A model generated the notes under the pieces. The model searched no databases and was not told the origin of the DNA. It was given only the letters and a program-made list of their open reading frames with translations. Positions 1-30,078 of a stretch of DNA of 30,078 nt are shown here, piece by piece (positions within the stretch are counted from its first letter, which is position 1; each line of letters begins with the position of its first letter). Source of the DNA: a virus (lineage: Duplodnaviria; Caudoviricetes); IMG/VR virus record IMGVR_UViG_3300020431_000022, positions 1 through 30,078 of that record. One strand, 5' to 3'. Both the position numbers and the translations under genes were made by a program.

Positions 1-1
1 C

Positions 2-379
2 CGCAAAGATGGTGGTAGCGGCGGCAATGGTGGTAACGGTGGCCATGGAGGCAGAGGTAAGGGTTATGTATGGAATGGCAACGCATGGAATGTTGCTGGA
101 CTAAACTGGGACAAAACAAATGGTCAAGGCGGTCAAGGCGGATCCGACCGTGCTGGAGGTAAAGGCGGCAATGGTGGTGCTGGCGGACAAGGAGGACAGT
201 GGGGTTATAACGGAGACGGCGGCGCGTCAGGAGGGAAGGGTGAACGAGGCGGCGGCGATGAACATGATTGCGGTTATCGCGGCGATAGATCTGGTAAAGG
301 CGGTCAAGGCGGCGGTCCTGGTGGACTTTGCGTTGGAACTTGGACTAGAAGCGGTTCTGGCGCCATATCCTTCCGTTAA
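2..379 (+). CDS. C-terminal part of a glycine-rich protein (GGxGGxGG repeats, Trp-rich loops); possible tail-fibre adhesin / receptor-binding protein; 5' partial
   Basis: Frame 2 is open from the window edge to TAA at 377-379 and reads RKDGGSGGNGGNGGHGGRGKGYVWNGNAW...GGQGGGPGGLCVGTWTRSGSGAISFR*. It is absent from the ORF track because it has no start codon in the window. Confidence 0.75.
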   Translation, partial: RKDGGSGGNGGNGGHGGRGKGYVWNGNAWNVAGLNWDKTNGQGGQGGSDRAGGKGGNGGAGGQGGQWGYNGDGGASGGKGERGGGDEHDCGYRGDRSGKGGQGGGPGGLCVGTWTRSGSGAISFR

Positions 380-1422
380 TTAACGGTAGGTTGGTTGCCT
401 CCCTTAAGTCCACTATATCCATACATGATTTCAGTATTAGTTCCTGATGCTGAAACAGTAAGTATAGTTACACCGTAAATAGTTTCTAATATTTCATCAT
501 CTTCCCAGGTGATGATTTCATCTTTAATATGTTGATCTATCCAACGGTAATTGTTACATTTATATAATGTATCAGATACAAAATTTGAGTGTGATGCAGA
601 TCTTTGTTGAAATACTTGATAGTTATCCGTAGGTTTTGTACCTGATGGAGCAAGTTTACTATAAGTAGTAGAAATTACAAAAGATGTCTCCTCATATAAT
701 CCATTTGGTCCATACTTAATTAGTATTGTAGTTTCATTATCTCCATCATCCGATAAAAAATCTCCTTCGATGAGATCAGAAACTGCAGAACAATTAGTTC
801 TTGATAAAGTGCCTTCTGGCGTTACCTTTTCTATTAATGTAGAGAATGAATTTTCGTTTTCACTCTTTTCTAGTCCAATCTCTACAGTCTGTTTCTTCCT
901 ATTAATACGCAAATAGTTTATTGTATAGTCTAGTTCGGTTAAATCATCTACATTCTTTACCGAATCTAGTGCTCTTTTGAGATCTCCAACCGATTGTCTT
1001 CCTGTAATCTCAGTAACAAGAGAACATAATGACATGATAGATGGTTCAAATAGGGGAACAGAATCTAAAGAAATATGTTCTTCCTCTGGGCAATTGAGAT
1101 CATCGGCACTGAAAAAATATCCAATAACATTAAACGAATAGTTCAATAGATTATTTTTGATGACATGACCATCCCATAGTCTATATGTTCCAGTTCCTGA
1201 TTGAGGTACAAACCAAAATCCATATAAGGTAGTCCCATCAGATTTTTTTGAAAAGTTTGCTCCAGAATCTCTCCTAGTAGATCTTTTATCAGACCAACTA
1301 TAAGCGAACAGACTCGGGTTTGCTTCAGTAATTTTCTTAACGTTATCAACGTCAGTCGATGTAATTAAGTTTGGATACTTTCCAGATTGTTGTACTCTTT
1401 CAAGTCTTTCTAATTCTACCAT
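376..1422 (-). CDS. Hypothetical protein (~348 aa)
   Basis: Long ORF. The ATG at 1422 (MVELERLE...) lies 2 nt after the stop of the upstream oxygenase gene and is preferred over the TTG at 1470. No motif recognised. Confidence 0.75.
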   Translation of the reverse strand: MVELERLERVQQSGKYPNLITSTDVDNVKKITEANPSLFAYSWSDKRSTRRDSGANFSKKSDGTTLYGFWFVPQSGTGTYRLWDGHVIKNNLLNYSFNVIGYFFSADDLNCPEEEHISLDSVPLFEPSIMSLCSLVTEITGRQSVGDLKRALDSVKNVDDLTELDYTINYLRINRKKQTVEIGLEKSENENSFSTLIEKVTPEGTLSRTNCSAVSDLIEGDFLSDDGDNETTILIKYGPNGLYEETSFVISTTYSKLAPSGTKPTDNYQVFQQRSASHSNFVSDTLYKCNNYRWIDQHIKDEIITWEDDEILETIYGVTILTVSASGTNTEIMYGYSGLKGGNQPTVN

Positions 1423-1424
1423 TT

Positions 1425-2012
1425 TTAGATTAAACTCCAATCTTGACCTTTTTCGTAACCAAACCAGCAAACTATTGAATAACGTATACCTTTAGTTACT
1501 GGTGTCACTTCATGTGGATATAAAAAATTACTTGGATATATGTGAACAGAGTTCGATTTCTTTTCCAAGTCTATTGTTTTCCAGAACCTAAGTTCTCCAC
1601 CCTCATAATCATCATTTATACCATATGAAACTGTAACTGAACCAGCATCACCGTCAAGATCTGCATGATATGTTATTCTTCCAGTCTCTGGATACTTACA
1701 TAACCAGTATCCGCTATATTTATTATAAAGATCCACCTCTTCAGGCAAAAAATCATTATAGTCTGAATATATTAGAGGAATAGTCTTTAACATCACCTTA
1801 TGGCATAAATTCCACAACTCTTCCTCATCACCAGAACGTGATAGACATACATGAGATCTACATGTTTCTGTATTTTTCATATTATAAAATTTATCTGGTT
1901 TTGGTCTATCAATCTCGCCAAAATCAAACTCATCACACAAAGTTATAAATCTTTGGTGATCTTTTTCGTTAAGAATATTATTATGTGTATGGATATAATT
2001 TTGTAATTTCAT
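1425..2012 (-). CDS. 2OG-Fe(II) oxygenase, prolyl-4-hydroxylase-like
   Basis: HxD (YHADLD), YEGGELRF, distal His and RxS (HEVTPVTKGIRYSIVCW). ATGA overlap with the upstream gene. Confidence 0.88.
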   Translation of the reverse strand: MKLQNYIHTHNNILNEKDHQRFITLCDEFDFGEIDRPKPDKFYNMKNTETCRSHVCLSRSGDEEELWNLCHKVMLKTIPLIYSDYNDFLPEEVDLYNKYSGYWLCKYPETGRITYHADLDGDAGSVTVSYGINDDYEGGELRFWKTIDLEKKSNSVHIYPSNFLYPHEVTPVTKGIRYSIVCWFGYEKGQDWSLI

Positions 2013-2770
2013 TCAGTAAAATATGATTTATCGATAAATCCAGATAAACTAACTCTGGGATTCTCAACGTACCAGTCTATTTTCATTATGGAACTGTGAA
2101 AAATATATGCTGGATATAGAATTAATCTATTGAATTTCATAGGTTCATAATGATATTCTTCCCAAGCATCATCCATTAAATCTGAGTCAAAATCTATGTA
2201 TTCATCCCGAGTATCTCTCATTTTTTCAAATTGCCATTCTTTATACTTCCAATAGTCTGAAGTTCTTTTGAATGACTTATCAACATTTTCTAGATTCATG
2301 TCTCCTGCTTCAGAATGTCTATAAAATCCAGTACCACCTTGTTGATCGTCTTCATTCAAATACAAAACAAATGCCATCATTGCTGGATCGACATGAGGTT
2401 GAATACATTTTCTTGCACACTTACAACCACCATGAATTACATTGATTTGATAATTCCAAATATGATCTTCTATTTCCTCTTCTGGAATATCAAAGTCTGT
2501 ATATAAATCAAGTAATTGTGTAACTGCTGAATCAATTTCATAAAATCTATTAGGAACCTGACCAATCCACCCAGGCATTAATGACTTGGAATCGAGAGTA
2601 TTTAATACAAGAGGAGTGGGTTCAACATATTCTGATATAAACTTATGTGGATCCAATAAAAAATCATCAACAACAATTACAGGATGATTTTTTTCTCCTA
2701 TCTGTTTGTTATTGATGATTGCATCGGGATTAACTTTAATATTTTCAGGTTCTACATAATTTAACTGCAT
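2009..2770 (-). CDS. 2OG-Fe(II) oxygenase-like protein (DUF6445-like)
   Basis: VIVVDDFLLDP, PHVD, VLYLN...GGTGFY, FNRLILYP..IFHS motifs. Confidence 0.82.
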   Translation of the reverse strand: MQLNYVEPENIKVNPDAIINNKQIGEKNHPVIVVDDFLLDPHKFISEYVEPTPLVLNTLDSKSLMPGWIGQVPNRFYEIDSAVTQLLDLYTDFDIPEEEIEDHIWNYQINVIHGGCKCARKCIQPHVDPAMMAFVLYLNEDDQQGGTGFYRHSEAGDMNLENVDKSFKRTSDYWKYKEWQFEKMRDTRDEYIDFDSDLMDDAWEEYHYEPMKFNRLILYPAYIFHSSIMKIDWYVENPRVSLSGFIDKSYFTE

Positions 2771-2790
2771 TATAAAATACCCATTTCTAA

Positions 2791-2798
2791 TATTTATT
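2791..2798 (-). promoter_or_regulatory. T4-type late promoter AATAAATA upstream of the oxygenase/hypothetical genes
   Basis: NATAAATA-type box overlapping the tail-fibre stop codon, ~20 nt upstream of the ATG at 2770. Confidence 0.55.
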
Positions 2799-5700
2799 TG
2801 AGTTTTTCAATCTCCTTTCTAAGGGAATCAATCTGACCAGATTGTTCCTTGATTGCCTCAATTAGAAGTGGGACAATTTTTTCATACTGAACAGTAATGT
2901 ACTTGTTATCAACTGGTGCAGGTTTTACTGCTTCGGGAAGAACTTTTTGAACTTCTTGTGCAGAAACACCGACATAATCAATTTCAGTATTAAATCCAAG
3001 TTTACCGGCAGTTTCATTAAAGTTATAAGTGAAACCGTTGAGTGAACAAACTTTATCAAGAGCATTAGTCAGTTGAACTCTATTAGTCTTCAGACGATCA
3101 TCAGATGAGAACGCAGTAATGTCTTGAGTTACTGAAAGATTGCCACCGTTAAATGACATTCTAGTATCTCTTGCTAATGTTTGATATCCAGTAGTATTAA
3201 CCATAACTGGATACTGAGTTCCACTAGTACCATTAGAAATGTTAATTGTATTTGCTTTATTTGCAGTACCAGTTGTATTTTGGTTTAGTGTTGGAACCAA
3301 TGATGCGTCAAGTGTTCCTCCTACAATATCATCAGCACTGATTTCAGGAACTACACTAGAAGGTAGTGTTCCTGATGTGATGTTTGATGCGTTTATGTTA
3401 GTGACCTCGGTACCATTACCAATAAAAGTACCCCTGAAATTAGGAGCATAAACTGAACTACTCTGGTAGTAGAAACTACCACTGACTTCTGTCGCAGTCT
3501 GTCCAGTATTGTATAGAATACCTTTTCCAAGATCAACATCTACTGCCTTAGTCGCATTAGAGGCAGTTCCTGTTAGATTACCAGTAACGTTACCAGTGAT
3601 TGTACTACTTACGTTGAGTGTGCCACTAAATGATCCATTACTACCACTTATAGTTCCTCCACTGAAACTATTTGCGGTAATAATATTACCTTTAAAGTTG
3701 CCAGAACCATCTCTAGAAACAATACTAGCACCAGTTTGATTGGTAGAAGATGTATTCATTCCATCAAGTAAGTCTGCATTAAAGTTGGTGACTTTAGTTG
3801 TAGATACGCACTTGAATGGTGCGTTACCAGTGGCACAAGTAGATTCAAATTGGAATGATTTTACTTTACCATTAGTACCACAATCAATATCCAGTTGAGT
3901 GATACCACCAGCAGTATATCCATTCAGATATCTGATCTTAGCATCGGCACCTTGGTCAGCACTACTATTACCAACTTCCAACTTAGGTGTTTTAATAATA
4001 CCACTGGAAGAAGGTTCCATGGTAAGTTCTTGCGATGTGATATTGTTAATCGTCGCAGAAGAACCACTATCAGTACAAGTAATTGTTGATGTTGCAGTAA
4101 TTGCCGTACAATTAATATTAAGAGTACTAGCAGTTTTTGGTTTTAATGTAGTTGCTTCAATATCATTAAATATTGCAGTTGGACCTACAATTTGTTGATC
4201 AAATTCAATTTCCCTAATTCTTGCAACAGAAGATCCACCCTGACATGTAAGATCTCCAGTCAGAGTTAGATCTGTACCAGAACCAGTAGTATAATTAAGA
4301 GTCTTAATAGTGGCACTAGATCCACCATCAGTAACAGTCAGGTTATTTGTTACCTCAAAGTTAGTTGCAATACCAGACTGAATTCTAGGAGAATTGAGGT
4401 AGGAGGTTGCAGGAGAGTGGAAGTTGGTAATAACACCAACATTGATGTATGCACTGGTAATAGCAACTCTCGAAACACCTTGATATGTTAAACCACCACC
4501 TTGTACTGGTAGTGCTACACTTCCTCCACCAGTATCATCTGGCATACCAGGACCAGTAAGACTTACAATGTTTGCATGACCATTAAGTGTAGATCCTACT
4601 CTATTACCAATTGTCAGAACTCCACCAGGTCCAGTAGTTCCAACATTGAAATCAGTAGCAAAACCAGTTTGAACTGTAAGATCTTCAGCAAAGAACTTAC
4701 CACTACCATTCAGGGGATCTTGTTCTCTTACAGAGATATTACTACAGGTAATGTCACCCTTGATTGAGTTAATACCAGTATAACCAGAAGTAACCTCACC
4801 AAGGAAATCAACTTTACAGTTTGACTTGAAAGAAACATAAGTACCAACAACTTCCATGTTGTGTAGTCTAGATGTGCCTCCCTCATGTACTTGAGTGTAG
4901 TATCCGTAAGTTTCCCACTTAACACCCTCATCTGAGAATCCACCAGAGAAATTATACGCATAGAAGTTTGCAAGTTGTCTAACAACAATGGAGTCATATG
5001 TAACACCAGAGAATGTTTGGTTAGATGCGAATGTAACGATACCAGCAACATATAGGTGATCTAGTTTAGTTACACCATTAACTTCGAGAGTATCTCTCCA
5101 TTTGAAAGTAGCATCACTAGCACCAATAGATACCTGATCTACAGTGTAGAAGTTTCTATTCTTCTCTCTGGAGATAACACCAAATCTTCTCCAATCACCT
5201 TCAGCATAAATGTGTCCAACATATCCACCATTATCTGGAATACCAATGAATGAAAGGTCACCTGCTCTCTTAGCACCTGTTGGAGTCTGAATACCAACGG
5301 TAAGCAATTTACCTTGAGGGGCATTACCTCTCAGGAAGAAATTCTTAGTTTCAATACCATCATCCGAACTATTAGCAAGTTTCTCAGTAAAGTTTACTGG
5401 ACCGTAGAACTGTGATGTTCTATTGTTATTATCACCACCCTCAACAGTAATTGATTCCCTAACAAGTAGTTCATCAAATACACCAGAAACTCTCTTAGTT
5501 CCTTCTGCCTCGGCATCATCGCCAGTATATGAGAAGATAGGTGCGCCAACAACTTCTTCTTCACCAGTAATAGACGATAGCCTCTTATATCCAGTATAGA
5601 AGTCACCACTGTCATTCATTCCAGTGTATACAACTTTACCACCATCAAGTTCTTTCTTTTGTGCGGCAAGTGTTTCTAAATCTGATAGAACTCTATCCTG

Positions 5701-8700
5701 TTTTTGTGGCAGAGATGTTGAGTAGTTACCAGATCCATAACCTAGATATTCAAATGTGTGTCCAGACGCACGGAGAATAGATGGTCTACGAAGTTCCATT
5801 GGAAGAACTTCAATCTTCTTGATAGTTGATCCAACTGGTGCTGAGGTATTAACTGTACCAAACTGACCACGAAGAACACTATTGATATTATCACTGGAGA
5901 AACGCATGATTTCTGAGCCAATGATAATATAATCTCCCTTACTAAATCCTTCTGTCGAAGTAAGAGTAAGTACAGTATCAGTAGAAGTGATTGGAGAAGC
6001 AACAGTGGTAGAAATACCAGCATAGAAATAAGATGCTCTACCTGCAAGATTATTTTCGCCAAGACCTAGAGTTTTAGAGTTTGCACTGATACCAGTACCA
6101 AATAGTCTAGTATTAATTGTGTCATATGCAGTTATGAAACCAACAGTATGAACACCAACATTGAAGTGAATACTCCTCAGTGGATTATCATTGTCAACAT
6201 CATCAACGATAAAGACATTATCATCCCAATTACCATTTCCAGTTCCTTGAATAGTAAAACAGTTACCAGCAACCAAAGTATGGTTAGCATCTGTTAGAAG
6301 TTTTACAGATCCTTCGTCTCTGTTAATAACATCAATATAAGTTACTCCAACACCAATATTTGCGTGGTGATATGTTGGGAGTCTTCTATCATCTCTGGAG
6401 ATATAATATGGTCCCAATCCTCTTGACTCGGGGATTTCCACAGAGATTGACTTGGAACTTGGAATGTCTACAATCTTGAATGTTCCATTCAGAATAGGAT
6501 CTGCAAAACCAGATAGGTGCATACCATCATAGATGTTGTCAAATATACCAGTAACTTCAACAATAGCATTAGTTGAAGGAGATCCTGCTGGGAAAGCAGA
6601 GATAGTCATAGTATTACCAATACCATAACCAGTACCACCATCAAGAACCTCTACACTGGTTATAGTACCAGCGGCAGAAATTTGTACTTTAGCTGATGCT
6701 TGTTTGCCAGTTAAAGCAACGTTTTCAAGATCTGCAGCATAAATGACAGTTGCAATACCAGAACCATTATTATATCCAGCACCAGGATTGATAATGTTTA
6801 GACTCTTAATTTGATTAAATTTATGTTCTGCACCAGTAAACATTGTGAGAGTAGTGTTACCTGTACCAGTGACAACTGCACCAGTTACAGCATAACCAAC
6901 TTTCTGTCCCTGCATGAAATATGACAGTGCTTCACGGGTCAAAGATCTTTGCCTATTATCGGAGATTACACTACCAATAACATCAGCATTGGCATGAGAA
7001 ATTGATGGTTGTGCGTCCGACTGATAGTTATCTCTGTCTTGTTGTGGATAGAGGTTTCTAATATCCTGTGAGAAGGATTTCGTGGATACACCGAAACCAA
7101 GATCCTTATCCAGAGGAATAGAACCACAAACGAGAGTTAGGTTATATACACCATCTTGTCCAGAAGTTCCAGGAATATGTGGTCTAGATTCTTGTACTCT
7201 ATACACATAGAGAGAGTCAAATGCTTTGGATCTCTCTACAATAGGTAGATCTTCAATCTGTTGTTGTGTAGTTCTCTCGTTAATTTCATTAAGGAATGCA
7301 CCAGGATCCGTAGTAATACCAGTAACGGTAAATGCCTTACTAGAAACTACATTATCAATTTTAAACTCACCATTAAATCCAACTTTATAAGTATTAAGTG
7401 GATTGTTAACGGACTCTACATTTTTAATTTTAACTAAATCACCTTCAATCAATCTGTGAGGAATTTCAGTTGTGATCGTAATAGTTGTGCCACTAAAATC
7501 AGCACTCTTAATGATCTTAACATTCTTAAGTTGAGTTGGGTTAGATAGATTAGCAGTTAGGAATGATGCACTACCAATACCAACAGTTTTAGATTCCTGT
7601 AGAACGAATCCAGGTTTTGGAGCACGAGCGTCAACATGTTCTTTAGGTAGAACATATCTAACACGATACAATCTATCAATGAGAGATCTGTTATCTACTC
7701 TACGCTTAACATATGTTGATCCAGTTTCATCACCAATAACACCAGCGCCAATAGTTTTAAGTGCTGGGAATATTTGGTTAAATGTTTCACTGGGGTGAGC
7801 GATAACGTACCACTGATTATTAATATTATCCCACTGAATTGGGTGTCCAGGATCTCCTGGTAATTTATCAGTAACTCTAGAAACTACAGTTAGTTGTCCA
7901 CCACCATTAGATAACCCAGTGAGAGGTCTACGAGCAAGAGCATCATTACTAGTAGATGCTATCTGAATTTTGTTTGTAGCAAGATTGCCACCAGCAATAG
8001 CATAGTAGATCTTATCATTAATAATACCGTTTGGAGTTTCTCCAGTATTAGAGAAGATTCTAATTTTCTCACCATTATTAAGTTGGTGATTGGTACTTAG
8101 ACTGATAACATTAGAAATAATGGCATTAACACCAGAATTTCTAATAACTTTATAGTCTTTCTCGGATTCTACACCAGTTCCAGAGGGAACCTGCATGAGA
8201 ATAGGAGTCTCATATGTTTCCTGAACTGCTTGTCCAGTAAGTGTATTAACAACACTCAAATATAACTTATCTTTTTTCTTAGCACCGATTCTATAAGAGT
8301 CAACCTGTGCAGGTGGAACAATTTCTTCAGTATTGTAACTAAACAGATATAGTCTATCAGTAATACCAACACCAACAGTTTTTGGTGTATCAAGTGTTAA
8401 CCAAGATGCCGTAGTTACTGTTCTTGGAATTTCTCTAGGTGGCAGAATGTGAGTGATGTATCCTACATCATCACGATTAAACGACTCTGGTCTAAATCCC
8501 GATGATTCTAGAGCAGTTTGTCCAAAGTTAGAGTTGGAGTTAGTAATAGAAGCATCACCACCTCTTTCTGCATGGAAGTGACGTGCATATGCAATAGCAA
8601 AGATAGAAACCAACTGAACAACAGCGTTGTTTCTTACTCTCATGTGAGAGGTTTCAAATGTTGGTTTATAGATTGCTTTTGAGTTTGAGTGTAGAGGTCT

Positions 8701-10038
8701 ATCTGAATCAGATACACTCAAATCACTATTAAAGATTGCAGTGTCGGGATTGTAGAGAATGAAAGCATCATCATCTTTCTGAATAGAAATACCCGTGAAC
8801 TGAGCACAAACCATGGACTTAAATCCAGTGGCTTTATCACCATCACAATCAAGTCCATTAAGACCATATACCGAACGTAAAGAACAGTTGAAAACATATG
8901 GAGATGCAGAACCTACAGTATCGGGTTCAATAATTACGGAAGAATTTTGAATCTCCTGGGACGTTGGCAGTGCAGTAATAGGTACACTGGGAGCGAGATA
9001 TGTGAACTCAGTATCGCTGATAACTTCTTCAACTAGGAAGGATCCGTTGTATGAATTGACAGATGTTGTGATACCAGCAATAAGAACAGGAGTATCCTTG
9101 AATAGTCCATGTGCCTTTGTCGTGTCTACAGTGATAATATTATTAGGAGTATTACCGTCACCAGACTTAATCGAAGTAATACCAACTGGGTCAGCAGCAA
9201 GGTCACCAACAATTCTAAATTCGTCTACACTTGGTTCAAAATCATCGAATGTGGGGTAATCTGGAACAGGTCTACCAGAAGCATCACCATAAGCTTTTGC
9301 TACCTTAAAGTAGAACATGTCCAGGTCAGTTAGACCAGAATCAGATCCATTAATTATTACGTTATTTACACCATCGGCATAGGTAAACGCAGCTAGTTTA
9401 TGGTGAGAGTATGTAGGAACCTTTGTGTTACTATCATAATCATAATATGCAGTTCTAGAAATATCCGCATCAAAGATCGTGAAAGCGGTAAAGTAACAAG
9501 TACCAGTAACACGAAGAATACCACCATATAGTTGATTGTCATCTAATGGATCAGGTACATACAGTGGTCTTAGTTTAGTTTTGCGAAGATCCAATCCAAT
9601 GATAGAAGTACCACGAGGTAGAATTGCTCCGCCTTCAGTGGAGTTATACTTATAAAGTTCATTATTGGGATCTAGAATATCAAAGTTAGTTTCTGAAGTA
9701 AACTGAGTGATATCAGCAGGTTGCCATCCTGCATTTTTCCTAATCTTGAATTCAGCAGCTCCAAGATTACTCGTTACAGTATATCCTGGTCTGTTATCAA
9801 TGTAGTGAATGCCAGGGAAAACCAGAATGGTCGTTCTATCAATTTTATCATTATTTTTGCCTGTTTGATAAGAAAATCTAGCAGCTTCAATTAGAGCTCT
9901 TTGAATAGTTTTGAATGGTCTCGTCTGCGAGTTACCACGGTTTTCAATACTATCAGTAGCATCAAAGTCGCTTGGATTTACATATAAAATATTACCTTCA
10001 GCGTTCTTTAGAAAATTTTCTAATCTTGATAGAGGCAT
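2794..10038 (-). CDS. Large tail fibre / virion structural protein with C-terminal intramolecular chaperone (peptidase S74)
   Basis: 2414 aa. Cyanophage-type N-terminus MPLSRLENFLKNAEGNILYVNPSD...PFKTIQRAL, Thr/Gly/Ser-rich beta-repeats, C-terminal SDDRLKTN...GVSAQEVQKVLPEAV...YEKIVPLLIEAIKE coiled-coil. Confidence 0.9.
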   Translation of the reverse strand: MPLSRLENFLKNAEGNILYVNPSDFDATDSIENRGNSQTRPFKTIQRALIEAARFSYQTGKNNDKIDRTTILVFPGIHYIDNRPGYTVTSNLGAAEFKIRKNAGWQPADITQFTSETNFDILDPNNELYKYNSTEGGAILPRGTSIIGLDLRKTKLRPLYVPDPLDDNQLYGGILRVTGTCYFTAFTIFDADISRTAYYDYDSNTKVPTYSHHKLAAFTYADGVNNVIINGSDSGLTDLDMFYFKVAKAYGDASGRPVPDYPTFDDFEPSVDEFRIVGDLAADPVGITSIKSGDGNTPNNIITVDTTKAHGLFKDTPVLIAGITTSVNSYNGSFLVEEVISDTEFTYLAPSVPITALPTSQEIQNSSVIIEPDTVGSASPYVFNCSLRSVYGLNGLDCDGDKATGFKSMVCAQFTGISIQKDDDAFILYNPDTAIFNSDLSVSDSDRPLHSNSKAIYKPTFETSHMRVRNNAVVQLVSIFAIAYARHFHAERGGDASITNSNSNFGQTALESSGFRPESFNRDDVGYITHILPPREIPRTVTTASWLTLDTPKTVGVGITDRLYLFSYNTEEIVPPAQVDSYRIGAKKKDKLYLSVVNTLTGQAVQETYETPILMQVPSGTGVESEKDYKVIRNSGVNAIISNVISLSTNHQLNNGEKIRIFSNTGETPNGIINDKIYYAIAGGNLATNKIQIASTSNDALARRPLTGLSNGGGQLTVVSRVTDKLPGDPGHPIQWDNINNQWYVIAHPSETFNQIFPALKTIGAGVIGDETGSTYVKRRVDNRSLIDRLYRVRYVLPKEHVDARAPKPGFVLQESKTVGIGSASFLTANLSNPTQLKNVKIIKSADFSGTTITITTEIPHRLIEGDLVKIKNVESVNNPLNTYKVGFNGEFKIDNVVSSKAFTVTGITTDPGAFLNEINERTTQQQIEDLPIVERSKAFDSLYVYRVQESRPHIPGTSGQDGVYNLTLVCGSIPLDKDLGFGVSTKSFSQDIRNLYPQQDRDNYQSDAQPSISHANADVIGSVISDNRQRSLTREALSYFMQGQKVGYAVTGAVVTGTGNTTLTMFTGAEHKFNQIKSLNIINPGAGYNNGSGIATVIYAADLENVALTGKQASAKVQISAAGTITSVEVLDGGTGYGIGNTMTISAFPAGSPSTNAIVEVTGIFDNIYDGMHLSGFADPILNGTFKIVDIPSSKSISVEIPESRGLGPYYISRDDRRLPTYHHANIGVGVTYIDVINRDEGSVKLLTDANHTLVAGNCFTIQGTGNGNWDDNVFIVDDVDNDNPLRSIHFNVGVHTVGFITAYDTINTRLFGTGISANSKTLGLGENNLAGRASYFYAGISTTVASPITSTDTVLTLTSTEGFSKGDYIIIGSEIMRFSSDNINSVLRGQFGTVNTSAPVGSTIKKIEVLPMELRRPSILRASGHTFEYLGYGSGNYSTSLPQKQDRVLSDLETLAAQKKELDGGKVVYTGMNDSGDFYTGYKRLSSITGEEEVVGAPIFSYTGDDAEAEGTKRVSGVFDELLVRESITVEGGDNNNRTSQFYGPVNFTEKLANSSDDGIETKNFFLRGNAPQGKLLTVGIQTPTGAKRAGDLSFIGIPDNGGYVGHIYAEGDWRRFGVISREKNRNFYTVDQVSIGASDATFKWRDTLEVNGVTKLDHLYVAGIVTFASNQTFSGVTYDSIVVRQLANFYAYNFSGGFSDEGVKWETYGYYTQVHEGGTSRLHNMEVVGTYVSFKSNCKVDFLGEVTSGYTGINSIKGDITCSNISVREQDPLNGSGKFFAEDLTVQTGFATDFNVGTTGPGGVLTIGNRVGSTLNGHANIVSLTGPGMPDDTGGGSVALPVQGGGLTYQGVSRVAITSAYINVGVITNFHSPATSYLNSPRIQSGIATNFEVTNNLTVTDGGSSATIKTLNYTTGSGTDLTLTGDLTCQGGSSVARIREIEFDQQIVGPTAIFNDIEATTLKPKTASTLNINCTAITATSTITCTDSGSSATINNITSQELTMEPSSSGIIKTPKLEVGNSSADQGADAKIRYLNGYTAGGITQLDIDCGTNGKVKSFQFESTCATGNAPFKCVSTTKVTNFNADLLDGMNTSSTNQTGASIVSRDGSGNFKGNIITANSFSGGTISGSNGSFSGTLNVSSTITGNVTGNLTGTASNATKAVDVDLGKGILYNTGQTATEVSGSFYYQSSSVYAPNFRGTFIGNGTEVTNINASNITSGTLPSSVVPEISADDIVGGTLDASLVPTLNQNTTGTANKANTINISNGTSGTQYPVMVNTTGYQTLARDTRMSFNGGNLSVTQDITAFSSDDRLKTNRVQLTNALDKVCSLNGFTYNFNETAGKLGFNTEIDYVGVSAQEVQKVLPEAVKPAPVDNKYITVQYEKIVPLLIEAIKEQSGQIDSLRKEIEKLK

Positions 10039-10068
10039 TTTATCTGCTCAATATATTATTCCTTTTTG

Positions 10069-10076
10069 TATTTAGA
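10069..10076 (-). promoter_or_regulatory. Late promoter TCTAAATA for the tail fibre gene
   Basis: Cyanophage-type variant of the TATAAATA late box, 30 nt upstream of the ATG at 10038 and just downstream of a terminator. Confidence 0.6.
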
Positions 10077-10081
10077 CAATG

Positions 10082-10114
10082 AAAAAACCCCTCCAATCCT
10101 AAGATCAGAGAGGT
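10082..10114 (-). terminator. Rho-independent terminator
   Basis: Minus strand ACCTCTCTGATC-TTAG-GATTGGAGGGGT-TTTTT: 12-bp stem (three G-U pairs, which only pair on -) followed by a U tract. Confidence 0.8.
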
Positions 10115-10130
10115 CGCACTTCCTTCACAC
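10082..10130 (-). ncRNA. Putative ~50-nt small RNA (GUGUGAAGGAAGUGCG + terminator hairpin)
   Basis: Strong sigma70-like promoter directly followed by ~16 nt and a terminator, with no credible ORF between them. Confidence 0.5.
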
Positions 10131-10136
10131 ATGCTA

Positions 10137-10165
10137 ATTATATCACAAAAAGATTACCTGTGCAA
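10137..10165 (-). promoter_or_regulatory. Sigma70-type promoter TTGCAC-N17-TATAAT with extended -10 (TGn)
   Basis: Minus strand TTGCAC AGGTAATCTTTTTGTGA TATAAT; predicted +1 near 10130. Confidence 0.7.
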
Positions 10166-10178
10166 ATCATACTCTTTG

Positions 10179-10340
10179 TTACTCCATTACGTTTTTTGAT
10201 TCTGTGCAGATAACCCAATTATAACTCTTTTTCATTTCATTTGCAAACCACTTGGCATTAACTTCGTTATCAAAGTATCTACTCTGTTGTTGAGGAGAAA
10301 GTTCTCCTGGTTCGGACCATCGAACAATGTATTTACTCAC
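10179..10340 (-). CDS. Small hypothetical protein, 53 aa (MSKYIVRWSEPGELSPQQQSRYFDNEVNAKWFANEMKKSYNWVICTESKNVME)
   Basis: Below the ORF-track cut-off. The GTG start overlaps the TGA stop of the upstream gene (GTGA coupling) and the ORF fills the intergenic gap. Confidence 0.65.
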   Translation of the reverse strand: MSKYIVRWSEPGELSPQQQSRYFDNEVNAKWFANEMKKSYNWVICTESKNVME

Positions 10341-11065
10341 AAAAATAGTACCTGTGCAATCCTTTCATTATTTTTGAACCATCCAGGAGCCATACTTGGT
10401 GCATGTAGAACATCCACAGGGTAAATAAGCATTCTATTATATCTCATTCCAATCTCTGCCTCAATTTTTAGTGCAGAAGACATTTGAAGTTCAGTGAATA
10501 AGTCTTGATATGTTTTGGTGCATTTATTATCGGCACTTGTCATCTCAGTGAACTGTTTCTCATATAGTAGAGATCTTTCTAGTCCTTGTTTGTCAAGGTA
10601 ACTATAGAAGTTTGTGCCTCCTTCGCATTCTTCAGGAGTATTCAAATAGATTACAACCCCAAATCTACTCGGAAGTTGAAATTTCAAATATGTATCTTGG
10701 TGTGGAACCAACCCCAAAGGATTATTAACTAATGTTTGGTGACTAGTAAAGTTTACTAAAAACTCTGCATTTTTCCAACTAGTTTCATATGATAACTCAT
10801 CGTACCAGTTATTCCAGATAGCACGATTTCTAACAAAATCATCAATAACTTCTTTTATATTACGGATATCTTTGTGTGGAATTGCTAGTCTATCACCAAA
10901 GTCACATTGTTCATTGATCTTTCCTGCTTCACCCCTATGAGTTAATGCAAATTTTCTAACTTCATCGGGATTTTTATAAAGATTATCAATTACTATACAT
11001 GTAACTGCATTTGGTCCAATACCGTCAATTTGAGCAACTTCTAACTCATTACCGATCTCAAACAT
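10337..11065 (-). CDS. 2OG-Fe(II) oxygenase-like protein (DUF6445-like)
   Basis: IVIDNLYKNPDEVR, PHQD, VIYLN...GGTNFY, YNRMLIYP.DVLHA; paralogous motifs to 2009..2770. Confidence 0.82.
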   Translation of the reverse strand: MFEIGNELEVAQIDGIGPNAVTCIVIDNLYKNPDEVRKFALTHRGEAGKINEQCDFGDRLAIPHKDIRNIKEVIDDFVRNRAIWNNWYDELSYETSWKNAEFLVNFTSHQTLVNNPLGLVPHQDTYLKFQLPSRFGVVIYLNTPEECEGGTNFYSYLDKQGLERSLLYEKQFTEMTSADNKCTKTYQDLFTELQMSSALKIEAEIGMRYNRMLIYPVDVLHAPSMAPGWFKNNERIAQVLFL

Positions 11066-11090
11066 ATTTGCAACAAATTTATATTATATA

Positions 11091-11163
11091 TGGGAGATGT
11101 GGGGATCGAACCCACCTTATCCGAATTATGAGCTCGGTGCATTCACCAGATTGCTAATCTCCC
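11091..11163 (-). tRNA. tRNA with CAT anticodon (elongator Met or Ile2)
   Basis: GGGAGAT/ATCTCCC acceptor stem, anticodon arm CCGAG-CTCATAA-TTCGG, T arm GTGGG-TTCGATC-CCCAC. G1-C72 is paired and the three consecutive G-C anticodon-stem pairs are absent, so it is not an initiator tRNA. No encoded CCA. Confidence 0.9.
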
Positions 11164-11167
11164 TAAA

Positions 11168-11239
11168 CTCCCCTTCCTGGGATCGAACCAGGGACCAAAC
11201 GATTAACAGTCGTTCGCTCTACCGCTGAGCTAAAGAGGA
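11168..11239 (-). tRNA. tRNA-Asn(GTT)
   Basis: TCCTCTT/AGGGGA acceptor stem, G73, anticodon arm AACGA-CTGTTAA-TCGTT, T arm CCTGG-TTCGATC-CCAGG. Confidence 0.95.
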
Positions 11240-11421
11240 TTGTCTTTTTTATGTGTCTCTAGAAGATATTCAACAGTGTTTGCTACATCATTCATAGCAT
11301 CACGAAGCATAGGTTGTTGACCAGAACTTTGTTCTACTTTAGTAACACCGTTCTTAAACTCTTCACAAAGAGTCCAACGCCATTGACCCATACTATTAGA
11401 ATACCAAAGATTAATCTTCAT
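11230..11421 (-). CDS. Small hypothetical cyanophage protein, 63 aa (MKINLWYSNSMGQWRWTL...)
   Basis: AGAGG RBS just upstream of the ATG. Its last 10 nt, including the TAG, overlap the 5' end of tRNA-Asn. Confidence 0.7.
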   Translation of the reverse strand: MKINLWYSNSMGQWRWTLCEEFKNGVTKVEQSSGQQPMLRDAMNDVANTVEYLLETHKKDNPL

Positions 11422-11436
11422 GGAACCTCTAGATTT

Positions 11437-11457
11437 AAAGGGGGCATTCCACCCCCC
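11437..11457 (-). terminator. GC-rich hairpin at the 3' end of the tmRNA coding piece (terminator or processing hairpin)
   Basis: GGGGGGTG-GAA-TGCCCCC-TTT on -; the U tract is short. Confidence 0.5.
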
Positions 11458-11501
11458 AGAACTACTTGGTTAACAAGGCTAGTTTAACCCCGATCCCCCA
11501 T

Positions 11502-11573
11502 TCAGGCAGTCGCGAGTTCGCGAGTGCGGGAGAATGCAACGATGTTATTCGCTGCGGTGTCAGATGTTTTTGC
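11502..11573 (-). other. tmRNA tag reading frame
   Basis: GCA AAA ACA TCT GAC ACC GCA GCG AAT AAC ATC GTT GCA TTC TCC CGC ACT CGC GAA CTC GCG ACT GCC TGA. The resume codon is either GCA at 11573 or GCG at 11552. Confidence 0.8.
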
Positions 11574-11648
11574 ATCTATGGTTTGCTTATCCAAGCAGGT
11601 TTCAGTCACATTCCGTGTACCCTGTCGAAACCATGGCACCCCCAGGAG

Positions 11649-11730
11649 TGGGCAGAGTTGGATTTGAACCAACGTAAGCATAGCTAACGGATTTACAGTC
11701 CGTCTCCTTTAACCACTCGGACACCTACCC
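11649..11730 (-). tRNA. tRNA-Tyr(GTA), located between the two tmRNA pieces
   Basis: GGGTAGG/TCTGCCC acceptor stem, A73, anticodon arm ACGGA-CTGTAAA-TCCGT, long variable arm, T arm GTTGG-TTCAAAT-CCAAC. Confidence 0.95.
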
Positions 11731-11732
11731 GA

Positions 11733-11799
11733 TGGAAGTGAGGGGAATCGAACCCCTGTCCAGAATGTCGATGATGTAACCTATTCCACAAAAGTGGAA
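11733..11799 (-). ncRNA. ssrA: tmRNA, acceptor piece of a two-piece permuted gene
   Basis: ...ATTCTG-GAC-AGGGG-TTCGATT-CCCCT-CACTTCC-A: T arm plus acceptor 3' strand, complementary to GGGGGTG at 11643 with G3-U70 and A73. The 5' hairpin is TTCCAC-TTTT-GTGGAA; the 5' end is approximate. Confidence 0.88.
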
Positions 11800-11871
11800 A
11801 GCCCACAGTAGGATTTGAACCAACGACCTACGCTTTACAAAAGCGTTGCTCTACCACTGAGCTATATGGGC
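11800..11871 (-). tRNA. tRNA-Thr(TGT)
   Basis: GCCCATA/TGTGGGC acceptor stem, anticodon arm ACGCT-TTTGTAA-AGCGT, T arm with one T-T mismatch. Confidence 0.93.
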
Positions 11872-11872
11872 A

Positions 11873-11908
11873 GTTATCAGGATGAAACCTTTAAAAGATC
11901 CTGATAAC
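11873..11908. repeat. Perfect 11-bp inverted repeat GTTATCAGGAT-N14-ATCCTGATAAC
   Basis: Seen directly between the promoter and tRNA-Thr. Confidence 0.8.
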
Positions 11909-11911
11909 AAT

Positions 11912-11940
11912 AATATAGACTAGAAAAGGTTAGATGTCAA
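11912..11940 (-). promoter_or_regulatory. Sigma70-type (early) promoter TTGACA-N17-TATATT for the tRNA/tmRNA operon
   Basis: Minus strand TTGACA TCTAACCTTTTCTAGTC TATATT, ~40 nt upstream of tRNA-Thr. Confidence 0.8.
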
Positions 11941-12076
11941 CAGGTCTTGGGGGAGGACTTTTAAGACCAGAGTTGTGAAGGTTTTTGATTGCTTTGGATA
12001 ATTCTGGAGTTTCATCCCATTGCCAAATTTCTTCGCGTCCTTTTTTATCTACTTTTTTGAACTTTTTAGTACTCAT
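11930..12076 (-). CDS. Small hypothetical protein, 48 aa (MSTKKFKKVDKKGREEIWQWDETPELSKAIKNLHNSGLKSPPPRPVDI)
   Basis: Below the ORF-track cut-off; ATGA overlap with the stop of 12073..12300. Confidence 0.65.
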   Translation of the reverse strand: MSTKKFKKVDKKGREEIWQWDETPELSKAIKNLHNSGLKSPPPRPVDI

Positions 12077-12300
12077 TTTCCGTCTCCAATAGTAACATCG
12101 AGAATTCGGTCAATTTTAAATTTGTTGGAACGTGCATCAACTTCAACGGCATCCATTCGTTGTTCCAAACTTTTTAGTCTGGTAATAATATCACCAACCG
12201 CTTCGCCAATATAATCAATATTATCTAGCAAAAGCTCATTACCATACTTTGCGTTGGGTTCACTTCTAATTACGTTTTCTTTTTCCATTTTAGCCTCCAT
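12073..12300 (-). CDS. Hypothetical protein, probable coiled-coil
   Basis: 75-aa ORF in a tightly packed minus-strand run, with heptad-like IITRLKSLEQRMDAVE. Confidence 0.65.
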   Translation of the reverse strand: MEAKMEKENVIRSEPNAKYGNELLLDNIDYIGEAVGDIITRLKSLEQRMDAVEVDARSNKFKIDRILDVTIGDGK

Positions 12301-12820
12301 AGTTCATGTAGATGTTGCCTGAGATTGTACTGCCAATATTACCACTATTTACGAAATGAAGCAACATTGACGGGAAGATGATAATACTTCCTGGGCCCAG
12401 ATCTGGTTTATAATCTGGTGCAAAAGCATGACAGTTCATGCCATACTTCTCCTGAATAACAGCGAGTGAGGGATTTAAGAAAGAGGTTTTAGAGTTCACT
12501 GTTTCGTAAATGATAAAGCTCCATTGACATCTTGGATGGATGTGTGGATCTTGATAATCATTCTCATCATATATATTCCTCCATATATGAGAAATACGAG
12601 GATTGGAGGCTATTAAACCTTCAACACCAAGATTCCTATCAATGACACTGGTTAGATGATTCATAGCATCATCACTAATATCTAGTTTAGAATTAAATGA
12701 CGATGGAGTATTTGAATCCCAAGTTTCTATAATCTCCGCATCTTCACATTGAGGAATCTTGAATAGTTCAAGATCTATCGTATCTTCAAAGATTGGAATA
12801 GCAAAAATTTCTTTTTTCAT
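12290..12820 (-). CDS. Putative 2OG-Fe(II) oxygenase (TIGR02466-like)
   Basis: WRNIY..NDYQDPHIHP..WSFIIY and PGSIIIFPSMLLHFV motifs. Confidence 0.82.
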   Translation of the reverse strand: MKKEIFAIPIFEDTIDLELFKIPQCEDAEIIETWDSNTPSSFNSKLDISDDAMNHLTSVIDRNLGVEGLIASNPRISHIWRNIYDENDYQDPHIHPRCQWSFIIYETVNSKTSFLNPSLAVIQEKYGMNCHAFAPDYKPDLGPGSIIIFPSMLLHFVNSGNIGSTISGNIYMNYGG

Positions 12821-13470
12821 TATTTGGATGGTAGAGGATCCTTTCGCATAGTCTTATAAACTAAAGTTGCTCTGAGTCCCCTATAATATTCTCCATTTGG
12901 TGGAGCACCTCTATGTGGAATGTTGCCTTTAAAAAAGCATACTCTTCCTGGTTTTGGTAAAACCTCTACAGTTTCCCCATTATGTTCGATAATAGTTGGA
13001 CCACCCCATTCGGGTTCCCATCTCTTATTTACATAATAGATCCAGCTCAATCCATTATCACAACTACAATCTTGATGAATAGTTGTATCATGAATATATT
13101 GTTGTCCATTGACTAGGACTTCTCCTAATTCAAGATCAAAATTAATAGAACCTACAACTGCATTATACAACATTTCGTAGGCAGTGTCACTTGCAGACTC
13201 AGATCTTGCAGGAAAAATTGATTGTTTGAAACAGGGAACTTCAAAATTGAAGTCAGCACCTTTATCATAATCCCAATCTGGTGTGCCATCTTCATTATCT
13301 TTACGTCCACTACAAAGACCATATTGCCATCCAAATCCATGCAATATAGTTTTATCCATGTGATGAATAAACCACCACGGAAATAGATTATCAATTACGT
13401 AAATTTCGTCTTGTGATAGATCGTATTGTGAAAAATTTAAAGGTTCTCTACAGCAGTCAATATATATCAT
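12820..13470 (-). CDS. 2OG-Fe(II) oxygenase
   Basis: IHQD, IYYVNKRWEPEWGGPT, PKPGRVCFFKGNIPHRGAPP...RATLVYK motifs. Confidence 0.87.
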   Translation of the reverse strand: MIYIDCCREPLNFSQYDLSQDEIYVIDNLFPWWFIHHMDKTILHGFGWQYGLCSGRKDNEDGTPDWDYDKGADFNFEVPCFKQSIFPARSESASDTAYEMLYNAVVGSINFDLELGEVLVNGQQYIHDTTIHQDCSCDNGLSWIYYVNKRWEPEWGGPTIIEHNGETVEVLPKPGRVCFFKGNIPHRGAPPNGEYYRGLRATLVYKTMRKDPLPSK

Positions 13471-13649
13471 GGTTCTTCATTCACATCTATAATTTCGGAA
13501 ACAGGTACTTCATGCATACCACCAATAAGATACCAATGATCTCCCTTCCTTTCTCCAAGATACATTAATTCTTTATCTGAAAAAGTATTCTCTCGCAACA
13601 TTGCTTGCAATTGAAGATGTTTCAGTTCATCATCTGAAGGAGCATTCAT
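13467..13649 (-). CDS. Small hypothetical protein
   Basis: 60 aa; its stop overlaps the next start (ATGA). Confidence 0.65.
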   Translation of the reverse strand: MNAPSDDELKHLQLQAMLRENTFSDKELMYLGERKGDHWYLIGGMHEVPVSEIIDVNEEP

Positions 13650-13685
13650 AAAAAATAATATGAGAGTATAGTATATATCTGGTGA

Positions 13686-15290
13686 TTAGATCCCTACTTC
13701 ACCCCAATCAAAATCTTCAAGAGTCTCTGCTTGGTTTTTTTGTTTCCGTCTCTTATCATTAACGAAAGCAATACCTTGCAACATTCCCCAAGCCGTAGTT
13801 TCTTCTTCTGTTCTCAACTCTCTAATAATTTTAGTTCCCGAAAGATATTTGTCAATCTTAGGAGTATTTTCAGCAATTTTAGCAGACATCTCACTTTCTC
13901 TACTTGCAATTGCACTGGTAAGATCACCGCAACCATTAAGACTTGGATTATTTGGACTAATAACAGTGGATGATATCGTAGATGATGGAACTGTAGAACC
14001 AGTACTGACCCTAAGTATTGTACCTTCTGGAACATATACGTCAGCGTTATATCCGTATGTGTATGGACTTTGTTGCGTTCCAGCTCCACCTCTAGTTACT
14101 CTTCTAAGTGTTGGCCAAGAAGACGCACCTACCCAATACTCAGCAAATCCTGCACCAACTGCGGGTTCGTCATCTCCGCGAACTTCATGCCATTCTTTTA
14201 TTTCTTTTGGATCTCCATTATTAATCAAATCGATCTTATGGCCTCTACCAATTCCCTTTCCTTCAGCAATTCCAATTTCTACTGGATCGATGGGGTTCTT
14301 AGTAGCTTCAAACTGAAGATCCTGATTAGTAGGTCCTCTAACAACAATAAAAGAAGTACGAGAAGCACCAACCGTAGTAATTGTATCAAAATACACGGCA
14401 GGGTAAGTATCTACAACGCCTATGGAAAATTCATTACTGGAAGTATCCCCCAAAGCAACATTGCTAACTACAGCAAAGTCAATACCAACAGTAGTTGTAA
14501 AATCACCACCGTTGATATTCAGATCCGCAGTTGATTCTCCAAAACTTTCAATAACGGTTCCAACAGGAAAGAACTCCGAATAGATAAAATCTCCCACACT
14601 GAATGATGTCATAAATCCTGTTGATCCATCGCTGTATATTTTATTAACCGCAGCAGTGCAAAATCCACTTATCGACACTCGTTCTTTGGGGTAAGCGGCT
14701 GTTCCCAATGCAACAACAGTTGGAAGATTACCTGTTTGAAAATAAACGGGATCTTCCAAATCATCAGTAAGAATATCACCAACTTTAATAATACCTCCAG
14801 TAAAATCATATCCATTACTATCAAATATAACAAGGACTGATGTTAAAGCATCGATACTAGCATCCCGAATCTCATCAATTACATTAGCACCGTACTCCAT
14901 ATTCTTAGGATACCTATAGTACTTGCAACCATAATAATTTATCTGCTGACGTTGAGATGGGTCCTTTACAACCTCCCAAGTTTGAGACTCAGTGGAATCA
15001 AGTCCAGGGCGCCCTGGGGTTGATTCTGTTGATTGTAGTTGCCAAATCAATGGACTTAAACAACCAGCTTCAATTCTTGCATCATATGCATCTCTAACTG
15101 CATTAATGGTACTATTAATCTCACTAACTAGAGGAACAGTCTTTTGATCCAAACCATCTATTAGTTCATCATACTCATCAGCGATGGCATCAGCAATGGC
15201 AAGTTGTTCACTCATTGCCTCCACTTGGTCTTTTGATTGCCTTCGTTGCTCTCGCAACCTTTTAGCCATTTCAGCAGGATTCGCTTTCAT
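13686..15290 (-). CDS. Putative virion structural protein (coiled-coil ends, beta-rich centre)
   Basis: 534 aa, TAATG-coupled to the gp5-downstream structural cluster. Confidence 0.7.
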   Translation of the reverse strand: MKANPAEMAKRLREQRRQSKDQVEAMSEQLAIADAIADEYDELIDGLDQKTVPLVSEINSTINAVRDAYDARIEAGCLSPLIWQLQSTESTPGRPGLDSTESQTWEVVKDPSQRQQINYYGCKYYRYPKNMEYGANVIDEIRDASIDALTSVLVIFDSNGYDFTGGIIKVGDILTDDLEDPVYFQTGNLPTVVALGTAAYPKERVSISGFCTAAVNKIYSDGSTGFMTSFSVGDFIYSEFFPVGTVIESFGESTADLNINGGDFTTTVGIDFAVVSNVALGDTSSNEFSIGVVDTYPAVYFDTITTVGASRTSFIVVRGPTNQDLQFEATKNPIDPVEIGIAEGKGIGRGHKIDLINNGDPKEIKEWHEVRGDDEPAVGAGFAEYWVGASSWPTLRRVTRGGAGTQQSPYTYGYNADVYVPEGTILRVSTGSTVPSSTISSTVISPNNPSLNGCGDLTSAIASRESEMSAKIAENTPKIDKYLSGTKIIRELRTEEETTAWGMLQGIAFVNDKRRKQKNQAETLEDFDWGEVGI

Positions 15291-16174
15291 TATCCATTTA
15301 CTCCTTTTCTATAATCATAGTTATATCCAACAATAGATCTCTGGGAATTATCGCCTGGATAATCTTCAATCTTCCCTTCATATTCAACATATAACTTTTC
15401 GAGATCTTTTCTTTCACCAAAAATTGTATAATAATAATTGAAGTGAATTCCCCCACCAATATTAATTACACCACCATTATAATCAACTGACTCTACGTAT
15501 AGATTTTGGTTTTCTCCAATAGGAGTTAAATTAACAGTGATAGAATCCTCATGTACTAGACCTTTCCAGTATTCTGGTATTTGAATTACATTAGATTCGG
15601 ATTTACCGCGATGATATACACCAACTTCTGGACCTTCAATGCAAGCATGAGCAAGCCTCCAACCTTTCTTGGTTGGATGATGCATATCAAATCCTTTACC
15701 AGGAGCAAGCATTGCAGCAGCAATCTTACCATCTAGCCATGCACAGTTAATAACACCAGCAACATTGAGTACTCCATTGACATTATCTGCACCATTTTGC
15801 ACCTTCACCGAATTACCAACTTTCAATGCATTGGCAATATCAACACCATTCTTAAGACTTAACGCATTCTTAATTGTAGTACCAAGTTTAGTTGTAAGAC
15901 CAGTAAAGGTACTAACTGCCGTAACATTGAAAACACCAATGATATTTGCAATCCCAATTACTTCTAATGACGCAGGAACTGATATCCCAAGTGGAGGACC
16001 AATCATTACTGTAGCTCGTGGAGCCCCAACAGTTCCATTTGCACCAAAATATGCTGGTCCATTACAAACTAATGTACCAGGAAATAATCTTGAAGAAGCG
16101 TCTAGGAAGGAAACATCTAATGCCCCGATGATAACCTTATCACCGAACATTCCTATCGAACCAGTAACTGCCAT
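15290..16174 (-). CDS. Baseplate/spike-associated structural protein with beta-helix-like repeats and a C-terminal chaperone-like domain
   Basis: Val/Gly/Asn repeats followed by FDMHHPTKKGWRLAHACIEGPEVGVYHRG...IPEYW, a C-terminal module common in phage fibre proteins. Confidence 0.65.
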   Translation of the reverse strand: MAVTGSIGMFGDKVIIGALDVSFLDASSRLFPGTLVCNGPAYFGANGTVGAPRATVMIGPPLGISVPASLEVIGIANIIGVFNVTAVSTFTGLTTKLGTTIKNALSLKNGVDIANALKVGNSVKVQNGADNVNGVLNVAGVINCAWLDGKIAAAMLAPGKGFDMHHPTKKGWRLAHACIEGPEVGVYHRGKSESNVIQIPEYWKGLVHEDSITVNLTPIGENQNLYVESVDYNGGVINIGGGIHFNYYYTIFGERKDLEKLYVEYEGKIEDYPGDNSQRSIVGYNYDYRKGVNG

Positions 16175-16743
16175 TAGAAGAAGTCCTTAAATTTATCTAG
16201 AAACTTGAGGACACCTCCCAAGAAACTACCCTGGAAAATATCTGTCATAGTTCCACCTTCATTTGAAACTGATCCTGTATTTTCAACAAAAGTTGCCCCT
16301 AATGATAAGTTGTTACTTCCAAGGATATTTACATTAGTTCCTTTGATATGACAAACAGCACCTTTAATATAGACATGTTTACCCGAGACCAAAGTAATTT
16401 CTCCAGAACCATCTTCAGCAGATAATCGAATATTTCTACCCTTAAGAATAATATCACCATCTTGAGCATCAATCAAAATATGACCAGAACCAGCTGTTAG
16501 GATCTTAGCATAATCATCTTCTGTTGTTGTTTTATACCCACATAGTTCATATGAGGTTCCATTACATATGGATTTATAATATCCATCTTTATAATATGTA
16601 AATCCTTGAGATTCATCGGTAATCATGGAAAGGTCACTAGTCTTTCCCTTCAACTCACCCGAATCAATCAATATCCCAGATTCGACTCGGAATCCAGGAT
16701 AATTTCTAAAATATTCTTTAGAGTTTGGTTGTTGTGTGCTCAT
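16174..16743 (-). CDS. gp5 C-terminal-like beta-helix spike protein
   Basis: IxA..GDIILKGRNIRLSA-type repeats directly downstream of gp5; TAATG coupling. Confidence 0.6.
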   Translation of the reverse strand: MSTQQPNSKEYFRNYPGFRVESGILIDSGELKGKTSDLSMITDESQGFTYYKDGYYKSICNGTSYELCGYKTTTEDDYAKILTAGSGHILIDAQDGDIILKGRNIRLSAEDGSGEITLVSGKHVYIKGAVCHIKGTNVNILGSNNLSLGATFVENTGSVSNEGGTMTDIFQGSFLGGVLKFLDKFKDFF

Positions 16744-19508
16744 TAAATACAGTCGATAACTTTGATTACAAGATTTTGGTTTATTTCACGTTCACCAGTA
16801 TCTTTTGTGGTATTAGGCGAATATGCTAAAACGGGGCGTATTTTCCCTCCCGTACCAGTATTTGTATTTATTACGATTTCTGGGAGCTTTGTAAATCTAT
16901 GATCACAGTCTTTTAAATCAACACCAAGGATTGATCCAGACGGACTTAGATTCAAAGTAAAGAAACATTCAGTTCCAACACCAACAGTATCGTCAGCGGT
17001 ATATCCAATTCCAGGTCCAATTATTTTGAAATCTGTAAAGATTCCCACTGGTGGATCTGTGGGACCTGAAGAACTTTTTGTGGAGAAATTGTAACTATTA
17101 GTTCCAGCAATACCAGCAAACTTATTGCCTGCAGCATCAGAAACCGATCCTCTATCAATATTAACAAAATAATCTGTTGCTGACTTCAGATTTTTATCTG
17201 GATTAATCTTAATGACATCTATTCCAATAAATTCAACCTTATCTTTATTTGTAATGTCAATTTTTTCATGAAGATCATTACTTGATACTTCTGAGATTGA
17301 AATTGTTCCTTTCCCTCTCACAACCTCTTCACTGAATGTTATGAATATATTTGTCGATGTGGAAATACCGCTGGTATTATCTGATGGAGTAGTGAAAATG
17401 ATATAAGGAGCTTGCAAGTCCTTTATAGGAACGAACGGAGTCGGATCTGAATCGTCATCTGGACCATCATCTGGAATATCAGGACCAGTACGATCTCCAT
17501 CCTCTGGAACCAATGGATCAAAGTTTGGACAATAGTATTCTCGACCAGTTTTCTGATCTACCCAGATGAAGTCTTTCTCACGCTCCATTCTAGGACTACC
17601 TTTATATTTCCTCTCCCTCAGTTTAGCTACAATGTCACAGTCATTCTTAAATGGATCTGGAAATAGTAGATCATTAGGATCATCATCCCTAGGATCAGTA
17701 TCAGTATCCTCAGGATCTGGAGGATTAACTGAACCTATTCCTCTAGAATCTGGACAATACCCAGAACCTTCTTCGAGTAAGAATATTTGTCTTACTTTAC
17801 CTCTTTTGTCAATAGTAGCTTCTGCAATTGCTCCCCCACCATATCTGGTTTTATCGATAATACATATTTTTGGAGGAAACTTGTAACCTCTTCCCCTATT
17901 TGTTATCTCAATGGAAAGAATACTTCCGTCATCTCCCGAGATAATAGGAATTGCTTTTGCAGTTTTTGTGCATGATCCAATAATTTTTACCTTTGGAGGT
18001 AAACAGTATATGAATTTACTTCCAGGGGGAATAGTATCGGGAATATCATCCTGACTTTTGGGATTAGACGTTGTTTCATTACAGTCAAAAAACTGTGATA
18101 CATTTCCACCCATCAAACTGAGGAATGAAAGACTTCCATCACCAGCTGCAGCATCTAAATCATCAAGACTAATGTCTAGGTTGTTAGTTTTAATGATCTG
18201 GACATTATCCAAAACATTGGAAATTTTACCAGCAGATTTTGTAGATAATCCCCACCCCTGAGACCAATCATCATAATCCTTACATTGTAGGTTATCACAT
18301 GAAAGGAAACTCATGATCATGTTAATATATCCACCTACCTTTCCTAGTAGGCTTCCAATACCACCAAGAGCACCAGTCAACCAATCCAATCCATCCATGA
18401 TTGGTTCCAAGGCCTCGTCGATCGCATCAGTCATCTTTGCAATCATTGTTGCAACTGCTTGTTCTACTCCACAAACAGATGCACCAATTGTTTTATTGAC
18501 CATATTTTTCAGGAACCCAAAAATATAATCGAAAAGATTAATTCCTAATTTTTCTAGGACACAGAAGAGAATGTCCATGATTCTCTTAAGAGCAGCTGCA
18601 ACAGGAGATTTTTGTGGTTCTGGTACAATTAGTCCAACGAAGTCTCTAAATCTTTTTCCTAGGAACTTAAATATTTTATCTCGAAGAGTATTGAGGATCA
18701 TCTTCATCGCACCAACGATGAGTCTAGATGCTTTACCAACAATTCTTCTTATGTCCGCGACAAAGTTTTGTGCAGAGTTAATATAAGTCGATCCAAATTT
18801 CTGCAAAGAATTGATAGTTTTAAGAAAACTTCCTACTGCATGAGTAACTTTAGAGATCGCATCATTCTCGCAGGCATTAGATCCACTATGAGGTGCAAGA
18901 GATGCATTACCAAAGTATTGACTAGAAGACTGTACGACTCGTCTAACACCTTCCACGTCCCCTACAGCACCCGCAGTGGGAGACTTCCTGGCAGTCCTAC
19001 CATTCTCTTTTGGAGTCGATACAGTAGTGTCTCCTTGCACTGGTAGGTTGGTAGGACCAAAAGGTGCTCCCATAGATGTACCAGAGAATACACCAAACCC
19101 AGCAGATTTCTCCTCATCAATTGTTTCTTTACTAATCGTATTCTTAACTTCTTTTAGATTCCTTTGCAGACACCCAAAAACAACAGGTTGTTGTGCTTCT
19201 TCTCCATCCAGAAAGAAACCGAAAACAGTTTCTCCACCTACCATGGAACTACTCTCACCAAGACCACCTTGACCACCACCCATACTTGGTGAGGCCATGA
19301 CATGAGCCCAAGGCAAATCGACTTCGGGAAGAGTATCACCATCAAATGGATGATATCCAATTATTCTTACTTTACATCTATATGACCATCCTTCCTCAGG
19401 ATCTGTAGATAAATCACGCCAAACTCGTGGATCAGCAACACGGCCGATCCACCAAATAAAACCGTCTCTGCCGGCATATTGAGTTTTTAGTAAAGAATGG
19501 TCGATCAT
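16743..19508 (-). CDS. gp5: Baseplate hub subunit gp5 (OB-fold N-terminus) with an Ig-like domain insertion
   Basis: GRDGFIWWIGRV...RCKVRIIGYHP...LPWAHV...GETVFGFFLDGEEAQQPVVFG is the gp5 N-terminal signature. A later APYIIFTTPSDN...ITFSEEV...YFVNIDRGSVSDAAGNKF segment resembles a bacterial Ig-like (Big_5) domain. Confidence 0.85.
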   Translation of the reverse strand: MIDHSLLKTQYAGRDGFIWWIGRVADPRVWRDLSTDPEEGWSYRCKVRIIGYHPFDGDTLPEVDLPWAHVMASPSMGGGQGGLGESSSMVGGETVFGFFLDGEEAQQPVVFGCLQRNLKEVKNTISKETIDEEKSAGFGVFSGTSMGAPFGPTNLPVQGDTTVSTPKENGRTARKSPTAGAVGDVEGVRRVVQSSSQYFGNASLAPHSGSNACENDAISKVTHAVGSFLKTINSLQKFGSTYINSAQNFVADIRRIVGKASRLIVGAMKMILNTLRDKIFKFLGKRFRDFVGLIVPEPQKSPVAAALKRIMDILFCVLEKLGINLFDYIFGFLKNMVNKTIGASVCGVEQAVATMIAKMTDAIDEALEPIMDGLDWLTGALGGIGSLLGKVGGYINMIMSFLSCDNLQCKDYDDWSQGWGLSTKSAGKISNVLDNVQIIKTNNLDISLDDLDAAAGDGSLSFLSLMGGNVSQFFDCNETTSNPKSQDDIPDTIPPGSKFIYCLPPKVKIIGSCTKTAKAIPIISGDDGSILSIEITNRGRGYKFPPKICIIDKTRYGGGAIAEATIDKRGKVRQIFLLEEGSGYCPDSRGIGSVNPPDPEDTDTDPRDDDPNDLLFPDPFKNDCDIVAKLRERKYKGSPRMEREKDFIWVDQKTGREYYCPNFDPLVPEDGDRTGPDIPDDGPDDDSDPTPFVPIKDLQAPYIIFTTPSDNTSGISTSTNIFITFSEEVVRGKGTISISEVSSNDLHEKIDITNKDKVEFIGIDVIKINPDKNLKSATDYFVNIDRGSVSDAAGNKFAGIAGTNSYNFSTKSSSGPTDPPVGIFTDFKIIGPGIGYTADDTVGVGTECFFTLNLSPSGSILGVDLKDCDHRFTKLPEIVINTNTGTGGKIRPVLAYSPNTTKDTGEREINQNLVIKVIDCI

Positions 19509-19511
19509 ATA

Positions 19512-19739
19512 TCAGTCCTCATAAACAAGGCATTCTGGTTCTGATGGGTTCATATCACAATACAATTCCAAAGGTGTTGGATCATGATGATCCCCTTCCT
19601 CAATTTCTTTTTTGTGATGTTCAACGTAATCTTCCAATTCATGCAACTCACCCTCAATGTGGCGACGTTGATTGGGAGAAATCATAGGATTGTCAAGGAT
19701 CTCTTTGTCCTTTTCGATATGTTTTTCGATGCTTTCCAT
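19512..19739 (-). CDS. cp12: CP12 Calvin-cycle inhibitor (auxiliary metabolic gene)
   Basis: C-terminal PLELYCDMNPSEPECLVYED CP12 motif. The N-terminal Cys pair is absent, as in marine picocyanobacterial and cyanophage CP12. Confidence 0.9.
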   Translation of the reverse strand: MESIEKHIEKDKEILDNPMISPNQRRHIEGELHELEDYVEHHKKEIEEGDHHDPTPLELYCDMNPSEPECLVYED

Positions 19740-19760
19740 AGTTTGCGTAATGTGGAATAG

Positions 19761-21065
19761 TTATATTCTATATGAATCTCGGACCAAATTCAGTGATGTT
19801 GTGTTTTGACCACCTGCAACATCAAAATGATGTCTTAAGCTGCGAATTAAATAATTACCACTCGACTCCTTGTCTACAGATTTTTCATTAGGATTTGATG
19901 GTCCGACAGTAGGGAAGATAATTCTAATTAATTCCCCCGCTTTTAAATTCACATTGCATGGTACTACAATATTTAGTGACTGTGTAAACAACAAGTTATA
20001 TCTAGAAAATGATTTAGCCATGTCGGAATTATCTCTACCACTATCTTCAACTAAATTATCACCTTGCATACCAGTATCCCCAATCCTGACAAGAATTCTG
20101 GTGGCAGTGTCAGTAATCTTACCACCAGGCAGTTCCATATCTGTCCCTAATTGTGGGTCGAAGTGTTCTTTAATTTTATAAGAAAAGGCATCAAACTTCC
20201 AACTTACAGGATTATAAAAATATGTCAAGTTTGAATATAAACCAACTCTCATATTTTTAATTAAATCTGTATTTTTATCAAGATATGAGTGAATAATTTT
20301 AAATGTGGAATCTCCTTGTTCCACAATATTTGTAGATGTATAAGTTATAATATCTTTGGTGTCTGCCGATGACATACTCACTGTTTGACTACACATGGAG
20401 TCGATAGATTTAAAGTGGAATCCATCTTGGTTCTCGAAGAAAAAGAATCCAGAAGTTCCAACAGCCTCTGCATTAGTTCCTGAACCAGATGTACCTGAAA
20501 CCTGGGCAGTATTTGAGAATGGGATTGATTTTGGGGCTAACCATGTGCAAGTATGGAAGGGTTTTTTCTGATTACCCATAAATCCATAAGCGTTTGAAGT
20601 CTTCTCCACAAATATTCTATCAGAATCAATTTTCAATAAATTTCCTAAAATATTTTCTACATGTGTAGAAATAGCGGCTTTTTTAAATCTAGTTTGGCAT
20701 CTCGTCGCTTCATTATCAAAAACTGATTTTGTTGCACAAGCCAATGTAAAGGTTTCTGTTCCATCTTTAGTAACCAAATCTTGGACACCAGTTACAAATA
20801 AAGGATTTTGCTCGTTATATTGTAATTTTCCAAGTGATGTCTCAATTGTCAAATCCAGTCGATCAAATCCCCTAATAGGTAACTTATGATATAAATTATC
20901 GGTGTCTGCACAGGTAAGGTAACATGTAACAGAGGGGTTAAGTAAATCCTCAAAGTAATCTATGCTTGAAATAGCACGAGTAAAACTATAAGCCTTTTCA
21001 TTATCTTCACCAGAAGAAGTCAGATAAGCTTCGGAAATTTTGACATTTGCAAGGGAAGAACTCAT
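19761..21065 (-). CDS. Baseplate hub protein (gp27-like)
   Basis: IDYFEDLLNPSVT, GFFFFENQDGFHFKSID, LKAGELIRIIFP, SGNYLIRSLRHHF...TSLNLVRDS motifs; located upstream of gp5. Confidence 0.7.
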   Translation of the reverse strand: MSSSLANVKISEAYLTSSGEDNEKAYSFTRAISSIDYFEDLLNPSVTCYLTCADTDNLYHKLPIRGFDRLDLTIETSLGKLQYNEQNPLFVTGVQDLVTKDGTETFTLACATKSVFDNEATRCQTRFKKAAISTHVENILGNLLKIDSDRIFVEKTSNAYGFMGNQKKPFHTCTWLAPKSIPFSNTAQVSGTSGSGTNAEAVGTSGFFFFENQDGFHFKSIDSMCSQTVSMSSADTKDIITYTSTNIVEQGDSTFKIIHSYLDKNTDLIKNMRVGLYSNLTYFYNPVSWKFDAFSYKIKEHFDPQLGTDMELPGGKITDTATRILVRIGDTGMQGDNLVEDSGRDNSDMAKSFSRYNLLFTQSLNIVVPCNVNLKAGELIRIIFPTVGPSNPNEKSVDKESSGNYLIRSLRHHFDVAGGQNTTSLNLVRDSYRI

Positions 21066-22936
21066 GATCCTGATAACTGTGTGAGTAAGATTGACTGTGA
21101 GATTGTAACTATGTCCATACTATTAGTAACATTATCACCTCCTTTAGATCCACCACTAGACATGAAATTTGGCGTCGATTTATGATTTTGTGGTAACTGA
21201 TTGCTAGTTATAATAGTATTATTTACTCTATTCGGTCTATTATAAGATGGATACTGATTTACTGGAGGTTCTTGACGTTTAGTTGGAGTTATTATCGATG
21301 GAGGAAGTTCAGCACTATTGGATTGAGGGGGATTTGCAGTCGAAGATGCATCAGGGATAGTGGAGGCCTTTTGTGGATCTACTTTAGACTGTTCGTCCAG
21401 TTTATCTTCATATGATACTAATTTATTTTCAAATTCTTCTAAACTAATACGTTTACCATTTACATCAAAATACTTATCTTCTCTAGTTCCTATAAGATTT
21501 CTACCCAAAACATATGTACCAACTTCAGGAATACGTACTTTTTCATCAACTCTAGAAATATCATGAGATGATTGCAGTTCTTCAAGTTTTTTAGTTAATA
21601 CTGCCAAGTTATCTTTTTTGTCCTTGGATTCTTTTTGTGTCGGTATTACTTTTGTTTGTGGATCAGAAGAAGATTGGGGTGCTACTGGTGGAACTGTTGG
21701 CTCAGGATTTGACGGTTGAATGGATGTTGCATTATTTACTTCTGCAAATGGGATTTTATGTAACCCACCTAAGAATTTACTAGACTGAGAAGCACTGTAT
21801 CTTTCATAAGTTCCTTGTTTATATAATTCCAGATGCAAGTGTGTATCGTTATATTGAGTTTCTTCTCCGCCTAGAGGAACGAGAGTACCAATAATTTGAC
21901 CTCTAGCAATTTTATCTCCAGGTTGCACACTTGGATTCATATGCAAGTATCTTGCATCAACATTGAGGTCTGGATGATTAATCATTACACCAGCAAGATA
22001 TGCATCCTTACTACCATTATATCTCTCATCAATAACTACACCATCCGACATTGCAATAATTGGAGTTCTGGGATTTTTCCTATATGGAGTAGTTTCTGCT
22101 ATATCAGTTCCATGGTGCATTCTACCATTTCGCATCCCAACGGGAGAAGAAACATAATTTCCACCTGGGAATGGGTGTAATCCACCAGATCCATAGTTGG
22201 AAGTATTAATTTTACGTGATACTGGTCTCGCAATTGAAGTTGTAGGTTGGGATTGTGTTGTTTGGCTTGCTGATACTGGAATACCTTGAGTAAAAATACC
22301 TGCATTAGCAAGAGCTCCAAACAGTGTAACACCCGAAGCAAATTTGCTTATATTTAATTTTTTAGTATTTCCTTCTGTCCACTCACCAGGACCAAAATCA
22401 TCTGGAGTCCTTGGCGTGAGATTTTTACCATATGTTCTAGTTTGACCCGTCTCTAAAAAATAAATTTGTTCATCTACTTCTTGTGCAACTCCAGTGATCC
22501 AATCCCACCAGTTTAAATTCTTTTTTTGTTCATATAAGGCTCTAAGTTTCTCTTCTCTAGTTCCAGGGGCCTTTGCAGTTTTCCTTTCATTAGTATTAAT
22601 TAATCCAGGAACAAGAGCAGGTAACCATGCCCCTGCGGTGCCAAGAATAACTGCAATAGATGCACCTTGCAGCATACGACCCAACAATGCATTAGTTGCC
22701 ATACCAAATGGAGACGGCAAACTTAACGCAAATCCGCCATTACTATTCTTACCTATAACAGACAAATCAATTGTCTTAAGGTATTTCATTTTATTTTTGG
22801 AAGGAAACTTAAAGTTCCTCAGTTTACTATCGTTACGTCTTATAAACTTACTAAACCGTACAATTGCTTTTTCAGTATCCGCAACAGGACCCCTTACACC
22901 TTCCGCTACTGCTCTAATGTTAATTGGTTTAGCCAT
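21062..22936 (-). CDS. Tail-associated protein with an M23 peptidase domain
   Basis: SSPVGMRNGRMHHGTDI (HxxxD), YLHM, V.PGDKIARGQIIG, HLHLE (HxH). Confidence 0.82.
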   Translation of the reverse strand: MAKPINIRAVAEGVRGPVADTEKAIVRFSKFIRRNDSKLRNFKFPSKNKMKYLKTIDLSVIGKNSNGGFALSLPSPFGMATNALLGRMLQGASIAVILGTAGAWLPALVPGLINTNERKTAKAPGTREEKLRALYEQKKNLNWWDWITGVAQEVDEQIYFLETGQTRTYGKNLTPRTPDDFGPGEWTEGNTKKLNISKFASGVTLFGALANAGIFTQGIPVSASQTTQSQPTTSIARPVSRKINTSNYGSGGLHPFPGGNYVSSPVGMRNGRMHHGTDIAETTPYRKNPRTPIIAMSDGVVIDERYNGSKDAYLAGVMINHPDLNVDARYLHMNPSVQPGDKIARGQIIGTLVPLGGEETQYNDTHLHLELYKQGTYERYSASQSSKFLGGLHKIPFAEVNNATSIQPSNPEPTVPPVAPQSSSDPQTKVIPTQKESKDKKDNLAVLTKKLEELQSSHDISRVDEKVRIPEVGTYVLGRNLIGTREDKYFDVNGKRISLEEFENKLVSYEDKLDEQSKVDPQKASTIPDASSTANPPQSNSAELPPSIITPTKRQEPPVNQYPSYNRPNRVNNTIITSNQLPQNHKSTPNFMSSGGSKGGDNVTNSMDIVTISQSILLTQLSGS

Positions 22937-24606
22937 TATCCGTCAACGATGTTATATACGATTCTTGAATACATGGTATGAATATTTCCCATATCAAATG
23001 GTGCGAGGAAAGGAACTTTACCTCCTTCAGAATCACTCATAACATGATTCTGTTGTTCCTGTCCCTGTTGGGTATTGCCCATATTTATTGGAATAATATT
23101 AGTTTGAACATCATCTTCAGTAATAATTTGTTCTGGAGACTGAGCAATAGTTCTAGAAGCTTCCGATCTCAATTCTGATCCGTCTATTGATGGATCCAAT
23201 CCAGTTGCACTCCCGTAATTACTATATGCTGCGTTATACGTAGACATGAAATTTGCAGTATTTACGTTTGGCTGACTTCCTCCAGGTAAGGATGGCCATC
23301 CCATATCTACAGATAGTTTTGGAACAACATCTGATATTAGGTTACCATCCCTAATAGACTGAATCATTCCCTGTTCACCACCTTTTCCACCTTGGATTCC
23401 ATACACTTTGGTCATGTATGATCTCATCATTCTGTCTTGATTTGACTTGGTAAATTTATCCTTATTCAGATCAAGTCCAGCGTCTATTGCAGTTTGTCTA
23501 TGGAAATCTGGGTGGAATTGATATGCACCAATTGCACCTGTTGTAGTATCTCCCTTTCCTTGCATACTCTCACCAGCTTGGAAAGCTTGTTCAATAGTCA
23601 GTCCTTCAAGATTGACACCATGATCAGTCTGACCTTGAATAGCATTTACATCACCTTCTCCAGCAGAAACTGCATCCATTAAAGCGAGCATTTCTGGCGC
23701 AGCATTTGGAAGAGAAATACCACCACCAGAAGCAGTTCCCATAGGGGTACTCGTAGGTTGAGCACTGGATTCTGATTTTAAGTCGATTCCTCCAGAACCG
23801 TTAGAGTCGTTGTCATCTTGTGGAGTGATCGCACTTCTAATTCCATCCAGAATAGACGAAAATTCCTCAACAGTGGAGTTGAATAACGCAACATCCATAT
23901 CATTAGGCATTCCAGCCAATGACTGTTGTTGTTGAACTCCTCCAACAGGAGGAGGGGCTCCACTAATTTGTCCACCTTGTGGGGCAGGACCTTCTTTCTC
24001 TGCTTTTTGCATCTGATCATACGTGATCTTTGCAGCAAAAGCAGCAGTAACTGCAAGAGCAAGAGTCTTTAATCCACCCAATCCCATCCCAGGAGATTTT
24101 GCGGAACCTAAATTCTTAGCAGCACTACCTAGTTGAGTAATTAACTTTAATATAATATCTCTGGATTGGAATATAAAGTCAAATGTCCTCTGTAGAGGTT
24201 GCATTAAACTCATCAAATTCTGTTGGAATCTTTGGAGTTCGTCTAGTCCACCCCTAAAGATTCGGGCCAACATTTCGTTTGGATCAAACGAATTTACCTG
24301 TCTTTCTACTCTTTCTGAGATTGTAGGAATAAGTCTATTAACTTTATTTTCTACAATCTGATTAATTTTGGTTACATTGATTCCATCAGATTCTTGTTGT
24401 GGATCTTGAGGCTGCAAAAGACCTTGCGCTACACCTACAAGTGGAGATTTAGCAGGTTGTACTCTCGAAGATCCCGCAACTCCTGATTTTCCTCTACCAA
24501 AGAAATCTGTAGAAGCACTAGTATTTTGTCTACCACCACGAAAAAATGCACCAGGGTTAAACCTGGACATTCTTGGCATTATTCGTGGTGTAATAGGACT
24601 ACGCAT
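22936..24606 (-). CDS. Tail-associated (tape-measure-region) protein with a lambda-lysozyme-like muramidase domain
   Basis: ALMDAVSAGEG...GAIGAYQF...FTKSNQDRM...WPSLPG motifs after a helical N-terminal half. Confidence 0.72.
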   Translation of the reverse strand: MRSPITPRIMPRMSRFNPGAFFRGGRQNTSASTDFFGRGKSGVAGSSRVQPAKSPLVGVAQGLLQPQDPQQESDGINVTKINQIVENKVNRLIPTISERVERQVNSFDPNEMLARIFRGGLDELQRFQQNLMSLMQPLQRTFDFIFQSRDIILKLITQLGSAAKNLGSAKSPGMGLGGLKTLALAVTAAFAAKITYDQMQKAEKEGPAPQGGQISGAPPPVGGVQQQQSLAGMPNDMDVALFNSTVEEFSSILDGIRSAITPQDDNDSNGSGGIDLKSESSAQPTSTPMGTASGGGISLPNAAPEMLALMDAVSAGEGDVNAIQGQTDHGVNLEGLTIEQAFQAGESMQGKGDTTTGAIGAYQFHPDFHRQTAIDAGLDLNKDKFTKSNQDRMMRSYMTKVYGIQGGKGGEQGMIQSIRDGNLISDVVPKLSVDMGWPSLPGGSQPNVNTANFMSTYNAAYSNYGSATGLDPSIDGSELRSEASRTIAQSPEQIITEDDVQTNIIPINMGNTQQGQEQQNHVMSDSEGGKVPFLAPFDMGNIHTMYSRIVYNIVDG

Positions 24607-24790
24607 TACGTTTCGATGATTCTATTTGCTTACGTTTCAAATTCTCTTCTTCAATGTGCGATCTTAAGAGACCAACATAAATGTCTCTCTCCCAAGAAAC
24701 CATGTTTTCAATTTCTGTCAAAGAATATTTATGGAACTGCATTAAAGCGAAGTTGATTCGGTAATATGCCTCAAGATCAATATGAGACAT
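24599..24790 (-). CDS. gp51: Baseplate hub assembly catalyst gp51
   Basis: YYRINFALMQFHKYSLTEIENMVSWERDIYVGLL signature; directly follows gp26. Confidence 0.88.
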   Translation of the reverse strand: MSHIDLEAYYRINFALMQFHKYSLTEIENMVSWERDIYVGLLRSHIEEENLKRKQIESSKRNA

Positions 24791-24792
24791 TA

Positions 24793-25515
24793 TCAGGCGA
24801 AAAAACTCGATAAGCCCTCCAAAACGACTGTATTCTCTTTTTTAGTGTTGGGATTCATGACTTTGATTTCATGACGAAGTTTAGGCATAGTTTCAAAGAA
24901 CTGTTCAATTTTTTTGAATTGTTCAGAAGTCAAACTTTCTACCCAATCCCTAAGTTCTTTTTTAGAACATTCGGAAGCAACCCACGCATCATCATTAGTA
25001 TAAACTTGTTCAATACAAGAACAGATAATATCAAAAGATCTCTCCACTTCACTATCATCTACAGATCTGACACTAAAATTAGTATCAATAAATTGACCCA
25101 TAGTTGGATACTTCATTCTAAGAATATACCCCTGACCAAGTTCTAAGTCTTGGTTATGATCTGGATGCTTTTCAACTTGAATTTTATCGATTGGTATGGA
25201 TACATTAATTTTAGTTTCTCCATCATCGCCACAAGTGACAACAATATCTATAGACTCACCTACTGACTTACCACGAATATTTAAGAACAAATATTCAATA
25301 TCAAAACTAGGTAGATCTTCAATCTTAACTCTACCGATAACGCATTCTTTTAAAACTTGTTTAACAGCTATGCTAATTTGATTAGTGTCCTCACTTTCAA
25401 GGGCTAAGATAAGAATTTTTTCTTCTCTTACCAGAAATGGTCTATATTTAATTTTTTTGCCACTTGAAGGCAATACCAATTCATATTGGGATGTGGTAAT
25501 TTTTGGTAAAGGCAT
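24793..25515 (-). CDS. gp26: Baseplate hub subunit gp26
   Basis: MPLPKI...YELVLPSSGKKIKYRPFLVREEKILILA...FDIEYLFLNIRGKSVGE...LEGLSSFF. Confidence 0.9.
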   Translation of the reverse strand: MPLPKITTSQYELVLPSSGKKIKYRPFLVREEKILILALESEDTNQISIAVKQVLKECVIGRVKIEDLPSFDIEYLFLNIRGKSVGESIDIVVTCGDDGETKINVSIPIDKIQVEKHPDHNQDLELGQGYILRMKYPTMGQFIDTNFSVRSVDDSEVERSFDIICSCIEQVYTNDDAWVASECSKKELRDWVESLTSEQFKKIEQFFETMPKLRHEIKVMNPNTKKENTVVLEGLSSFFA

Positions 25516-25539
25516 GACTATTATTTCAGTTCATAAGAG

Positions 25540-25547
25540 TATTTATT
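25540..25547 (-). promoter_or_regulatory. Late promoter AATAAATA for the gp26 operon
   Basis: Late-box match 25 nt upstream of the gp26 ATG, overlapping the upstream stop. Confidence 0.6.
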
Positions 25548-26361
25548 AGGCTATTGTTGATGTTGTAGTTTCAATCTGACCATCTCTCAACCATTGTTGA
25601 GTTAGTGTATTTGGTCCACTCTGAAACTCTCCAACCAACAATGAGTTATCTTGGTTATTAATACTTCTTCTACCCGATTGTATGATTACTTTTCTATCAT
25701 ATCTCATATTGATGGTTACTTTAAGTAATTGTGCAGCATCATATGAAAGTGGAATACTTTCGATATTTGTTGGAAAAGCATTTACGAATGCATAGACGAT
25801 ATTATCACGATAATCTCGTTCAAATTTTGTTATAGAAATCATCCTTCTATAACTGTCTGGATATCTAAATCTATACATTACACCTCTTTGATCTATCAAA
25901 GATTCATATCCACCAGGACTTCCAGATGTAAGTTTGTTGGGAGCATAGATTGGATTAATATAGTTAACCCATTCTTCAAATAGTCTAAGTGTCTGGTAAT
26001 CTGAAGAAACGTAAAATGTAAATGCAACCTCCATATCTCTTCTGGGACCAGAAAAAGATTCATACATTCCCTGACGATCTCCAAAGGTTTCAAAGGGAGC
26101 TAAGCTTGTTCCAGGGATAAATGTTTCGGAACATAAAAAATCAAATCTTCCTGGATCATCTTTCCCGAATACACCAGAACTAGTCAACCAAGCACTTAAG
26201 TCGGAATCGTTACTAACTCCAGCAAATTTTGATAGATGAAGTGATACCTTGAAGTTATTAGTAGTTGCAGGTGATTGTAATTGTGCAGCAAACGTACCAT
26301 CATTTGTTCTTGATTTTGCTGTTTCACCAAGAAAGGATTTGAGTTGCTGAAAAATTCCCAT
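25546..26361 (-). CDS. Baseplate-tail tube initiator (gp54/gp19-like)
   Basis: FLCSETFIPG, FTFYVSSDYQTLRLFEEWVNYI, NAFPTNIESIPLSY...LLKVTINMRY tube-fold motifs. Confidence 0.78.
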   Translation of the reverse strand: MGIFQQLKSFLGETAKSRTNDGTFAAQLQSPATTNNFKVSLHLSKFAGVSNDSDLSAWLTSSGVFGKDDPGRFDFLCSETFIPGTSLAPFETFGDRQGMYESFSGPRRDMEVAFTFYVSSDYQTLRLFEEWVNYINPIYAPNKLTSGSPGGYESLIDQRGVMYRFRYPDSYRRMISITKFERDYRDNIVYAFVNAFPTNIESIPLSYDAAQLLKVTINMRYDRKVIIQSGRRSINNQDNSLLVGEFQSGPNTLTQQWLRDGQIETTTSTIA

Positions 26362-26368
26362 CTAAATA
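26361..26368 (+). promoter_or_regulatory. Late promoter TCTAAATA for gp4-gp2-gp48-gp53
   Basis: Late-box variant in the divergent junction, ~27 nt upstream of the ATG at 26395. Confidence 0.55.
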
Positions 26369-26394
26369 AATTTATGGTTTTATATACTATGTAT

Positions 26395-26832
26395 ATGTCT
26401 TATAAGGGAAAATATAAACCAGAACATCCCAAAAAATACAAAGGCGATCCAACTAATATTGTTTACAGGTCTCTTTGGGAACGAAAGTTTATGAGATATT
26501 GTGATTTAAATGAAAGTGTTTATCAATGGCAATCTGAAGAAATTATTATCCCATACAAGTCCCCTATGGATAATCGTATCCATAGATATTTTCCAGACTT
26601 CTTCATAAAATATACTGATAGGAATGGAAAAAGAAGATCTGTTGTGATAGAGGTAAAACCAAAACGACAACTAAAGATGCCTGAAAAAAATCCCAAAAGA
26701 AGGACAAAATCTTGGGCTTATGATGTCAATAATTGGATAATTAATCAAGCAAAATGGAAAGCTGCAGAAGAATATTGTGCAGATAGACAGTATGAATTCA
26801 GAATCATGACCGAAGACGATTTAGGAGTATGA
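26395..26832 (+). CDS. gp4: Head completion protein gp4 (TnsA-like endonuclease fold)
   Basis: MSYKGKYKP.HPKKYKGDPTNIVYRSLWERKFM...RYFPDF...IEVKP...NQAKWKAA. Start placed at ATG 26395 rather than TTG 26344. Confidence 0.92.
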   Translation: MSYKGKYKPEHPKKYKGDPTNIVYRSLWERKFMRYCDLNESVYQWQSEEIIIPYKSPMDNRIHRYFPDFFIKYTDRNGKRRSVVIEVKPKRQLKMPEKNPKRRTKSWAYDVNNWIINQAKWKAAEEYCADRQYEFRIMTEDDLGV

Positions 26833-27323
26833 TTGCACAAAGTATCGTAGAACAAGCAGGAAAGAAAAGACGCAGTGGAGACTGGTATGTTAATGCGTTG
26901 GAACAAGCCTTAACATTAGTACAAGATCCAGATATAAGCGAGAGTGATACTGGTGGAGTTGCTGTAGGTGATCTCGTGTTCTTTCAATATGGTGCAAAAT
27001 ATCCAGAAAAATATGAGTTTTGGGACTTACAACCACTCTCATATGTTATAGAATTTTATCCTGATGGATTTTTAGGAGCAAATTTACACTATATAAATCC
27101 AGATTATAGAGATGCAGTTGCAAAAAGCTTGATAAATAGTAAAGGCGGTGTAACTGTACCCAAAAACTCCATACATAGATATTTGTTTTCTGGTATAGGT
27201 AGTTTACATAAAGTTCCAAAGAGTGAAAATTGGGGTGATATCGCACTTCTACCCACAGAAAAGTTTATCGATAGACGTGGTATGAAGTACCCTAAACATA
27301 GAGCATACTCTTGGAGTAACTAA
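26829..27323 (+). CDS. gp2: DNA end protector gp2
   Basis: GDLVFFQYGAK...WDLQPL...GFLGANLHY...IHRYL...LLPTEKF motifs; follows gp4 with ATGA overlap. Confidence 0.8.
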   Translation: MIAQSIVEQAGKKRRSGDWYVNALEQALTLVQDPDISESDTGGVAVGDLVFFQYGAKYPEKYEFWDLQPLSYVIEFYPDGFLGANLHYINPDYRDAVAKSLINSKGGVTVPKNSIHRYLFSGIGSLHKVPKSENWGDIALLPTEKFIDRRGMKYPKHRAYSWSN

Positions 27324-28921
27324 TGGCAGAACAAGTACTTCCAATTGATCCCCCAATTGTCCAAAAAGTAGATGGAGTGGATAGGGCATATAAAGTTGTA
27401 GCAACAGTAAGAAAAGTTGGAAGAGCAGGACAGGCTAAAAATAGAATTAGAAATGTACGAGTATATCCCGTTGATTCTGATGGAAACCGATTAAAAGGAG
27501 CTGTATCGTTATATACAGATGGTCTTTGGTCTAAGAATCAAATTACTAACCTTACGGACCAAGATCAAAACGATATTCATAAACGAATACAAGACCAGAC
27601 CAAAAAGTTTTCAAGAAATACAAACTCTACTCTCCCAGCATGGGCAAGAGTTTCGGGATCAAACCCAACTGATCCTGCGTCGGCAACATCAACAAAAACA
27701 GGATCAGCAAGTGGATTGACTGGCATATTAGAAGACAACGTAAACAAGGCTAAAGACTTTTCGGAAAAATCAACAAGAACACTTGGTCAATTTAATGAAT
27801 TCGCTACGGCTGTCCAAAAGGGTGGCATATTTGGACTAATAAGTAAAGACGGTATTGATAGTGGAAAATTTGATCTTAAATCAGATACAAGCATATTGAC
27901 TTCTTTTAATGGATATTTAAGATACCCAATTGATATGAATCCAAATCAAGATTCATTGAAAATAACTTGTTTTAGATACAGAACACCATATGGAGATTCT
28001 TTGAACAAGCAGGGTGGAGGTAGTCTTGGTAATATTAAAAGAAACACTCCATTTAGAGAAAGATTAGGGTCTATCGAATTACCTATGCCAGCACAAGGCA
28101 TAGTAGACTCCACTTCTGCTGCATGGGAAGTTGATTATATGAATGATATAACAATGTCGGCTGCTCAACACATTGGGAGTCAAATGGGTGGTTATATTGC
28201 AGGAGCTATTGGATCCCAAATACCAGGAATTGCTGGTAACATCATTGGTAACGCGACTAGATTTTCAGTGTATGGAAATTTGATGGCAGGAGCAAACAAG
28301 GATTCTGGATTAACAGGAATGCTGGGAGCAAATGTTCTTAGTATGTTGGGATCAAATTTAGGATTTGATATTGGCGCAGATCAAATCCTTTCTAGAGGCG
28401 GTGGAATTGTAAGTAATAGTAATGCAGAATTATTGTTTAGAGGAGTAAAACTGAGGAGATTTAACTTCGCATATAAGATGATTGCACGAAGTCAGATGGA
28501 AACTAAATCTATCACAATGTTAATCAGAGCATTTAAACAATGGGGAGCTCCAAGAAAATTGGGTATAGACAGTAAAGGTGGCGATGCTCAAGCTGGTAAT
28601 GCATCATGGTTTTTGGGAACTCCAAACGTATTTCAATTGTCATATATGACAACGGAAAATGGCAATCGTGCGGTAAATAGATTCGTACATAAGTTTAAAC
28701 CTTGTGCATTAACCAACTTTAATGTTAACTATTCATCAAATAATCAATGGATGGCTTATGAATCGGGTGCTCCTGTTACATATAGTTTAAACTTTGAATT
28801 CTCAGAACTTGAACCTGTATACAATACAGACTTTACACAAAATATTCCTGGAGGACGTGACGCTCTTGGAGACGATCTCGGGGATCTAATGCCCATCGGA
28901 ACATACGACGTAGGATACTAA
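27323..28921 (+). CDS. gp48: Baseplate tail tube cap gp48
   Basis: LRYPIDM, IELPMP, NSNAELLFRGVKLRRFNFAYKMIARS..E, FLGTPNVFQL, KFKPCALT, F.ELEPVY. Confidence 0.88.
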   Translation: MAEQVLPIDPPIVQKVDGVDRAYKVVATVRKVGRAGQAKNRIRNVRVYPVDSDGNRLKGAVSLYTDGLWSKNQITNLTDQDQNDIHKRIQDQTKKFSRNTNSTLPAWARVSGSNPTDPASATSTKTGSASGLTGILEDNVNKAKDFSEKSTRTLGQFNEFATAVQKGGIFGLISKDGIDSGKFDLKSDTSILTSFNGYLRYPIDMNPNQDSLKITCFRYRTPYGDSLNKQGGGSLGNIKRNTPFRERLGSIELPMPAQGIVDSTSAAWEVDYMNDITMSAAQHIGSQMGGYIAGAIGSQIPGIAGNIIGNATRFSVYGNLMAGANKDSGLTGMLGANVLSMLGSNLGFDIGADQILSRGGGIVSNSNAELLFRGVKLRRFNFAYKMIARSQMETKSITMLIRAFKQWGAPRKLGIDSKGGDAQAGNASWFLGTPNVFQLSYMTTENGNRAVNRFVHKFKPCALTNFNVNYSSNNQWMAYESGAPVTYSLNFEFSELEPVYNTDFTQNIPGGRDALGDDLGDLMPIGTYDVGY

Positions 28922-29682
28922 TGGCAAATTATTTTTCATATCTACCAAATATTAGATACTTATCTAGAGCTTTAGATAGAAATTCTATTGATGAAACTAC
29001 TGATGTAAAAAATCTTTTTAGAAGAGCTCGGGTACGAACTGATCAATCAAGTGTAGTATCTGGATTTGATGATTACTATATTCCTGGTAATTTACGTCCA
29101 GATCAACTATCTGAGAAAATTTATGAAAATCCCGATTATGATTGGGTTATCTTAATGGCAAATAATATTATTGATATTCGTAATGAATGGCCTATGGATG
29201 ATTTGACTTTCCAAAAATATTTACTTACAAAGTATAAAACACAATCGGAAATTGCATCTGTTCACCATTATGAAACTACTGAGCAATTGGATGACTTCTC
29301 AAGAGTTATTGTTCCTGCTGGATTAATAGTAGATTCTAATTTTGATATGTCATACCTGGAGAGAAATCCAGACAGACAAGTGGAAATTAGTTATAGTAAT
29401 ATAGGTTCTGGAATCCCCGAAGCTACTACAGTAGATTCTAATGGAACTGCAAGAGATGCTAACGGAACCGCTATTGAAAATCTTCGGGTTTCCCCAGTCA
29501 CTAACTATGAATTTGAAACCAATCTCAATGATTTCAAAAGAAATATTGTTCTTCCTAAGAGAGAATACATATCAACTTTTGTCTCTGATCTTGAGAGAAT
29601 AATGTCTTACGATTCAAAAGCTTCAGAAACTATTGATCGTAAGACAAAATCTGTATCCAATTCGAGATTTACTGGGAAATAA
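28921..29682 (+). CDS. gp53: Baseplate wedge subunit gp53
   Basis: YFSYLPNIRY, VKNLFRR, RPDQLSEKIY.NPDYDWVILMANNI...EWP, HHYET, VTNYEFE..LND.KRNI. Confidence 0.9.
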   Translation: MANYFSYLPNIRYLSRALDRNSIDETTDVKNLFRRARVRTDQSSVVSGFDDYYIPGNLRPDQLSEKIYENPDYDWVILMANNIIDIRNEWPMDDLTFQKYLLTKYKTQSEIASVHHYETTEQLDDFSRVIVPAGLIVDSNFDMSYLERNPDRQVEISYSNIGSGIPEATTVDSNGTARDANGTAIENLRVSPVTNYEFETNLNDFKRNIVLPKREYISTFVSDLERIMSYDSKASETIDRKTKSVSNSRFTGK

Positions 29683-30078
29683 AATTGTTTTCCTCTAACC
29701 ATTCACGAGTCATTGGAGTTGGTTCGTAGTCAGACCACATGGTTCCTGCAGCACAAGATTCAAGTGCTTTAAGAGTCATGCCTTCCGTTTTACCTGCCCA
29801 GGTTGCTTCTTTCTCCCAAGGGATAGCAGAGGGTTGTAATACATATGCTCTCCGTGCCATCTCTTGCCACATCTCAGGGACAGAATCCTCAGGCATAATG
29901 ATGGCAATCATACTGTTATCAATGGTGCCCGCCATGCAGTCTTGTGCAGCGTGCCATCCTTCATGACGCATTACACTCATCAATACATGAGGACGATGCA
30001 TGAATGTTTTATTCAGAAAGAAATTATTACTGACAGTATGATAGACACCACGATGTCCTACTGGAAAATATTTCTCGT
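29669..30078 (-). CDS. Zincin-like (HExxH) hypothetical protein, 5' partial
   Basis: Frame is open to the window edge (...EKYFPVGHRGVYHTVSNNFFLNKTFMHRPHVLMSVMRHEGWHAAQDC...). Contains HEGWH and a downstream EKEA. Confidence 0.72.
   Translation of the reverse strand, partial: EKYFPVGHRGVYHTVSNNFFLNKTFMHRPHVLMSVMRHEGWHAAQDCMAGTIDNSMIAIIMPEDSVPEMWQEMARRAYVLQPSAIPWEKEATWAGKTEGMTLKALESCAAGTMWSDYEPTPMTREWLEENNFISQ

Follow-up and report, generated by a model that had tools for sequence, protein, structure and literature searches.

Two-piece tmRNAs have been listed for phages, including the cyanophages S-SSM6a, AG-345-P14, and S-CBWM1 (Buchholz et al. 2022, PMC9004378, Table S1), in a paper whose main text does not use the word 'intervening'. 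For one permuted tmRNA, GCA-2688965__sp002688965.2, an intact tRNA-Ala located within the intervening sequence has been described as 'a unique feature' (Nawrocki, Petrov, Williams 2025, PMC11915505); it is represented by one record, a nominally archaeal MAG that its authors regard as possibly misbinned, and the passages describing it present neither a mechanism nor a survey. Here, we analyzed a 30,078-nt stretch of viral DNA (the window; its IMG/VR source record, IMGVR_UViG_3300020431_000022, consists of this 30-kb contig alone), in which a permuted tmRNA encloses a complete tRNA-Tyr gene. The initial annotation of the window knew of no such arrangement, a claim of novelty that has to be withdrawn in view of the tRNA-Ala record as described (PMC11915505). 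We consider it probable that the locus encodes an intact cyanophage permuted tmRNA whose spacer holds an optional complete tRNA-Tyr, one that would be released by ordinary host processing and likely moves by recombination.

A PHROGs scan of 26 window proteins, with matches to families for the baseplate, tail tube, head closure, tail fibre, and 2OG-Fe(II) oxygenase, and BLAST matches in which Synechococcus phage Sf-FS3 ranks first as the nearest cultured relative found, indicate that the window is a contig of a T4-like cyanophage (cyanomyovirus). No smpB-like protein was matched among the same 26 proteins. ORFs at 13686-15290 (534 aa), 16174-16743 (189 aa), 22936-24606 (556 aa), and 376-1470 (364 aa) have no PHROGs family at E 1e-5.

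Anatomy and detection of the nested locus

Read directly from the minus strand, the acceptor piece is followed by 2 nt, the tRNA-Tyr, 5 nt, and the coding piece (Table 1), with tRNA-Tyr(GTA) taking up 82 of the 89 intervening nt. The initial annotation had placed a permuted two-piece tmRNA and an intact nested tRNA here, and the sequence, ARAGORN, and Rfam confirm each of its coordinates. The acceptor piece comprises a 5' hairpin, P2 strands, the T arm, the acceptor 3' strand, and the discriminator A 11733; the coding piece comprises the acceptor 5' strand from G 11643, P2 strands, the tag frame, and 3' hairpins. CCA is encoded neither in the acceptor piece nor in the nested tRNA. The three inter-piece helices that had been named pair throughout (acceptor 7/7 with G3-U70, P2a 6/6, and the outer helix 6/6). 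The tag frame, running from 11573 to 11502, is open, with a resume context and the hydrophobic end LATA*, and has 7 residues before the ANNIV core, where shorter cyano-type tags begin. In the window and its relatives, cyanophage tags reach up to 32 residues; relative to the short ANNIV-type tags, they are extended at the N terminus and have longer ends.

Table 1. Features of the tmRNA/tRNA-Tyr locus and its flanks, in window coordinates.
Feature	Position	Strand	Basis or remark
Sigma-70-type promoter-like site, TTGACA-17-TATATT	11912..11940	-	11/12 matches
tRNA-Thr(TGT)	11800..11871	-	directly upstream of acceptor piece; ARAGORN
tmRNA acceptor piece	11733..11799	-	putative 5' boundary; sequence, Rfam, folding
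5' hairpin of acceptor piece	11784..11799	-	matches first hairpin of RF01851
Outer inter-piece helix strand	11778..11783	-	pairs with 11601-11596; mean pair probability 0.96
P2a strand	11761..11766	-	pairs with 11624-11619; pair variation across relatives
2-nt spacer, tmRNA A73 to tRNA-Tyr G1	11731..11732	-	sequence
Nested tRNA-Tyr(GTA), 82 nt	11649..11730	-	ARAGORN, RF00005
5-nt spacer (tRNA-Tyr trailer and leader of coding piece)	11644..11648	-	sequence
tmRNA coding piece	11437..11643	-	starts G 11643; 3' end predicted; ARAGORN, Rfam
Tag reading frame, AKTSDTAANNIVAFSRTRELATA*	11502..11573	-	ARAGORN; resume context aligned in RF04321
Terminal GC hairpin, then short U run	11439..11457	-	Rfam, folding
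63-aa ORF, phrog_2818 (function not assigned)	11230..11421	-	between tmRNA and tRNA-Asn
Free-standing tRNA-Asn(GTT)	11168..11239	-	ARAGORN, Rfam
Free-standing tRNA, anticodon CAT (Met or Ile2)	11091..11163	-	ARAGORN, Rfam

By sequence criteria, the window gene is a bona fide cyano-type two-piece tmRNA: its tRNA-like domain has G3-U70, A73, and a T arm, and the acceptor piece lies upstream of the coding piece with an intervening segment between them. The model for cyano_tmRNA, RF01851, scores 121.7 bits (gathering 70, E 8.5e-33) with 88 nt of the spacer region skipped, RF04321 reaches 78.2 bits (gathering 47), and ARAGORN calls a permuted tmRNA at 11411-11822 with the tag AKTSDTAANNIVAFSRTRELATA* and tRNA-Tyr(GTA) inside. 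The expectation that such an arrangement could defeat standard tmRNA finders was thus not borne out, as ARAGORN and both Rfam permuted-tmRNA models found the gene. On its own, the insert scores 57.6 bits against RF00005 (gathering 29), and in a whole-window Rfam scan the nested tRNA is hidden by clan competition; annotation pipelines that filter overlaps can thus lose either the tmRNA or the tRNA. Five GenBank records examined (Sf-FS3, S-CAM1, S-CAM3, AG-345-P14, and S-SSM7; L006-L010, respectively) carry no annotation for the tmRNA. In several of these, short 'hypothetical protein' calls overlie the tmRNA gene.

The insert has the features of a bacterial tRNA-Tyr(GUA), i.e., a cloverleaf above threshold, the GUA anticodon, and G1-C72, A73, and a long variable arm, which we take to be tRNA-Tyr identity elements. 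It is 87-88% identical to the tRNA in four of the five picocyanobacterial genomes searched. A group I intron or an island integrated into ssrA was considered and rejected: the insert sits after A73 and is a plain tRNA, no intron family matched, and no integrase was found in the 26 proteins scanned.

A scan for promoter-like sites found four against 2.0 expected in shuffles; the one at 11940-11912, which is kept in L281, L229, and L286, is likely the start of a Thr-tmRNA-Tyr transcript. For the terminal hairpin and U run of the coding piece, the terminator scan made no call, and a terminator-like match at 11806-11794 was dismissed as chance (1 found, 0.9 expected). Further downstream, the stop codon of the phrog_2818 ORF falls within the first 10 nt of tRNA-Asn, an overlap also present in Sf-FS3. 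The CAT-anticodon tRNA is tRNA-Met according to ARAGORN and may be tRNA-Ile2, as Sf-FS3 annotates a CAT tRNA.

Recurrence, empty alleles, and conservation

Systematic pattern scans of IMG/VR, covering spacers of 2-30, 72-102, and 103-133 nt, returned 149 loci, not dereplicated. Among the 66 with a cyano-type tag, a tRNA is nested in 11 (5 Tyr, 6 Asn); the nesting that the initial annotation had suggested searching for in viromes does recur. ARAGORN found no nested tRNA in the 75 loci with other tags, long spacers included; one of the eight truncated loci has one. A set of 73 unique non-host cyano-type genes, which includes metagenome contigs (long spacers only) and is enriched for nested cases by the long-spacer scans, holds nested Tyr in 9, Asn in 10, Asp in 1, and Arg(CCT) in 1, the Asp- and Arg(CCT)-nested genes coming from metagenome contigs. 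The nested T-loop pattern occurs at 23 places in IMG/VR and at none in GTDB genomes, in a scan that also missed the published tRNA-Ala case. The spacers around the nested tRNA measure 2-4 and 3-5 nt in 20 of the 21 nested genes (one row was mis-parsed). Host two-piece tmRNA spacers retrieved within a scan range of only 2-32 nt span 5-30 nt with a mode of 6, and the 95 host genes, picked for short spacers, are no control for nesting.

GUN anticodons (Tyr, Asn, Asp) are found in 20 of the 21 nested tRNAs (L134, L204, L214, and L342 were noted), an observation made post hoc on few lineages. Separately, phage permuted tmRNAs with non-cyano tags (L163/L353, L069/L343, L354, L338, L347, L351) have spacers closed by a long stem, and with relaxed ARAGORN some spacers of this group give T-loop hairpins or distorted tRNA-like folds. 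In the cyano-type genes L197, L216, L217, L218, and L251, which cluster with those of hosts, the spacers are structured and 98-99 nt long but contain no tRNA.

The filled alleles all come from metagenomic contigs, and coverage of the nested stretch reaches 80% in no record of a cultured phage, as would be expected if the locus were an assembly chimera between tRNA-like repeats. We regard this as exceedingly improbable, because the same junctions appear in many separate contigs with allelic variation and a 151-nt contig (X7), identical to the window over 11651-11765, matches it exactly across the acceptor-Tyr junction. This contig stems from RNA data, which consist of assembled contigs only, with 4 of 22 runs compared and at most 0.13 of the sampled words present in any run. 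The junction between acceptor piece and tRNA-Tyr is bridged by contigs in two of the four RNA libraries, and a contig of a relative spans 11547-11765 (X3); the nested allele is present in these libraries, as precursor or as DNA. A single 151-nt contig (X1), which may represent an empty allele, ends 2 nt past the predicted 5' end at G 11643. Splicing was rejected for joints that skip 84-88 nt (X9); empty alleles explain them best, and in one of them different letters stand at the joint.

Empty sister alleles exist. At the IMG/VR locus L043/L281, the tmRNA scaffold is 98.1% identical to that of the window with a spacer of 6 nt, the gene order Thr-tmRNA-ORF-Asn-CAT is the window's, and there is no tRNA-Tyr within 1.5 kb; the homologous tmRNAs of Sf-FS3, S-CAM1, S-CAM3, S-SSM7, and AG-345-P14 are also empty, with 5-nt spacers. 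By comparison of these alleles, the nested tRNA-Tyr is optional, and any need of the tmRNA for it is contradicted by the near-isogenic empty allele. That allele also weighs against a selected coupling device, in which the nested tRNA would improve or time tmRNA maturation, fix a 1:1 output, or shield an RNA, so that filled alleles would differ functionally from empty ones. The recurrence of four tRNA types, with tight spacers in all but one of the nested genes, and the absence of the pattern from GTDB genomes agree with such a device, and selection could explain the spread across lineages described below. However, 55 of the 66 IMG/VR cyano-type loci have no tRNA, other phages have these tRNA types as free-standing genes next to the tmRNA, and tight spacers are normal in cyanophage tRNA clusters, where 1-6 nt also part free tRNAs; we hold a coupling device to be very unlikely.

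Pairing in the tmRNA is intact in the filled alleles. Across their 10 distinct motif sets, acceptor pairs are kept in 70/70 cases, T-stem pairs in 50/50, and P2a pairs in 56/60, compared with 161/161, 115/115, and 135/138 across the 23 distinct motif sets of empty alleles. The pair variation that the initial annotation had proposed looking for is present: several pair types occur per position, and pairing in filled alleles resembles that in empty phage alleles and hosts. All 10 filled motif sets have G3-U70, and the tag frame is open wherever the locus is long enough. The nested Tyr alleles show paired anticodon-stem changes (L002) and acceptor changes from G-U to G-C or A-U (L192, L185, L001). 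On these patterns, both the tmRNA and the nested tRNA look maintained.

If the insertion inactivated the tmRNA, leaving it misfolded or a decoy with the tRNA alone, or neither RNA, at work, mispaired acceptors would be expected, and these are what nearest-neighbor folding favors. On the precursor, ViennaRNA prefers mispaired acceptor strands (mean pair probability of the acceptors 0.07-0.08), places the double cloverleaf 3.1 kcal/mol above the minimum, a gap that grows to 9.6 kcal/mol when canonical P2a is imposed, and prefers another register for P2a in the window allele; the folding z of the whole region is -1.18. Thermodynamic support for the nested fold was not obtained from ViennaRNA energies, pair probabilities, or z. 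Because nearest-neighbor models ignore tertiary tRNA contacts, we count the unfavorable modeled fold as a mild caution. Inactivation itself is highly improbable, given the complete acceptor and T-stem pairing, the invariant G3-U70, and the open tag frames of filled alleles.

History of the tRNA-Tyr cassette

The scaffold tree (tmRNA minus spacer, 81 rows, 295 columns) included 10 of the 95 host genes, drawn at random; rows with <230 nt downstream were dropped, and its bootstraps had not settled. On this tree, 7 changes are required to account for the 9 Tyr-filled rows, well-supported branches making 4 of these unavoidable, and the Tyr label is equally clustered in 18 of 500 shuffles. A single clade of Tyr-filled rows is rejected (p-AU 2e-49). 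The histories of tRNA and tmRNA are discordant: five relatives carry a tRNA 98.8% identical to the window's in scaffolds that are 75-80% alike, and in L185 the scaffold is 96.6% and the tRNA 90.4% identical. One scaffold clade holds both Tyr and Asp in the slot. In the tRNA-Tyr tree, 1 of 15 branches is well supported.

One T-arm/acceptor haplotype is found in 8 of 9 Tyr-filled versus 8 of 48 empty genes (rows not independent). In L192 and L227, this haplotype replaces that of the nearest empty sister (L009 and L081, respectively) and the flanks stay native, a swap that fits the exchange of a short tract via the conserved tRNA-like flanks. Because near-identical tRNA-Tyr genes sit in tmRNAs only 75-80% alike and one T-arm haplotype travels along, the cassette likely spreads between phage lineages by recombination.

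Losses of the nested tRNA also seem to occur, in that empty sisters have scar-like spacers, of 6 nt beside Tyr-filled alleles and of 8-9 nt starting like the Asn-filled ones. Their resemblance to deletion scars would suit an ancestral nesting with one tRNA-Tyr entry, many deletions, and no lateral exchange, which we nevertheless think quite unlikely: the identities of tRNA and scaffold are discordant both ways, the flank haplotype travels with the tRNA, and Tyr and Asp share the slot within one scaffold clade.

Processing, benefit, and relation to known systems

Under the preferred reading of an intact tmRNA with an optional, mobile tRNA, a single transcript from the promoter at 11940 would carry tRNA-Thr, the acceptor piece, tRNA-Tyr, and the coding piece. 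Cleavage by host RNase P is predicted at G 11643 and at G 11730. Either cut would give one mature 5' end and leave a 5- or 2-nt trailer on the neighbor, and the trailers would be trimmed, followed by CCA addition; the 5' end of the acceptor piece would arise from tRNA-Thr processing, whereas S-CAM-type tmRNA genes are immediately preceded by a promoter-like sequence. The predicted products are an acceptor piece of ~55-70 nt, a coding piece of ~205 nt with which it pairs, and an 85-nt tRNA-Tyr, and the paired two-piece tmRNA would be alanylated and use host SmpB. According to a review, RNase P acts on tmRNA and cleaves a Synechocystis Tyr-Thr dimer at the 5' end of each tRNA (PMC6202907). Processing of the nested precursor is probably ordinary. 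In this precursor, the tRNA would replace the short loop closing the tmRNA acceptor stem; because tRNA ends lie side by side, the spacer may be a tolerant slot over which the acceptor stem still closes, and two conserved parts of the tmRNA, its T arm and its 5' strand, could serve as homology arms for exchange. With the tmRNA stem closed, tRNA-Tyr is left with an unpaired leader of only 3 nt, and the cuts may therefore have to follow a set order.

The initial annotation had proposed that tRNA excision and tmRNA maturation form one coupled event. Part of this stands, judged from the anatomy: in the filled allele, the acceptor 3' end would require removal of the tRNA, the acceptor piece could not be charged before, and maturation would therefore be physically linked. 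The link is not essential, since the empty alleles show that it would be dispensable. The benefit is likely the general one of phage tRNAs, i.e., topping up depleted or cleaved host tRNA, rather than a need of the tmRNA. In E. coli, a phage tRNA-Tyr is described as able to compensate for the cleavage of tRNA by retron-Eco7 (PMC11555353). A codon-use benefit was rejected, because with 272 TAT and 76 TAC codons for Tyr in 19 window ORFs and hosts that already carry the same GUA tRNA, no new decoding is gained. A bolder extension, in which the spacer would be a selected, swappable tRNA cassette site with tRNA-like flanks as shared recombination arms for distant phages (e.g., against host tRNA-cleaving defense) and tRNA release would gate or time tmRNA maturation, is one we entertain tentatively and find doubtful. 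The near-isogenic filled and empty alleles offer a clean test of RNase P on a closed-loop tRNA and of the reasons for which tRNAs and tmRNA are kept in phage genomes.

The locus resembles polycistronic tRNA precursors, such as the Synechocystis tRNA-Tyr/tRNA-Thr dimer as reviewed (PMC6202907), in that successive RNase P cuts at 5' ends would part the units. Unlike in tRNA dimers, the units flanking the tRNA in the window pair together, enclosing the tRNA and its 3-nt unpaired leader in a loop. With marine picocyanobacterial two-piece tmRNA (RF01851, RF04321) it shares the permuted order, the tRNA-like domain, inter-piece helices, terminal hairpins, an ANNIV-type core, and the lack of an encoded CCA, but its spacer has 89 nt with a tRNA, its tag is longer, and its acceptor piece follows tRNA-Thr. 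Like the phage tmRNAs listed by Buchholz et al. 2022, it is a phage-borne permuted ssrA, and the S-SSM7-type and AG-345-P14 genes are homologous to it; the cultured and single-cell phage relatives aligned differ in having 5-nt spacers.

No report of recurrent tRNA nesting in phage tmRNAs was found in the literature searched (titles and passages, with subscription papers mostly outside scope). The nested architecture has one published precedent; that it recurs in cyanophages, in several variants and with likely lateral exchange, does not appear to have been described. Compared by description only, the tRNA-Ala record (PMC11915505) has the same architecture, a whole tRNA gene in the spacer of a permuted tmRNA, whereas the window case is phage-borne, holds tRNA-Tyr, and recurs with Asn, Asp, and Arg. 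A feature called unique among 97,179 tmRNA genes in 2025 (PMC11915505) is here a recurring, polymorphic cyanophage trait, with four tRNA types overall.
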